Of a stretch of DNA of 64,000 nt, positions 1-64,000 are shown one piece after another. The stretch covers positions 45,649-109,648 of the forward strand of contig JAEUTA010000011.1 of assembly GCA_016788205.1 (NCBI GenBank), read 5' to 3'. A program made the translations under genes and the position numbers. Source of the stretch: Flavobacteriales bacterium. Lineage in GTDB: Bacteria; Bacteroidota; Bacteroidia; Flavobacteriales_F; PHOS-HE28. The notes below the pieces were generated by a model. That model saw only the letters and a program-made list of their open reading frames with translations. It did not search any database and was not told the origin of the DNA. Position 1 is the first letter of the stretch; every line of letters starts with the position of its first letter.

Positions 1-241
1 TGTCCCCGCTCAGCTTCTCCTCGTAGAACAAGTAACGGCCGAGCGCCACCCCCTCCACCGTGAAGGGATTGTCCGCAGGGATAGGCATCGCCGGAAAATT
101 GGCGGGGATGGGCACGTTCAAGGGTGTGGCCGAATGACCCGGTGTCTCCGGCGCCGCTTCCTCATCGCATTCATGCCTACACCCTGTCAGCAGCGCGATG
201 CTGAACAACAGAAGGGGAATGATGATGAACTGCCTATTCAT
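1..241 (-). CDS. Cytochrome c peroxidase family lipoprotein (MbnH/MauG-like), N-terminal part only; runs off the window edge
   Basis: Manual translation MNRQFIIIPLLLFSIALLTGC...FPAMPIPADNPFTVEGVALGRYLFYEEKLSGD: lipobox plus the P-x-x-N-P...LG-x-x-LF start shared with 238..1248. ATG overlaps the upstream stop (ATGA). Confidence 0.85.
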   Translation of the reverse strand, partial: MNRQFIIIPLLLFSIALLTGCRHECDEEAAPETPGHSATPLNVPIPANFPAMPIPADNPFTVEGVALGRYLFYEEKLSGD

Positions 242-1248
242 GGAACCTGATCCAATGATCGTTCGTCGGTGAGCGCGTGGAGAAATGCGATGAGGTCCGA
301 CTTCTCCTGCGCGCTCAATGCAAAGTTCGTCATTAACGGACTGCGTTGGGGATGCTGAAGGCCGCCTGAAGCGAAATGGTCGATCACCTCACTTAGTGTA
401 GCTAGTGCACCATCGTGCATGTACGGACCGGTCAATGCCACATTACGCAGTGAGGGCACCTTGAACTTCCCGTTGTCCTGCGGATCCAACGTGATGCGTT
501 CGCGACCGGGATCGGCGTAGCTCATGTATTGACCTACGTTCTGGTACGAGTGGTCGCTCAGATCGAAGCCGCTGTGGCATGCCGAGCAGTTCAATGCAGC
601 ACTATTGAACAGCTGAAGCCCATTGACCTCGCTGCCGGTCAACGCCGACGTCTCGCCAGCCCTGTAACGATCGTAGCGCGACCATCCACTGATCAACGTA
701 CGCTCGTAGCTGGCGATGGCACGGGTGATGACGAACCCATCCAGGCCACGGCCATACGCAATGCGGCTCAAACGCTGATGATCCGCATCCTCCGAAACGG
801 CTTCCACTGCGGCTTGTAGCGAGTGCGCCATTTCCACCGGATCCTGCACCGGTGCGATCACCTGGCGTTCGAGGTCATCCACACCGCCGTCGCGGAACAG
901 CGCATCATGGTACGCCACGTTGCCCAGGGATGGGGCGTTCCGCATACCTGGTAGTTCGTCCACACCACGGCTCAGGGCGAGGGTATCGCTGAACGCACGA
1001 TCCGGAAGGTGACAACTCGCGCACGAGATCGTACCATCCAGCGAAAGGCGCGGATCGAAGAAGAGCGCCTTGCCCAGTTTCACCGAGGCCTGCGTCAGCG
1101 GGTTCTGCTGCGGAACAGGTGGCGATGGAAAACCCTGCGGCAACTCCAGCAGGAAGGGGCCATCAACGTCGTTCTGCACGACAGCAGGGTCCTTGCGGCA
1201 ACCGCCAGCGAGGACCGGCAGCAGGATCATCCAGGTCCACCTCTTCAC
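238..1248 (-). CDS. Di-heme cytochrome c peroxidase family lipoprotein (MbnH/MauG-like)
   Basis: Two heme motifs (CASCH, CSACH), RNAPSL, FKVPSLRNV...PYMHDG, lipobox LAGGC. Confidence 0.92.
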   Translation of the reverse strand: MKRWTWMILLPVLAGGCRKDPAVVQNDVDGPFLLELPQGFPSPPVPQQNPLTQASVKLGKALFFDPRLSLDGTISCASCHLPDRAFSDTLALSRGVDELPGMRNAPSLGNVAYHDALFRDGGVDDLERQVIAPVQDPVEMAHSLQAAVEAVSEDADHQRLSRIAYGRGLDGFVITRAIASYERTLISGWSRYDRYRAGETSALTGSEVNGLQLFNSAALNCSACHSGFDLSDHSYQNVGQYMSYADPGRERITLDPQDNGKFKVPSLRNVALTGPYMHDGALATLSEVIDHFASGGLQHPQRSPLMTNFALSAQEKSDLIAFLHALTDERSLDQVP

Positions 1249-2021
1249 TCCGCACTGAAGCTGTGCACGGCATTGTTCGTCAACTTCTGCGCGAGCGGGA
1301 GGTCCGTACCGTGGGTCTGGTTCTCCGTCGCCAGGTCAAGCGTATCACTATCGGTATGGAAGAATCCGTCCACGGCCAGATCGAGTACGATGGTGCTCGT
1401 GTTGCCAGCCGTGATGGTCACTTCACCGTTCAACGCGAGGTCGAACTGCTGATAACAAGCGTTGAGGCCCGTGTGCATGGAGAAGGGCGATGCCGGAGCT
1501 CCGGTGCTCGCGCCATTCAAGTCGTAGCGCCCATCGAATTGGAGGAAGCGATAAGCCGTGGCCCATGTCCAATAGGTGCCCCGTGCCAGATCCAACGGAT
1601 GGCCAGGCGGATACACGATCGGGTCGGCGTCGTTCAACGTTTGGGGGACACCGAACCCCAACTGCATGCCATTCCATGTACCCGTCGGAACGCCCGTCCA
1701 AAGGACCGTATCACCGTTGTGTGCGAGATCGAAGAATTCAACATCCTTCACCACCGATGACGACGAGCCGTTCACCAACCGTACGTCGCCCAGGTAGAAC
1801 TTCAGACCCTCCACCTTCACCCGGTAATCGCTCACATTGTGGTATACCGTGTTCATCACGAACGGAGCCCCGTTCCAGGTGGGCCTTACGATCACCTTCA
1901 ACTGGCCAGTGGTGGTGGTGGGCGTGGGAGTAGGCTCCACCGGCTCATCGGGCCCGCAGGCCACCAGCAGCACGAACATGAACGGGATGGGGAACCTGCG
2001 TGCGGCGAGCTTCATGGACAT
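1245..2021 (-). CDS. mbnP: MbnP family copper-binding lipoprotein
   Basis: Lipobox LVAC, LKFYL motif, HPL...YWTWATAYRF (WxW), adjacent to di-heme peroxidases. Start may be 2015. Confidence 0.85.
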   Translation of the reverse strand: MSMKLAARRFPIPFMFVLLVACGPDEPVEPTPTPTTTTGQLKVIVRPTWNGAPFVMNTVYHNVSDYRVKVEGLKFYLGDVRLVNGSSSSVVKDVEFFDLAHNGDTVLWTGVPTGTWNGMQLGFGVPQTLNDADPIVYPPGHPLDLARGTYWTWATAYRFLQFDGRYDLNGASTGAPASPFSMHTGLNACYQQFDLALNGEVTITAGNTSTIVLDLAVDGFFHTDSDTLDLATENQTHGTDLPLAQKLTNNAVHSFSAE

Positions 2022-2058
2022 GATCGGGCTGCGTTGTTCGAGCGTTGCTTGCGGTACA

Positions 2059-2066
2059 CAAAAATA
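2059..2066 (-). promoter_or_regulatory. Bacteroidota primary sigma -7 element (TATTTTTG) for the mbnP operon
   Basis: Exact TAnnTTTG match about 40 nt upstream of mbnP. Confidence 0.65.
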
Positions 2067-2142
2067 AGTCGGCGCAAGGGCCTGAGCCTGACATGCAGCG
2101 CCTCATCGTCAACCGTTCGGGTAGGCCTAACTTGGCCCTACC

Positions 2143-5100
2143 ATGTTCCTGGTCCTTCATAGTTCCGCTGGCGCCGGCAAGACCCATGCGCTGGTGAAGC
2201 ACTACCTCACCTACTGCCTGCGCGGCGAAGACCACGGTGCCTACCGGCAGGTGCTGGCCCTCACCTTCACCAACAAGGCGGCGGCCGAAATGAAGGAGCG
2301 TGTGATCGGCTACCTGGAGCGCCTTGCCGAGCCCGGTAACGCCGAAGGCCCGGTCCGCGATGTGATCGACCACTTGACCAGCGTGACCGCCATCAGCGAA
2401 CAGGCGTTGGCCACCCGTGCACATGCCGTGTTGGGCCACATGCTCCACAACTGGAGCGATGTGGCCATCAGCACCATCGATGCATTCACACGCCGCGTAG
2501 TACGGCCGTTCACACGCGACCTACGCCTGGACCACGACCTGCGCATGACCACCGAGCAGACCTACTACCGCGAACGCGCGGTGCAGGCGTTGATAGACGC
2601 GGCGGGCAGCGACGAGCGCATCACGGCCATCCTGTCCCAGGCGTGCCTCCAGCTCCTGCACGAAGAGCGCTCGTGGGACCCGGCCAAACCGCTCCTGGAC
2701 CTGAGCCACGAGTTGCTCAAGGAAAGTTCCATCGCTCCGCTGGAGCGCCTTCGTTCGTTCTCCGCGGAAGAGCTGGGGCCGCTGACCGAACGGTTGAATC
2801 GCGACATCGCCGTATTCCGTCAGCAGGTAAGGAACATCGGGCGTGAGGCGCTTCAGTCGTTCGCCGCGCATGGGCTTACCGAGGCGGATGTGGCCCACGG
2901 CAAGGGTGGCGTGCTCGGCTACTTCCGCAAGCTGGCACGTTTTGCGGATGTGTGGGACGCTCCCGGTCCGCAAACGTTGAAGCCGTTCGAGACCGGCAAG
3001 TGGCACTCCGGCAAAGCCACGCCCACCGCCATCGCGGCGTTGGATGGCCTGGCCGACCGGCTCACCGCACTTTTCCAACGTGCCGAAGAACTGCGCACCA
3101 CCGGCCTTCGCGATCACTTCATCCAGCGCTCCGTGGTGCGCGAACTGCTGCCGGCCTTCGCACTGCACGAGCTGGATGTGAAACTGGAGGCGCTCAAGAC
3201 CGAAGATGGTGTAACGTTCTTCAGCGACCTGACACGTCGCGTGGCGGAAGTGGTGAAGAACGAGCCGGTGCCGTTCATCTACGAACGCCTCGGCGAGCGT
3301 TACCGCCATTTCCTGATCGACGAGTTCCAGGACACCTCGCTCCTGCAATGGAACGCCTTGCTGCCCCTCATCGAGAACGCACTGGCCAACGGCGGCAGCA
3401 CCCTGCTGGTGGGCGATGCGAAGCAGGCCATCTACCGCTGGCGGAACGGCGAGGTGCGGCTGTTCGTGGAACTGCCCCAGCTCTTCGGCCGCGACCCCGC
3501 TGATGATGCTGCACGACAACGGCAGGACACCTTGGAGCGCTACTTCCAACGGGGTGAACGCTTGGCGCACAATCGGCGCTCGGCACAGCGGATCATCGCG
3601 TTCAACAACGCGTTGCACGGCGCGCTCGCAAAGCACCTTCAAACGTCGCTGCAAAAGGTGTACGATGCGCACGACCAGCGTACCTCGCACACTGACCTCG
3701 GTGCGGTGCACATCGAACCCGCGGAGACCGGGCTACGCGGCGAAGCGCTGCAGGAGGCCCTGCTCGCGAACACCCTGCGCTGGACGCAGGAAGCCGTGGC
3801 GGCCGGTTTCGGCCCCGGGGACATCGCGGTGCTGGTGCGCTCCAAACGCACGGGACGTGCAGTGGCCAAGCATTTGCTGCAGAACGGATACCCCGTGGTC
3901 TCTCCCGATGGATCGCAGCTCGCTGCCGACCCCGGCGTGCAGTTGCTTACCGAGTGGCTCCGTTTCCTGCATACCGGAGAAGAGGCGAGCGCCGTGCGCG
4001 TGCTGCAATGGCGCACCATCGTGCTGGGTACGGCTTCGGAAGCGGAGTTCACCGACCCCTTCCACTCCCCCGAGGCGTTGCCCAAGCCGGTCGCTCAACT
4101 GCGGCAGTGGCTGCGACAGAACGGCGATCCACGCCTGCGCACCACCATCGTGTCGCTGGTCTCACAGCTGGCCCGCCTGCACAGCATGGAACCGGCGGAA
4201 GATGCTTCCGTGTTGACGCTCCTCGATGAGATTCATGCCTGGACCACGGAACATGCACAGGACATCGGTGCATTCCTGGAACACTGGGACCGGTCCGGAG
4301 GCGAACGCAGCGCCGCAGCCGCAGGACAAGGACAAGCCGTGCAGGTGATGACCGTTCACAAGTCCAAGGGCCTCCAGTTCCCGGTGGTGATCGTGCCGGA
4401 TACGCGCATGGCAGGTAACGGCGACCACGGCGAGCTTTTCTGGATAAAGCCCGGTGAAGCCGTTCCCGAACTGGAGGTCGCACTGATCCGCGAAGGCAAA
4501 CTGAGCAAGGCCGCCGAGCTTGAAGAACTGCAGGAGGAAGAAGGCTTGCGCCACCTGGATGCGTTGAACCTGCTGTACGTGGCCTTCACCCGGCCCGAGC
4601 AGCGCCTGTACGCCTTCGTTCCGGAAGCCAGCGACATCATCACCAAAGCACTGCGGGCTTTCGTTGTGGAGCATCCGGAACTAGCGCGCACAGACGCGCC
4701 ACCGGAAACACCGCGCAAGCAACGCAGCCCTTCCACCGGCGATCAGCTGCGCGGTGTGCGCGGCGCATCCGGATCGCCGAAGGTGACCCTGCGTTTCGAG
4801 GCGCCCGACGATTGGGATCCCGCACATCCGGATCCGGCACGGGCATACGGCACAGCCGTTCACCAGGCCTTGGAACGCACGTTGACCGCGGACCAATGGG
4901 GGCCTTCCCTACAGGCTGCGGTAGCCGCCGGAGACCTCACTACGGAGCAGGCATCCGTGTTGCTTGAACGACTGGGGCCATGGATCGCGTCGGATACGAT
5001 GGCACCGTGGTTCGGCCCGGGTCTGGACGTACGTGCCGAAGCGGCGTTGATCACGGCGGATGGCCATGCGTTGCGGCCGGATCGTTTGATCATCGAAGGC

Positions 5101-5259
5101 GATAACGTGCGCGTGCTGGAGATCAAGACCGGCAGACCGGCGGACGCTCACGCCAGGCAATTGCGCACCTACCTGCAACTGCTGCGCGAGCTGGGCTATC
5201 CGCAGGTGGACGGAACGATCTGGTACGTCGGTGACGGGCATCTTGAACACGTGGCGTGA
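2143..5259 (+). CDS. addA: UvrD-family helicase with C-terminal RecB-type nuclease (AddA-like)
   Basis: SAGAGKT, LTFTNKAA, IDEFQDT, VGDAKQAIYRWR, TVHKSKGLQF, LYVAFTR; nuclease RPDRL...EIKTG. Confidence 0.88.
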   Translation: MFLVLHSSAGAGKTHALVKHYLTYCLRGEDHGAYRQVLALTFTNKAAAEMKERVIGYLERLAEPGNAEGPVRDVIDHLTSVTAISEQALATRAHAVLGHMLHNWSDVAISTIDAFTRRVVRPFTRDLRLDHDLRMTTEQTYYRERAVQALIDAAGSDERITAILSQACLQLLHEERSWDPAKPLLDLSHELLKESSIAPLERLRSFSAEELGPLTERLNRDIAVFRQQVRNIGREALQSFAAHGLTEADVAHGKGGVLGYFRKLARFADVWDAPGPQTLKPFETGKWHSGKATPTAIAALDGLADRLTALFQRAEELRTTGLRDHFIQRSVVRELLPAFALHELDVKLEALKTEDGVTFFSDLTRRVAEVVKNEPVPFIYERLGERYRHFLIDEFQDTSLLQWNALLPLIENALANGGSTLLVGDAKQAIYRWRNGEVRLFVELPQLFGRDPADDAARQRQDTLERYFQRGERLAHNRRSAQRIIAFNNALHGALAKHLQTSLQKVYDAHDQRTSHTDLGAVHIEPAETGLRGEALQEALLANTLRWTQEAVAAGFGPGDIAVLVRSKRTGRAVAKHLLQNGYPVVSPDGSQLAADPGVQLLTEWLRFLHTGEEASAVRVLQWRTIVLGTASEAEFTDPFHSPEALPKPVAQLRQWLRQNGDPRLRTTIVSLVSQLARLHSMEPAEDASVLTLLDEIHAWTTEHAQDIGAFLEHWDRSGGERSAAAAGQGQAVQVMTVHKSKGLQFPVVIVPDTRMAGNGDHGELFWIKPGEAVPELEVALIREGKLSKAAELEELQEEEGLRHLDALNLLYVAFTRPEQRLYAFVPEASDIITKALRAFVVEHPELARTDAPPETPRKQRSPSTGDQLRGVRGASGSPKVTLRFEAPDDWDPAHPDPARAYGTAVHQALERTLTADQWGPSLQAAVAAGDLTTEQASVLLERLGPWIASDTMAPWFGPGLDVRAEAALITADGHALRPDRLIIEGDNVRVLEIKTGRPADAHARQLRTYLQLLRELGYPQVDGTIWYVGDGHLEHVA

Positions 5260-5705
5260 TGCGGACCTGGACCATCCGCTCCTTCGAGGACCTCACCGTG
5301 CAGCAATTGCACGATCTCCTGCGGTTGCGCGTGGACGTGTTCGTGGTGGAACAGCATTGCCCGTACCCCGAGCTCGATGGAGCGGACCACGATGCCACCC
5401 ACCTGCTGTTGCACGATGCCAGCGGACTGGTGGCCTATGCACGCGTGCTGCCACCGGGTACCGATGGGCTGCCCCACATCGGACGCGTGGTGGTGCGGAT
5501 GGACCGACGTGGCCAAGGCATCGCGTCGGCGTTGATGCAACAGGCGCTAACGGTGGTGGAAGCGCGCCACGGAACGAAACGCTCGGCACTGGCCGCACAG
5601 GCGCACTTGGAGCGTTTCTATGCACAGCATGGATTCCGCCGCACGGGTGCCGACTACCTGCTCGATGGTATCCCGCACGTGGATATGCGGCGCGATGACG
5701 TGTGA
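5256..5705 (+). CDS. elaA: GNAT acetyltransferase, ElaA family
   Basis: LRVDVFVVEQHCPYPELDG, IGRVVV, AQAHLERFY, YLLDGIPHVDM. Confidence 0.88.
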   Translation: MMRTWTIRSFEDLTVQQLHDLLRLRVDVFVVEQHCPYPELDGADHDATHLLLHDASGLVAYARVLPPGTDGLPHIGRVVVRMDRRGQGIASALMQQALTVVEARHGTKRSALAAQAHLERFYAQHGFRRTGADYLLDGIPHVDMRRDDV

Positions 5706-5711
5706 GGGCGT

Positions 5712-7838
5712 TCAGCGCAACAGCGTCACATGCCCTTGGTACGCCTTGCGGAAGGCGCCGTACTCCGCGATGTGCACCTGGTAGTTGTACACCCCTTGCG
5801 GAAGACCATCGCCGCTCCACCCCTCCTTGGTGCTGGTGGTGCGGAAACGCTCCGTGCCCCAACGGTCCATGATGACCAACTCGTACAGACGTGCACCGCG
5901 CACGGAAGGGAGGAACACATCGTTGATGCCATCGCCATCCGGGGTGAAGGCCGTGGGCGCGTAGAAGAGGTGGTCGATGACGTTGACGGTATGGCTCACC
6001 TCGTTGGTGCAGTTGGTGCCGCTGGTGACCCGTTGCGTGATCACGAAGGTGCCGGCATCATCGAACTCATACGTGAACGAGGGTTCCTGGACCAGCGCTC
6101 CATCGATCAGGTACTCCCACGCCACGGCTTGCTGGGCGTAGTCTTTGATCCGCACCACGGGATCCAGCAGGCTCACCTCTTCGGGCGTCACGTTGAACTC
6201 CGCCACAGGCTCCGGGTACACCTCCACCTGATCCACCAGCAACAGGGTCTTCTCATCGATGCAGCCTTCATCGGTGTTCACCGTCACCCGCACATCATAG
6301 GTGCCGGGCTGCGCATAGGCGTGGATCAACGTGGGCTGGGCGGAGCCGGTGCCATCACCCAGGTCCCAACTGTAGCGCAAGGCCGTCCAGGCTTCGGCCA
6401 CAGCGCTGAAATCGAACGGAACGTTGACACACCCCGCTTCGTCGCTCGTGGCGCTCAACGTGGGGCGCGGATAGACGACCACCGAATCGGTATAGCTCTC
6501 CTCGCAGCCGAAGTCCTGCACCGTGAGCCGTACGGCATGCACGCCCGTGGTGATGTACGCCGCAGCGACGTCCACCCCCGTGGCGGTGACCGGCACGGAT
6601 TGGTCGCCGAAGTCCCACACGATGGAGGCCGCAGCGGTGAACGAACCCGTGGCATGCAACAGGGCCGCCTCGTCCGTGCACCGTATGGCAGGGCGTTCGA
6701 AATGCGGGTTCAGGGGCATGTGCACCTCGAAGCTGGACCAGCTCGTGTCCGCACAGGGCCAGCCCGGGTTCGCGATCAACTGGATGGCGTAAGTGCCCGT
6801 GTCCGCGTAGGTCCATTGCGGTTCCGCGAGCGCAGATGTATCGCCCAGCAGCGACGCATCGCCGAAGTCCCAATGGTAGGTCTGGCCGTTCACGCTCTCG
6901 TTCTCCAGGAACACGGTCATGCCCGAGCAGAACTCCTGTTGGTCCTGGATGGACGAAACGATGTTCGCCTCGCACGCCACCACGTCCATGCGCACATCAC
7001 GGATGGACTCGCTCAACTGCACACCGTTCCGGAATTCGCGAACGCGCACGCCCACGGTGAACGAACCGATCACCGTAGGGTGTACCGTGAACGCACCGGT
7101 CGACGGATCCACCGCCACACCGGGTGCACCATCCATGGGCACCGCACCCGAGTACCCATTGCCCCACACGATGGGCGCGTAAGGCGGCGGCCCTGCCATG
7201 GGTTGCGGAAAGTCCGGTGTGCCACCTGCGAAAGGCGTGTAGAGGTCGTACACCAATTGGTCGCCATCCGGGTCCGTGGCCGAGTGATCGAAGACCATGT
7301 CCTGACCGATGCATAGCACCACGGGCGGATACTCCTGAAAGCGCGGGCTGCTGTTGACCAGCGTTACACCTGACGGCGGTATCTGCACCGTACACGTCAA
7401 CCCTTGCAGCAGCCCGGTGGGCAGGTTGGTCATGGACGGTGTGCGGCAGCAACGCTGGTAGCTGATGACGTAACCCGTGGGGTTGGGCGGCAACTCCAGT
7501 ACCGTGGTGTACAGCGCCCAGGTGGCGCAGATGGTACCGGGCACCGCCAGGCACGGGTTGTTCAGGTCCACCGGAACGGGCTGTTCGCCACCCACGGGCA
7601 GGGGAACGAAATGCGTGGACTGCAATAATCCGAGGCCATTGTACACGGCCAGCTGCGCCTCCGCATCGAAACCCGTTCCGTTCACATTGCCCGGGCCGCA
7701 ATCGCGGTAAAGCTTCAACGTGATGCGGTATTCATCACCGGCCAGCTTGTCGTAGTACATCTCCCCGCCCAAGATGTGCGTTGCCAGGGCCAGCACTGAC
7801 CAGCACAGCGATACGACGAGCAACGCCTGACGCTTCAT
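5712..7838 (-). CDS. T9SS type B (gliding motility-associated CTD) secreted protein with PKD domains
   Basis: Signal MKRQALL...ATHILGGEM, YRDC, YQRCCR, WDFGD PKD repeats, C-terminal PTAFTPDGDGIND...GHVTLLR. Start shortened to ATG 7838. Confidence 0.88.
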   Translation of the reverse strand: MKRQALLVVSLCWSVLALATHILGGEMYYDKLAGDEYRITLKLYRDCGPGNVNGTGFDAEAQLAVYNGLGLLQSTHFVPLPVGGEQPVPVDLNNPCLAVPGTICATWALYTTVLELPPNPTGYVISYQRCCRTPSMTNLPTGLLQGLTCTVQIPPSGVTLVNSSPRFQEYPPVVLCIGQDMVFDHSATDPDGDQLVYDLYTPFAGGTPDFPQPMAGPPPYAPIVWGNGYSGAVPMDGAPGVAVDPSTGAFTVHPTVIGSFTVGVRVREFRNGVQLSESIRDVRMDVVACEANIVSSIQDQQEFCSGMTVFLENESVNGQTYHWDFGDASLLGDTSALAEPQWTYADTGTYAIQLIANPGWPCADTSWSSFEVHMPLNPHFERPAIRCTDEAALLHATGSFTAAASIVWDFGDQSVPVTATGVDVAAAYITTGVHAVRLTVQDFGCEESYTDSVVVYPRPTLSATSDEAGCVNVPFDFSAVAEAWTALRYSWDLGDGTGSAQPTLIHAYAQPGTYDVRVTVNTDEGCIDEKTLLLVDQVEVYPEPVAEFNVTPEEVSLLDPVVRIKDYAQQAVAWEYLIDGALVQEPSFTYEFDDAGTFVITQRVTSGTNCTNEVSHTVNVIDHLFYAPTAFTPDGDGINDVFLPSVRGARLYELVIMDRWGTERFRTTSTKEGWSGDGLPQGVYNYQVHIAEYGAFRKAYQGHVTLLR

Positions 7839-7850
7839 CTCACCGGATAG

Positions 7851-7876
7851 GACGTAAAGATGACGGACCGGGTCGC
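7851..7876 (-). promoter_or_regulatory. Possible ECF-type promoter GCGACC-N16-CGTC
   Basis: Degenerate copy of the repeated motif, 12 nt upstream of ATG 7838. Confidence 0.35.
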
Positions 7877-7915
7877 CTTGGCCCGGCACCGTTCCTCGTT
7901 CTGTGCGCGCCAGCA

Positions 7916-9775
7916 TCAGCGCAGCAGTGTCAGGTGGCCCGTGTACGTGCGGCCATCGGCCAGCACCAGCTCGTAGTAATAAGTACCGTCCGGTACACCG
8001 GGAGCGGCCCATTGGTTGCGGTAGTTCTGCACCGCGTACACCGGTGTGCCCCACCGGTTGAAGATGGTGAGGTCGTTCTGGTGCTGCTCGATGTTGAGGA
8101 TGGAGAACCGCTCGTTGGACGCATCACCGTTCGGTGTGAAGACGTTGGGGATGTGGATGGGCACTTCGATGATCTCGTAGGGCAGCGAATAGGTGGCCGT
8201 GCAGCCGTCCGCTGTGGTCACCAACAGCTGCACATCGTACGTGCCCGGCACGGGGTGCAGCCAGGCGCTCGCCGGTCCACTGCCGATGGGCGCACCATTG
8301 GCGTACCAGTTCCACGCCACGATCTCGCCGCCGTTGGCGCTGGACCCGTCCTGCAAGGCCACATCCACGCCGTAGGCCTGTGGCGAAGCCGGCGAGAGCG
8401 TGAAGTAGGCTTCCGGCAGGGCGCGCGTGGTGACCAGGTCCGTGTAGGTGTTGGAGCATCCCTCATCCACCACGGTGAGGGTGACACCGTGCACGCCCGG
8501 CGCGGGGAACATCACATCCACCGATGGGCCGGAAGCCGTGGAGGGCACCGCACCGCTGAGCTGCCAGCTGAAGGTGGCCCCAGGCCCGAAGCGACCTTCG
8601 GCGACAAGGGTGGTGCCTCCAGAACCACAAACGGCGGGCGGCGGTGTGAACGATGCTTCGGGCAACACGCGCACATCCACCAGGCTCTGCGTGGTATCCG
8701 CACACACCAGACCGGGGTTGGCGATGAGCGTTACCGTGTACGTGCCGGGGCTCGTGTAGGTCCACTGGGGCGAATGGAGCGACGAGGTGTCCTGTGCCGT
8801 GGGTCCTTCGCCGAACTCCCACGACCACAGCTGGCCGCTGGGGCTGGTGTTGTTGAAGGCCAGGGTGAGGCCCTGGCAGAATTCGGCCTGCGGGGCGATC
8901 TGCGCGTTCACCTGCGCCTGGCATGGCACGACATCGAACCGGAAGTCGCGGATCGTCTCCGAGAGCAAGGTGCCGTTCCTGTACTCCTTCACCTCTACGG
9001 CCACCGTGTAGCTCGCCGCCAAGGTGGGCGTTACCGTGAGCAGACCGGTGCTGGGGTGGATGGACATGATGGGCGACGAGTCCATGGGATAGTCGCCGGA
9101 GTAGCCACCTTGCCAGAGGATGGGCGCATACGGCGGAGCCACCGGCGTAGGCGTGGGGTTGATGGAAGAGCCGCCGTTCAGCGGTGTTCGCAGCGCATAC
9201 ACCAGTGAATCGCCATCGGCATCGCTGGCGGAGTGGTCGAACAACAGCGGCTCATTCAAGCACAGCACCACGGGCGGGTACGCGATGAAACGCGCCGAAC
9301 TGTTCTCCACCACCGTGCCGGGGATGCGCACCGTACAGGTGAGCCCCTGATCACCGGCATCCTGCAGGTTGATGATGGTGGGCGTGCGGCAGCAACGCTG
9401 GTAGGTGAGCACGTAACCGTCCGGGCGGGCGGGCAGCGTGAGCACCATGGTGTAGATGGCCAGTTCGATGCACACATCGGGTGGCGCCGTAAGGCACGGG
9501 TTGTCCAACGCGATGGGCAGTTCGATGGCACCGGGAAAGGCCATGTTCTGGATGGAGACCGTGGAGCCATCGCCCCCGAAGACACCGAGCATCGCGCTGG
9601 CATCGTACCCGGTCTGGTTCACGTTGCCGGGCCCGCAGTCGCGATACAGCTTCAGTGAGACCTGATATTGGTCGCCGCCGAGGTGGTCGTAGTACAACTC
9701 ACCACCGACGATGTGCGTGGCGTGCGCAGAAGAGGCTGCGAACACCAGCGCGAGAGAGAGCGAGAGGAGGCGCAT
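7916..9775 (-). CDS. T9SS type B CTD secreted protein with PKD domains (paralog of 5712..7838)
   Basis: MRLLSLSLAL...ATHIVGGELYY, YRDCGPGNVN, YQRCCRTP, IPNVFTPNGD...GHLTLLR. Start shortened. Confidence 0.88.
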   Translation of the reverse strand: MRLLSLSLALVFAASSAHATHIVGGELYYDHLGGDQYQVSLKLYRDCGPGNVNQTGYDASAMLGVFGGDGSTVSIQNMAFPGAIELPIALDNPCLTAPPDVCIELAIYTMVLTLPARPDGYVLTYQRCCRTPTIINLQDAGDQGLTCTVRIPGTVVENSSARFIAYPPVVLCLNEPLLFDHSASDADGDSLVYALRTPLNGGSSINPTPTPVAPPYAPILWQGGYSGDYPMDSSPIMSIHPSTGLLTVTPTLAASYTVAVEVKEYRNGTLLSETIRDFRFDVVPCQAQVNAQIAPQAEFCQGLTLAFNNTSPSGQLWSWEFGEGPTAQDTSSLHSPQWTYTSPGTYTVTLIANPGLVCADTTQSLVDVRVLPEASFTPPPAVCGSGGTTLVAEGRFGPGATFSWQLSGAVPSTASGPSVDVMFPAPGVHGVTLTVVDEGCSNTYTDLVTTRALPEAYFTLSPASPQAYGVDVALQDGSSANGGEIVAWNWYANGAPIGSGPASAWLHPVPGTYDVQLLVTTADGCTATYSLPYEIIEVPIHIPNVFTPNGDASNERFSILNIEQHQNDLTIFNRWGTPVYAVQNYRNQWAAPGVPDGTYYYELVLADGRTYTGHLTLLR

Positions 9776-9786
9776 GGTAGCCATGG

Positions 9787-9812
9787 GACCGTTGCACCTT
9801 GAGAATGGTTGC
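9787..9812 (-). promoter_or_regulatory. Putative ECF-type promoter GCAACC-N16-GGTC
   Basis: Minus strand GCAACCATTCTCAAGGTGCAACGGTC directly upstream of ATG 9775. Confidence 0.45.
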
Positions 9813-9955
9813 CCGGTCGGTGAAGCAAGGTAAGCACCGGGGCCGGATCGGCTACATGTGCAGTGGATGGATAAACGCACAAACCCGCGCAACATGTCCC
9901 GGAGACACCTCCTTATACCAGGCCGACGTGTTCAGGAACACATGTGTCGCAAGGC

Positions 9956-10660
9956 CTATTCCGGCACATTGGTCCACTGCATGCGCACAACACGATAGCT
10001 CAGCGCTACCCCTATGAAGAGACGACTACCACCCACCCAGAGGTTATCATAATTGACCCAAGGCACCTCCAAGTATGGTTGTGCAGAGGCGATCTGCAGA
10101 TCGACCATCACACCTACACGAAGCTTCCCGTGCAACCAGGCGGAACTGCTGCGCGTGGCGCCCACCATGAACCCGAAGGAGGCCGCCTCGGAAGTGCGCA
10201 CCATCACTGATTCGCCCAGCGATGTGCTGACATTGATCGTGGATCGAATGCGAGGGAACGCACGTAGTCCGTAGTTCAACTCCCAAACACTGCTGCTATT
10301 CGAACGAAGCGCTTGGGCCACGTAGAAACGCCAACCCAACTCTGCCACCCTGTGGTCTAGCGTGTGATACCTCCCGGCACGTTGGTATTCCTCCACATAC
10401 CCCCGGCTGCCGGATAGCATACCGAATCGATAACCGAACTTCGGACCTTTGCGGACTTCGATGTCCAAGCCGAAGTAAACACCGGCCTGATCCGCCCTAG
10501 CGTGGATGTTCTCTGAAGGCAGATGCAGATAAAACGTACCTCCGCTTTCCACGAAGGGAAGTAGGGAAAGTCCGGGTTGCATCTGGCCGAACGCGCCGGT
10601 ACTTGGAAGGAGCACTACCGCAGCGCACCCGAGAAAGTACCACATAGAGAAGCGCTTCAT
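9956..10660 (-). CDS. Hypothetical protein, possible small outer-membrane beta-barrel
   Basis: Signal-like N-terminus and alternating strands (GVYFGLDIEV, FGFMVGAT, LFIGVALSY); visibly lower GC than neighbours. Confidence 0.55.
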   Translation of the reverse strand: MKRFSMWYFLGCAAVVLLPSTGAFGQMQPGLSLLPFVESGGTFYLHLPSENIHARADQAGVYFGLDIEVRKGPKFGYRFGMLSGSRGYVEEYQRAGRYHTLDHRVAELGWRFYVAQALRSNSSSVWELNYGLRAFPRIRSTINVSTSLGESVMVRTSEAASFGFMVGATRSSSAWLHGKLRVGVMVDLQIASAQPYLEVPWVNYDNLWVGGSRLFIGVALSYRVVRMQWTNVPE

Positions 10661-10758
10661 TGCCGATGCCCTATTCACTAGAACTTTCATCACCACTAAT
10701 CATTTTCTATAATGAGCTTTTGAGAAGCCACAATGCCAGCAAGCTGCACCCTAAACCT

Positions 10759-10791
10759 GCGCAGGGTCTTCCGTCTTCGGAGACCCTGCGC
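10759..10791. repeat. Intergenic inverted repeat (REP-like hairpin)
   Basis: GCGCAGGGTCT-T-CCG tctt CGG-AGACCCTGCGC: 14-bp stem with one bulge and no U-tract. Confidence 0.7.
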
Positions 10792-10916
10792 CACCGCGAA
10801 CGAACAGCTCCACCAACGTACTCACCGCCTCGGTGCATGACCGTAAGATAAGTCCGACCGGCCAATACGGCGCGAAGCCACCTGCTCCAACACTCGCCTG
10901 CGGCACCCGCCCCGCA

Positions 10917-11162
10917 TCACCCCGTTACGCGTGCCCACGCTTCGGCCCAATCCGCAGCAGTGGCGGGCGTGTAGGCGCCGTGCGCACAGTCCACCATGTC
11001 GCGGATGCGAAGCTTCTCCGGGTAGGCCGTGGCCTGCACGCGGTGCACCACCCACCGTGTGCCGATGCGTTGCAGCTCCACGAAAAGGTCCCACCCCTCG
11101 ATGCGGTAGCGGTGGGCGCCATTGGCACTGCTGCGGTAGAGCGGGAACCCCGCCTCGTTCAT
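10917..11162 (-). CDS. Small hypothetical protein
   Basis: Protein-like ORF (MNEAGFPLYRSS...YRI...ELQRIG...YPEKLRI) filling the gap divergent to addB. Confidence 0.65.
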   Translation of the reverse strand: MNEAGFPLYRSSANGAHRYRIEGWDLFVELQRIGTRWVVHRVQATAYPEKLRIRDMVDCAHGAYTPATAADWAEAWARVTG

Positions 11163-11187
11163 CGCCACGCTATCTTCCGCCACCGTC

Positions 11188-13923
11188 ATGGATCCCTTCC
11201 TTCATCGCCTGGCCGCACAGCTGCTGCACCACCACCGGCATGCGATGGATCGCGTGGCCGTGGTGCTGCCCAGTCGCCGGGCCGGTTCGTACCTGCGAAA
11301 ATACCTCGCCCAGTTGCACGGCGGTGCGCTGTGGAGCCCGGAGATCATCGATATCGGTGGTTTCATGCAGCGCTGCTCCGGCATGGCCCAAGGCACTACC
11401 ATAGACCTGCTCTTCCTGCTCTACGAGGCGCACCTGGGCACCGCCGGTGCAGCGGCCGAGCCGCTGGCCGAATTCCTGGAATGGGCGCCCGTGACGCTGC
11501 GTGACATGAGCGAGGTGGACGCCCACCTGCTGGACCACGCCCAACTGTACCGCGACCTGCGCGAATACCACGAGCTGGACGAATGGAGCTTCCGCCTGGG
11601 CCAGGACCTTAGCACCGCCCAGGAACGCCTGAACCACCAGTGGCGCGGTACCAAGGACCTGCACCACGCCTTTAGCGCGCTGATGCACGAACGGCGCATG
11701 GGCACCTCGGGCTTCGTGGCGCGCGCCTGTGCGGAGCAGGCGTTGGCGAACACCCTCTCCGCGCCGTGGACGAGCATCTGGTTCGCCGGCCTCAATGCGC
11801 TGGACCCGGCCTCCACCACCGTGGTGAAGCGCTTGCAGGCGGAAGGGCGCGCCCGTGTGGCGTGGGATGCCGATACCTACTACCTGGACGACGCACGTCA
11901 GGAGGCCGGGCGCTACCTGCGCCGCTCGCGTGCCGCGCTGGGCCCCGGCGAGCTGCCCGCCCCCTCCGCCATACGCGACCGGCCCCGCGCCATCCGCGTG
12001 GTGGCCGCCCCGCAGCCCTTCGCCCAAGCCACCTACGTGGCCCAGCGGCTGGCCGAGCTGACCCCCGAAGAGCGTGCGCGCACCGCCGTGGTACTGGGCG
12101 ATGAGCACCTGCTGCTACCCCTGCTGGAACAGCTTGCGCCGGACGTGGGCCCCATCAACGTGACCATGGGGCTGCCGCTGAAAGCCCTGCCCGTGAGCGG
12201 GCTGGTGGAAGCCTACATCGCCGTGCTGGAGAGCGCCGCCGCCGACGGGCGGTATGCGTTGCACGCCGTGGAAGCGGTGCTGAGCCATCCGTTCGTGAAC
12301 GAAGGCACCACCACCGCGCGCACCATCGCCGCGTTGCGCGCGGAGCAGCGGGCGCAGGTGAGCGCCGAACGCATCGTGGCCGTGCTGGCGGAGCAGGGTT
12401 CGCCGCATGCCGCCTTGCTGGCGCCCTGCCTGAAGCCGTGGAACGCCGACCTGCGCACGCTGTCCGATCGCTTCATCGCCCTCATCACTTGGGCCCGCGC
12501 CTGCGCCGCCAGCGACCGCACCGTGCAGGAGCAACTGTTCCAGGTGGCGCGCCTGCAACAACGGATGGACCGCACCTTGGAACGCCTGCAGGTACACCAC
12601 CTGGACCTGCGCACCTACGCCAGTATACGAGAGCGCCTGCTGCGCGAAGAGCGCATCGCCTTCCTGGGCGAACCCCTGCAAGGGCTGCAGCTGATGGGCG
12701 TGCTGGAGACCCGCGCGCTGGACCACGAGCGCGTGATCATGCTGTCCGTGAACGAAGGCGTGCTGCCCCAGGCCGCTGCCGCGCAGAGTTGGATACCGCA
12801 CGATGTGCGGCGCCACTACAAGCTGCCCCTCGCGGCCGATGGCGAGGCCATCTCCGCCTACCACTTCTACCGCTGCATGCACCTGGCGCAGGACGTGGAA
12901 CTGGTGCACGCCGCGGGCGATGGCGCCGAGCCGGGCGAACCGTCGCGCTTCATCGCCCAGTGGCAGCACGAGGTGGTGGGTCATTCGCGCACCACCGTGC
13001 AGCAGCACGCCGTGGCCGCCCACACCGCCGCGCGCGCTACCGTGCCGGTGCGTGTGGCCAAGGACGCCGCCGTGCTGGCACGCCTGCAGGCCCTGTGCCA
13101 ACGCGGCCTCTCCCCCAGCGCCATCGGTACCTGGCTGCGTTGCCCGCTGGACTTCTACTTCCGCTATGTGCTGGGCATCCGCGACACCGAGGTGGCCGAT
13201 GGCACCCTGGGCAGCGATGTGCTGGGCGATGCCGTACACCAGGCGCTGGACGGCCTGCTGACCCCGCACCTGGGCCAGGTGCTGAGGCCCGAAGCGGTGG
13301 ACGCCCTGCGGCCGCAGGTGCACCGCGCCCTTACCGACCGCCTGGCCCAACACATCTCGCGTGATGCGCTGGAGCACGGGCACTTCCGCCTGCGCCGCGA
13401 AATGGCCACCCGCGCGGTAGAGACCTACCTGGAGGCCGAACGCGACCGCTGTGCCGCAACGCCCACCACCTTGGTGGCCGTGGAACTGGATGTGAAGGCC
13501 ACCCTGTCCAATGGCGTGCTCCTGAAAGGCCGCTGCGACCGCATCGACCTGCGCGATGGTACCCTGACCGTGCTGGACGTGAAGACCGGGGCCGTGCGCG
13601 AGAACGACCTGCGCCTGCCGGACCTGGAGCGCGCCACGCTGACGCCCGCCCGACGCTACGCGCTGCAATTGCTGATCTACCTCTGGGCCTACCTGCACCA
13701 ACACCCGGAGGTGCCACAGGCCCGTGCCGGTGTCATCCCCCTGCAACGGCCCTCGCAGGCCGCGGGCGAATTCCTCACCATCGCTGGCGAAGAGGTGATC
13801 TCCCGCGCCCAGTTGCCCGCCATCGATGCCCTGCTGGCCCAGGTGGTGGACGCGATGCTGGACCCCGACACGCCCTTCCAACACGACCCGGAAAGCACGT
13901 ACTGTTTGTGTTGTGTGGGATAG
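11188..13923 (+). CDS. addB: PD-(D/E)XK nuclease family protein with inactive helicase-like N-terminus (AddB-like)
   Basis: VVLPSRRAG, GEPLQGLQLMGVLETRALD, LSPSAI..W.RCPLDFYFRY, GRCDRID...LDVKTG, LQL.IY. Confidence 0.85.
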   Translation: MDPFLHRLAAQLLHHHRHAMDRVAVVLPSRRAGSYLRKYLAQLHGGALWSPEIIDIGGFMQRCSGMAQGTTIDLLFLLYEAHLGTAGAAAEPLAEFLEWAPVTLRDMSEVDAHLLDHAQLYRDLREYHELDEWSFRLGQDLSTAQERLNHQWRGTKDLHHAFSALMHERRMGTSGFVARACAEQALANTLSAPWTSIWFAGLNALDPASTTVVKRLQAEGRARVAWDADTYYLDDARQEAGRYLRRSRAALGPGELPAPSAIRDRPRAIRVVAAPQPFAQATYVAQRLAELTPEERARTAVVLGDEHLLLPLLEQLAPDVGPINVTMGLPLKALPVSGLVEAYIAVLESAAADGRYALHAVEAVLSHPFVNEGTTTARTIAALRAEQRAQVSAERIVAVLAEQGSPHAALLAPCLKPWNADLRTLSDRFIALITWARACAASDRTVQEQLFQVARLQQRMDRTLERLQVHHLDLRTYASIRERLLREERIAFLGEPLQGLQLMGVLETRALDHERVIMLSVNEGVLPQAAAAQSWIPHDVRRHYKLPLAADGEAISAYHFYRCMHLAQDVELVHAAGDGAEPGEPSRFIAQWQHEVVGHSRTTVQQHAVAAHTAARATVPVRVAKDAAVLARLQALCQRGLSPSAIGTWLRCPLDFYFRYVLGIRDTEVADGTLGSDVLGDAVHQALDGLLTPHLGQVLRPEAVDALRPQVHRALTDRLAQHISRDALEHGHFRLRREMATRAVETYLEAERDRCAATPTTLVAVELDVKATLSNGVLLKGRCDRIDLRDGTLTVLDVKTGAVRENDLRLPDLERATLTPARRYALQLLIYLWAYLHQHPEVPQARAGVIPLQRPSQAAGEFLTIAGEEVISRAQLPAIDALLAQVVDAMLDPDTPFQHDPESTYCLCCVG

Positions 13924-14462
13924 GCCTGCGGGGTCATGAGCGGCGCTTGGCTTGTGCAGAACGGTGAACAGGTGCGTGGTGGAGGCGGTCCTGACCGGCC
14001 GACTTCATGGGAAGCTATCAGGCGGTTCGGCGCAGTGTCGGTCAATGTTGGCATCCGACTTCCACTTCCGAGGCTTGGGCTTCAATCCTGTGTCCATCCG
14101 CATGGACCATGCGCTCGCCACACCAACGAGCGCGCCCCGAACACGACGGGAGAATGTCGTATCGGGGCGCTGGGGGCCTACCAAAACCACATGGTTCAGC
14201 CCTTCTCGTGGATGTTGTTGGTGGCTCGGCCGCCATGGCCGATGGCTAAAGCTATGCCACGCGCCGTGGATGCACACGCCAGCCGGCCTTTGAAATTCTC
14301 TCTATACCTACTGTGAGGGACTTTTCGCACGTACATGCCCTTGCTCACCGAACGGCATGCCACGAGTGATGCGGCCGTGATTCATACCCCACCAGCAGCC
14401 GGTGGCTTCATACAGACTGCCGCGATGCGCAAGCATCAACCACCGCGCTTTTCCAGCCAATA

Positions 14463-14486
14463 AAGCCCGCGCTACGGCGGGGGCTT
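14463..14486. terminator. Possible bidirectional terminator hairpin
   Basis: AAGCCCGCGC-TACG-GCGGGGGCTT (one mismatch); minus strand followed by TATT, plus strand by a weak T-tract. Confidence 0.4.
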
Positions 14487-14590
14487 GTGCTTCGGGACTT
14501 CGGTGCGTGCGGTGGCCGATCCAGCCCTGCAAAAGACCGGGCCATGCTGCCAACAAGTATCCAGAGCCCAGCTTCTCCAGCGCACCCCCA

Positions 14591-14619
14591 AAAGCGAAAA
14601 GGAGGCCGAAGCCTCCTTT
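14591..14619 (-). terminator. Rho-independent terminator of 14643..15416
   Basis: Minus strand AAAGGAGGC-TTCG-GCCTCC followed by TTTTCGCTTT. Confidence 0.85.
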
Positions 14620-14642
14620 CCATGCGCTGCGGTGCGCTGTGC

Positions 14643-15416
14643 TTAGCGGTAGATCACCTTGTGCGAGGTGGTGTTGCCGTTGCGCTTCAGTTTCACGTAA
14701 TAGGCACCGGCACCCATGGTGCTCAGGTCCATCTCCTTGCGGTAGGTGCCTTCCAGGTCGCGCACCGTTTCGTTGTACACGGCCTGGCCGATGCTGTTGA
14801 TGATCTCCACCGTTACATCACCCTTTTCGCCGTTCGCGAAGCTGAGGGTGAAGCGGCCGTTGTTGGGGTTGGGTTGGATGAGCACGCTGCCGTCTTCCGC
14901 TGCGGGCGCGAGGCCTTTGTAGATGATGCCCGTGCGATCCGTGCCACCGCAGGCGGCGTAGAAGTTCGCGTTGTTCTTGCGGTCGCTCGTGTAGGCATCG
15001 TTCACCAGCTCGAACTCGCCCTGGCCGGTGACGGGGATGCGCGCGATGGTGTATTCGCGGCCCGCCTGCCAGCTGTTGCCGCTGCTGGCCATGGGGTTCA
15101 TGCCGAAACCGGCATAGACCGCGTAGCGCAGGCCACCCTCTTCGCGGATGTCGCCCGAGCGTTGCACGCCGATGTAAGAGGCCACGGCCTCGTCCTGCAC
15201 GCTCTCGCCCAGGGTGGCACCGGAATTGGCATCCCACCGAACGGTGAAGACCAGCGAAGAGAAGATGCCGGAGAAGTCGGCCTCGGGGCGCACCTTCACC
15301 TCCAACACACCGTTGTTCTGGTAGAGGCCGATGTCCACAGCGTTCTGGGCGCTGGCGAGGCCGGCGGTACCCGCCAGCAGAAAGGTGAATGCGGTGGTGC
15401 GTAGGGTCCGGTTCAT
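14643..15416 (-). CDS. T9SS type A sorting domain protein
   Basis: Signal peptide ending ASA-Q; C-terminal PNPNNG...IINSIGQ...GAYYVKL...KVI. Confidence 0.88.
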   Translation of the reverse strand: MNRTLRTTAFTFLLAGTAGLASAQNAVDIGLYQNNGVLEVKVRPEADFSGIFSSLVFTVRWDANSGATLGESVQDEAVASYIGVQRSGDIREEGGLRYAVYAGFGMNPMASSGNSWQAGREYTIARIPVTGQGEFELVNDAYTSDRKNNANFYAACGGTDRTGIIYKGLAPAAEDGSVLIQPNPNNGRFTLSFANGEKGDVTVEIINSIGQAVYNETVRDLEGTYRKEMDLSTMGAGAYYVKLKRNGNTTSHKVIYR

Positions 15417-15482
15417 GGATACGACTGGTTTTGTGCTCCGTTGGACCGGCTTGCGAGGGGCTAACGGTGCGTTATGGAGGCC

Positions 15483-15490
15483 GCAAGATA
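15483..15490 (-). promoter_or_regulatory. Primary sigma -7-like element TATCTTGC
   Basis: Near-consensus TAnnTTTG upstream of 15416. Confidence 0.45.
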
Positions 15491-15578
15491 GTTAGCCCTG
15501 GCCGGCCTGCGCAAGGGCTTAGAGCAAGCTGAGGCCCAGCGGCATGGAGCGCCGTTGCAGCCCGACGGACGCCCCCTG

Positions 15579-15611
15579 AAAACCGAACAGGGGCTCCTTG
15601 CGGAGCCCCTG
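15579..15611 (-). terminator. Rho-independent terminator
   Basis: Perfect 10-bp stem CAGGGGCTCC-GCAA-GGAGCCCCTG followed by TTCGGTTTT. Confidence 0.82.
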
Positions 15612-15670
15612 CGCGGTAAACCTGCAAGGAATATGGAACCAGATTAGGTCAGGAAGACCGACCTCTCTGT
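15579..15670 (-). ncRNA. Candidate small regulatory RNA (~90 nt)
   Basis: Lies between an ECF-type promoter (15677-15701) and a GCAA-loop terminator; has a 5' hairpin AGGTCGG/CTGACCT and no ATG. Confidence 0.5.
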
Positions 15671-15676
15671 AACCAA

Positions 15677-15701
15677 GACGGCGCCCGTTGAAAAGGGTTG
15701 C
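15677..15701 (-). promoter_or_regulatory. Putative ECF sigma promoter GCAACC-N15-CGTC
   Basis: GCAACCCTTTTCAACGGGCGCCGTC, i.e. the AAC-N16-CGT geometry typical of ECF promoters. Confidence 0.6.
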
Positions 15702-15718
15702 CAGCCCGACGAAAAATT

Positions 15719-16423
15719 TCAGGCTGTGAACTTGTAACCCACCCCCCGGATGGAATGGAAGTGCCTGGGCTCGCGGGGGTCCGGCTCGAAATACTTGCGG
15801 AAACCGACGATGAAATTGTCCACCGTGCGGGTGGTGGGGAACACGTTGTAACCCCACACCTTCTGCAGGATCTCTTCGCGTGAGACCACATCGCCCTGGC
15901 GCTCCAGCAAGAGGCGCAACAGCATCATCTCCCGTTGGCTCAGCGTCTTCACCAACCCGCCTTGGCCGCGCACCTCGTAACTCTGGAAATCCACATGGTT
16001 ATCGCCGAAGGAATAGGCGGAGAGCACCGTGTTGGTGCCCCGCTCACCCTTGCGGGGCAGCAACTTGGCCACGCGCAACAGCAGCTCTTCCAGTTCGAAG
16101 GGTTTGCCCAAGTGGTCCTCACCGGCTTTGAGGCCGCGTATACGGTCCGCCGTGGCGGTGCGTGCGGTAAGGAAGAGCACCGGCGTGGCGTTGCCCTCCA
16201 GGCGGATGGTCTCCACCACGGCGAAACCGTCCATTCCCGGGAGCATCACATCCATCACCACCACGTCGTAATGGGCGCCGCGTAGCCGTTGCAACGCATC
16301 GGGGCCGTTGACCACGGTGGTGACATCGTAGCCCTCCAGCTCGAAGTTGAGGCGCAGCGCCGAACGCAGCGCGTCCTCATCTTCCACCAAGAGCAGACGG
16401 GGCTTGGCCACGGCTTCTTCCAT
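15719..16423 (-). CDS. OmpR/PhoB-family response regulator
   Basis: LLVEDE, MDVMLPGMDG, FLTA, KPF, winged helix TRTVDNFI...SIRGVGYKF. Start ATG 16423, not the 924-aa ORF start. Confidence 0.93.
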   Translation of the reverse strand: MEEAVAKPRLLLVEDEDALRSALRLNFELEGYDVTTVVNGPDALQRLRGAHYDVVVMDVMLPGMDGFAVVETIRLEGNATPVLFLTARTATADRIRGLKAGEDHLGKPFELEELLLRVAKLLPRKGERGTNTVLSAYSFGDNHVDFQSYEVRGQGGLVKTLSQREMMLLRLLLERQGDVVSREEILQKVWGYNVFPTTRTVDNFIVGFRKYFEPDPREPRHFHSIRGVGYKFTA

Positions 16424-16444
16424 GGCGCAAAGATGGACCACGGC

Positions 16445-16452
16445 TACCTTTG
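16445..16452 (+). promoter_or_regulatory. Primary sigma -7 element (TACCTTTG) of the men operon
   Basis: Exact TAnnTTTG, 17 nt before the menI ATG. Confidence 0.7.
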
Positions 16453-16469
16453 GCACCCATCCCCCGCTC

Positions 16470-16889
16470 ATGCGTTTCACACCCCAGCATGCCCAGGCCG
16501 CCGAGTCCATGCGGACCAATACCCTGGTGGAGCATTTGGACATCCGGTTCGGGGTGGATGCTGAAGGGCGCCTGCAAGCCTCCATGCCCGTGGACCAACG
16601 TACCCACCAACCTATGGGTCTGTTGCACGGCGGAGCCACGGCCGCACTGGCGGAAACGCTGGGTAGCGTGGGTTCGGCCATGCTGATAGACCTGAGCACG
16701 CAGGGTACCGTAGGTATGGAGATCACCGCCAACCACCTGCGCGGAGTGAAGACCGGCCGTGTAACGGCCACCGGCGAGCTGGTGCACCAAGGGAACAAGA
16801 CCCATGTGTGGGACATCCGTGTACACGATGAGGCCGGTAGGCTCATCGCCATCTGCCGTCTAACGAACATGATCATCGACCGCCGATGA
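16470..16889 (+). CDS. menI: Hotdog-fold thioesterase (DHNA-CoA hydrolase)
   Basis: HQPMGLLHGGA..ALAETLGS, EITANHL; first gene of the men operon. Confidence 0.85.
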   Translation: MRFTPQHAQAAESMRTNTLVEHLDIRFGVDAEGRLQASMPVDQRTHQPMGLLHGGATAALAETLGSVGSAMLIDLSTQGTVGMEITANHLRGVKTGRVTATGELVHQGNKTHVWDIRVHDEAGRLIAICRLTNMIIDRR

Positions 16890-17992
16890 GCACCACGCCC
16901 GCCCTGCGCCTCGCGCTGCGCCACTGCATCAGCGAAGGCATCACTTTCGCCGCGTTCCGAACCCCGGGAGGACCCGTCACCCTTTGGGCCCAACAAACAC
17001 CCGATCTGGACCGCGCGGAGAACGGCCTGTGGTGGGAGCTGAACGATGTGTTCCTGCTCTCGCCCTTCCTGCTCAGCGACCGCACACCGCTGATCCGTTC
17101 CGATGTGGAATTGACCTTCGGCGATGCCGAGCCGCACTGGCAACGCCTGCTGGAGTGTACCGGGACCAGCGAACGACCCATGGCCACACGGCTGCCCGCC
17201 ACACCACGCGCGGCCTTCGAGGCAGCGGTGCAACAGGCCCGCAACGAATGCGCTGCGGGAGCGGTGGAGAAGATCGTCCTGTCGCGCACCGTGGATCTGG
17301 CGATCGGCGAAGCGGAAGCACCGGCCCTGTTCATGGAAGCCGTGCGCGCACGGCCCGATGCCTTCGTGGCCTTGGTGATGACACCCGAGCACGGCCTGTG
17401 GCTCGGCGCCACGCCGGAACGGCTGATCGTGGCCGAGAACGACACCGTGCAGGTGGACGCCCTGGCCGGTACCGCGCCCAGCGCCAGCGCCGCCAGCGAA
17501 GCCCAGGAATGGGGTCAGAAGGAACGGCACGAGCAACGCGTGGTGGCCAAGAGCATCGCGGGTACGCTGATCGACCTGGACGCCCGTCACATCACCATCG
17601 ACGGTCCCGAGGTGCTGCACGCCGGGCCGGTGGCCCACCTGCGCACCCGCATCAGCGCCCAGGTGGATGGACGCGCGGTGGAAGAGTTGGTCGGCGTGGT
17701 ACACCCCACCCCTGCCGTGTGCGGCATACCCACCGCGAAGGCACGCGAACGCATCCAGGCGCTGGAAGACCGCGACCGTGAACTGTACGCCGGTTTCTGG
17801 GGACCGTGGAGCGCGGACGGACGCATGGAACTGTTCGTGAACATCCGCTGCATGCGGGTGCACGCACACCACGCCGAACTGCGCGTAGGTGCCGGCATCA
17901 CCGCTGGATCGGTGCCTGCCTTGGAATGGGAAGAGACCGAACACAAGGCCGAGAGCTGGTTGCAACTGATGCGAACACCGATACCGGCCTGA
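16886..17992 (+). CDS. menF: Isochorismate synthase
   Basis: KIVLSR, WLGATPERL, ALAGT, HPTPAVCG, FVNIRC, GAGIT. Confidence 0.9.
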   Translation: MSTTPALRLALRHCISEGITFAAFRTPGGPVTLWAQQTPDLDRAENGLWWELNDVFLLSPFLLSDRTPLIRSDVELTFGDAEPHWQRLLECTGTSERPMATRLPATPRAAFEAAVQQARNECAAGAVEKIVLSRTVDLAIGEAEAPALFMEAVRARPDAFVALVMTPEHGLWLGATPERLIVAENDTVQVDALAGTAPSASAASEAQEWGQKERHEQRVVAKSIAGTLIDLDARHITIDGPEVLHAGPVAHLRTRISAQVDGRAVEELVGVVHPTPAVCGIPTAKARERIQALEDRDRELYAGFWGPWSADGRMELFVNIRCMRVHAHHAELRVGAGITAGSVPALEWEETEHKAESWLQLMRTPIPA

Positions 17993-17995
17993 TCC

Positions 17996-19678
17996 ATGAC
18001 GAGCGACCATTTCGCCGCTTCCGAACTGGCGCGCTTGTGTGCCGCAAAGGGGGTGAAGCATGCGGTGATCAGCCCTGGCAGCCGCAGCGCGCCCTTGGTG
18101 ATCGCCTTCAACAAGCAGGACGGTATCGAGTGCCTGCAAGTCATCGATGAACGCAGCGCTGCCTTCTTCGCACTCGGTATGGCGCAGCAGCTGCACGCGC
18201 CAGTGGCGCTGATCTGCACCAGCGGCAGTGCGGTACTTAACTACGGCCCCGCGATCGCCGAAGCGTTCTACCAACGCATCCCCTTGTTGGTGATCACCGC
18301 TGATCGCCCCGAAGAATGGGTGGACCAGGGTGAAGGACAGGCGATCCGTCAGCAAGGCGTGCTCGCACTGCACATGAAACGCAGCGTGCAGCTTCCGCGG
18401 ATGACGAGCGATGAACTCGCGCGCTGGCATTGCGGACGCTTGATCAACGAAGCGATCGACACCACCTTGCTCCCGGTCGCGGGACCGGTGCATGTGAACG
18501 TACCGTTCGCCGAGCCGTTGTATGGAACGGTTGAAGAAGTGGGCACATCGCGCTTCATCGCACCGGTGATGACAGAATCCTTCATCCTACCCGATCATGC
18601 GCGTTGGTTGCTCGGGCAGCTCTCGGCCTGCAAGAAGGTGATGGTGCTCGCCGGACAAGGCGTGTGGAGCGATGGTATGCGCAAGCAACTCGCGCAATTC
18701 GCATCGCTCCCGCAGGTGACCGTACACACCGAAGCGACCAGCAACCTGGACGACACCGCTTTCATCACCTGCATCGACCGGGTGATCGAGGCGGTGAGCG
18801 AGAAGAACGAGAAAGACCTGCGTCCCGAGCTCTTGATCACCTTCGGAGGTGCCGTGGTGAGCAAACGCATCAAGACCTTGTTGCGCAAATGGGAACCGGC
18901 GCAGCACTGGAACGTGGATGCCGGCCAGCGTCACTACGACACCTACCAGAGCCTGACGCACGACATCGCGGTGAGCCCGGAGATCTTCTTCGCGCAGCTC
19001 GCTTCCGGCGTACAAGCGAACGACAGCTTCTACGGCGAGGCGTGGAAGATGATGGACCAGAGCACGCGCGGCAAACACAACCGTATCATCGCCGATGCGC
19101 CTTTCTGTGACCTCACCGTTTTCAACACGCTGAACGACCGCATCCCCGGTGACAGTGCAGTGCATCTCGCGAACAGTACACCAGCGCGTTATGCGCAGCT
19201 CTTCGATCGCGTGCGCGGCCATCACTGGTTCGGCAACCGTGGAACAAGTGGCATCGATGGTTGTACGAGCACGGCTGTCGGTGCAGCGTTCGCCACCAAA
19301 CAGATCACCACGCTCATCACTGGCGATACGGCATTCTGTTACGACAGCAACGCCTTCTGGAACGACCACCTCTCGCCGAACCTGAAGGTGATCGTGATCG
19401 ACAACGGTGGTGGCAACATCTTCCGTTTCATCGAAGGGCCGGATAAGGATGCCGATCTGCTGCAATGGTTCGAGGCGCCACATGCACGCAGCATCGAGAA
19501 GCTGGTGCAGAGCTTCGACCTACCCTACTACCATGCGAACGACCAGGCATCGCTGGAAGCAGGGATCGACAAGCTGTACGCTGTTCACGACAAGGCAGCT
19601 GTACTGCACGTCACGACGGACGCACAGACCTCACCGCAAGTGCTCCGTGACTACTTCAATCAACTCCGCACTTCATGA
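17996..19678 (+). CDS. menD: SEPHCHC synthase
   Basis: [42 protein letters not shown]. Confidence 0.96.
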
Positions 19679-19688
19679 ACGTCGCGCA

Positions 19689-19718
19689 TTCGTTGCGTCC
19701 TTCGCGTCTTTGCGGTTC
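19689..19718. repeat. Short degenerate tandem repeat in the menD-menB spacer
   Basis: ttcgttgcgtcc-ttcgcgtct-ttgcggttc, about 9-nt periodicity. Confidence 0.45.
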
Positions 19719-19730
19719 AATCGCATTCAA

Positions 19731-20552
19731 ATGAGCTCCCGCAACTGGACCACCATCAAGGAATACACGGACATCAAGTTCGAGTTCTTCGAAGGCATCG
19801 CCAAGATCACGATCAACCGGCCCGAGGTGTACAACGCCTTCCGACCGGACACGAACAAAGAGATGATCGACGCGATGGACATCGCCCGCGAGGATCCGGC
19901 GATCGGCGTGGTGGTGCTCACCGGCGCTGGTGACAAGGCCTTCTGCAGCGGCGGCGACCAGAACGTGAAAGGACGTGGCGGCTACATCGGCACCGATGGC
20001 ATCCCACGCCTCAATGTGCTCGACCTGCACAAACGCATCCGCGAACTACCCAAGCCCGTGGTGGCCATGGTGAACGGCTATGCCATCGGTGGCGGGCACG
20101 TGCTGCACGTGGTGTGCGACCTCACCATCGCTGCGGACCACGCCCGCTTCGGACAGACCGGCCCCAAGGTGGGCAGCTTCGATGCGGGCTTCGGCAGCAA
20201 CTACCTCGCGCGCCACGTGGGCCAGAAGAAAGCCCGCGAGATCTGGTTCCTCTGCCTGCAATACAGCGCGCAGGAAGCCGAGGATATGGGCATGGTGAAC
20301 AAGGTGGTACCGCTCGCGGAACTGGAAGATACCACCGTGGAATGGTGCCAGATCATGATGCAACGCAGTCCGCTCGCGTTGCGCATGATCAAACGCGGCT
20401 TGAACGCTGAACTGGATGGTCAACGCGGGTTGATGGAGTTCGCGGGTGACGCCACGCTGATGTACTACCTGATGGACGAGGCGCAGGAAGGGCGAAACGC
20501 GTTCCTGGAGAAGCGGGCGCCGGATTTCCAGAAGTTCCCGAAATTCCCGTGA
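19731..20552 (+). CDS. menB: 1,4-dihydroxy-2-naphthoyl-CoA synthase
   Basis: [47 protein letters not shown]. Confidence 0.97.
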
Positions 20553-20566
20553 GCTGATCTCCGCAA

Positions 20567-20938
20567 ATGGCTATTGTCCTGGACATTGACACCTTCCACA
20601 AGTATCTCGGGTTCCTCGCCACGGAAACCACACAGCTACTCCGTAAAGGGCCAGACGAGGATGGGCTTGACCGGCTGAATGTCGAACTGACAACCTTACT
20701 TGATCGCTGTGCGAATAGCTCCGTCCCCGAAGATCTCATCGGCCGATATTCGACAGTGCTTGCGGCATACAAGAAGGCTTCATCGGAGAATGTAGGAGCT
20801 TCCGTAGTAGACGGATTGATCACTATGATCACGAACTTCTCCTTCACCTATGCACGGCAGAAGAAGCAGATCCAGGTGATCCAGGAGCTAAAGACCGACC
20901 TAGAAGCTCTCGCCATGTATGCGAAGCTGCACTACTAG
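20567..20938 (+). CDS. Hypothetical protein inserted in the men operon
   Basis: 123-aa helical-looking ORF that exactly fills the menB-menA gap; lower GC. Confidence 0.65.
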   Translation: MAIVLDIDTFHKYLGFLATETTQLLRKGPDEDGLDRLNVELTTLLDRCANSSVPEDLIGRYSTVLAAYKKASSENVGASVVDGLITMITNFSFTYARQKKQIQVIQELKTDLEALAMYAKLHY

Positions 20939-20941
20939 CGG

Positions 20942-21853
20942 ATGAAACACTGGTTGCAGGCATTTCGATTGCGCACATTGCCTTTAGCGGTGAGCAGCAT
21001 TATCGTAGGCAGTGCCGTAGCTCATCAGGAACAGAGACTGTCTTCCTATTTAGTCTTCAATCCAGTCGTTCTCCTCCTTGCAGTACTAACGGCTGTACTG
21101 CTTCAGATCCTGAGCAATCTGGCCAACGACCTCGGTGACCACCAGCATGGCACTGACAATGCTGAACGCGTGGGTCCGCAGCGTGCAGTGCAGAGCGGTG
21201 CAATTACACCCCGCAAAATGCGGAGGGCAATGATCATTTGCGGACTTCTCGCTCTCATCAGTGGCTGCTCATTGATCACCGTTGCACTCGGAGTTACCCT
21301 GAAGACCTTGATTTTCTTGCTCATCGGACTATTTGCCATCGGCGCGGCGGTCAAATACACCTTCGGCGATAATCCATACGGATACTCCGGGCTCGGTGAC
21401 TTGAGCGTCTTCCTCTTCTTCGGCATCATTGGTGTCCTCGGCACTTACTACCTCCACACACGCCACTTCGACTTTCTACTTCTACTTCCAGCCGCTGCCT
21501 TCGGGCTGCTCAGTGCCGGTGTGCTCAACGTGAACAACATGCGCGATATCGTAAACGACGCGGCCAGCGGCAAGCGAACCTTGGTCGTGCGCATGGGGTC
21601 GGCCAACGCACGCATCTATCACACTATGCTCGTCTGCGGCGGTATGCTAGGGCTTGCCGGATTTGCGTTGGTTGCCGGTCTCGGCTGGACCTCCTGGCTC
21701 TTCCTCCTCGTCACACCCGGCTTCATCATCCACCTGAAGAAGATCTGGACAACCGCCGAACCCCGCGCCCTTGACCCACAACTGAAAGTGTTGGCCATGG
21801 GCACCTTCGTCACCGCGCTGCTGTTCTCGCTGGGTCTTATCCTTGCGGTATGA
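20942..21853 (+). CDS. menA: 1,4-dihydroxy-2-naphthoate polyprenyltransferase
   Basis: RLRTLPL, SNLANDLGD...GTD, NVNNMRD...D...GKRTL; multiple TM helices. Confidence 0.95.
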   Translation: MKHWLQAFRLRTLPLAVSSIIVGSAVAHQEQRLSSYLVFNPVVLLLAVLTAVLLQILSNLANDLGDHQHGTDNAERVGPQRAVQSGAITPRKMRRAMIICGLLALISGCSLITVALGVTLKTLIFLLIGLFAIGAAVKYTFGDNPYGYSGLGDLSVFLFFGIIGVLGTYYLHTRHFDFLLLLPAAAFGLLSAGVLNVNNMRDIVNDAASGKRTLVVRMGSANARIYHTMLVCGGMLGLAGFALVAGLGWTSWLFLLVTPGFIIHLKKIWTTAEPRALDPQLKVLAMGTFVTALLFSLGLILAV

Positions 21854-22905
21854 TCGCCGCGCGCTGGATCGAACGCACCCTGCAACCCCGCTTCGAGCTG
21901 GGCACTTCCAAAGGGCCGATCAACGCACGCACCGTTTGGTATCTGCTAGCGTGGCATACCGAACGGCCTGAGCTCATCGGCATCGGTGAAGCGGCGCTCT
22001 TCCCCGGCCACAGCAAGGAGTTCCCGGCGGATGTGCGCACGAAGCTGATCGAACTATGCGCGGACACCACGAATTGGCAACGCCGGTTGAACACCGACCT
22101 GATCGATGTTCCGAGCGTGCGTTTCGCGGTGGAGCAATGCCTACGTGACCTCGGCGTGAGCGGCACCAAGGAACTCTTCCCTTCCGCCTTCACCCTTGGA
22201 AAGGAACCCATTCCCATCAATGGCTTGGTGTGGATGGGCGACAAGGCCACGATGAAGCAGCGCATCCGAGAGCAGATCGAAAAGGGCTTCACCACGGTGA
22301 AGATGAAGATCGGTGCGATCGGGATCGATGATGAGCTGGAACTTCTACGTGATGTGCGCAGTGAGTTCCGTGCCAGTGACATCACGCTGCGTGTGGACGC
22401 GAACGGTGCGTTCAGTGCACAACAAGCGCCGGACATATTGAAGCGCCTTGCTGATCTTGACGTACACAGCATCGAGCAACCCGTACACGCCGGTTTGTAC
22501 GAAGTGATGGCGGAACTCTGCGAGCGGTCGCCGGTGCCGATCGCATTGGACGAGGACCTCATCGGCCTGAACACCCGCGATGCGAAAGTGGATCTGCTGG
22601 ACAACGTGAAGCCACAATACATCGTGATCAAGCCGAGCCTCGTGGGCGGTTGGGTGGCCACGCAGGAGTGGATCGACCTCGCGAAGGCACGCCACATCAG
22701 CTGGTGGATCACTTCGGCGCTGGAGAGCAGCATCGGGCTGAACGCCATCGCGCAATACACGGCGACGTTGAACGTGGGCATGCCGCAAGGACTTGGTACC
22801 GGCAGCGTGTACACGAACAACATCCCTTCTCCCCTGCTCGCCGAGCGCGGCGCGCTGCACTATCGTCCGGAAGTGGCTTGGGATCTTTCGCTCTTCCACC
22901 AATGA
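21850..22905 (+). CDS. menC: o-succinylbenzoate synthase
   Basis: KMKIG, RVDANG, IEQP, IALDE, IKPSL, TSALES. Confidence 0.92.
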   Translation: MIAARWIERTLQPRFELGTSKGPINARTVWYLLAWHTERPELIGIGEAALFPGHSKEFPADVRTKLIELCADTTNWQRRLNTDLIDVPSVRFAVEQCLRDLGVSGTKELFPSAFTLGKEPIPINGLVWMGDKATMKQRIREQIEKGFTTVKMKIGAIGIDDELELLRDVRSEFRASDITLRVDANGAFSAQQAPDILKRLADLDVHSIEQPVHAGLYEVMAELCERSPVPIALDEDLIGLNTRDAKVDLLDNVKPQYIVIKPSLVGGWVATQEWIDLAKARHISWWITSALESSIGLNAIAQYTATLNVGMPQGLGTGSVYTNNIPSPLLAERGALHYRPEVAWDLSLFHQ

Positions 22906-23987
22906 GCGTTCCCGACGATCGCTTCGCACGGATCATCATCGATGGCTTCGTCCTTACGCGCGAGGAGGCCATCCAACGGTTCCGCGCTTTCATCGGCCCA
23001 CGGTCCGAGGATCACCCGTGGGCCACCGCGCTGGTAAGCACCCTGGAGGACCTGGGCAATGCAACAGGCCTACGCGCGACCACCAGTGGCACCACCGGAC
23101 CTCCCAAGCGATACATCATCCCACGCGCGGACCTTATGGCCAGCGCCGCATTGACCGCCCGTGCATTCGACCTGAAATCCCGGGACCGCGTGTTGCACTG
23201 CCTGCCCAGCGACTTCGTAGCGGGCAAGATGATGCTCGTGCGCGCCTTCGTGCTCGGCCTGGACCTGCATGTGATCGATCCGCGCGGAAGTGTATTGGAC
23301 CACCTCGGCACGAACGAGCATTTCCGTTTCGCCGCCATGGTGCCATTGCAGTTACACCGTGCGTTGAACGAAGACCGGGACCGTGTGGAGGCCCAGTTCG
23401 AGACCATCCTGCTCGGCGGCGGACCGGTGAGCGAAGCGCTTTCAGTAGCGCTGCAGGGCTTGCGGACGAAGGTCCACATCGGTTACGGCAGCACGGAAAC
23501 GGTGACGCACGTCGCCCTGCGGTCGTTGAACGGCGAAGGTGCAAGCGATGCCTTCACCGCCCTGGGAGATGTCCACTTCGGTCGCGACCCGCGGGGATGT
23601 CTGGTCGTGCATACACCGCACCTCGGTGTTCCGCAGCATGTAACGAACGACCTCGTCGAACTGCTCGATGACACGCATTTCCGCTGGCTCGGTCGCTACG
23701 ACAATGTGATACTCAGCGGCGGCAAGAAGATCTTCCCGGAGCAGTTGGAGGCGAAGACCGCAGGCGTGATCCCCTACGCACACTACTTCACTTCAACGCC
23801 GGACGACCTGCTCGGCCAAAGCGTGCTGCTCGTGCTGGAATGCCCGAAGGATGAAGCGGACGTGATGAACGAAGTGATGCCGTTACTATTGACGGTGCTA
23901 CATCCGCACGAACTTCCAAGACGTGTACGCACCGTTCCCACGTTCGAGCGCACATCCGGCGGCAAGGTGATCCGTAAGCGGCCATGA
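22902..23987 (+). CDS. menE: o-succinylbenzoate-CoA ligase (short Bacteroidota type)
   Basis: TSGTTGPPK, YGSTET, TND, GRYDNVILSGGKK; ATGA coupling to menC. Confidence 0.88.
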   Translation: MSVPDDRFARIIIDGFVLTREEAIQRFRAFIGPRSEDHPWATALVSTLEDLGNATGLRATTSGTTGPPKRYIIPRADLMASAALTARAFDLKSRDRVLHCLPSDFVAGKMMLVRAFVLGLDLHVIDPRGSVLDHLGTNEHFRFAAMVPLQLHRALNEDRDRVEAQFETILLGGGPVSEALSVALQGLRTKVHIGYGSTETVTHVALRSLNGEGASDAFTALGDVHFGRDPRGCLVVHTPHLGVPQHVTNDLVELLDDTHFRWLGRYDNVILSGGKKIFPEQLEAKTAGVIPYAHYFTSTPDDLLGQSVLLVLECPKDEADVMNEVMPLLLTVLHPHELPRRVRTVPTFERTSGGKVIRKRP

Positions 23988-24193
23988 TCTGGTTCTTCGC
24001 GCTCCTGCTTCTCTACGCGTTCGCTTTCGTGATCGTCGTATGGCCGATCCACTGGATGTGGCACACGTTCACGCAGGACGGCACATACGATAAACGCTTC
24101 TACCGACAGGCCTCGTACTGGAAGCTCTACTTCTGGGTCTTCGGCACGGCGATGCTGCTCACCTTCGGCCTGAACATCCTGCGCGGACCGTAG
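23984..24193 (+). CDS. Small two-TM hypothetical membrane protein
   Basis: ATGA overlap with the menE stop; two hydrophobic segments. Confidence 0.65.
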   Translation: MIWFFALLLLYAFAFVIVVWPIHWMWHTFTQDGTYDKRFYRQASYWKLYFWVFGTAMLLTFGLNILRGP

Positions 24194-24200
24194 AAGGCAC

Positions 24201-25292
24201 CTACTTCATGTTGTTCACCGCCTCCTTGTCCAACGGCGCCTCGTCATCGTCGTCGCCCATCGGCTTGGTCACCGTGTAGGTACGCCACTTCTCCAGCACG
24301 GCCTGCATATCGGCGGGTAGCGGACTCTCGAAGTGCATGCGCTTGCCGGTGATCGGATGGTCGATGTCCAGCGTACGTGCGTGCAGCGCCTGGCGTGGCA
24401 GCACCTTGAAACAGTTCTCCACGAACTGGCGGTACTTGGTGAAGGTGGTGCCCTTCAGGACGCGATCACCGCCGTACGCGGCATCGTTGAAGAGCGGATG
24501 TCCCGTCCACTGCATGTGCACCCGGATCTGGTGCGTGCGGCCCGTCTCCAACTTGCACTCCACCAGTGTGATGTAACGGAAACGCTCGAGCACCTTCCAC
24601 CGTGTCAGCGCCGGTTTGCCTTGATCACCGTCCGGGAAGACGAATTGGACCGTGCGGTCCTTCACGCTGCGTCCGATATGGCCTTCGATGAGGCCCTCAT
24701 CTTCGTTGAAGTCGCCCCAGACCAAAGCGTTGTAACGGCGGTCGCTCGTGCGATCGAAGAACTGGCGTGCCAGGTGCGTAAGCGCTTCCTCCGTCTTGCC
24801 TACGACCATGACACCGCTGGTATCCTTGTCCAGGCGATGGACCAGACCCGGACGTGGGATCTCCGCACCAGGCGTACTCGGCAGCTTGCCGAAGTGGAAC
24901 AGCAAGGCGTTCACCAAAGTGCCGGTCCAGTTACCATGGCCGGGGTGTACCACAAGGCCCGCCTGCTTGTTGATGACCAGGATATGATCGTCCTCATACA
25001 GCACTTCCAAGGGGATATCCTCCGGAAGGATCTCCACTTCGCGCTGGGGATACGGCAGCACGATGCTGATCTCATCGTCCGGCTTCACCTTCTGGCTGGG
25101 CTTTGCGCTCTTGCCGTTCACGAGCACATTGCCCGCTTTGGCCGCTACCTGGATGCGGTTGCGTGACGTGTTCGCCAGCCGGTCGAACAGGAACTTGTCC
25201 AGCCGGATCTGCGACTGCTTGGGGTCGCAGACGATGCGGTGGTGCTCGTAGAGCTCCTGTTCCTCCGCTGAATTGTCGAGTTCCTGGTCCAT
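24201..25292 (-). CDS. rluD: RluA/RluD family pseudouridine synthase
   Basis: S4 domain RLDKFL, NKQAGLVVHPG, VHRLDKDTSG, LETGRTHQIRVH. Start ATG 25292. Confidence 0.92.
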   Translation of the reverse strand: MDQELDNSAEEQELYEHHRIVCDPKQSQIRLDKFLFDRLANTSRNRIQVAAKAGNVLVNGKSAKPSQKVKPDDEISIVLPYPQREVEILPEDIPLEVLYEDDHILVINKQAGLVVHPGHGNWTGTLVNALLFHFGKLPSTPGAEIPRPGLVHRLDKDTSGVMVVGKTEEALTHLARQFFDRTSDRRYNALVWGDFNEDEGLIEGHIGRSVKDRTVQFVFPDGDQGKPALTRWKVLERFRYITLVECKLETGRTHQIRVHMQWTGHPLFNDAAYGGDRVLKGTTFTKYRQFVENCFKVLPRQALHARTLDIDHPITGKRMHFESPLPADMQAVLEKWRTYTVTKPMGDDDDEAPLDKEAVNNMK

Positions 25293-27538
25293 CAGTGCTG
25301 GACCACCATACGGCCCTGGGCGCGCAAGGTACCAGCTTGATCCACGACACGCAGCACATAAACACCGTTGGCGATCGAAGCCGTGCTGAATTCGTTGGTG
25401 CCGTTCGCTCGTTCGCTCCAGACCATGCGCCCCGTTGCGTCGATGCACTGCACGCTGGCTCGCGTCGGCATGTCGCCGGAAAGGGCGACGCGCACGACAT
25501 CCGTGGCCGGATTCGGGTACACCAGCAGATCGCCCGGCGCGTCCTGCTCCGGAATGGATGCCCAAGGGTCCACGGCCGCGATCATCACCGGCCGCATCAT
25601 CAACGAACCTTGGAAACTGGTGTTGGCGAAGCTGCCGGAGGTGTTGTAGTAGATGCGGTTGCCGTTGTTGCGGTTGCGGTCGAAACCCAGGTTCATGTTC
25701 GCACCGTTGGTCTGCACCCAACCGATGTAGATGGTGCCTTCCACGCGGATGGCACTGTCCAGTTCGTACTCCACGAACTTGTCGATGCCATCAAGTCGGT
25801 ACTGGGGCGAGGAGAACGAGAAGTTCTGGTGCTGGATCACCTCGGGGCTCAAGCTGCTCCACACCGTGATCAGGAACGACCCATCGTCCGGGGGCAGCAA
25901 CGGCGGCTGGTTCGCGATCGGGTTGAAATACATCCGTACCGCCCGCAACGAATCAGGACCGATGAGATCGTACCGATAGGCCAGCTTGCCACCACCCACG
26001 TTCAGGCCATAACCCATCTCCGCCGTACCATCGTCGTAGGCGTAGTAGTTGCTCAGTTCCTGCCGCAGGTGGATGGTGTCGTTGTAGCGATTGATGTCCG
26101 GCGTGGCGTTGCACCAGAATTTCACGTCCCAGAAAGCCGCATCGGTGCTCGGTGAATTGTCGTAAACGAAATTGTTGGGCGCACTGTTGATCGGGTGCTG
26201 CGTATCGATGATCATCGCCGCATTACCGTTCGGGCTCAAGCCATTGGTGAAATTGGAGAGCGTTCCTCCGTCCTCGGAAACGGCGGTCATGCCGTAGTTG
26301 ATGAAAGCCGGTTCGATGTCCAGGTTCCGCATCTTCTCCAACGCGGTAAGCGCCATGGAAGAGGCCGGCGCATCTTCGAAACGAGCGAAGGGCACCGATG
26401 TGTAGGTCTGGAGCAGCGTGGCTTCGGGATACATGTAGGCCACATCCACCAGGCGCGTGTCGTTGTAGGCGCGCTGCGCTGCGAGGCGCACATAATCCAG
26501 GTGCCAGTGGTCGAACGAACCGCTCAGCGTGGCACAGTTCACGAAACGGAACTGGAACCCTTCCTTCAGGAAACGCTCCTGCCGCACAGGGATCAGCACT
26601 TGTTGGAAGTCGGCCAGGTCCACGTACGGAATGGCCCACATCCGGTACCACGACTGTTCCAAGGGTGCGTAGAACTCGAGGATCAAGCTGTCCACCACCT
26701 GGGCGTTGTCGTCGCCACTGAGGCCTTTGGCCTGGTAGAAGAAGCTGAGGTAGATGGAATCGCCCATCTCATACTCCAGGTCGATGGGAACGGAAGTGAG
26801 GTGGTCCGCACGGCCGTAAGCGGTATAGTTGGGGAAGTCGTACGGATATCCGGTGCGCGCCAAGCCATCGAAGGTGGCCACACCGATGGTGGGTGGATCG
26901 ATGGGATAGGTGCCATTGATGTACACGTCATCATCCTGCCAGAGGATCAACGGTGTCTCCACATCGTTCATCAGATAGGTGCCACCAGCTGCGGCCACGC
27001 TGTAAACGAGCACGGAGTCCTGTATCAGTTCCGGGCTCAGCAAGAAGGTCGTGTCCGCTGGCGGTGCGCTCAACGAATCGAGGATGTTGTACGGCGGCCA
27101 GGCTTCCACCGTAGTGCTGGTGGGCGGATACCCCGTGAGGTCGAGCACCGTGACCATCACGCTGGGCAATGCTTCACGCACGGTCTCCGGCGGGTCGTTG
27201 CCGTTCACCGTGGTGCGCCAGGTGGTGTCGGTCGTGTAGCGCATGTCCCACGTGGATCCCCCGTTCACCGTGAGGCGGTAGAGCGTGTTGGCCAGCGTTA
27301 CGTCCGCGTCCGTTTCACGGGCGATGCGTTTGCGTGTGCGGTCGGTGGAGAAGTCGTCCATCAACGGGATCTCCTGCATCTCGTACTGGTACTCGAACAC
27401 GCGGTTCACGTTGTCCTTGGCGCGACCCGGATCGGCGACGGGACGTGCCGAAAGAGCGCGCAGCTCTTCGCCCTGCGCCATGACACCGGCGCACAAGCAC
27501 CCGGCGAGGAGCGAACAAAGGATCCTAGTCAAGTCCAT
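25292..27538 (-). CDS. T9SS type A sorting domain protein
   Basis: Signal peptide ending MA-Q; C-terminal VYPNPATD...DATGR...GVYVLRV. Confidence 0.85.
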   Translation of the reverse strand: MDLTRILCSLLAGCLCAGVMAQGEELRALSARPVADPGRAKDNVNRVFEYQYEMQEIPLMDDFSTDRTRKRIARETDADVTLANTLYRLTVNGGSTWDMRYTTDTTWRTTVNGNDPPETVREALPSVMVTVLDLTGYPPTSTTVEAWPPYNILDSLSAPPADTTFLLSPELIQDSVLVYSVAAAGGTYLMNDVETPLILWQDDDVYINGTYPIDPPTIGVATFDGLARTGYPYDFPNYTAYGRADHLTSVPIDLEYEMGDSIYLSFFYQAKGLSGDDNAQVVDSLILEFYAPLEQSWYRMWAIPYVDLADFQQVLIPVRQERFLKEGFQFRFVNCATLSGSFDHWHLDYVRLAAQRAYNDTRLVDVAYMYPEATLLQTYTSVPFARFEDAPASSMALTALEKMRNLDIEPAFINYGMTAVSEDGGTLSNFTNGLSPNGNAAMIIDTQHPINSAPNNFVYDNSPSTDAAFWDVKFWCNATPDINRYNDTIHLRQELSNYYAYDDGTAEMGYGLNVGGGKLAYRYDLIGPDSLRAVRMYFNPIANQPPLLPPDDGSFLITVWSSLSPEVIQHQNFSFSSPQYRLDGIDKFVEYELDSAIRVEGTIYIGWVQTNGANMNLGFDRNRNNGNRIYYNTSGSFANTSFQGSLMMRPVMIAAVDPWASIPEQDAPGDLLVYPNPATDVVRVALSGDMPTRASVQCIDATGRMVWSERANGTNEFSTASIANGVYVLRVVDQAGTLRAQGRMVVQH

Positions 27539-28355
27539 CTTCAACAGTGTCGTTGCGGGTGTAGCGCGTGGGGTCGTTCCAACCGTCGTTCGGCTTCAAG
27601 CCCGTGGTGTCAGCGGTAAGCCAGATATCGATGGTGCTGCCCAAAGCGATGCGGTCGTTGGCGTTCGCCGAAGGTGACTGGCGACGCACCCGTGCCAACG
27701 TGGAATCGGCGGCCGTATTGCAGCCCTCGCACTCCACCAGCACACCCAGGTTCAACGAAGCCATGTTCAGCACCATCTGTACCTCGGCATGCGTCAACCC
27801 ACCGAGGTCCGGTACCGGTACGCGTTCACCCTTGTCCCCGCTGCCCAGCACCAGGGTGATGGATTCGCCACGCCGGATGCGCTGCTCCGGTGCGATGGGC
27901 TGTCCCTTGTACAGCTGCGCGATCACACAATCCACACAGGGGTCGGGCCGGTATTGCAGTTCCTGCACCTTGAGGCCGATGATGTCCAGCACGGAGATCG
28001 CCTGGCGTTTGCTCAGGTCCACCAACCGGGGCATGTCGATCATCTTCGGCTGGCTGGCGTTGAGCACCAGGTACACCTTGCGACCCGGTTTCACCTCGAT
28101 GCCCGATACCGGGTCCTGCTCCACGATGCTTCCCTTGGGCAATTCGTCCGAATAGACCGAATCGATCACGAAGGCGCGCAGCTCACGGCTTTCCAGCAAG
28201 CTCTCCGCCTCGGCCAGCGACAGGCCCTTCAGGTCCGGCACGCGCATGGCCACGTTGTGCAGGGTGTACTGCCGCAGCCACAGCCATCCACAGAACAACA
28301 GCGCTACCAGCACGATCACCGGGAGCAGGATGCGAACGAAGCGGTTTTGGAGCAT
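27525..28355 (-). CDS. PASTA domain-containing membrane protein
   Basis: N-terminal TM helix plus three PASTA repeats (VPDLKG, MPRLVD, VPDLGG; QDP/QSP). Confidence 0.9.
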   Translation of the reverse strand: MLQNRFVRILLPVIVLVALLFCGWLWLRQYTLHNVAMRVPDLKGLSLAEAESLLESRELRAFVIDSVYSDELPKGSIVEQDPVSGIEVKPGRKVYLVLNASQPKMIDMPRLVDLSKRQAISVLDIIGLKVQELQYRPDPCVDCVIAQLYKGQPIAPEQRIRRGESITLVLGSGDKGERVPVPDLGGLTHAEVQMVLNMASLNLGVLVECEGCNTAADSTLARVRRQSPSANANDRIALGSTIDIWLTADTTGLKPNDGWNDPTRYTRNDTVEDGLD

Positions 28356-28390
28356 ACGGCCCTTGGGGAATGGCCTTCTTCAGGCGGCGC

Positions 28391-28398
28391 CAAAGATA
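28391..28398 (-). promoter_or_regulatory. Primary sigma -7 element (TATCTTTG)
   Basis: Exact TAnnTTTG upstream of the PASTA gene. Confidence 0.7.
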
Positions 28399-28505
28399 GA
28401 CGGCCACCTTCAGCACCGGTCCACACCGGAGCGTTCACACTTTCAGGATGAACGACCCGACTTACAAGGCACGGCTCATCCAGCTTTGCCGCTCATCCCG
28501 CACCC

Positions 28506-29504
28506 ATGCCTCTTCCCCTCATCGCCATTCTGCGCGGCGGCTACACCGGCGAATCCGTCATCAGCATGCAAAGCGCGCGAACGATGATGGAAGCGCTGGA
28601 CACCACGCGGTTCCAAGGGTTGTACGTAACGGTGGGCCGTGAGACCTGGACGTGCGAGCGCGCCGATGGCACGGACATCGCCTTCGATCGTGCCTTGTTC
28701 ACCGCGGACGATGGCCAGGGGCACACACGGTTCGCGGCAGCGCTGATCGCCATACACGGCACGCCCGGGGAGGATGGCAAGCTGCAAGGTTATCTGGACA
28801 TGCTGGGCGTGCCCTACCAGACCGGTGGTGTGCTGCCCATGGCCATCACCATGAGCAAATTCAGCACCACGGGCCTGCTGCGCCAGATGGGCTTCAACGT
28901 GGCGCGGTCGCTGTTGCTGCGCGAACGCACCGCGGACACCGAACGGCGCGTGCTGGCCGATGTGGGCCTGCCCTGTTTCGTGAAGCCGGACGGCAGCGGC
29001 AGCAGTCTCGGCATCAGCAAGGTGAAGACCGCGGAGGAACTCGCTGCGGCGCTGGACAAGGCCTTCGCCGAGGACAGCAGCGTAATGTGCGAGGCCTTCG
29101 TGAAAGGGCGGGAGCTCACCTGCGGGGTGATCCGGCTGAACGGCGTGGTGCGCGCATTACCGGTGTGCGAGATCCGGACGAGCAGCGAGTTCTTCGACTA
29201 CCACGCGAAGTACCACGCCGCCGATACGCAAGAGCTGATCCCGGCGCCACTTCCGGATGAGGTGACGCGCACCGTGCAACAACGGTCCGAAGCGATCTAC
29301 ACCGCGCTGAAATGCGACGGCATGGTGCGCGTGGACCATTTCTGGGCCACCACCGATGACCGCACCGGCGATGTGGTGACGATCGAAGTGAACACCACGC
29401 CCGGTTTCAGCCCGGCGAGCATCTTCCCCAAGATGTTGAACGTTTCCGGCATCGGTGTTCCAGCCGCCATCAATGGGCTGGTGGCAGCGATGCTTCAGCG
29501 GTAG
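28506..29504 (+). CDS. ddl: D-alanine--D-alanine ligase
   Basis: HGTPGEDG, FVKP..GSSLG, FFDYHAKY, EVNTTPG. Confidence 0.94.
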   Translation: MPLPLIAILRGGYTGESVISMQSARTMMEALDTTRFQGLYVTVGRETWTCERADGTDIAFDRALFTADDGQGHTRFAAALIAIHGTPGEDGKLQGYLDMLGVPYQTGGVLPMAITMSKFSTTGLLRQMGFNVARSLLLRERTADTERRVLADVGLPCFVKPDGSGSSLGISKVKTAEELAAALDKAFAEDSSVMCEAFVKGRELTCGVIRLNGVVRALPVCEIRTSSEFFDYHAKYHAADTQELIPAPLPDEVTRTVQQRSEAIYTALKCDGMVRVDHFWATTDDRTGDVVTIEVNTTPGFSPASIFPKMLNVSGIGVPAAINGLVAAMLQR

Positions 29505-30079
29505 CGCGCCGTCAGGGACCGTACCAATGCCTCCACCGCACGCGCCCGGTGGCTGATGGCGTTCTTCGCCGCCTTGTCCATTTCTGCGAAGGTGAGCGTG
29601 GACCCGGCCGGTATGAAAACGGGGTCGTAACCGAAGCCGCCAAGGCCCCGGGGCGCCAGCGCAATGGTGCCATCCACGCGCCCTTCGAAGGTCTCTTCCA
29701 CACCCTCCCGGATGAAGGCGAGCACCGTGCGGAAACGCGCACGACGGTCCTGCACACCGTGCAACGCCCCTAACAGCTTGGCCATGTTGGCGGCGGCATC
29801 GCGTTGCTCACCGGCATAGCGGGCCGAGTACACACCCGGCTCGCCGTGCAGCGTATCCACTTCAAGTCCGGTATCGTCAGCGATGCATGGCAGTCCGCAG
29901 CGCTCATGCGCGAACCGGGCCTTTTGGAGCGCGTTCGCCTGCAACGTATGCCCGGTCTCAGGCAGGTCCGCGGGCAGGCCCACATCGGCGAGGCCGAGCA
30001 GTTGAACGCTCGGCGGCAATAGGGCTTTCAGCTCGGCCATCTTGCCAGCGTTGCCGGTGCATAGCACGATGCGTTCCAT
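29495..30079 (-). CDS. rdgB: Non-canonical purine NTP pyrophosphatase
   Basis: TGNAGK, ADDTGLEV, PGVYSARY, FGYDP, KNAISHR. Confidence 0.95.
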   Translation of the reverse strand: MERIVLCTGNAGKMAELKALLPPSVQLLGLADVGLPADLPETGHTLQANALQKARFAHERCGLPCIADDTGLEVDTLHGEPGVYSARYAGEQRDAAANMAKLLGALHGVQDRRARFRTVLAFIREGVEETFEGRVDGTIALAPRGLGGFGYDPVFIPAGSTLTFAEMDKAAKNAISHRARAVEALVRSLTARYR

Positions 30080-30091
30080 GCGGCAATGCGT

Positions 30092-31030
30092 TCAGCTACG
30101 CTTGCGCGGCGCCACCAACGTGCTGCGTACCGCGTACTGTGGCTTGCCCCGTTGCATAAGGTAGAGGCGGCCCAGGTATTCGCCGATGAGCCCCAGGGTG
30201 AGCAATTGGATCCCCGCGAACACCAGCACCACCGACACGGTGGAGGCCCAACCCTGCGGCGTGTGGCGGACGAAACGTTCCACGATGGCGTAGATGGCCA
30301 TACCGAAACCCACCACACTGAACAAGGCCCCGATGACGCTGCTGATGCGCAAGGGCATCACCGAGAAGTTCACGAACATCATCATCCAATGGCGCACCAG
30401 CTTGCGCAACGTGTAGTTGCTCTTCCCTTCCATGCGCGGTGCATGCTCCACCTGCAACCGGCCGACGCGCCGCGTGTTCTCCAGGATCAACCCATCGATG
30501 TACGGGTAAGGGCCCGTGTACTCCAGGATGCGGTCGCGCATGAAGCGGTTGATGCAGCGGAAGCTGGAGAGGTAGAGCCCTTTGGGCTTGTCGATCATGA
30601 AACGCGCCACCGCATCGTTGAACCAGCTGCCGAAGTTGCGGAACCACGAGTGGTGTTTCTCGGCGTAGTGGGTGTACACCACGTCCAGTTCAGGGTGCGC
30701 GCGCGCATGTTCGAACACCTTGCGCACTTCGGAAGGCGGGTTCTGGAAATCGTCGTCGATGTTGATGATGAACGTGCCGCTGGCAGTGGCATAGCCCGCC
30801 ATCACCGCATTGTGCTCGCCGAAGTTGCGCGCAAGGTCGATGGCCACCACGGGAACGGGAGCGTTGGCGCAGATGCGCTGGATCACCTGCCAGCTGTCAT
30901 CCGGGCTGCAGTCGTTCACGAGCACCACCTCCATGCCGCCGTCGATGTGCAACTTGGAGAGTTCGTTCACCAGCCGCTCGATGCTGCGCGCACCGTTGTA
31001 AACGGGGATGACGATGGAAAGGGCTGTCAT
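30092..31030 (-). CDS. GT2 polyprenol-phosphate glycosyltransferase (GtrB/ArnC-like)
   Basis: IVIPVYN, VNDCSPD, RNFGEHNA, DDDFQNPP, two C-terminal TMs, GEYLGR. Confidence 0.9.
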   Translation of the reverse strand: MTALSIVIPVYNGARSIERLVNELSKLHIDGGMEVVLVNDCSPDDSWQVIQRICANAPVPVVAIDLARNFGEHNAVMAGYATASGTFIINIDDDFQNPPSEVRKVFEHARAHPELDVVYTHYAEKHHSWFRNFGSWFNDAVARFMIDKPKGLYLSSFRCINRFMRDRILEYTGPYPYIDGLILENTRRVGRLQVEHAPRMEGKSNYTLRKLVRHWMMMFVNFSVMPLRISSVIGALFSVVGFGMAIYAIVERFVRHTPQGWASTVSVVLVFAGIQLLTLGLIGEYLGRLYLMQRGKPQYAVRSTLVAPRKRS

Positions 31031-31033
31031 GCG

Positions 31034-31765
31034 TCAGGGGCGTTGGGCGATGAGGAGCACGGATCCACCGAACGGCAACGGCAAGCCTGCGTTCAGCAAT
31101 GCGCTCTCGGCGCCTACGCACGCGCGGAACACCCCATTGGCGAGCGGGTTGAAGGGCGTGACATCACTGGCGGGCGGAGCGGGAAGCACTTTGCGGCGAA
31201 GGAGCATCAGGGGGAAGAGCACCGTGTTCCAATACGACGCGAAGATGAGCCTGAAACCATGCTCGCGCAAAAGCCCCTCCGCTTCCGAGCGGGTGTAGCG
31301 CCGTACCTGCCCCACGGCCTTATCGTGATAGGAGAGCATCCAGGGATAGGCGGCCATGTTAAGCACGCAGATACCGCCCGGCCGCAGCACCCGATGGAAA
31401 CCGTGGAGCGTGGCGCCCACATCGATCCGGTAGCCGAGCACATCGCAGCTCACCAAGGCATCGAATGACGCATCCGTGTAAGGCAGTGCGTCCACCGAGC
31501 CCACGGTTACCGTAGCACCGGTCTTTTCACGGGTGAACGCGCAAGCCTGCTCAGCGATATCCAGACCGTGGAGCCGGGCTTGGGGAAAGCGACGCGCGAT
31601 GGCCTTGAGCGTGCCCCCGGTGCCACAGCCAGCGTCCAATAACGTGGTCAGATGCCCGGCGTGCTTCTGCAGCGCGTTGACCACATTGGTGTGCAGCCCA
31701 TGGTACCACCACATGGTCTCCTCCAGGGCGGCCATACGCTCATATTCCTGAGGCACCATGCTCAT
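31034..31765 (-). CDS. Class I SAM-dependent methyltransferase
   Basis: EYERM...WWY, LDAGCGTG, LRPGG; ATGA coupling to the isomerase gene. Confidence 0.88.
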   Translation of the reverse strand: MSMVPQEYERMAALEETMWWYHGLHTNVVNALQKHAGHLTTLLDAGCGTGGTLKAIARRFPQARLHGLDIAEQACAFTREKTGATVTVGSVDALPYTDASFDALVSCDVLGYRIDVGATLHGFHRVLRPGGICVLNMAAYPWMLSYHDKAVGQVRRYTRSEAEGLLREHGFRLIFASYWNTVLFPLMLLRRKVLPAPPASDVTPFNPLANGVFRACVGAESALLNAGLPLPFGGSVLLIAQRP

Positions 31766-32181
31766 AGCCCCTTGTACCGCAGGTATTCGGCACGATCGCG
31801 CAGGTAATCCTCGGGATCGTACGGTCGGTCGCAGAAAACGAGAAGCACCGTATCCGTTCCTTCGAACACGATATGGTTCCAGATGCCCGGCGGGATGGAC
31901 AGGCCTTGCTCCGGACGGTCCAGTACGATGCGGCAGTGAGAACGCCCGTCGTCCAACACGATGGACACCCTTCCGTGCAAACAGACCAGCACCTGCGTGC
32001 AATACTTATGCGCATGGTCGCCGCGGATGCCGCCCGGAGGAACACCGGTGACCGTGAAGACCCGGTGGATGGCCATACCCAGGCTCTCACCACCCAGATC
32101 CGGCATAACGGTGAGGGCCCCGTTGCGGATGTGCTGCCAGAAACGGAGCTGTACGAGCGAACCGATGCTGCTGTCTTTCAT
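31762..32181 (-). CDS. dTDP-4-keto-6-deoxyhexose 3,4-ketoisomerase (FdtA/QdtA cupin)
   Basis: RGDHAH...Q.LVCL.G, GL.IPPGIW, YDPEDYLRD. Confidence 0.88.
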   Translation of the reverse strand: MKDSSIGSLVQLRFWQHIRNGALTVMPDLGGESLGMAIHRVFTVTGVPPGGIRGDHAHKYCTQVLVCLHGRVSIVLDDGRSHCRIVLDRPEQGLSIPPGIWNHIVFEGTDTVLLVFCDRPYDPEDYLRDRAEYLRYKGL

Positions 32182-33302
32182 GAAGCGCTGTTGAAGTAAG
32201 CCCGCACGGTTTGGATCACCCGTTGTTGATCGGCATCGGAAAGTTCCGGATAGAGCGGCAGTGAAAGGACCGTGACCGCGGCATCTTCCGTTACGGACAT
32301 ATCACCGGTACGCAGATGACCTTCGTAGGCTGGTTGCTGGTGCACGGGGTGCGGGTAGTGGATGCCAGCGTGGATGTTCGCGTTCAGGAGATGTGTACGC
32401 AACGCATCACGCACGGCACGCTGCGGAACACGGATGACGTACAAGTGGTGAACATGTTCACGACCATCAGCTTCCAGCGGACATGCGAACGGGAGATCGG
32501 CGAAAGCACTGGTATAGGCACGGGCCAACTCCCGGCGGCGAGCGGTATGCGCGTCCAGGTGCTTCAACTTCACCTCCAATATCGCCGCTTGCATCGGGTC
32601 GAGGCGGCTGTTCCACCCTTGGATCAAACTGTTCTGCGGGGTATCCCATCCATACTGACGTAACAACCGCAGGCGACGGGCCAGTTCCGGATCGGAGGTG
32701 AGCATCATCCCTCCATCACCGATGGCACCCAGGTTCTTGGTGGGGTAGAAACTGAACGTGGACACATGCCCGAAAGAGCCGACCCGCCGGCCATGGTAAC
32801 GCGCCCCGTGCGCTTGGGCACAGTCCTCCACAAGCTTCAGTCCCCTGCGTTCGCAAAGCGCACCCAGAGCGTTAAGGTCGGCGGGATGGCCGTACAGATG
32901 TACGGCGATGATGGCCTTGGTGCGCGCGGTGATCAACTCTGCTGCGGCACCTGGCGAGATGGTGTAGGTGGCAGGGTCCACATCGGCCAGCACCGGGGTG
33001 GCGCCAGCCATCACCACGGCAGCCACGGTGGCCACGGCGGTGTGCGACACGGTGATGACCTCATCACCCGGTCCGATGCCCAGCCCACGCAGCGCCAGGT
33101 GAATGGCATCGGTACCGTTATTCACTCCAACACCGTACCCGGCCCCGATGTAGGCCGCGAAGGCCGCCTCGAAACGAGAAACGGTTTCCCCCAGGATGTA
33201 GACAGGACCATCAAGCACGCCCTGTATGGCCGCATCGATCTCCTGTTTCAACTGTAGATACCCCGCTCGGGGATCCGCTACGTAGAGTGCCTTCTCCTCC
33301 AT
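32178..33302 (-). CDS. DegT/DnrJ/EryC1/StrS sugar aminotransferase (FdtB/QdtB-like)
   Basis: NNGTDA, VHLYG, EDCAQAHG, SFYPTKNLG, NSRLD, GIHYP. Start shortened to 33302. Confidence 0.92.
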   Translation of the reverse strand: MEEKALYVADPRAGYLQLKQEIDAAIQGVLDGPVYILGETVSRFEAAFAAYIGAGYGVGVNNGTDAIHLALRGLGIGPGDEVITVSHTAVATVAAVVMAGATPVLADVDPATYTISPGAAAELITARTKAIIAVHLYGHPADLNALGALCERRGLKLVEDCAQAHGARYHGRRVGSFGHVSTFSFYPTKNLGAIGDGGMMLTSDPELARRLRLLRQYGWDTPQNSLIQGWNSRLDPMQAAILEVKLKHLDAHTARRRELARAYTSAFADLPFACPLEADGREHVHHLYVIRVPQRAVRDALRTHLLNANIHAGIHYPHPVHQQPAYEGHLRTGDMSVTEDAAVTVLSLPLYPELSDADQQRVIQTVRAYFNSAS

Positions 33303-33429
33303 GGACACCGATGCTTTCCCGTGGCTCAAATGAACGGCGATCGCCCTCAACTCCGACCGGATCACAGCCAGACTGTTGGTACTTGCCGGTGGCACGGCCG
33401 ATGAAGGCTTCTTTATTTCTGGATCTTGC

Positions 33430-33454
33430 GCAGCCTTTTCCATCGAACGCCGTC
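33430..33454 (+). promoter_or_regulatory. Putative ECF-type promoter GCAGCC-N15-CGTC
   Basis: GCAGCCTTTTCCATCGAACGCCGTC; same spacing and T-tract as the 15677-15701 site; 30 nt before the ATG. Confidence 0.5.
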
Positions 33455-33484
33455 TATTTGTCGCCGAATTCTCCCCTGCAACGG

Positions 33485-34999
33485 ATGAGCCACGCTCCTG
33501 ACCGGTCCACCCTTCAGCGCTACTGGCTGTTCTTCCTGCTCTTCGCCCTGGCTTTCCGGGGGCTCTATGTAGCCCTCGAGATCTCCGAGCTGCGCCTGCC
33601 GGATACCATCGGCGTATTGTCCGTGCAAACGGGCGATACGAAGGGCTATCTCGACCCGATCGAAAGCGTACTGGCCGGTGGCCGCTACGAACCGGACTAT
33701 CGCATGCCCGGTGTAGGCGCCCCGTACTGGGTCTTCCGCCAGTTCTTGGATGTGGGCATGAGCCGCGACGCCATGGTGATCGTCCAATGGCTGCTTTCCG
33801 GTCTTTGTGTCTACCTCCTAGGGCTCATCGCAACACGGCTTTCGGGCTCTGATCGCGTGGGCCTGATCGTTTACGGCGCTTATCTGCTGAGCGCCTATGC
33901 CAGTTGGTTCGATGCCTCCATCTCTTCGGACAGCTTCGCGGTCTCCACCATCATCCTGACAGCGTTCTTCCTGCAACGGGCGGTGGACCGCTCCAGTCTG
34001 CGCGACCTCGTCCTGGCCGGCGCCTTCTTCACCTGGTTGGTATTCCTACGACCGGTCAGCGTGGCGCTATTCCTGCCCATGCTGGTGCTGCTTTGGCACT
34101 TCGGCACCTGGCCGCAACGGTGGAAGGCCATCATCGCCGTACTGCTCCCGTTCGCCATCGCCGATGGACTTTGGACGTACCGCAACTGGCGCGCGAACCA
34201 CGAATTCAGCCCGTTGACGAACCAAGGCTTGCTCCCTGCGGATTTCACCGATGAGATACGCGGGCACGTGATGGCGTTCCTCCAGGGCTATGGCGGCAAT
34301 TACATCTGGTGGACACCTGGTGCCGATGTGCGCTGGTACGGGGTATGGAAAGGGGGTGGTGAACTGGACGATGAAGGCCGCGATGCGAACCCTCCGCCGG
34401 ACCATGCCATCGTGGAGGGCTACACGCGGGACAGCCTGTATCTGATCAGTGAGCGGATCCGCGCCTGGTCCGCTGGTGGGCTGACGCCGCAGGATTCGCT
34501 GGCGGAAGCACGCAGCATCAACGCCAAATTGGACAGTTATGCGGACCTGTACAAAAGGGAAGCTCCCCTCAACTATCATCTCCTGAGCCGGGTGCGGATG
34601 CTGAAGAACGTGATGTGGCAACACGGTACCGAAGGCATACTCATGCGCCCGTTCCACACACTCCCCATCTGGATGCGCATCTTCAAGGTGATGCAGGTGG
34701 TCTTCTACGTGTTCGCCTATACGTTCGGCTCGTGCGCCGTACTGCTGCTGCTTTGGAACTGGCGAAAAGCACCCACCCTGCTGCATCTCTGGCTGCCCAT
34801 CATGACAGCCTATATGATACTCATCTATCCGGTGGTGCTGCGCATGTGCGAATGGCGCTACATGGTGCATCAGTTCCCACTGGCTCTGTTATTAGGCGTG
34901 GAACTGGGGCACCGGCTCATCCGGGGTATCCGTGCGAAAGGGATCAGTGGGCTGCGGGGTGCCGCCGTGCCATCCCGTGAGGCCGGGTTGATCAGCTGA
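33485..34999 (+). CDS. Polytopic membrane protein, probable GT-C (ArnT/PMT-like) glycosyltransferase
   Basis: First loop GDTKGY...YRMPG, SDS motif, LRP after TM, C-terminal EWRY; many TM segments. Confidence 0.65.
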   Translation: MSHAPDRSTLQRYWLFFLLFALAFRGLYVALEISELRLPDTIGVLSVQTGDTKGYLDPIESVLAGGRYEPDYRMPGVGAPYWVFRQFLDVGMSRDAMVIVQWLLSGLCVYLLGLIATRLSGSDRVGLIVYGAYLLSAYASWFDASISSDSFAVSTIILTAFFLQRAVDRSSLRDLVLAGAFFTWLVFLRPVSVALFLPMLVLLWHFGTWPQRWKAIIAVLLPFAIADGLWTYRNWRANHEFSPLTNQGLLPADFTDEIRGHVMAFLQGYGGNYIWWTPGADVRWYGVWKGGGELDDEGRDANPPPDHAIVEGYTRDSLYLISERIRAWSAGGLTPQDSLAEARSINAKLDSYADLYKREAPLNYHLLSRVRMLKNVMWQHGTEGILMRPFHTLPIWMRIFKVMQVVFYVFAYTFGSCAVLLLLWNWRKAPTLLHLWLPIMTAYMILIYPVVLRMCEWRYMVHQFPLALLLGVELGHRLIRGIRAKGISGLRGAAVPSREAGLIS

Positions 35000-35833
35000 T
35001 CACCGGAAGGGCATCCGCAACCACCAGGCGCCCGCCTCCAGATCCAGGTATTTCACTTCGGAACCGGGACATTCGTTGGCCCAACGTGCCGCCGTGGCCC
35101 GTTCATCGGCCCGCCCGCCATCGTCCAGAAGCACAACGGCACCTGGTGCCAGACGGTCCCGCAGCAAAGGCACGGCCGGGTAACGCGCCTGCGATTGAAC
35201 GGTCTCCGGAGGGCCGTCGACCACCAACAGGCCGATCGCATCCTTGGTCTGAAGGCCCTTCAGATCGTACCACTCGTGGCGTGCACCACCAACGGCGTGT
35301 TCCACCAACGGAGCGTCGATGACCTCGGCGAACGCGGTGAGGCCATGAAGCTCGAGCGCTCTTCGGGTGCGCGCGGCATAGACCGGGTCATGCTCCAACG
35401 CATAGACCTTCCCCTTACCCAAGCGCTGCAAGCAATAACCGATGATGACCGTGGATGTTCCGCTGCTGGCCTCCACTACGCAATCGGGCGCATTCTCCAA
35501 GACGTGCGTCATGATCTCGCGCAGCAGATCGGGAGACGCCGCCCAACCTCGCGTTGGAGGCAGGGGGTGAACCGGGCGCAGGAACTCGGACATACCGTAG
35601 AGCAACTCCCACTGCCTGTACGTGGCCCTGCTCTCGTGCAACTGACGGGCGAACAGCAGCTGGGCATAGTGCCGCGCTTCTATGACCAGATAGGCGAGGA
35701 AAACACACGCCAACACCGGAGGTATGACCAACGCTACCGTACCGAACAGCGCATGACCGATGATGCCTACGGCCAGGATGCCCAATGGCACCACCATTAC
35801 GATGATCCGCTGCCGCGGGGTCAACTTCTTCAT
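35000..35833 (-). CDS. Membrane-anchored class I SAM methyltransferase-like protein
   Basis: Two N-terminal TMs, GWAASPD, VEASSGTST, LEHD, VVDGPP, LLDD. Confidence 0.8.
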   Translation of the reverse strand: MKKLTPRQRIIVMVVPLGILAVGIIGHALFGTVALVIPPVLACVFLAYLVIEARHYAQLLFARQLHESRATYRQWELLYGMSEFLRPVHPLPPTRGWAASPDLLREIMTHVLENAPDCVVEASSGTSTVIIGYCLQRLGKGKVYALEHDPVYAARTRRALELHGLTAFAEVIDAPLVEHAVGGARHEWYDLKGLQTKDAIGLLVVDGPPETVQSQARYPAVPLLRDRLAPGAVVLLDDGGRADERATAARWANECPGSEVKYLDLEAGAWWLRMPFR

Positions 35834-35902
35834 GCGTTATCGGTATGCGACATGATCCGCTCCGGCCGCAAGATTAAGGCGAATCCGACACCTCGGAAAG
35901 CG

Positions 35903-35927
35903 GCAACCATCAGGCCCTTTTGCCGTT
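35903..35927 (+). promoter_or_regulatory. Putative ECF-type promoter GCAACC-N15-CGTT
   Basis: GCAACCATCAGGCCCTTTTGCCGTT, 13 nt before ATG 35941. Confidence 0.5.
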
Positions 35928-35940
35928 CTTTGGTGCAGTG

Positions 35941-36828
35941 ATGGTGGCATCGGTGAAAGGCTCGTTGAAGCGCTTGTACGAGGCGATCCCGTTCAAACGG
36001 GAGTTCTTCGGCCTGGTGAGGTCCATCATGCCCGTTCCGGAACCCGTCTTCAGGCACCTGCACTTCAAAGGGGTGTTCAAGGTGCCGGTTGATAGCCGTG
36101 GGTCGTTCCGCATGATGCATCATGGCTATGTGATCGAGAACGAACTCTTCTGGCGTGGTCTGAAGGGATGGGAGCACGTATCGCTGGAGCTTTGGCAACG
36201 CTTGTGCCACCGCTCGGACACGATCCTGGACATCGGTGCCAACACCGGGGTTTACGCCATGCTGGCACAGGCGGTGAACCCCGACGCTACCATCATCGCG
36301 GTGGAGCCCGTGGCGCGCGTCTTCCAAAAGCTCCAGGCCAATGCCGCTTTGAACGGTGCGCGGGTGCACACTGTGTGCGCTGCGGTGAGCGACCATACCG
36401 GTACCGCCACGTTGTACGACCTTCCCGACAGTGAACATGTGCTCTCCGTGTCCTTGGACCCGGAATGGAACAAACAAAGCACACGACTGAGGCCTGTGGA
36501 AGTGCCTACCACGACCGTGCTTGATCTGCTGCGAACGCACGGCAAGGAGAAGGCCTCCCTGCTCAAGATAGACGTTGAAACGCACGAACCGGCCGTGCTG
36601 GAAGGCTGTGGAACGCTTTTGAAGGAACATAGACCCACCTTGTTGATCGAACTGCTGAACGATGATGTGGCCGCGCGTGTCGCTACTTACGTTGACGGTC
36701 TTGGTTACGAATTCTATAACGTGGATGATGTGACGTGGCCTCCGCCGCGCGTGGCGACATTGGGCCGAAGCGGACACTTCAACTTCCTGATCTGCCAGCC
36801 CGACGTGGCGCGGGCCATCGGGCTGTGA
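35941..36828 (+). CDS. FkbM family methyltransferase
   Basis: LDIGANTG, AVEP, LKIDVETHE. Confidence 0.88.
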   Translation: MVASVKGSLKRLYEAIPFKREFFGLVRSIMPVPEPVFRHLHFKGVFKVPVDSRGSFRMMHHGYVIENELFWRGLKGWEHVSLELWQRLCHRSDTILDIGANTGVYAMLAQAVNPDATIIAVEPVARVFQKLQANAALNGARVHTVCAAVSDHTGTATLYDLPDSEHVLSVSLDPEWNKQSTRLRPVEVPTTTVLDLLRTHGKEKASLLKIDVETHEPAVLEGCGTLLKEHRPTLLIELLNDDVAARVATYVDGLGYEFYNVDDVTWPPPRVATLGRSGHFNFLICQPDVARAIGL

Positions 36829-36871
36829 TGACGCCCTTCACCGAACGGCTAGTTTCGCACTGCTGTTAACA

Positions 36872-39139
36872 ATGCCCTACAGTCCCAGCGCGATCTTCAT
36901 TTTCTCCTTGGAGCCATGGGGCGACATGTGGTACTCCAAGCACCACTATGCCGCGCATCTGGCCAAGAGGCACAACGTCTACTTCGTCAGTATCCCGGAT
37001 CGCTGGCGCTGGACGGACCTGTTCTCTTTCGGGACCAACGTGCGCCGAACGCCCGAGGGCGTTAACGTGGTGGAGTACAGGAACAATCTTCCGCTACGCC
37101 CCTTCGCCGGACGGTTCGCCACGATACAGAACCGCTTCAATGCATGGAAACTGCGCAGGCTGATGCCCAAGGGGGAAACACTCCTTTGGAGCTTCTACCC
37201 TGCTTACGGCCTGTTGCGGCATCTGATGAACCGGCCATCCACCAGCAGCATATACCACATTGTGGACCCCTACCAGAACATGCCTGGGGATGTACCGCTG
37301 AGCCGCAGCGTGGACCTGGTCGTGGCGATCAACGCGTGGTACGAGCGCTACTACGGTAGCATGAACGAGAACCGTATCCTGATACCGCACGGGGTGCGGT
37401 CGCAGGATCGCGAACACGATCCCGAAGGCATGAAAGGGTTCCGGAAGCGGTTCGGTCGCTATGCCGTACTCGCCACCGGGGTGAACCGATATGTGAACTA
37501 CGCACTGCTCCAGCGCGTGGCCGATGCGCACCCTGACCTCCACATCGTGGTGGCAGGTCAATGGTTCACCCTGACAGGAGCGGCACGCGAGGCACGCGAA
37601 ACCCTCTTCGAACGACCGAACGTGGAGTACCTCGGTGTCCTGCATCCGGATACCCTCAAGGACCTCATCCAAGGAGCCGCCGTGGGGCTGCTGGCGTACG
37701 ACTTCGAACCACCGAGCGCCGTACCGACCACCGCAGGACGTACCCCCCTGAAGGTATTGACCTACCTGGCACAGCGCCTGCCTGTCGTATCCACGAACAA
37801 CAGCTACATACCGGCGTTGGAAGGCCTGGGCCACTATAAGGCCAACGATGCCGACCAGTTCGTGCGCCTCGTGGGTGCCGTAGGGGCCAAGACCGCGGAC
37901 GTCGATGTGGCCGCGGTCGACTCGTACCTCGATGGCGTCGAATATGCGAACCTGGTCGGAAGGGTGCTCGATGCCCTTGGCACAGCCCTCGAGCAGCGCG
38001 GAACCAATGTCCGATCGAACGCGTCCGCGAACAGGGACACGGATGCACGTACCCTCGTGCCCACCACCAGTCCTGTGCTCATCGCATCCAATGAAGGATG
38101 GAACGGCCCGCGCTACAGCAAGCATCGTTTCGCGCTGGCGCTGAGCACGCGGCGCAAGGTCTTCTTCATCGACCCATCACCTCCTTGGCGTCCCTCCTAC
38201 CTGCTCCGGAGAAGGATCCTCGAGCGCACCACGAACGAGGGTATCACCGTGCTTTCCTATAGCAATGCTGTGCCCCTCTTCGGCGGTCGGCTCGGCGCGT
38301 TCAACGACCGCATCATCTCCGCACGCATCAGGAAACATCTGGCACGCAGCGGCTGGCATGCACCGTTGTTCTGGACCTTCGACCCGAGCCGATTGATATC
38401 GCCCGAACACTTGGGTGCCCTCATTTCCGTGTATCACTGCGTGGATGACCACACCCTACGGCACGCCGCCGAGTTGGAGTTGGCGGAACGGTGCGATCAT
38501 GTGTTCTGCATCGCACGTGATCTCATGCCGCGTTTCGTGGGGCATAGTAACTCCATTCGGGTGGTGCCACACGGCCTGGCGAACGAAGACCTTACACCTA
38601 CCGCCGCAGCCCCCAACCTCCCCGTACAGCCCGGTTACGGTCTGTACATCGGCAACATCAACGACCGTCATGACTTCGCTTTGTGGGAGCGCATGTTCCA
38701 CGACCACCCTGACGTGAACTGGCTTATCGTAGGACCGAGCCAGGTGACGGACCCGAAAGGGCTGGCCCTCCTACGTGAAGGCGGCCGATCGAACGTTCAT
38801 ATCATCGGACCCCTACCCTACGATCAACTGCCCTCGCTGATCGCCGCCGCGGGGTTCGGATTCCTCTATATGCGTCCGGACCATCCCGCCAACCGAATCT
38901 CCAGCCAGAAGGTGGTGCAATTCCTTGCACAGGGGAAACCATTCTTCTGTAGCTGGTTCTCCGAATACGCCGATCGACAGGACCTGGTGATCATGAACGA
39001 TGACCCCGATGAGGCGATGCACCAGTTCGATGGGTGGAAGCGCCACGGTGATGCCCCTGGAGCTGCCGAAAAACGCCTCGCCTATGCGCAGGAATTGCGC
39101 TTCGATCATCTGCTTCAGAACCTACCCTTTCGCTTCTGA
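36872..39139 (+). CDS. Tandem double GT-B (GT4-like) glycosyltransferase
   Basis: Two homologous halves: WGDMWYSKHHYA / WNGPRYSKHRFA, YHIVD / YHCVD, IPHG / VPHG, PLKVLTYLA / SQKVVQFLA. Confidence 0.78.
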   Translation: MPYSPSAIFIFSLEPWGDMWYSKHHYAAHLAKRHNVYFVSIPDRWRWTDLFSFGTNVRRTPEGVNVVEYRNNLPLRPFAGRFATIQNRFNAWKLRRLMPKGETLLWSFYPAYGLLRHLMNRPSTSSIYHIVDPYQNMPGDVPLSRSVDLVVAINAWYERYYGSMNENRILIPHGVRSQDREHDPEGMKGFRKRFGRYAVLATGVNRYVNYALLQRVADAHPDLHIVVAGQWFTLTGAAREARETLFERPNVEYLGVLHPDTLKDLIQGAAVGLLAYDFEPPSAVPTTAGRTPLKVLTYLAQRLPVVSTNNSYIPALEGLGHYKANDADQFVRLVGAVGAKTADVDVAAVDSYLDGVEYANLVGRVLDALGTALEQRGTNVRSNASANRDTDARTLVPTTSPVLIASNEGWNGPRYSKHRFALALSTRRKVFFIDPSPPWRPSYLLRRRILERTTNEGITVLSYSNAVPLFGGRLGAFNDRIISARIRKHLARSGWHAPLFWTFDPSRLISPEHLGALISVYHCVDDHTLRHAAELELAERCDHVFCIARDLMPRFVGHSNSIRVVPHGLANEDLTPTAAAPNLPVQPGYGLYIGNINDRHDFALWERMFHDHPDVNWLIVGPSQVTDPKGLALLREGGRSNVHIIGPLPYDQLPSLIAAAGFGFLYMRPDHPANRISSQKVVQFLAQGKPFFCSWFSEYADRQDLVIMNDDPDEAMHQFDGWKRHGDAPGAAEKRLAYAQELRFDHLLQNLPFRF

Positions 39140-39361
39140 TCGTAGAAGCGAGGGAATTCGATACGCAAGCGGACGTTGATAGACCGCAGCTCGTGAGCCC
39201 CGAACGTGGGTCCAGCCGGTCTAGTTTTACCCACAGCGGGCATCTTTCCAATGAGCAGCCCGTCGATGAGGAGTGAACAGGCTACATGTGAACGGTTCCT
39301 TGCTACGGGCACGCATGACGCGTAGGCCCCATCCGTTCCTGATCCTTAACGCGCCATTGCC

Positions 39362-40693
39362 ATGTCCATGAAGCGCGGGCTGTTCTACACCTTCCTCACC
39401 CAGGCCCCCACACTGCTGATGTACTTCGTCGCCAGCACACTGATGACGCGTATGCTCGGAGAGGTGGGACGCGGCGAATATGCCCTGATCACGAATTTCG
39501 GTGCATTGCTCGCCCTGGTCATGGGTATGAACATCGGCGTGGGCATCACCTATTTCATTTCAAGAACACCGGACCACCCTGCCAGTGCGATCGGTACGGC
39601 CACCACCCTGCTGCTGCTGAACATAGTCGCGGTGCCGCTGCTGCTCTGGCTCTTGTCCCTCAGCGGCATCCTCAGTAACGTATTGATGCCCGACGGTCGC
39701 GAGCATTGGGCTTATTGGGGCTACGTGTACATGACCGTGGTGCTGAGCCTTGTGAACAGCGCCGTAGCCGCCGTACTGCTCGGGACCAAGCGGTTCGCTG
39801 CACTGAACTGGATGAGCATGTTGAGCGCAGGGCTGAGCGCGCTTGGGATGCTGGTCCTGTTCTTGCTGCCCGATGAACGGGGGAACGATGAAGTGTTCCC
39901 GCTCGTGCTGCAGGTCACGGCCATCGCCAGCACCTTGGTCACCCTGGTCTGGTGCGTGATCTACGCGGTGAACGTACGCATCCCCCCCGTTCCGGTATGG
40001 TCCTGGCGGGTGATGCGACCGATGATCACGTTCTCAGCGGTGGGCCACTTGAGCAACCTGGTCAACCTGATCAACTACCGATTCGATGTGTGGGTAGTGG
40101 ACCAGTACAAGGGAGCCGCAGAACTTGGCCTATACGCCGTGGCCGTGGGTCTTGGCCAGTTGCTCTTCAATGTCCCCGAGCCGTTCTCCCGTGTGGTGCA
40201 ACCCTATCTTTTCGGCCAACAGCGGAACGAAATGCTCTCGCGTTTCAAAGCCGTGGCCCGCTTGAACGCTACGGTGCTGACCGTGCTCGCGATAGGGTTG
40301 GGCCTGTTCGCGCCGTGGATCATCCCGCTCTTGTTCGGATCCGAATTCGCTCCGTCCATCCTTCCACTCCAACTATTGCTGCCTGGGATCGTGTTCAGCG
40401 GGATGGCCAAACTCCTTGCCCAATTGGTGATCCAAGGAGGACTGCAACGGTTCAACCTCATGGCCACCACCGTGGCGGTGATAGTCACCATCACGTTGGA
40501 TCTTGCTCTCATTCCTCGCTGGGGCATGCAAGGCGCTGCGGTGGCCAGTACACTATCGTACGCCGTTGGTCTGGCCATTCTTCTGGGGGCCATCCGCCAA
40601 CGCATGGGGATCTCCATCAACGACCTTTTCCTGTTGCGGCCAAGCGACATCACCTCGCTCCTGCGCCAGGCTCCATGGGCCGCCACACGCTGA
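39362..40693 (+). CDS. wzx: Wzx-type oligosaccharide flippase
   Basis: TRMLG..GRGEY, LGLYAVA, LIPRWGMQGAA; 12 or more TMs. Confidence 0.85.
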   Translation: MSMKRGLFYTFLTQAPTLLMYFVASTLMTRMLGEVGRGEYALITNFGALLALVMGMNIGVGITYFISRTPDHPASAIGTATTLLLLNIVAVPLLLWLLSLSGILSNVLMPDGREHWAYWGYVYMTVVLSLVNSAVAAVLLGTKRFAALNWMSMLSAGLSALGMLVLFLLPDERGNDEVFPLVLQVTAIASTLVTLVWCVIYAVNVRIPPVPVWSWRVMRPMITFSAVGHLSNLVNLINYRFDVWVVDQYKGAAELGLYAVAVGLGQLLFNVPEPFSRVVQPYLFGQQRNEMLSRFKAVARLNATVLTVLAIGLGLFAPWIIPLLFGSEFAPSILPLQLLLPGIVFSGMAKLLAQLVIQGGLQRFNLMATTVAVIVTITLDLALIPRWGMQGAAVASTLSYAVGLAILLGAIRQRMGISINDLFLLRPSDITSLLRQAPWAATR

Positions 40694-40759
40694 TCCGATG
40701 GGCATGCACAACGAGACCGTCGAACATTCGATGCCTTCACCTTACTGGTGTCCACGAAA

Positions 40760-41932
40760 ATGACGGTGCCCGGAATGAGCCTATGCCTTGCAGGGTGGTG
40801 GCCCGGAAAAGGACACGTCGCGGGTATTTTCATCCGTGAGCATATCCATGCGATCGCAAGGCATAGACCTGTTCAAGTCGTCCACGTTAGCGTGGAGAAA
40901 GCCGGGCTGTCGTGGCCGCGCACCACTTGCTCCACGACCATGGAAGAAGGCCTTACCGTGCATCACATCCGCATACGAACACCGGTAAGGCGTTTCGGCG
41001 TTCCAGCATGGTTGACCAAGCGTGCGTACGAGCGGTTGTTCGCCCGATCGCCGAAGCCCGCCATCATGCACATACACGTGCGCACCGAGGCAACGGCAAC
41101 GGCGACATCGTTGGCTGCCGCCATGGGCGTTCCGGTGATAGTGACCGAACACAATTCGTTCTACCACCTCGGCATCCGCGCCCTTCCACCGGACGAACAG
41201 GCCAGGGAACGCGCAGCGATCCGGCGTTGGTTCGCAGATGCGAACATCAAGAAGGTGATGCCCGTTTCCAACGACCTTGCTCGTGTGCTCGTGGATGAGT
41301 TCGGCGTTGATCATTCAAGGATCGAAGTCGTACCCAACGTCGCTGCCGATGTCTTCCTTCCGGCCATGCATCCCTCCGGAATGCCTTTCCGCATACTGCT
41401 GGCATCGGTCTGGCGTCCACCCAAGGATCATGATGTGTTCATCAAGGCACTGTCCATGCTAACACCTTCCTTGCGCACACGCGTGCTCGTGGAATGGGCT
41501 GGTTTCGGGCCCGACATGGAACGCATTCAACAGCGTTGCAGAGAGGAATTGCCGGATGTGGAGATCCGATTCACCGGTGCAATGACAAAGGCCGAGTTGG
41601 CGAGGTCCATGCAGGCCGCGGACCTTTTCGTCCTCCCGACCAAAGCCGACAATCTGCCCTGCGTGGTGCTGGAAAGCCACTGTTGTGGCACACCTGTCGT
41701 ATCCATGCGTGTGAACGGCGTGCCCGAGATGATCGATGCGACCAACGGCCTTTTGGTACCACCCAGTTCACCCGAAGAACTGGCCTCGGCGCTCACCCGA
41801 TGCATCACCGGCGAAGTGCGGTTCGACCGCGAAGCCATTGCCCGTGCAGCGGCCCAACGCTATTCCATGGCGGCCGTAGCTGACCGACTGGAGCGCATCC
41901 AACAGGAGGTATTGGGACAAGAGAGCCATTGA
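40760..41932 (+). CDS. GT4 glycosyltransferase
   Basis: GIFIREH, TEH, VPN, DNLPCVVLES..CGTPVV. Confidence 0.87.
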   Translation: MTVPGMSLCLAGWWPGKGHVAGIFIREHIHAIARHRPVQVVHVSVEKAGLSWPRTTCSTTMEEGLTVHHIRIRTPVRRFGVPAWLTKRAYERLFARSPKPAIMHIHVRTEATATATSLAAAMGVPVIVTEHNSFYHLGIRALPPDEQARERAAIRRWFADANIKKVMPVSNDLARVLVDEFGVDHSRIEVVPNVAADVFLPAMHPSGMPFRILLASVWRPPKDHDVFIKALSMLTPSLRTRVLVEWAGFGPDMERIQQRCREELPDVEIRFTGAMTKAELARSMQAADLFVLPTKADNLPCVVLESHCCGTPVVSMRVNGVPEMIDATNGLLVPPSSPEELASALTRCITGEVRFDREAIARAAAQRYSMAAVADRLERIQQEVLGQESH

Positions 41933-42105
41933 CCGGTGAACAAGATCATTCTTCCAGCTGTTCATACCAACCACGGCGGCACCCTACACATGATCGGCAG
42001 CGAGGTCGTGACGTTCTATCTTTCGCACGGTCCAATGCACCGCTTGTCAGTGAGCGTTCTCGGCCCGAAGAGCATAGCGTTCCATCCTTGAGCGCACCTT
42101 TTCCC

Positions 42106-43248
42106 ATGGTCTCCCGTACGATCCACGTGCTGCACACCTTCGCCAACAACAGCGAAGTCCCCTATCTATCGTGGTTCGCGGAACGAGCTGCGCACGAACG
42201 CAACGTTCGGTACTCGTTCATTGTCCTCTATGCGGAACGGCCCCGGATGATGGATGAAATGAAGCGCCTGGGATTCCCTGTCATCTGGATCAGATACGAC
42301 GACCGTGCACGGAAACGGGGTATGCTAAGGGCTCTTCCGCTGCTCTGGTGGCACATGATGCGCTTGAGACCCGACATCGTACACTGCAACCTGTTCGACG
42401 ACACGCTGCCCGGTGTCATTGCGGCTTGGGCAGCCGGCATAAAGGCCCGCGTGATCACGCGACAGGACACCGGCTTCCATTGGCTGCACGCTCCGCGTTG
42501 GGTGTCACTGGACCGTTGGAACAACCGGATGGCGCGGCGCATCATCGCCATCTCCGAAGAGAATAAGCGCTTCATCATGGACAAGGAGGGAGCCCCGGAA
42601 GAGAAGATCGACCTGGTGCACAACGGCATACCTCCGGAACGCTTCACCGGCCAACAGGCATCCACCATGGCCGCCATGCGGGAACGCTTCGGCATGCAGC
42701 CGGACCATATCGTTTTCGGCACGGTGGCGCGATTCATCCCTTGGAAAGGCTACCGCCACATCGTGGGGGCTGCGAAGCGCATCGTGGAACACACGCCACA
42801 AGCCCGCTTCCTGTTCTGCGGCCAAGGGGAACAAGAGCAGGAGATACGTGAACTCATCGTCGCCGAAGGTCTGTCCGACCACATCCTCCTCGTGGGTCGC
42901 ATAGCGCCGAAGGAGATGGCATCTTTCTATGGCTTGCTCGACATCTATATCCATGCTGCCACCCTTGAGCCCTTCGGGCTGGTCTACGCGGAAGCCATGA
43001 TGAACGGTGTACCGGTCGTTAGCACGCCGACCGGTGCGGCAGCGGACGCTATCATCGACGGAGTGAACGGCATCTTGGTGCGAACGGCCGACGCCGATGC
43101 GATGGCCGCAGGAGCGTTGCGCATGTTGCAGGGCGATCGCAAGGCGATGGGTGAGGCTGGACGCCAGACCGCACTCCGGATGTACAGCTTCGATACCATG
43201 TGGAGCGGTACGATGGCCGTCTACGAAAAAGCAAGACCGGCCCTATGA
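42106..43248 (+). CDS. GT4 glycosyltransferase
   Basis: VHNGI, ARF...KG, EPFGLVYAEAM..GVPVV. Start shortened. Confidence 0.88.
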   Translation: MVSRTIHVLHTFANNSEVPYLSWFAERAAHERNVRYSFIVLYAERPRMMDEMKRLGFPVIWIRYDDRARKRGMLRALPLLWWHMMRLRPDIVHCNLFDDTLPGVIAAWAAGIKARVITRQDTGFHWLHAPRWVSLDRWNNRMARRIIAISEENKRFIMDKEGAPEEKIDLVHNGIPPERFTGQQASTMAAMRERFGMQPDHIVFGTVARFIPWKGYRHIVGAAKRIVEHTPQARFLFCGQGEQEQEIRELIVAEGLSDHILLVGRIAPKEMASFYGLLDIYIHAATLEPFGLVYAEAMMNGVPVVSTPTGAAADAIIDGVNGILVRTADADAMAAGALRMLQGDRKAMGEAGRQTALRMYSFDTMWSGTMAVYEKARPAL

Positions 43249-44132
43249 GCGTCCGTCCTCTCATCTCCGTTATCATACCTGCTTACAACGCCGCGCCCTT
43301 CTTATTGGAGGCCACGCGGTCGGTGCTTGAACAAACGCACACCGACCTTGAGTTGATCGTGGTGAACGATGGATCAACGGATGAGACCTCCGCCCTGGCG
43401 AGACGTACCCATGACCAGCGTGTGCGGGTGATCGACCAGCCGAACGGTGGCGTCAGCTCGGCCCGGAATGCCGGCCTAGGAACTGCTGAAGGTGAGTACA
43501 TCGCTTTCCTGGATGCGGATGATGCCATGGAGCCCACCGCACTTCAGGAGAAACTCGAACGCCTGCACCGAAGCAATGCTGCGTGGGTGTTCGGTGACCT
43601 CATCATCTGTGATGCCTTGCTGCACCCTACGGGACGTGTAATGCATGGCACCGACGGGGATGTGATCAGGACCACGCTTCTCGGTATCGACCCCGGCGTA
43701 CCCGCCATGTGCAGCAATGCCCTGCTCCGACGCAGTTGCTTCGATACCGGTTACCGTTTCCCGAAACACCTCTCCAATGCAGCCGACCAGCATTTCGTTC
43801 TGGCCATGGCACGGGATCATCGATACCAGCATCTTCCCAGGGCATTGAACCGCTATCGGGTGCTACCCCATAGCATGAGCCATAATGTAGCGCTCTACGC
43901 TGCGGACCATGTGCGGTTGTTCGAAGAGGCTGCCGCCATGGGACTCTTGCGTGACGACGCCTTCGCCAGGGAATGCCGCGCCAATGCAGCCTGGTCCATC
44001 GGAGGTAGTTGGTGGGTCAATGGTCGGTCACCTGCAAAGGCTTTGCCTCATCTGCTCCGCGCCGTGGTAATGGACCCTTCCATCCTGCTGAGACGCATGA
44101 AACGCGCACGGCGCAGGGGCACGGGGAACTAA
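43245..44132 (+). CDS. GT2 glycosyltransferase
   Basis: SVIIPAYN, VNDGSTD, ARNAG, FLDADD. Confidence 0.9.
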   Translation: MSVRPLISVIIPAYNAAPFLLEATRSVLEQTHTDLELIVVNDGSTDETSALARRTHDQRVRVIDQPNGGVSSARNAGLGTAEGEYIAFLDADDAMEPTALQEKLERLHRSNAAWVFGDLIICDALLHPTGRVMHGTDGDVIRTTLLGIDPGVPAMCSNALLRRSCFDTGYRFPKHLSNAADQHFVLAMARDHRYQHLPRALNRYRVLPHSMSHNVALYAADHVRLFEEAAAMGLLRDDAFARECRANAAWSIGGSWWVNGRSPAKALPHLLRAVVMDPSILLRRMKRARRRGTGN

Positions 44133-44845
44133 GTACCAACTCGGCACCACAACCGCTGGATGCCGAACCTGTATTCGGACTCCAGCACCTGGATACCACA
44201 GCGGTCCAGCATGCCCCGGAGCTCATCGCGATCGAATTCGCTCACGTGGTCGTCATCCGTGTGGATCAGGTCCGCCTTCAGGTGCTGCCGGTAGTGATTC
44301 AAGAAGGTCTTGTCGAAGTCCGGCAGCTCGATGTAGATCCACTTGAAGTAGCTTTTGAACCGTTCCAAGAAGGCTTCTGGTTCATCCAAATGCTCCAGGA
44401 TATGTGACAGCACCAATACATCGAAGCGCTTCTCGCTGTTGCGCAGGAACTCCAATGCATCCATATGGAGGAAGGTAAGATTGGCCGCTTGGTGCTTCTG
44501 CCGTGCCCGGGCTATGCTCGCCTCGTCGTGGTCAACACCCACCACATTCCCGGCTAGTTCGGCCAGCACGGCACTCACATCGCCCGTGCTGCACCCGAGA
44601 TCCAACACCGCATGACCGGCATTGAGGTGCCGTTCCAGGAACATGGTCGCATACCTACGGTGTGGATGCTCCGCAGCAGCGTAGTATTTGAACGACGTTT
44701 CCATCGCCAGGCGATCGAATATCCACTCCAGATCCAGGTACCACCGCAGCTTGCGCTCCTTGGAAAAAGGCAGGGCCCGATCGATGCGGTACAACAACGA
44801 GAGCAGGAAGACCCGCTTCTTCCTTCGTTCCATGCGTACACCCAT
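44129..44845 (-). CDS. Class I SAM-dependent methyltransferase
   Basis: VLDLGCSTG, GVDHD, SHILEHL. Confidence 0.85.
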   Translation of the reverse strand: MGVRMERRKKRVFLLSLLYRIDRALPFSKERKLRWYLDLEWIFDRLAMETSFKYYAAAEHPHRRYATMFLERHLNAGHAVLDLGCSTGDVSAVLAELAGNVVGVDHDEASIARARQKHQAANLTFLHMDALEFLRNSEKRFDVLVLSHILEHLDEPEAFLERFKSYFKWIYIELPDFDKTFLNHYRQHLKADLIHTDDDHVSEFDRDELRGMLDRCGIQVLESEYRFGIQRLWCRVGT

Positions 44846-44855
44846 GACCTATCGA

Positions 44856-45890
44856 TCAACGTTGTTCATTCGCCAGATGCTGTTCCCAGGCCCATGCTGT
44901 GCGCATCATTTCGCCCAGATCTCGACGTGCCTCCCAGCCCAAGAGCGCCTTTGAGCGCGTCGTATCCGAATACACAGCCACGACATCACCATCCCTTCGT
45001 GGACCACGTTCATAGTTGAGACGACGACCGCTAACCGCTTCGAAAGCGGCGATCGCCTCAAGCACGCTGACCCCATTGCCCGTACCCAGGTTGATGATCT
45101 CGTGCGTTCCCACCATTGAACCGGAAGCGGCCCTGCGCAGCGCAGCGATGTGCGCATCCGCGATGTCCGAGACATGCACATAGTCACGGATACATGAACC
45201 ATCACGCGTGGGATAATCGGTCCCGTGAACGTGCATCACCTCGATACGACCACTGGCCGTGCGTGTGATCACCGGTACCAGACTGCTCGGGGGGTTGATG
45301 GGATCCTCACCGTTCAACCCGGAGGAGTGCGCTCCTGCTGGATTGAAATAGCGCAATGAGATCGCGCGCATGCCCACATGGGTGCGCACATGATCATCCA
45401 CGATACGCTCGCCGATCTGCTTGGTGTACGCGTAAGGGGATTCGGCATGTCGCAGCGCGGTGCCCTCGTGCACCGGCAGGGAATCGATGTTGCCATAGAC
45501 CGAACAAGAGGAGGAGAAGATGAATTCCTGCACGCCCGCCGCTGAACTCGCCTGGAGGATATTCAGCAGTGAAGCGATGTTGTTGTGATAATACTTCGCA
45601 GGATGCGCGATCGACTCGGGCACTGATTTGTAGGCGGCGAAATGGATGACACCTTTCACGTGCCGCTCAGCGGCGAAAAGAGCTGCGACCGCCCCGGCAT
45701 CGCAAAGATCCACTGCATGATTCCGGACCCGCTGACCGGTGATGCGCTCTATACGGTCGAACACCTTCGGGTCGGAGTTGCCGAAATGATCCACGGAGAC
45801 CACCTCCCCTTTCCAATGCGTCAAAAGTTCGATGATGGTGTGCGAACCGATGTAGCCCGCACCACCCGTGACCAGGATCCTATCATTCAT
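44856..45890 (-). CDS. galE: UDP-glucose 4-epimerase
   Basis: TGGAGYIGSH, HFAAYKSVPES, YAYTK, LRYFNPAGAH, IRDYVHV. Confidence 0.92.
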   Translation of the reverse strand: MNDRILVTGGAGYIGSHTIIELLTHWKGEVVSVDHFGNSDPKVFDRIERITGQRVRNHAVDLCDAGAVAALFAAERHVKGVIHFAAYKSVPESIAHPAKYYHNNIASLLNILQASSAAGVQEFIFSSSCSVYGNIDSLPVHEGTALRHAESPYAYTKQIGERIVDDHVRTHVGMRAISLRYFNPAGAHSSGLNGEDPINPPSSLVPVITRTASGRIEVMHVHGTDYPTRDGSCIRDYVHVSDIADAHIAALRRAASGSMVGTHEIINLGTGNGVSVLEAIAAFEAVSGRRLNYERGPRRDGDVVAVYSDTTRSKALLGWEARRDLGEMMRTAWAWEQHLANEQR

Positions 45891-47130
45891 TGTTCCCATA
45901 GATAGAGCGGTAGATCCCCACCGCACGTTCAATATCACGATACTTCTCCGCCAATGGTCTTATCCTTCCGTACAACATCCCGGCACCTTCCGCGAGGAGG
46001 ACGTCCAGCCGCTTCACGGCCTGCTGAAAGTGCTCTCGCTCCAACCCTTCCAATACGACACCGGCATTCGACCGTGCGATGATAAGTGAATCGTCGGAGA
46101 TGTCAGGCGTGATCACCACCGGCAGCCCCAGTGCCCAATATTCACCGTCCTTGATCGGCGTACAATAGCGCTTGGTGGGAACCGGTCGTACGGGCGTGAG
46201 GGCGAAGTCGGCCACGCCCATGAGATCGGGCACCTCCTTGTGGTCCACGAACAGGATGGTGAACATCGAAGCTTCCAACCCTTCAGCACGCATGAACGGC
46301 TCCAGATCCGCTGCCGAATGTGCCGTGAGCAACACCACATGCAGGCGCTCCCCCCAATGCTCGCGCGCCACACGCAGGAAGGAGAACACTTCACGATCCA
46401 GGTAGATACCGCCGAACTTGCCCGCATAAACCGCGACCAGTTCCTGCGAAAGCCCCAATCTATCCAGCACCTCCGAACGCTTCCGATTCTTCCAGGAGAA
46501 ACGCTCGAGGTCGACACACGCAGGCTTGACGAAGAAGCGGGGGCAATCCGCACCGTACTTCTCCAGTGCGTAGTGGCGCATGCCTTCCGCTGCGGCGATA
46601 TGCACCTGGGCTCTTCGGCTCTGCAAACGCTCGAAAAGGAACAGGATACGAAAGGCCATGCTTCCCCTTGCCCACGTACCATTCTCCACCATGGCCTCGG
46701 CATGCGGCTCATAACTGTCCAGTATCAATCGTCGACCGGTGAGGACCGAGACCATATAACCGACCATTCCCGCCGGCGTGCACCACGCATGCACCGTATC
46801 GATGCCTTGTTCCCTGACAAGCGAACAACAGCGAAAGATCAGGTTGAGCATCATGCCCATGGCCTTCCATCCGAACGGAACGTAGCGGAACGCATGTACC
46901 CGGATCCCCGGCTCCACATCGCGTGTACCGGTGGTGGTCTTTTCCAATGTGACCAAGTGGATCACGCTGCCAAGTGGCAGTTGGTTCCTGATGATGCGCA
47001 AGTACGGCAGCGTGTACGTCTGGACGAGGGCATCGTTGAAGCCCCAATAGGTCAAGACAAGTATCGAGCGCGGCGACCGTGCACCGCTGGTCGATGTCGC
47101 ATCTGGATGAAGATCGCTGGCCGTTTTCAT
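45883..47130 (-). CDS. GT4-like glycosyltransferase
   Basis: Q..TLPYL, PACVD, YAGKFGG, PIKDGEYWALGLPVV. Confidence 0.78.
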   Translation of the reverse strand: MKTASDLHPDATSTSGARSPRSILVLTYWGFNDALVQTYTLPYLRIIRNQLPLGSVIHLVTLEKTTTGTRDVEPGIRVHAFRYVPFGWKAMGMMLNLIFRCCSLVREQGIDTVHAWCTPAGMVGYMVSVLTGRRLILDSYEPHAEAMVENGTWARGSMAFRILFLFERLQSRRAQVHIAAAEGMRHYALEKYGADCPRFFVKPACVDLERFSWKNRKRSEVLDRLGLSQELVAVYAGKFGGIYLDREVFSFLRVAREHWGERLHVVLLTAHSAADLEPFMRAEGLEASMFTILFVDHKEVPDLMGVADFALTPVRPVPTKRYCTPIKDGEYWALGLPVVITPDISDDSLIIARSNAGVVLEGLEREHFQQAVKRLDVLLAEGAGMLYGRIRPLAEKYRDIERAVGIYRSIYGNNE

Positions 47131-48620
47131 CCTGCTGTTCCCATGCGCCGCTTGGACTTGCTTCGCCTGCGGTCACGGATGAGTTCCACGATATTCTTCA
47201 CGTGTCCGGTACCCATGCGGAACTCACGCAGGTCGAACGGCAGCCGTTGATCCTCCAAGGCCCACTTGATACGGGACAGATAGACGATGACGTACATGGT
47301 GCTGATGAAGAAGGGCACCATCGGGATCTTGAAGCGCACCAGTGCACCGAAATTGGGCGTAGTGACACCCACCGTGAAGGCGAAGAGGATGGAGAACGTG
47401 GTGGTCATCAGCAACAGCGGAACCCCCGCCATACAACGCAGGAAGAACCGAGGCCCGGCACGGAACAAGGCGACAACGGTGATGGCGAGCACCCACAAAT
47501 TCTCCGCACCGCTCATCGCCATCACCACGCTTTTCGACTCCCAGAGATACGGCCGGAACAAGGCCGCGTTCACTGCGATCGGGAATTTGGATACCACCCC
47601 GAACCACGTGCCATCGAACTCTCCGATGTTGAATGAATTGTGACCATAGGCCTTTGCATTGGACAGATCGCTCTGCGTGACCTGGATGGTCTGCAGCGCC
47701 TCGTCCAGCGCGAATTTGTCGAGCATGTTGCCAAGCCTGCTCAGTACCAATACACTAACGCCGACCATGACCACCACGGCGATGGGGAGAAGTACGAAAC
47801 GGAAGAGGAGATTGCGCATACGCACGACCCGGAAATAGAGAAGCCAGAGGACCGAGGCCGGGAAAAGAACCATGAAGATGTAAGGCTTGATGACGATGAG
47901 CAACAGCCCGCTGACCCCGATGATGAGGTAGTTCTTCGAAATGTTGCGCCGCTTGAAGAAGACCTCGTCCACTGCATGCACCCACCAGCAAACAGCACTG
48001 AAGGTGAAGGTATCCTTGAGGATGGCGGACCCCCAGAATATCGCTGAAGGCATGAAGAGGAATGCCGTGGCCAACTTCCGGTAGAGCTGCGGATAATAAC
48101 TCACGAAAGTCCGGTAACACGCCCAAGGCCCGAAGAACGAAAGGCTCGCGATAACGAGCGTTGTGATGAGGTAGCTCTTGAAGGTGAGGAACGTGAAAAT
48201 GCTCACCAATCGGATCACCACGAACGTGCGGTCGTCGAAATACAGGTACTGTAGCGGCTTGCCGGTGCGTAGGCTGTATTTCGTCCAGGCCATCATGGAG
48301 TTATCACCCAGCATCTGGGAGAAGTACTCCATGGGATTCTCCACCGCCATGTTGCGCAAGGCGATCGCAGAGAAGAAATACCCGATAGTGTCACCCCCCG
48401 CGTAGTAGTAGAAGTAGATGAGGCTGAACACCACCCCCCCGAACAACTTGGCCATCAATCCCCAGAGGTAGTACTGATACTCGGGGGCCTTCTTGATCAT
48501 GATGGACTTCTCGCGGGCGAAGTACACGTAGATCATGAACACGAAGAGCGCTGCGAGCACCCATTCCCAATAGGCGATATTGACCTCGCCGTAATAGTAG
48601 ACCTTGATCAGTGGGAACAT
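47127..48620 (-). CDS. Polytopic membrane protein, possible Wzy-like polymerase or GT-C
   Basis: YYAGGDT..Y, PSAIFWGSAILKD, LFRPYLWE, NFGALVRFK; inside the glycan cluster. Confidence 0.55.
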   Translation of the reverse strand: MFPLIKVYYYGEVNIAYWEWVLAALFVFMIYVYFAREKSIMIKKAPEYQYYLWGLMAKLFGGVVFSLIYFYYYAGGDTIGYFFSAIALRNMAVENPMEYFSQMLGDNSMMAWTKYSLRTGKPLQYLYFDDRTFVVIRLVSIFTFLTFKSYLITTLVIASLSFFGPWACYRTFVSYYPQLYRKLATAFLFMPSAIFWGSAILKDTFTFSAVCWWVHAVDEVFFKRRNISKNYLIIGVSGLLLIVIKPYIFMVLFPASVLWLLYFRVVRMRNLLFRFVLLPIAVVVMVGVSVLVLSRLGNMLDKFALDEALQTIQVTQSDLSNAKAYGHNSFNIGEFDGTWFGVVSKFPIAVNAALFRPYLWESKSVVMAMSGAENLWVLAITVVALFRAGPRFFLRCMAGVPLLLMTTTFSILFAFTVGVTTPNFGALVRFKIPMVPFFISTMYVIVYLSRIKWALEDQRLPFDLREFRMGTGHVKNIVELIRDRRRSKSKRRMGTAG

Positions 48621-48623
48621 CGC

Positions 48624-49541
48624 TCAACCTCGGTGACCGAGCCAAACGGTGAGCTGCATGCCCCTCCCCGTCCGTGCCATGTACCATCGCAACAGTGGGT
48701 CAAGCACTGCCGGTGCATATGTCTGGCACACGTAGTGGTAGTGCCGTACCACCCGATATCCACCGCGCTCACCACCAAGGTCGAAGCTCTTGCGATCGAA
48801 CTCGTACAGGTGGTAGGGTGTATGCATCGGGCTGATGTTCGCCACGTAGTCCGAGCCCATGGCGCGGTACACGGTGTTGAAAACGGCGTTCATGAGCCAG
48901 CGCGATGAAGGCACTTCGATGTGGATCACGCCCCCCGGAGCCAACCAGCGGAGGGCCTTCTCGATGCTCGCCTGGGGATCGTATAGATGCTCCAGCACGG
49001 CACCGAACGTGATGAGGTCGAACATGCCTGCGGGGTACTCCAGTTCCTCCACGCCTCCCAAACGAAGGCGGTCCGGACGGATGCCCATCCGTTCGATGGC
49101 CCGCTGATGGAACGGTGCAGAGGGTTCGAACCCGTGAGCTTCGAACCCGGCCCGCTCCATGGCGATCATCGCTTTGCCGAGCCCGGCTCCGATATCCAAG
49201 GCCCGTATGCCGGTATCCCGCTTCAACAAGCTCTTCGCATTCTCGATCTCCCTGGCGAAGTAACCCGCATCCACCTCGAAGTACGATGATCTCCAATACG
49301 CTTCGGGTGGCACCCCGTAGTGGTCCTGAAGATCGAAGGGGATGGGCTGGGGATCGGCGAAGACCAGATCGCAACGCCGGCAGCGGACCACCGTTGTCGT
49401 TACCGCCCTTGAGCGCCAAGGGCGCAACCCTTGAGAACGGTCTGCGCGTTTGCCCATCACGCGGTGTTGGTCCGGGGTGGACCCGCAGAGGTTGCAGGCC
49501 GATACGGGTTTGAAGGTGTAGCGTGATGCCACCGAGGACAT
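48624..49541 (-). CDS. Class I SAM methyltransferase with N-terminal Cys-pair (zinc-binding) domain
   Basis: CNLC...CRRC, LDIGAGLG, VLEHLYDP. Confidence 0.86.
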   Translation of the reverse strand: MSSVASRYTFKPVSACNLCGSTPDQHRVMGKRADRSQGLRPWRSRAVTTTVVRCRRCDLVFADPQPIPFDLQDHYGVPPEAYWRSSYFEVDAGYFAREIENAKSLLKRDTGIRALDIGAGLGKAMIAMERAGFEAHGFEPSAPFHQRAIERMGIRPDRLRLGGVEELEYPAGMFDLITFGAVLEHLYDPQASIEKALRWLAPGGVIHIEVPSSRWLMNAVFNTVYRAMGSDYVANISPMHTPYHLYEFDRKSFDLGGERGGYRVVRHYHYVCQTYAPAVLDPLLRWYMARTGRGMQLTVWLGHRG

Positions 49542-49559
49542 GTTCAGAACTGGTGATGT

Positions 49560-49587
49560 GCCGAGAGGGGCACTCTCGGCGAAGGTA
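49560..49587 (-). promoter_or_regulatory. -7-like element TACCTTCG with an abutting 8-bp inverted repeat
   Basis: GCCGAGAG-N5-CTCTCGGC (49560-49580) immediately downstream of TACCTTCG. Confidence 0.5.
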
Positions 49588-49620
49588 GCTGTAAGAGCGT
49601 CCGTACCTTGGGAGAGACGT

Positions 49621-50082
49621 TCAATGGTGGTATGGGCTGCCTTGTAGGATGGACGCTGCCCGGTAAAGTTGCTCGGCGAAAAGCACGCGCACCAGTTGGT
49701 GCGGGAAGGTCATTGCGGACAAAGCCAGGACCAGATCGGCCCGTTGGCGCACTTCGTCGGTCATACCATATGCACCACCGATCACGAACGCCACCTGTCG
49801 CACACCTTGATCCCGCCAGCTTCCAATGCGTTCCGCGAACTGTGGACTGGTCAGGTGCTTACCTCGCTCGTCCAATACCACTACACGTTCCCCGGGCTTC
49901 AGTGCTGCCAGGATCCGTTCGCTCTCAACCCGTTGCTGGTATGCCGCTTCACCCTTACCTGCCTCCGGCAGAACCAGCTGCTCCACGCCGAACATGCGCG
50001 CCGTGCGGCCCAAGTAATGCTCCAACCCGTCGGTGACCAAGCCCCGTTCGCTTCGTCCAACCAACAACAAACGCATCTTCAT
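49621..50082 (-). CDS. rlmH: 23S rRNA (pseudouridine1915-N3)-methyltransferase
   Basis: LDERGK, FVIGGAYG, LS.MTFPHQLVR, EQLYRA...PYHH. Confidence 0.95.
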   Translation of the reverse strand: MKMRLLLVGRSERGLVTDGLEHYLGRTARMFGVEQLVLPEAGKGEAAYQQRVESERILAALKPGERVVVLDERGKHLTSPQFAERIGSWRDQGVRQVAFVIGGAYGMTDEVRQRADLVLALSAMTFPHQLVRVLFAEQLYRAASILQGSPYHH

Positions 50083-50156
50083 CCGCGTAACTGTGTTCGT
50101 AAGTCCGTGGGCTTCAACATGTCAAGTTGGCCCGGTATTTGCAAATTTCGCCACAA

Positions 50157-50567
50157 ATGAAGCGTTCGATGAACAGGTTCGTACTTCTCTTCACCACCGT
50201 GCTGCTGGCTTTGGGCCTGCATGCTCAGGACGATGTGAAGGAAAAGGTGGTACAAGCCATGCGCACCGGGAATTCCAAGGATCTGGCCGGCCACTTCATC
50301 CCCAACATCGATCTCACCATCAAGGAGACAGCCGACGTGTATAGCAAGGCACAGGCCGAGCAGATCGTCCGCAAGTTCTTCAACGACAACCCCCCGGTGG
50401 ACCTGGTGATCGAGCACAGCGGCGTAAGCAAGCTCGGCGACAAGTACTTCATCGGCATCCTGCGCACCACCACGGGTTATTTCCGCGTGACCTTCTTCTT
50501 GAAGAAGACGGACACGGTGTTCCAGGTGAAGCAGTTGCGCATCGAGAACAGCAAGAACGACTTCTGA
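50157..50567 (+). CDS. DUF4783-like exported protein
   Basis: Signal peptide, GN..LA..F, YSKAQAE.I...FF; typical nadC neighbour in Bacteroidota. Confidence 0.75.
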   Translation: MKRSMNRFVLLFTTVLLALGLHAQDDVKEKVVQAMRTGNSKDLAGHFIPNIDLTIKETADVYSKAQAEQIVRKFFNDNPPVDLVIEHSGVSKLGDKYFIGILRTTTGYFRVTFFLKKTDTVFQVKQLRIENSKNDF

Positions 50568-50569
50568 CC

Positions 50570-51412
50570 GTGCTTCCACCGGGCACCGAAGAACTGATAG
50601 CGCTCGCCTTCCGCGAGGACATCGGCGACGGCGATCATACCTCCTTGAGCACGATACCGGCCGATGCACGCGGTGCAGCGCGCCTGCTGGTGAAGGAGGA
50701 TGGTGTGCTCGCTGGCGTGGAGCTCGCACAAGCGGTGGCCGCCCACTTCGACAAGGCGCTTTCCTTCCGGATCTACCTCGAAGATGGAGCACAGGTGAAG
50801 AAGGGCGACATCGCGTTCAACCTGATGGGACCGGTACGCAGTATCCTGATGGTGGAGCGTGTGCTGCTGAATTTCATGCAGCGGATGAGCGGCATCGCCA
50901 CGCAGACGCGCCGCTATGTGGATGCGGTCGAAGGCACCGGCTGCCGCGTGCTCGATACACGCAAGACCACCCCGGGCCACAGGGGCATCGAAAAGTGGGC
51001 CGTGCGGCTGGGAGGGGGCCAGAACCATCGCCACGGCCTGTACGACATGATCATGATCAAGGATAATCACCACGATTTCGCGGGGGGTATCGCCAAAGCG
51101 ATCGAAGCTGCTCGTTCTTATCTCGTACAACATGGCAAACAGCTCGCCATCGAAGTGGAGACAAGGAATCTGGACGAAGTGAACGAAGTGTTGCGGGTGG
51201 GCGGTGTGCAGCGCATCATGCTGGACAATTTCACCCCCGAACGCATGCGCGAAGCGGTGCGTATCATCGATCGACGGTTCGAGACAGAAGCCTCCGGCGG
51301 GATAACGCTGGCCACCATCCGTAGCTTCGCTGAAACAGGCGTCGACTTCGTCTCGGTAGGTGCTCTTACCCACTCTGTACCCAGCTTGGACCTGAGCCTG
51401 AAAGCCCTGTAG
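50570..51412 (+). CDS. nadC: Quinolinate phosphoribosyltransferase
   Basis: EDIGDGDHT, DTRKTTPG, NHRHGLYD..MIKDNH, MLDNF, EASGG. GTG start. Confidence 0.95.
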   Translation: MLPPGTEELIALAFREDIGDGDHTSLSTIPADARGAARLLVKEDGVLAGVELAQAVAAHFDKALSFRIYLEDGAQVKKGDIAFNLMGPVRSILMVERVLLNFMQRMSGIATQTRRYVDAVEGTGCRVLDTRKTTPGHRGIEKWAVRLGGGQNHRHGLYDMIMIKDNHHDFAGGIAKAIEAARSYLVQHGKQLAIEVETRNLDEVNEVLRVGGVQRIMLDNFTPERMREAVRIIDRRFETEASGGITLATIRSFAETGVDFVSVGALTHSVPSLDLSLKAL

Positions 51413-51416
51413 CACG

Positions 51417-52376
51417 ATGGTGCAACGGCTGAAACAGAAGCTCCTCTATTCCCGCTCCAACCGACGGTTGATCAAGTGGGCCCGGCGGATCATCCTTCCC
51501 GGCTTCGAAGGTTTCAGCCTGTACGAGATCAGCCGCTTCTTCTTCCGGGCCATCTTCACCGGAAACCTGGTCATGCGGGCTTCGGCCATCTCCTTCAAGC
51601 TCTTCCTGGCCTTCTTTCCTGCGGTGATCGTGCTGCTGACGATGATCCCTTACATCCCCATCGCCGACTTCCAGACGAAACTGCTCACCACGTTCCACGA
51701 CATGCTGCCGGGAGAGGTGTATGAATTCATCGAGTCAACGTTGCACGACCTGCTGATCAAGAAGCACGGGACCCTGCTCTCGGTAAGCTTCCTCGTGGGC
51801 GTCTTCATGGCCAGCAACAGCATCGATGCGATCCTGGCGGGTTTCAGCGACAGCACCAACCACACCACCTGGCATACGCCCTTGAAACAACGCCTTCTCA
51901 GCATCGGCCTGTTGGTGGCGCTCACCATCCTCACCATGATCGCCATCCCGCTGCTGACGTTCAGCGGTACGGTGATCTACCAATTGGACGACCTCGGTTT
52001 CTTCACCAGCTACTTCCAGGTGGCGGCGCTGTTCGCCGCGAAGTGGGTGGTGTCCATCTTCGTGGTGGTCATGTTCGTGTCCCTGCTCTATAATGCAGGA
52101 GATCCCACGGCTCGGCGCTTCCGCTTGTTCACACCAGGAGCCATCCTCGCGATGTTACTGATCCTGCTGGTGTCCCAGGTGCTGGCCTTCTTCTTCTCCT
52201 ACATCACGGATTACAACGCCCTGTACGGCTCCATCGGGGCCATCCTCGCCGTGCAGCTGTGGCTCTATTTCAACATGATCGTGCTGCTGGTGGGCTACGA
52301 GTTGAACACCAGTATCGTGAAGGCCCGGATCATCCGCAGCGAACACCTCGCGCCACCGCCCGCCCCTGCCGTTTGA
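51417..52376 (+). CDS. YihY/BrkB family membrane protein
   Basis: ASAISF..FLAFFP, YNALYGSIG, WLY...GYELN. Confidence 0.88.
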   Translation: MVQRLKQKLLYSRSNRRLIKWARRIILPGFEGFSLYEISRFFFRAIFTGNLVMRASAISFKLFLAFFPAVIVLLTMIPYIPIADFQTKLLTTFHDMLPGEVYEFIESTLHDLLIKKHGTLLSVSFLVGVFMASNSIDAILAGFSDSTNHTTWHTPLKQRLLSIGLLVALTILTMIAIPLLTFSGTVIYQLDDLGFFTSYFQVAALFAAKWVVSIFVVVMFVSLLYNAGDPTARRFRLFTPGAILAMLLILLVSQVLAFFFSYITDYNALYGSIGAILAVQLWLYFNMIVLLVGYELNTSIVKARIIRSEHLAPPPAPAV

Positions 52377-52399
52377 TCGGATAACTTGGAGCCGCGAAC

Positions 52400-55300
52400 A
52401 TGCGGACACTCCTATTCCTTCTCGGCCTGGCTCTCACCCTCGGTGGCAGCGCCCAGCCTTTCGACGACAAACATCCGCCGAACACCTACCGCAATGCGGA
52501 CAACCCGCACTACTGGAAGAACCGGCCGCCGAAACCCGGCTACTGGCAGCAGGATGTGCACTATGTGATCAAGGCACGCATGGACGATGCCACCGATCAA
52601 CTGACCGGTGAAGAAGCACTGACCTACGTGAACAATTCACCGGACACGCTCCGGTTCGTGTTCTTCCACCTCTACCAGGAAGCCTTCGTGGGTGGCTCCT
52701 ACCTGGACATCATGGAAGGCGGCCTGCGACGCACGAAGCAAGGCGAGCTGGACTACGCTGGAACTCGGATCAATTCGATCACTGCTGATGGGGATGAGTT
52801 GAAGAAGGAACAGGACAATACCGTTCTCAAAGTGTGGTTGCCCAAACCACTCGTACCCGGGGAACGCACGACCTTCCGCATCAATTTCACCACCCACTGG
52901 ACACAGGATGTGTACCGGCGGATGAAGCTGTTCAATAGCTGGGGATCCAAGCACTTTGATGGCGTGCATTGGTACCCCCGCATCGCCGTGTATGATGCAC
53001 GTTTCGGCTGGGACACCCAACAACACCTCGGCAGCGAGTTCTATGGCGACTTCGGTGCATTCGACGTGGATCTGGACTTCCCACATCACTATGTGCTCGA
53101 CGCCACGGGCTGGTTGCAGAACGAAAAGGAGGTGATGCCCGCGGAGCTGAGAGCGAAACTGGACATCCGCAACTTCAAGGACAAGCCGTGGAACGAGAAG
53201 CCATCGGTCATCACCGCTCCGGAGCCCGGAAAACGCAAGGTGTGGAAGTTCCATGCGGAGAACGTACACGACTTCGCTTTCACCGCAGACCCGAATTACC
53301 GGATCGGCGAAGCGGAATGGAACGGCATCAAGTGCGTGGCGCTCGTTCAGGAACCGCATGCACGCGGCTGGCAGAACGCTGCGGACTACACGGCGAAGGT
53401 GATCGCATGCTACAGCCGCGACTTCGGCATGTACGCCTATCCCAAAATGATCGTGGCCGATGCACGCGATGGCATGGAATACCCTATGCTCACGCTGGAT
53501 GGCGGACGCGATCCGGACTATCGCGGACTGCTTGCGCATGAAGTAGGGCACAACTGGTTCTTCGGCATGGTGGGCAACAACGAAACCTACCGCGCCTTCC
53601 TGGATGAAGGCTTCACGCAGTTCCTTACTTCATGGGCGCTTGAGAGCATCGATGGTGATACGATGGTGAACGACACGCCAGCCACCGCCTATGCACGCCG
53701 ATTCACGCTACCACAACGTCCGCGCGAGGAGGAGATCTACTACAGCTACCAGCGTGATGCGGTACGCGATCAACTTCCACCGATCAATACGCACAGTGAC
53801 GAGTTCTCGCGCTACGAAAAAGGGGGACGTGGATATGGCCACGTATACTTCAAGACCGCCGCCATGCTGTACAACCTGCAGTATGTACTGGGCGACTCGC
53901 TCTTCCTGGCCGCCATGCAGCACTACTTCCGGCAGTGGCACATGTGTCATCCGTATCCGGAAGATCTCCGCGAGAGCATCATCTCCTTCACACACGTGGA
54001 CCTGAACTGGTTCTTCGACCAGTGGATCGATACGGACAAGCGCATCGACTACGCGATCACGAAAGTGAGTGGTCAGCACCGGGATAGTTCACAGGTCATC
54101 CACCTCCGCCGCAAGGGCGATCTGCAGATGCCCATCGATCTGCGCGTATTGGCGCGCGACGGCAGTATCCACGATTTCCACATCCCGAACACGTGGTTCG
54201 AGAAACGCACGGATGCCACCGTACTTCCACGTTGGATCGGGTACGATGAACTGCAGCGCGACTACATCGCCAAGGTGAACGTGCCATCCGGCATCGACCA
54301 GGTCATCATCGACCCCACGGACCGCCTGGCCGATTCGTACAAGCTGAACGATCAGCTGAGGCCGCCAGTGGACATCCAGTTCGACCACCACATCTACAAC
54401 CGACCGGACCGGCACCACTATCAAGGCTTTGTGCGGCCTGATCTCTGGTGGAACGGATATGACGGCGTGAAGGCCGGCGTGCATTTCAACGGTGCCTACA
54501 TGAAGTATAAGCACCAGCTTCACTTCAGCGCATGGCTCAACACCGGCATGGGACAGTCATTGCCACCCGGCAATCCATCCGCCATGTTGGATTCCATTCC
54601 CGGGAACACGGACACGGCCTATGACCCCTTCTCGTTCAACTTCCGGTATGAGAACGGCACGGAGAAGATCCTGAAAGGTTCATCCGTCTTCGTACACGCG
54701 CGCATGCTGGATGGGCTGGAGCGCTACGGCGGCGGTTTCCGCTGGATGTTCCCCAACGGAAAGACCGAAGCCAAAGCCGAACTGCTCTACTTCCTGCGGC
54801 GAGACAGCACGGACCTGACCTACCTGCTGTATCCCGGTCAGTGGGAGCTGGATCGACTGAACGGCGTGCTCGATATCAGTCTGCGACATCGTTACAACTA
54901 CACACATGGCAACGGCGACATCAAGGCGGAGCTGCGCAACAGTGCTGTTGGATCCGCCTCCAACTACGCGCAACTGCGGCTCACCGCAGTGAACAGCAAC
55001 AAGCTTGGCGGACTCGAGGTGCGTACGCGTGCTTTCGGTCAATTCGGCACGGGCAGCACCCCGCGTGAAAGCGCGCTCTACCTCGCCAGCGCTTCACCGG
55101 AGGAGATGATGGAGAACAAGTACGTCCGCAGCATCGGTTTCGTGCCCTATGACTGGCTTGGTTACGGAGCGAACGTGAACAGCTTCCAGCAAGGTGGCGG
55201 GCTTGGCCTGCGTGGCTACGCCGGCTATCTGGCACCCGAGCGCGATGAGAACGGCAACTTCGTATTCACCTATTCCGGCAACACGGGTATCAGCGCCTCG

Positions 55301-55624
55301 GCAGAGATCGACCTCGATGGTCTTGTTCGCTTACGCCCGGGTAAGCTTGAACGGTACATCCACCTGGACATGTACGTCTTCGGTGACGTAGGAATGATGG
55401 GGTACCGCATAGCGAAGACCGACGGTGAAGAACTCCATCTCGCCGAACCGCGAGCGGACGCGGGTGTCGGTGCCGCGCTAACGATCAAGAAGTGGGGACC
55501 GCTGGTGGACATCAACCCGCTCACGATCCGGTTCGACATGCCGTTGCTGCTCTCCGCACTACCCGCTACCGAGACCGACAACCTTGCCTTCCGCTACGTA
55601 CTGGCCATCGGCCGAAGCTTCTGA
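52400..55624 (+). CDS. M1 family aminopeptidase with C-terminal Omp85-like beta-barrel
   Basis: Signal peptide, YWQQ, GMEYP, HEVGH-x18-E, YFKT; C-terminal LRGY, FGDVG, DAGVG, IRFD, terminal Phe. Confidence 0.85.
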   Translation: MRTLLFLLGLALTLGGSAQPFDDKHPPNTYRNADNPHYWKNRPPKPGYWQQDVHYVIKARMDDATDQLTGEEALTYVNNSPDTLRFVFFHLYQEAFVGGSYLDIMEGGLRRTKQGELDYAGTRINSITADGDELKKEQDNTVLKVWLPKPLVPGERTTFRINFTTHWTQDVYRRMKLFNSWGSKHFDGVHWYPRIAVYDARFGWDTQQHLGSEFYGDFGAFDVDLDFPHHYVLDATGWLQNEKEVMPAELRAKLDIRNFKDKPWNEKPSVITAPEPGKRKVWKFHAENVHDFAFTADPNYRIGEAEWNGIKCVALVQEPHARGWQNAADYTAKVIACYSRDFGMYAYPKMIVADARDGMEYPMLTLDGGRDPDYRGLLAHEVGHNWFFGMVGNNETYRAFLDEGFTQFLTSWALESIDGDTMVNDTPATAYARRFTLPQRPREEEIYYSYQRDAVRDQLPPINTHSDEFSRYEKGGRGYGHVYFKTAAMLYNLQYVLGDSLFLAAMQHYFRQWHMCHPYPEDLRESIISFTHVDLNWFFDQWIDTDKRIDYAITKVSGQHRDSSQVIHLRRKGDLQMPIDLRVLARDGSIHDFHIPNTWFEKRTDATVLPRWIGYDELQRDYIAKVNVPSGIDQVIIDPTDRLADSYKLNDQLRPPVDIQFDHHIYNRPDRHHYQGFVRPDLWWNGYDGVKAGVHFNGAYMKYKHQLHFSAWLNTGMGQSLPPGNPSAMLDSIPGNTDTAYDPFSFNFRYENGTEKILKGSSVFVHARMLDGLERYGGGFRWMFPNGKTEAKAELLYFLRRDSTDLTYLLYPGQWELDRLNGVLDISLRHRYNYTHGNGDIKAELRNSAVGSASNYAQLRLTAVNSNKLGGLEVRTRAFGQFGTGSTPRESALYLASASPEEMMENKYVRSIGFVPYDWLGYGANVNSFQQGGGLGLRGYAGYLAPERDENGNFVFTYSGNTGISASAEIDLDGLVRLRPGKLERYIHLDMYVFGDVGMMGYRIAKTDGEELHLAEPRADAGVGAALTIKKWGPLVDINPLTIRFDMPLLLSALPATETDNLAFRYVLAIGRSF

Positions 55625-55627
55625 CCC

Positions 55628-56041
55628 ATGCGCTATATCACCCTCGCAGCCTTCCTTGCATCTTCCACGATCCACGCGCAGGATATCACCGGTCGCTGGG
55701 TAACCGTCGATGACAATACCGGCAAGCAACGTTCCGTGGTGGAGATCACCGTGAAGAACGGAAAGGCCAGCGGGCGCATCGTGGAGATCTTCGATAAAAG
55801 CAAGGCGGACAAGACCTGCGAAGCTTGTACGGACGATAGAAAGGCGAAGAAGATCCTTGGCATGGACATCATCCGCGATATGGTCCAGGACGATGACACG
55901 TGGGAGGACGGCACCATCATGGATCCCGACAATGGCAAGATCTACGATTGCAAGCTTTGGGTCGAGGATGGAGAGCTCCAGGTCCGCGGCTATGTAGCGT
56001 TCTTCTTCAGAACGCAGACATGGGTCCGCGAAGTGAAGTGA
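55628..56041 (+). CDS. DUF2147 domain protein
   Basis: GRWVTVDD, C..C, GTIMDPDNGKIYDC, VRGY...RTQTW. Confidence 0.88.
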   Translation: MRYITLAAFLASSTIHAQDITGRWVTVDDNTGKQRSVVEITVKNGKASGRIVEIFDKSKADKTCEACTDDRKAKKILGMDIIRDMVQDDDTWEDGTIMDPDNGKIYDCKLWVEDGELQVRGYVAFFFRTQTWVREVK

Positions 56042-59000
56042 TCAGCGCAACACGGAGACGTGGCCGCGAGTGGTGATGAGCGTGCTGTTCGCGTTGCAGC
56101 GGTCCTGATAGGTGACCGTGTACACGTAGACCCCGTCGGGAACCGGTTCGCCACCTGAAGTGCCATCCCAGGACTTATACGGATCGTCCGTGCGGTAGAT
56201 CTCCGCACCCCAACGGTTGAAAAGGACCAGTTCGAAAGCGCCTTCCTCGGCACCATGTACCAGGAACTCCTCGTTCAGGTCGTCGCCATTGGGCGTGAAA
56301 GCCAATGGGATCATGATCTGGCCGTCACTCTCTTCCAGCCAGCGGATACGAACGAAATCAGCGTGTGCGCAGCCGTAGATATCCGTAGCCTCATAACCGT
56401 AGTCCCCTTCACCAACGGTGATCGCGTCGGCCGTATCGCCAGTGGTCCAACGTACCTCCACCAGATCCCCCTCGGGATCCAGCGTAACCTGCTCCGCCGC
56501 GCATAGCTCAATGTCCGGGAGTTCATCCACGCGGACCGCGAAATTCAGTTGTACCGTATCGGCAGCGGCACCGCAGTAGTTGGTGATGGTGGCGATGTAA
56601 CGGCCGGTCGCTTCGGCCACATAGGTGCGCCCTATGGTACCGTCCTGCCAAACCGCATCGTTCCCCTGAAAGCCGGCGTCAAGCGTGTAGGACGAGATCG
56701 TGCAAAGCGTACGATCCCCATCGAGGTCCAACTGGGCCAATTGGTCATAATCCACATCCACCGTATCGCGATCCACACAGCCGTCCACGTCCGCAGTGAC
56801 CCAATAATGCCCCGGCTCATGCACCACGAAGACCGGATCCGTACTACCGTCCTGCCATTCCAGTATAGCGCCGGTAGCCGTGAGGTCCAGGACCAACGAA
56901 TCCGTCCCACAGAGCGTCGTGTCAGGCCCAAGGCCAACAGACAAAGGCTCTACGAACGAAGCGGTGATGTCATCGGTAGCCGTGCCACATGTGTTCGTTA
57001 CCGTTATGGAATACGTTCCATCCACTCCCACGAGCAACGTGGGCGTATCGCTGCCATCTGACCAGATCAACTCGTCAACATCGACCAGAACAGGATCCAA
57101 CTCCAACACCTCTCCAAGGCACAAGGATGTGTCTGAGGGCAAGGTCACTTGTGGCAGAGAGCGCCCCAAGACCGTGATGGAGTCCGTGTCGGTACATCCT
57201 GAAAGTTCCACATCCACCCAGTAATCCCCCGCCGCGCTCACCATGAAGGTAGAAGCTGTTGAACCATCGGACCATGTCAGGTCCCAACCGGGCAAGTCCA
57301 CACTCAGTTGGATCGTCTCACCGTCGCAAATGATGGTGTCAGGACCCAAGTCCACCGTTTGACCATCAATGATGGTAACGGTGATCTCATCGGTCGCAGA
57401 ACCACATGCATTGCTCACTTCCAATGTAACGGTCCCGGATCCCTCCACGATGAACGTTGCATCGGTGGAACCGCCCGTCCATAGATAATCCAACACATCG
57501 GTCACTTCAGGTATGATCTCGATGGGATCGCCCGTACAGGAAGCGGTATCCGGCCCGAGCAGGACGGTTGGAAGCGCCGCCAGTGAGACTTCGATCGTAT
57601 CCTGTGCGGAACAATCCCCGTCGATGGCCTCGACCCAGTAGGTCCCTGCATCGCTCACCAGTAAGGTCGGGTCGGTGCTCCCATCGGACCATGTGAAGGT
57701 CCACGTACCGGTGAGCGGTTCCAAGCTGAGTTGCGCGCCTTCACAAATAGCGGTATCCGGCCCCAAGTCTATCCCATCGATCTCACCAGCGGTCACTACG
57801 ATAGTATCGGAACCGATGCAACAACCCAGGTTCACACGGACCCAATACGTTCCACTTCCGTTCACATCGAGTGTCTGTCCGGTGCTCCCATCCTGCCATT
57901 CGTAAACCGCGTTCGGTATGCCCGCGTCCAGCGTCAACACCCCACAAACAGCCGTGTCGTTACCTAGATCCACCTCCACTTCGCACAGGTCTACTATGCC
58001 GGCATCCACTGCAATGGGCGCACTCTGGTCCGTGGCTACTGGAAAAGGGAACAATAGCGCTGCCGTTGGAAAATTGAACGTCGGAAGAACTGTTGTGATG
58101 GCGTTGCGGTCAGTTACGACGTCGCATGTGATCTGTCCATCCACATCCGTCCGGATAAGCAATAGATCGAGGTCACCGGCCCCTTGATCCACCATACCCG
58201 TAAGCAGAAACCCGTCGCCGAGATCGGCTACGTTATGCGCATAAAAGTCCACCAGCGAATGCGCTTGGACAGGATCACCATAAGTCCGACACCAGAGCAT
58301 CGTGCCGGAAGTCGAAATACCCATGAGGAACAACTTATTCGGCGTCGATGTACTCGTGCGCCCGGCCAGCACATACCCGAACGACGTGCTCAGTAGTCTA
58401 GTACCGTGCTCCTGACCACTTCCCCCGATGTTAAAGTCCCTAGCCCAAGCAACATTGCCCAGCGTGTCGCAACGGATGAGGCCCGCTGTCCATGTCGTGG
58501 ATGAACCATTGATATCTCCGTAATATGCTATCGTGAGTGAATCATCCTTCATCACAACATCCGTGGGATAAACCCGGCGATCCTGAAAATCAGAGAAGAC
58601 CAGGTAGTTGTTGTCGATGAAGTTCCCCAGCAGATCATAAGAGGACAATCCTACCCTGCGACCTTGAACGGGAGGACCATTTACGGACATCCCCGACACG
58701 GTGTAGAATTTGTCGTTGTGACGCAACCCCGCCCGCACCTCATCCACGTAGGAGTTGGGCGAATACAGGTCGTACCGATCAGAAAGTGCGATGACATTAC
58801 CTGTGGCCGCATCGATGCGCGCATTCATCACATCACTGTAAGTGAAGGGGAATGGTTCGGAGATCCCACCAATGACCATGTACTCACCGGCATTCACCAC
58901 CATGATGCGCCGCTCGTACATCGTGGGGTTGTCCCAAGAACGCAACCAGATCAGGTTGCCAGTGGCATCCATCCGAAAATGGAACCCTTCCACCTGTTGT

Positions 59001-59317
59001 TGAGTGGCATCCAGGCCTGATCCACACCCGATGATATCCCCCTCTGGCGTATCGGCCAAGTGATATACCACCTTGGGCCATTGCCCTGTTGGCCGGAATG
59101 CCCTTGACCAAAGGACTGCACCATCGCCATCGATGCGCTGAACCAACGCGCTGTCATTGACACTACCCGCTATGTATATGCCGCCGGATGTCGAAACATG
59201 CGATACGAATCCGGCTTCAGCGCGGCCTGGATCACCGATGACCTTCAAGAAGGTCTGCGCGTTTCCTGTAAGAGCCCATACCAGACCCGTTAGTACCAAT
59301 AATGAACGCCGCAACAT
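56042..59317 (-). CDS. T9SS type B CTD surface protein: N-terminal propeller-like region plus about 8 'LGPD' Ig-like repeats
   Basis: Signal ending NA-Q; repeats LGxDTxxC...W(S/Q)DGST...GxYxV; IPLAFTPNGD...FNRWG...GHVSVLR. Confidence 0.88.
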   Translation of the reverse strand: MLRRSLLVLTGLVWALTGNAQTFLKVIGDPGRAEAGFVSHVSTSGGIYIAGSVNDSALVQRIDGDGAVLWSRAFRPTGQWPKVVYHLADTPEGDIIGCGSGLDATQQQVEGFHFRMDATGNLIWLRSWDNPTMYERRIMVVNAGEYMVIGGISEPFPFTYSDVMNARIDAATGNVIALSDRYDLYSPNSYVDEVRAGLRHNDKFYTVSGMSVNGPPVQGRRVGLSSYDLLGNFIDNNYLVFSDFQDRRVYPTDVVMKDDSLTIAYYGDINGSSTTWTAGLIRCDTLGNVAWARDFNIGGSGQEHGTRLLSTSFGYVLAGRTSTSTPNKLFLMGISTSGTMLWCRTYGDPVQAHSLVDFYAHNVADLGDGFLLTGMVDQGAGDLDLLLIRTDVDGQITCDVVTDRNAITTVLPTFNFPTAALLFPFPVATDQSAPIAVDAGIVDLCEVEVDLGNDTAVCGVLTLDAGIPNAVYEWQDGSTGQTLDVNGSGTYWVRVNLGCCIGSDTIVVTAGEIDGIDLGPDTAICEGAQLSLEPLTGTWTFTWSDGSTDPTLLVSDAGTYWVEAIDGDCSAQDTIEVSLAALPTVLLGPDTASCTGDPIEIIPEVTDVLDYLWTGGSTDATFIVEGSGTVTLEVSNACGSATDEITVTIIDGQTVDLGPDTIICDGETIQLSVDLPGWDLTWSDGSTASTFMVSAAGDYWVDVELSGCTDTDSITVLGRSLPQVTLPSDTSLCLGEVLELDPVLVDVDELIWSDGSDTPTLLVGVDGTYSITVTNTCGTATDDITASFVEPLSVGLGPDTTLCGTDSLVLDLTATGAILEWQDGSTDPVFVVHEPGHYWVTADVDGCVDRDTVDVDYDQLAQLDLDGDRTLCTISSYTLDAGFQGNDAVWQDGTIGRTYVAEATGRYIATITNYCGAAADTVQLNFAVRVDELPDIELCAAEQVTLDPEGDLVEVRWTTGDTADAITVGEGDYGYEATDIYGCAHADFVRIRWLEESDGQIMIPLAFTPNGDDLNEEFLVHGAEEGAFELVLFNRWGAEIYRTDDPYKSWDGTSGGEPVPDGVYVYTVTYQDRCNANSTLITTRGHVSVLR

Positions 59318-59322
59318 GGGTG

Positions 59323-59943
59323 TCAAACTACGCGGTTCTTGTTGAAGATGTCACGGCCATCGAAGCACTGCATCTTGGCATCCAAGATGGAGTGGATGAT
59401 GTAAAGGTGCAGGATCTCCACCAGCCCATAACTACTGCTGGCCACATGGAAATTGATATCCCCTTGTGAATGAAGGGGGTTGGCCGGGTCGAACCCGCTG
59501 AAGGTGACCACTCTGCACCCCGCCGTTCGGGCGGCTTTGGCGGCGTTCAAGATGTTCGGCGAGGCTCCGCTGCTGCTGATGGCGAAGACCAGATCCTCCG
59601 GATCCGCGAACCGTTCGATGGGGGCCGAGAAGAGGTTCTCGAAACCCAGGTCGTTGCCGATGCAGGTGAGCAAACTGGCATCGTTGAAGGCCACCGCGCG
59701 GATGCCTCCGTTCTTCCAGTAATCAACGGCCTGGTGACTGGCGATACCGGCACTTCCGCCATTGCCTACCATGATCACCTTGCGGCCCGCTGCCTGAGCA
59801 ACACGAACCAACTCCACCGCATGCTCTATCGCTTTGGCGTAAGGCAGTGGACCGTTGGCATTGCTCCCGCTGATGCCATCGATGAGCCCATGGATGGCGC
59901 CGGTGTAGCGCGTGATGAATTCGGGGACGGAAGGTGCGCTCAT
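59323..59943 (-). CDS. gmhA: SIS-domain phosphosugar isomerase (GmhA-like)
   Basis: GNGGSAGIASH, TCIGND, ISSSG.SPN, YGLVE..H; ATGA coupling. Confidence 0.82.
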   Translation of the reverse strand: MSAPSVPEFITRYTGAIHGLIDGISGSNANGPLPYAKAIEHAVELVRVAQAAGRKVIMVGNGGSAGIASHQAVDYWKNGGIRAVAFNDASLLTCIGNDLGFENLFSAPIERFADPEDLVFAISSSGASPNILNAAKAARTAGCRVVTFSGFDPANPLHSQGDINFHVASSSYGLVEILHLYIIHSILDAKMQCFDGRDIFNKNRVV

Positions 59944-61454
59944 TTCAACAGGTGCTTCACGAACTTCAACAGATCCTTCTTGTACACCGGGTGCTCGTTC
60001 CCGATTATCTCGACGGCCAGTGAACCGGTGCAGTTGCCCACGAAACCGATGACGGCCGGGTCCATGCCTGCTTTGGCACACAGAGCGGTCACACTTAGTA
60101 CCGCATCGCCGGCGCCAACGCTGTCCTTGATGCGTGTGGCAAAGGCCGGCGTCAACGATTGCGCCTTGCCACGGCGGTAGATGCTACCCTTCTGGCCCAG
60201 GGTGATCTGCACTTCGTTGGCGTGCGTGATCTCCTGCAACTGGTCGATCAATCCATCCAGTGGTTCACGTTTCGCGCCGAACGGCAGGCGCAATTCGGCC
60301 TCGTCGATGCTGATGTAATCCACGCGGCCGTACTTCGTGATGTAGTTGTAGCCGTAGTTGTTGCTGTTGGTCTGCGCGTTAACCACCAAGTACTTGCCGC
60401 TCTTCTGCAAGAGGTCGATGATGGCAGGGCTCATCACACCATGACCGAAGTCGGCGACGAGCGCGAGGTCACAATCGGGCAACTTCTTCTTCAGCGCTTC
60501 CATGATGTCCGCTTCCAACGCACCGCTCACGGGTTCGTCGTTCATGAAGGTGACCTCGAAGAGTTTGATGCTGAGGTAATGGTCCAGGTAGCGACGCTTG
60601 ATCGGCGTGGGGCCATCCGGACGAACGAAGTAGGTGCGCTGAACCCCAGGGCTCAGCTTCTCCTCGATCATCTCACGGCGTTCATCCTTCGCACCCAGAC
60701 AGGTGATCAGATCAACGCTTCCGGCGAACTGCTCCAGGTGGTTTGCGATCGCGAGCACACCACCGGCGTAGGCTTCTTCGCGCAACAGGATGCTGCTGAT
60801 CGTGGGCGACTTGCTGCTCTTGCCGAGGGGACGGCAGTAGTGGTACTCGTCGATGATCGTATCACCGATCACGAGCACTTTCAATTTCTTCAGCGCCTCG
60901 AGATCGGCGACGATGGCATCGGCATCGAAGCGTTTGCGGAAACCAGCGAGGAAACTCTGTACACTGTCATCCAGCGGACTGAAGTGCGCGTTGATGAGCG
61001 TGCTACTGCTGAACTGGATCTCTTCGGTGAAGTGGAGCTTCCCTCCCACTGCGATCGCGGCGGCTTCCTCCTTCGCGATCATCCCGGTCACGTCCTTCGA
61101 ACGGTCTTTGTAGTCCTGGCCCTTCACGTAGAGATCGGGCTTCAGGAGCTTGATCGTCTCGATGGCGGTTTCCCATTTGTTCAGGCCAACGTAGTCCACC
61201 GCACCGAGCGCCGCGATCGCTTCCATGCGCAGGCTTTCGGTGAAAACAGGGCGGCCCGGGCCTTTGTTCACGAACCGATCCGGTGTGACGGTCACGATGA
61301 GCACATCAGCGTCCTTCTTCGCGGCTTCGAAGTGTTTCATGTGCCCCAGGTGGAGCAGGTCGAAACAGCCGTGGCACAGCGCGACACGTTTGCCTGCGGC
61401 CTTATGCTTCGCGATGACGGAAGCGAGTTCGTCGAGGGGAAAGATCTTGTTCAT
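59940..61454 (-). CDS. Bifunctional nucleotidyltransferase / PfkB sugar kinase (HldE-like, reversed domain order)
   Basis: N-terminal GCFDLLHLGH, KGPGRP, YVKGQDY; C-terminal IGDTIIDEY, DFGHG, DSVGAGD. Confidence 0.88.
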   Translation of the reverse strand: MNKIFPLDELASVIAKHKAAGKRVALCHGCFDLLHLGHMKHFEAAKKDADVLIVTVTPDRFVNKGPGRPVFTESLRMEAIAALGAVDYVGLNKWETAIETIKLLKPDLYVKGQDYKDRSKDVTGMIAKEEAAAIAVGGKLHFTEEIQFSSSTLINAHFSPLDDSVQSFLAGFRKRFDADAIVADLEALKKLKVLVIGDTIIDEYHYCRPLGKSSKSPTISSILLREEAYAGGVLAIANHLEQFAGSVDLITCLGAKDERREMIEEKLSPGVQRTYFVRPDGPTPIKRRYLDHYLSIKLFEVTFMNDEPVSGALEADIMEALKKKLPDCDLALVADFGHGVMSPAIIDLLQKSGKYLVVNAQTNSNNYGYNYITKYGRVDYISIDEAELRLPFGAKREPLDGLIDQLQEITHANEVQITLGQKGSIYRRGKAQSLTPAFATRIKDSVGAGDAVLSVTALCAKAGMDPAVIGFVGNCTGSLAVEIIGNEHPVYKKDLLKFVKHLLK

Positions 61455-61460
61455 AGGAGA

Positions 61461-61646
61461 TGGAACGCTGATGACGCGGATGAAGCAGATCTACCCTGAT
61501 AATTCAAACTCCCCTTGTCGGACGTGCCTGCAACTACCACCATCCCAGAAAATCTCAGATCCGTGTTCACCAGCTCGATCAGCGTTATCCGTGTTCTATT
61601 CATCTCAGATCCGTGTTCATCAGTCTCATCAGCGCTATCTGCGTTC
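61461..61646. repeat. Intergenic repeat cluster: two 45-bp direct copies plus one degenerate inverted copy
   Basis: 61552-61596 and 61602-61646 match at 37/45 by hand count; 61461-61500 carries the same GAT-periodic unit in the opposite orientation. Confidence 0.8.
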
Positions 61647-61652
61647 CCAATA

Positions 61653-62639
61653 TCATCCGAGGTATTTGAACCAGTCCTTCGTTGCTTCTGCGATGCTGCC
61701 CGGTTCCCACACGGGCGCTTCACGCCAGTAGTCGATGTTGGCGAGCATGGTCTTCACACCCTCCTCGAACTTCACTTTCGGCTTCCAGCCCAGTTCCTGC
61801 TGGATCCGTTTGGTGTCCGCGAAGGTCTGATCGGGTTCGCCGGGACGTTTCGGGATGTAGATCTTCTCGCCGCCGAGCAGGTCGCAAAGCAGGTTCACGC
61901 TGTACGTGCTTCCACTGCCCACATTGAAGATGCGGCCGGAGACATCATCGCGTTCACTGGCGGTGACGCAGGCATCGGCCACGTCGCTCACGAAGGTGAA
62001 GTCGCGCGTTTGCTGACCATCACCCACCACGGTGAATGGTTTGCCCGCGAGCTTTTGCGCCAGGAACACACCGAACACCGCACCGTACGTGCCGCTGGTG
62101 CGGGAGCGCGGACCGTACACGTTGAAGAAGCGCATGCTGGTGATGTTCATCTTGTACACGCTGGCCCAGTACATTGCGTACTCTTCGCCGAGGTACTTCG
62201 TCACCGCGTAAGGATACTGGCAACGGATGGGCGCGGTCTCTGGCGTCGGGTAGACATCAGGGATGCCATAGCAACTGGAAGATGCCGCGTAGATCACGCG
62301 CTTCACGCCGTGCTTGCGACAGGCCTCCAACACGCTCACCGTGCCGTTCACGTTGCTGTGGTGGTACTTCAACGGTTGTTCGATGCTCGGCACGATATCC
62401 GCCAGCGCCGCGAGGTGATACACGCGATCAATGCCCTTGAACAAGGGTTCGATGCGCGCGTGATCGGCGATGTCCGCGATGTGGACGTGCAGCTTCGGCT
62501 CGTTCTTCAGATGATCGAGGTTGCGCGCATGGCCACTGCTGAGGTTGTCGATCACGTGCACCTCGTGGCCGTCGTGCAGCAATCGTTCCACCAACCAACT
62601 CCCGATGAAGCCGCAGCCTCCTGTCACCAACGTTCTCAT
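61653..62639 (-). CDS. NAD-dependent nucleotide-sugar epimerase/dehydratase
   Basis: TGGCGFIGS, HLAALADIVPS, YAVTK, RFFNVYGPR, RDFTFV. Confidence 0.9.
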   Translation of the reverse strand: MRTLVTGGCGFIGSWLVERLLHDGHEVHVIDNLSSGHARNLDHLKNEPKLHVHIADIADHARIEPLFKGIDRVYHLAALADIVPSIEQPLKYHHSNVNGTVSVLEACRKHGVKRVIYAASSSCYGIPDVYPTPETAPIRCQYPYAVTKYLGEEYAMYWASVYKMNITSMRFFNVYGPRSRTSGTYGAVFGVFLAQKLAGKPFTVVGDGQQTRDFTFVSDVADACVTASERDDVSGRIFNVGSGSTYSVNLLCDLLGGEKIYIPKRPGEPDQTFADTKRIQQELGWKPKVKFEEGVKTMLANIDYWREAPVWEPGSIAEATKDWFKYLG

Positions 62640-63667
62640 GCCTTGCCTTTCAATTTCTTCAGTGTGCGTTTGAACCCGCCGCCGGTCAAGGTGTCCACGT
62701 CCACCACGGCCTGCTCCAGTTTCTGTTTCCAGGTGCGCGTGCGCGAGGCGATAACTTCCGGCAGCGCCTTGCGCCAGATGCGCGGAATGCCATGGATCTC
62801 CACATCGTTGATGATGTGCGCGCGGAACTCGAGGTCGAAGTCGTTCGCGCCGAGATGCGCCTCCACGTCGAAGTTGTCGGTGGGCTTCCAGGTGTAGGCG
62901 TGGTCTCGGATGTAGAGCGCACCACCGGGCTTCAGCACCCGCTTGAACTCATCGACCATGTGGCGTACCAGGCGACTGTTCAGCTCCGGCAGCACTTGCA
63001 CGCACATCACCAGATCCACCGATCCGTCAGGGATCAAGTCGCTGCGCCAGGTGGGAATGTGTTGGATGCCGCCTCTGCGCTCGAAGCGGTATGTGTCCGG
63101 GGCATCGATGTAATCCACGAACGGCACACCAAGTCCTTTGTAGTACAGGTGCTGCAGGCAGTACGAATTCACGATGGCGTCCATGCCGATGTAGCAAAGA
63201 TCCGCATCCTGTGTGGCCCAAAGGTTCGCCTGACGGCCGTAGCCCGCTCCGAAGTCGAGCACCGTCCGGATGCGCGCACGCTCCGGCACCGGATACGACT
63301 GCGGCAACAGATGATCATGAGCGTTGTTCAAACCGACGCGCCTGTCGTAGATCGAACCATCCAGATCCAACCCAAGTGATCCCGTGATCCGTTCATCGTT
63401 CGCGCGACTGGCTTTCACCAACGCCTCGACCCGCACATCGTTGATGTAGTCCGGATAGTCCGTGCGGAACCAGCTCATCCACTTCAGCAGATCCTCCGCC
63501 CCTCCGAATTTGAAGAAGTCGCTGACCACACCATCCTCGTACGTGCGTTTGCGCTTCTTCAATCCCACCTGATAGTCCCAGCGCGTCATCCATTCCGGAG
63601 CGTGCGAACGGTCCTTCTTCAACGCTTCGTGGAAGCGCGCTTCAAGGGCCTGTTCTTCTGGACGCAT
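62636..63667 (-). CDS. Class I SAM methyltransferase (putative sugar O-methyltransferase)
   Basis: VLDFGAGYGRQANLW, LKPGG. Start ATG 63667. Confidence 0.8.
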   Translation of the reverse strand: MRPEEQALEARFHEALKKDRSHAPEWMTRWDYQVGLKKRKRTYEDGVVSDFFKFGGAEDLLKWMSWFRTDYPDYINDVRVEALVKASRANDERITGSLGLDLDGSIYDRRVGLNNAHDHLLPQSYPVPERARIRTVLDFGAGYGRQANLWATQDADLCYIGMDAIVNSYCLQHLYYKGLGVPFVDYIDAPDTYRFERRGGIQHIPTWRSDLIPDGSVDLVMCVQVLPELNSRLVRHMVDEFKRVLKPGGALYIRDHAYTWKPTDNFDVEAHLGANDFDLEFRAHIINDVEIHGIPRIWRKALPEVIASRTRTWKQKLEQAVVDVDTLTGGGFKRTLKKLKGKA

Positions 63668-64000
63668 CAGTTCTTGTCGGCAGTGATGCGTACGCTGAAG
63701 GTCTTCGTCGGCCAACCCACTTCGGGGTAGCTCGCTTTCACCGCTTCAGGCAGATAGACCGCGCAGAGCGTGTTGCTCACGTGGTAGATGCGCTTGCGGT
63801 GTTCGTCGCTCGGTGCACCGTCGAGGATCCCACGGAACACCTGCCAGTTGGGTTTCTCGTAACCGAGGCCGTAGTCGTGCCACACGATGATCGACTTGTC
63901 ATCCTTCAACAACGTGAACGCGTTGCGCGTGTCGATAGTGACGCCGGGATACTGGTGATCGGCATCCACGAAGATCATGTCACAGGTGCCCTTCAGCGCG
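63667..64000 (-). CDS. Class I SAM methyltransferase, C-terminal part; start lies beyond the window
   Basis: DMIFVDADHQY...IVWHDY; frame open to the window edge. Confidence 0.75.
   Translation of the reverse strand, partial: ALKGTCDMIFVDADHQYPGVTIDTRNAFTLLKDDKSIIVWHDYGLGYEKPNWQVFRGILDGAPSDEHRKRIYHVSNTLCAVYLPEAVKASYPEVGWPTKTFSVRITADKN

Follow-up and report, generated by a model that had tools for sequence, protein, structure and literature searches.

Downstream of an orphan response regulator, the minus strand of the window (the whole stretch of 64,000 nucleotides analysed here) is likely to carry the gene of a non-coding small RNA of about 90 nt, which possesses its own ECF-sigma promoter and its own terminator and would act by pairing with mRNAs through a conserved core. 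Sequence comparison supports the gene itself, its promoter type, the motif it shares with a small regulon, its structure and its separation from the neighbouring genes, so that we regard the RNA, probably a new regulatory RNA and one shared by two orders of Bacteroidia, as a family of small RNAs that is new, of a known kind and well supported, and for which a probable sigma factor can be named. The original prediction had described a separate non-coding unit with an ECF-type promoter and a terminator behind an orphan response regulator, and this description is now backed by comparative evidence.

In the mechanism we propose, the sigma factor would be set free, presumably in response to a signal from the envelope or surface, and the RNA would accumulate. 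Its architecture, namely a 5′ hairpin that may be protective, a single-stranded pyrimidine-rich portion running from GGUUCC to UUCCUUGCAGGUUU, and a terminator hairpin, would leave the single-stranded core free to base-pair in trans with purine-rich stretches in the leaders or start regions of mRNAs, and this pairing would change how well these are translated or how stable they are. Transcripts that read through from the regulator gene may add a second, 3′-UTR-type source of the same RNA.

Anatomy, folding and distribution of the RNA gene

The response regulator, an OmpR/PhoB-type protein of 234 aa with Response_reg and Trans_reg_C domains, is encoded at 15719..16423 on the minus strand, on which all features described here lie. 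Its reading frame starts with ATG GAA GAA at 16423, the ATG GAA beginning that had been noted before, and ends with the stop TGA at 15721-15719; no kinase gene adjoins it, and it matched no NCBIfam equivalog at or above the cut-off. A 16-nt A/T-rich tract (15703..15718) separates the stop codon from the promoter, and since this tract contains no hairpin, the regulator lacks a terminator of its own before the RNA, so that its read-through must stop at the hairpin of the latter. The T-rich block upstream of the −35 box is conserved in both orders in which the RNA was found.

The features first pointed out in this region are present where they had been placed. GCAACC begins at 15701, 17 nt after the stop, and the conserved −35 box proved to be one base longer, GGCAACC (15696..15702), lying 16 nt after the stop. 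This box, with the ECF-type AAC, is invariant in 20/20 loci, in 105/105 complete copies and in the low-GC copies that were found by covariance model alone. It is followed by a spacer of exactly 15 nt (15681..15695), whose information content is about zero over 143 promoter windows, and by the −10 box CGTCTT (15675..15680) with the ECF-type CGT, in which the CGTC occupies 15680-15677 and is followed by TT in 121 of the 143 windows. From the promoter profile we infer transcription to start at 15668 (±2 nt), the A of a semi-conserved CA located 8-9 nt after CGTC.

The predicted RNA would thus span 15579..15668. Its 5′ hairpin H1 (15640..15669) consists of AGGTCGG-TCTTC-CTGACCT at 15664-15646, exposing the loop UCUUC, and of an outer CAGA/TCTG stem. 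Between H1 and the terminator extends a pyrimidine-rich, single-stranded linker including TTCCATATT; it opens with the invariant box GGUUCC (15635..15640; GGUUUC in the low-GC order), as seen in the alignment of copies, continues with a short A/U linker and leads into the core UUCCUUGCAGGUUU (15618..15631), which is predicted to be single-stranded. The intrinsic terminator (15579..15617) reads ACCG..CAGGGGCUCC-GCAA-GGAGCCCCUG..CGGU followed by U's: a perfect 10-bp stem with a GCAA loop occupies 15611-15588, ACCG/CGGT extends the pairing to 15617-15582, and the T's reach 15579. A terminator scan matched 15612..15587 with 11 pairs, 8 of them G-C. The unit therefore ends as an intrinsic terminator does, with a G+C-rich hairpin and a U-run, which is short here (UUUU), missing in some relatives (e.g. 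GGTTCCAG) and 6-8 U long in the low-GC homologues. Outside the unit lies the next gene (14643..15416), whose 257-aa product carries a C-terminal sorting domain of the T9SS (Por_Secre_tail).

A small-protein gene is not what the copies resemble. The window's copy contains no ATG, as had been claimed, and no conserved ORF was found among the copies, 66/104 of which have no closed ORF at all and only 40/104 of which contain any ATG. The sequence does fold unusually well, both as a 140-nt stretch (−61.2 kcal/mol, z −5.46) and as the 90-nt predicted RNA (−43.9 kcal/mol, z −5.63), with 0/200 shuffles reaching the same energy in either case. As MAFFT misaligns the variable 5′ hairpin, we used a structure model of our own, a covariation model built from 23 equal-length copies and a hand-written structure, to which 104 copies of both orders were aligned. 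In this alignment, which the model itself fits to the structure and thereby favours it, 93.0% of the cells are paired as compared with 71.7% in shuffles, 24 of the 26 base pairs show compensatory changes on both sides, and the covariation score of 0.538 (0.202 in shuffles) was reached by 0/500 shuffles; as a control, sliding the partners by 1-3 columns reduced it to at most 0.097. All 12 modelled pairs of H1 vary, 11 of them with compensatory changes, and in the terminator 13 of 14 pairs do so, with 97% of cells paired. By independent single-sequence folding, H1 was present in 93 of 94 distinct homologues. In the window's order its loop is conserved as UCUUCC to more than 90%; the low-GC order has a different loop. 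Across all 104 copies CCUUGCAGG of the core is invariant, and GGUU(C/U)C together with the following UU is nearly so. Of the conservation in relatives that had been anticipated, the promoter (20/20 and 105/105) and the covarying stems (24/26 pairs) were recovered, and the linker seed was not.

By BLAST, the stretch is present in 22 of 24 genomes of the same genus and in 0/16 genomes of other families. In the 20 loci fetched (20/20), both promoter blocks have the same sequence and stand at a distance of exactly 15 nt, and the spacer sequence differs. A pattern made from the RNA core only gave 109 matches among species-representative genomes: 105 have the strict promoter at most 110 nt upstream, one is cut by the locus edge and three are chance; the matches L050, L067 and L089, in other phyla and with the promoter absent, were set aside as such. 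According to record titles, the carriers of the core pattern are uncultured 'Flavobacteriales' or 'Bacteroidetes' MAGs.

The covariance model of the RNA matched in 124 of the 132 genomes of the window's family, which makes up the whole order in our collection, and 90/92 high-quality genomes of this order carry the RNA; the 8 genomes with no match are 69-93% complete. Each genome has a single match except G042, G101 and G128, and the second matches of G042 and G101 are opposite-strand overlaps of the first. At the level of the class, the same model found the RNA in 3/3 genomes of a second family, f20, and in 0/144 genomes of other sampled families. These low-GC copies (36-45% G+C) keep GGCAACC-N15-CGTC, though the promoter had been excluded from the model, and possess the 5′ hairpin, GGUUUC, an identical UUCCUUGCAGGUUUAC and a canonical terminator with 6-8 U. 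The combined promoter-plus-core pattern occurs in 17 of 401 class genomes, that is, in the window's genome, 12/12 of family f1, 4/5 of f20 and 0/383 others, and its reversed control gave 0 matches in the same 401 genomes. Within the second, low-GC order it is found in three families, namely in 20/37 genomes of f20, 6/8 of f87 and 1/12 of f92, and in 0/144 of 13 other families. Several of the low-GC assemblies, G573 and G271 among them, comprise 1-4 contigs and probably derive from isolates. By these comparisons, the features of the RNA unit are not due to chance. The window's order, again judged by record titles, is composed of uncultured bacteria that are frequent in metagenomes from wastewater and lakes.

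A comparison with Rfam, which had been suggested as a check, yielded no known family: release 15 has no match in the window, gives chance-level matches only around the element, and has none on three low-GC loci. Likewise, searches of the accessible literature by topic and by core strings found no description of this RNA among the papers listed.

The core and its candidate targets

In the original prediction the seed was TTCCATATT, complementary to AATATGGAA, and the start of the regulator itself was among the sites considered. This specific pairing fails because the sequence and length of the ATAT linker change from one species to another and because the first codons of the regulator are not conserved, as only 2 of 77 relatives begin with ATGGAAGAA (one further locus had no start) and many do not begin with ATGGAA. 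The obvious candidate for a seed is the core, which is both predicted to be single-stranded and invariant.

A candidate was found in the gene of a DUF5684 membrane protein, which is preceded by the promoter motif of the RNA in 32/32 genomes of the window's order (29 as GGCAAC[C/T], 3 as AGCAACC) and in 29/30 genomes of f20, including 8/8 in which the RNA pattern was not found. In the window's order, at least 7 nt complementary to the UUCCUUGCAGGUUU core occur in 20 of 30 distinct DUF5684 leaders (shuffled mean 0.87) and GGAACC lies near the 5′ end in 24 of 30 (shuffled mean 0.65), although these leaders are related by descent, so that the shuffle test overstates the significance. The core complement is mostly AAACCUGC(A), placed 4-7 nt before the AUG; two genomes have CCUGCAAGGAA early in the leader, and three have AUGGAACC overlapping the start codon. 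The complementary pairs between leader and RNA would be GGAACC with GGUUCC and AAACCUGC with GCAGGUUU. The order of the two boxes in the leader does not allow a single uninterrupted duplex, and the computed RNA-DUF5684 duplex energies are no better than those of shuffles, neither in G000 (z −0.8, with 54/300 shuffles doing as well) nor in three low-GC genomes (z +0.4, −0.4 and +1.4). In f20, complements of 7 nt or more to the core were found in 0/30 DUF5684 leaders (shuffled mean 1.45). We propose DUF5684 only tentatively, as a lineage-specific candidate target. The occlusion of start codons, with which the RNA had first been credited, might apply here, where the core complement lies next to the DUF5684 AUG, in one order only.

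Other sites were rejected. A 15-nt perfect complement in G000 (C29:78279) was rejected, as the DNA around it was found in 0/18 same-genus genomes and about 0.1 chance matches are expected. Five low-GC genomes show no enrichment of the exact complement CCTGCAAGGAA (14 non-self matches as compared with 8 for the control), a complementary site is absent from the neighbouring genes at eight loci, and a pairing of the H1 loop with the start region of the C29 sigma gene, seen by eye, does not co-vary. A target conserved across both orders was not found in these searches.

This last result suits an alternative in which the same independently transcribed, ECF-driven RNA would bind a protein, titrate it or serve as a structural mimic, in place of pairing with mRNAs. 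Such a role would also fit the constancy of CCUUGCAGG and the near-constancy of GGUU(C/U)C in 104 copies from two orders of very different G+C, and tandem multi-copy arrays would suit a dosage-dependent sponge. However, the DUF5684 leaders are complementary to exactly the invariant boxes, in one order, and no candidate protein partner was identified. We consider protein binding unlikely, though it is the strongest of the competing explanations, and retain pairing through the core as the preferred mode of action.

Relation to neighbouring genes

The regulator ends just upstream of the RNA in 100 of 105 loci, and in the second order its orthologue (49-59% identity in full-length matches) stands directly upstream in 17 loci. 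This association, together with the lack of a terminator between the regulator and the element, is what one would expect if the element were only the 3′ UTR and terminator of the regulator mRNA, its two 'promoter' blocks being kept for another reason, e.g. as a binding site of the regulator. Several arrangements make this very improbable. The regulator is absent from 11 distinct low-GC loci, which nevertheless keep promoter, body and terminator, and there the RNA is mostly adjoined by thioesterase-menF-menD and/or an AddB-like gene; L144 and L173, which have no regulator upstream, show other neighbours. At L035 and L046, the regulator and the RNA are separated by the gene of a 405-aa oxidoreductase. 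Three tandem copies of the RNA, each with its own promoter and terminator, occur in G271, G533 and G543, and G562 has two copies on separate contigs, again with a promoter and a terminator each; a second match in G552 looks like chance. Moreover, the same two-block motif heads the sigma and DUF5684 genes elsewhere in the genomes, and the two blocks are not direct repeats, which is what OmpR-type regulators bind.

Even less credible is a cis-regulatory role of the element as 5′ leader or attenuator of the downstream T9SS-tail gene. This gene does lie downstream in the same orientation at 64 of 105 loci, no more, and the succession of a promoter and a terminator hairpin resembles an attenuator, but in 12 loci the next gene is convergent, coding for about 800 aa and ending 66-167 nt beyond the first base of the GGTTCC box (at most 95 nt in 11 of them), the neighbours differ in the low-GC genomes, and the tandem copies each have their own terminator. 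In addition, conservation ends at the terminator, leaving about 160 nt of unconserved DNA before the next gene. A riboswitch or attenuator leader would always precede its target gene and share the strand of that gene, and the RNA does not. Convergent and intervening genes, the missing regulator and the tandem copies thus exclude, as far as gene order can tell, that the element is a mere 3′ UTR or a 5′ leader, and INDEPENDENCE of the RNA gene from its neighbours is well supported.

A metatranscriptome run, the single RNA run to include part of the stretch and containing 0.07 of the sampled words, consists of contigs only and cannot show small RNAs either way; its contigs included one of 223 nt on 15212-15434, at the 5′ end of the next gene, and a foreign piece in the regulator, and left the element uncovered.

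Promoter type, sigma factor and regulon

In ECF promoters the −35 box contains AAC, and the AAC and CGT blocks are about 16-17 nt apart; the promoter of the RNA has the spacing AAC-N16-CGT. A CGT in the −10 box is a hallmark of ECF promoters, according to the accessible part of a published study (PMC9723704). The two invariant blocks, separated by a spacer of fixed length and free sequence, correspond to a promoter of ECF (group 4) type. The reading of the promoter as one of sigma-54, whose −24 box has the consensus TGGCA and is resembled by CTGGCAAC, or as a housekeeping promoter of Bacteroidota type can be given next to no weight, as GC is not the dinucleotide found 10 nt behind GG (the most frequent being AA, CA and CG with 20, 18 and 15 of 143), no TAnnTTTG box is present, unlike at the regulator and the divergent gene beside it, and an ECF sigma gene carries the motif in both orders.

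Counted over five low-GC genomes, the strict motif has 21 sites as compared with 10 for the reversed control, and as this is only about a twofold excess genome-wide, the regulon must be small or use variants. Of these sites, 7 belong to RNA genes, 5 to an ECF sigma gene and 3 to the DUF5684 gene, 2 lie inside the regulator coding sequence and 4 elsewhere; the copies within the regulator, in G235 and G573, encode part of PRQP...SVR and are a coincidence. The sigma gene concerned is one orthologous gene, before whose start the strict motif is located at a distance of 6-17 nt in 5/5 low-GC genomes. Its orthologue in G000 (contig C1, ~22306-22885, minus strand) is 60% identical, is classified as ECF by Pfam and NCBIfam, and is preceded by GGCAACG-N15-CGTCTC at −55 and GGCATCC-N14-CGTCTT at −140. 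In the window's order, GGCA(A/T)CC or GACAACC-N14/15-CGTCT precedes the sigma gene in 6/6 genomes, G000 included, and a proximal GGCAAC(C/G)-N15-CGTC in 3/6; the five genomes other than G000 each carry the distal GGCATCC or GACAACC-N15-CGTCT, 2 of them also with a proximal strict copy. The motif thus stands before the gene of the sigma factor itself, in the window's order with at most one letter changed in the −35 box and one 14-nt spacer. Autoregulation is usual for ECF sigmas, as stated in the accessible text of an earlier report (PMC3817407).

Since the same motif precedes the ECF sigma and the DUF5684 genes in both orders, the RNA would belong to the regulon of that sigma factor. The motif is thus a genuine type of promoter, conserved and common to a small regulon comprising sigma, DUF5684 and the RNA, and the factor driving the RNA is most likely the autoregulated ECF sigma of the C1 type. 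A first candidate, encoded on contig C29 of G000 (119559-120146, minus strand) behind GGCAACGTT-N14-CGTC, i.e. AAC-N17-CGT, was dropped; the C1-type sigma is preferred because its spacing matches and its motif holds in both orders. Behind the sigma gene, a 418-aa protein with PKD domains and a T9SS type-B sorting domain is encoded; a membrane-spanning segment can be read from its sequence, and it may be the anti-sigma factor.

Small RNAs governed in this way are well known from MicA and RybB, the sigma-E-dependent and Hfq-dependent RNAs of Escherichia coli and Salmonella. To our knowledge, Bacteroidota generally lack Hfq. Like MicA and RybB, the RNA described here is short, would be transcribed from an ECF-sigma promoter of the regulon of that same sigma, possesses a predicted single-stranded seed and ends in an intrinsic terminator, and a feedback on mRNAs of envelope or membrane proteins would be expected of it. 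However, it comes from a different phylum, shows no sequence or Rfam relationship to them, and has its putative seed in the middle of the molecule behind a 5′ hairpin, whereas theirs lies at the 5′ end. A second parallel is MicL, a sigma-E-dependent small RNA whose promoter lies inside the 3′ part of cutC and which shares the cutC terminator. As with MicL, an ECF-driven RNA would here be placed where a protein gene ends and would share its terminator with read-through transcripts, but in our case the promoter follows the stop codon and the RNA is found also away from the regulator and in tandem arrays.

Within the phylum, the nearest published case, as far as the accessible portion of the report goes, is Rfp11 of Flavobacterium psychrophilum, a structured RNA of 109 nt that is conserved in other species and is headed by the ECF-type promoter motif SM6 with a CGT −10 box, the SM6 regulon including a sigma/anti-sigma pair and envelope or T9SS genes (PMC9723704). 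Both RNAs have an ECF-type promoter and are structured; homology was nonetheless rejected, as the Rfp11 promoter, ACAAT ... ATAACGTTAT, and its sequence, in so far as given there, share no box with our RNA when compared by eye, and the exact promoter-plus-core pattern occurs only in f1 and f20 among the 84 class families sampled. The accessible text on FoxJ, a sigma-E-dependent small RNA of Fusobacterium nucleatum and thus of a different phylum (PMC11005410), indicates that modules of an ECF sigma and a small RNA exist outside Proteobacteria. Small RNAs of Bacteroides thetaiotaomicron, a bacterium of the same class, such as GibS act without classical chaperones, going by the accessible parts of two papers (PMC7366714, PMC10994844); the element described here differs from those considered there in having no Rfam match and in the restriction of its pattern to f1 and f20 among the 84 families sampled.

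It is conceivable, though we would hold it only loosely, that the RNA, the ECF sigma and DUF5684 form a conserved surface-stress feed-forward circuit of Bacteroidia. In such a circuit sigma would activate both the RNA and the membrane protein, and the RNA, acting without Hfq or Shine-Dalgarno sequences, would pair with mRNA leaders at their extreme 5′ end and in their AUG-proximal part, the core being kept fixed by a shared target or by an RNA-binding protein. If true, this would be the first module of a sigma factor and a small RNA traced across orders of the phylum: few small RNAs of Bacteroidota are conserved beyond the genus, and we found none in print that has been linked, across orders, to a defined ECF sigma regulon. 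With its promoter motif, a candidate sigma, DUF5684 as a second and nearly always present gene of the regulon, and an RNA whose core is invariant, the element makes post-transcriptional control directly testable in a phylum that generally lacks Hfq and, for the most part, Shine-Dalgarno sequences. The RNA would likewise offer a first way into the function of DUF5684 and of the orphan regulator locus.

The regulon may extend somewhat further. G000 holds 6 strict motif sites in all, among which an epimerase gene on C13 and a 141-aa ORF on C14 were rejected as members, the motif being conserved in 0/5 and 0/2 cases, respectively. On contig C31 of G000, a 998-aa secreted protein has a similar motif in 2/2 relatives with an orthologue and is a possible further member.

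Gene order and promoters around the RNA

The gene order at the locus of the small RNA is common to the window's own order and to the second, low-GC order. It begins with an AddB-like PD-(D/E)XK gene (11188-13923, plus strand), continues with the RNA, convergent to this gene and with or without the regulator (15579-16423, minus strand), and ends with the divergent genes for a hotdog thioesterase, menF and menD (16470-19678, plus strand). Only some of the genomes carry the T9SS-tail gene (14643-15416), an insertion into this gene order. A 223-nt contig from a biofilm metatranscriptome run matches window positions 15212-15434 with 4 differences, spanning the 5' end of this inserted gene together with the 18 nt that precede its start. 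All that this match demonstrates is that the library contains sequence from a close relative.

Between the regulator and the thioesterase-menF-menD genes, two Bacteroidota housekeeping-type boxes point away from each other as a divergent pair: CATCTTTG on the minus strand (16428-16435), and TACCTTTG on the plus strand (16445-16452), 17 nt before the ATG at 16470. The former, which is kept in most relatives, ends only 4 nt before the regulator ATG, and the regulator mRNA is therefore predicted to be leaderless.

The RNA is also found in three-copy tandem arrays, at loci L141, L163 and L161/L184 (genomes G271, G533 and G543). In G271 and G533 the spacing between copies is 164-178 nt, and for G543 it is 279 and 517 nt. 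Every copy comes with a separate promoter and terminator, and the arrays of these three genomes have no adjoining regulator gene.

Regulon members and a second ECF sigma

A gene for a DUF5684 membrane protein is a near-universal member of the promoter regulon of the RNA in both orders. In the window's own genome, it lies on contig C2 (about 24105-24545, minus strand; locus L239/L245), with AGCAACC-N15-CGTC about 80 nt upstream. Within the window's order, its leader contains GGAACC and AAACCUGC islands, which are complementary to the invariant boxes of the RNA. A further possible member, judged from its promoter motif, is the gene for a 998-aa secreted protein on contig C31, immediately preceded by GGCAACC-N15-CGTC (about 124180, minus strand); an orthologue is present in two of five relatives, with GGCAACT-N15-CGTC and GACAACC-N16-CGTC at the same place.

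The second ECF sigma gene (contig C29, 119559-120146, minus strand) has GGCAACGTT-N14-CGTC upstream, both here and in three of five relatives. Its low-GC orthologues instead carry xCAAT-N16/17-CGTT, a pattern similar to the F. psychrophilum motif SM6. Their start is preceded by an unusually strong, Shine-Dalgarno-like GAGGAGG, which stands out as such sequences are mostly absent in the class.

Predicted alternative pairing and apparent chance matches

When the RNA is folded from position 15668 on, the prediction includes an alternative pairing, AAUCUG/CAGGUU (15619-15645, minus strand), by which GUUCCAUAUUCCUUG would become an enclosed loop. This pairing and the outer stem of hairpin H1 at the 5' end are in competition. 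Covariation is uninformative for this pairing because its letters are invariant.

A 15-nt perfect complement to UGGUUCCAUAUUCCU of the RNA lies on C29 (78279-78294, plus strand), within a possible 108-aa ORF 5' of SulP-transporter and carbonic-anhydrase genes. Since the surrounding DNA was absent from all 18 same-genus genomes searched, we rejected it as a target site, the match being due to chance or strain-specific. At loci L195 (G235) and L191 (G573), a further GGCAACC-N15-CGTC precedes the RNA promoter by 77-80 nt. It falls within the regulator coding sequence (codons PRQP...SVR) and seems to have arisen fortuitously from the codons used.
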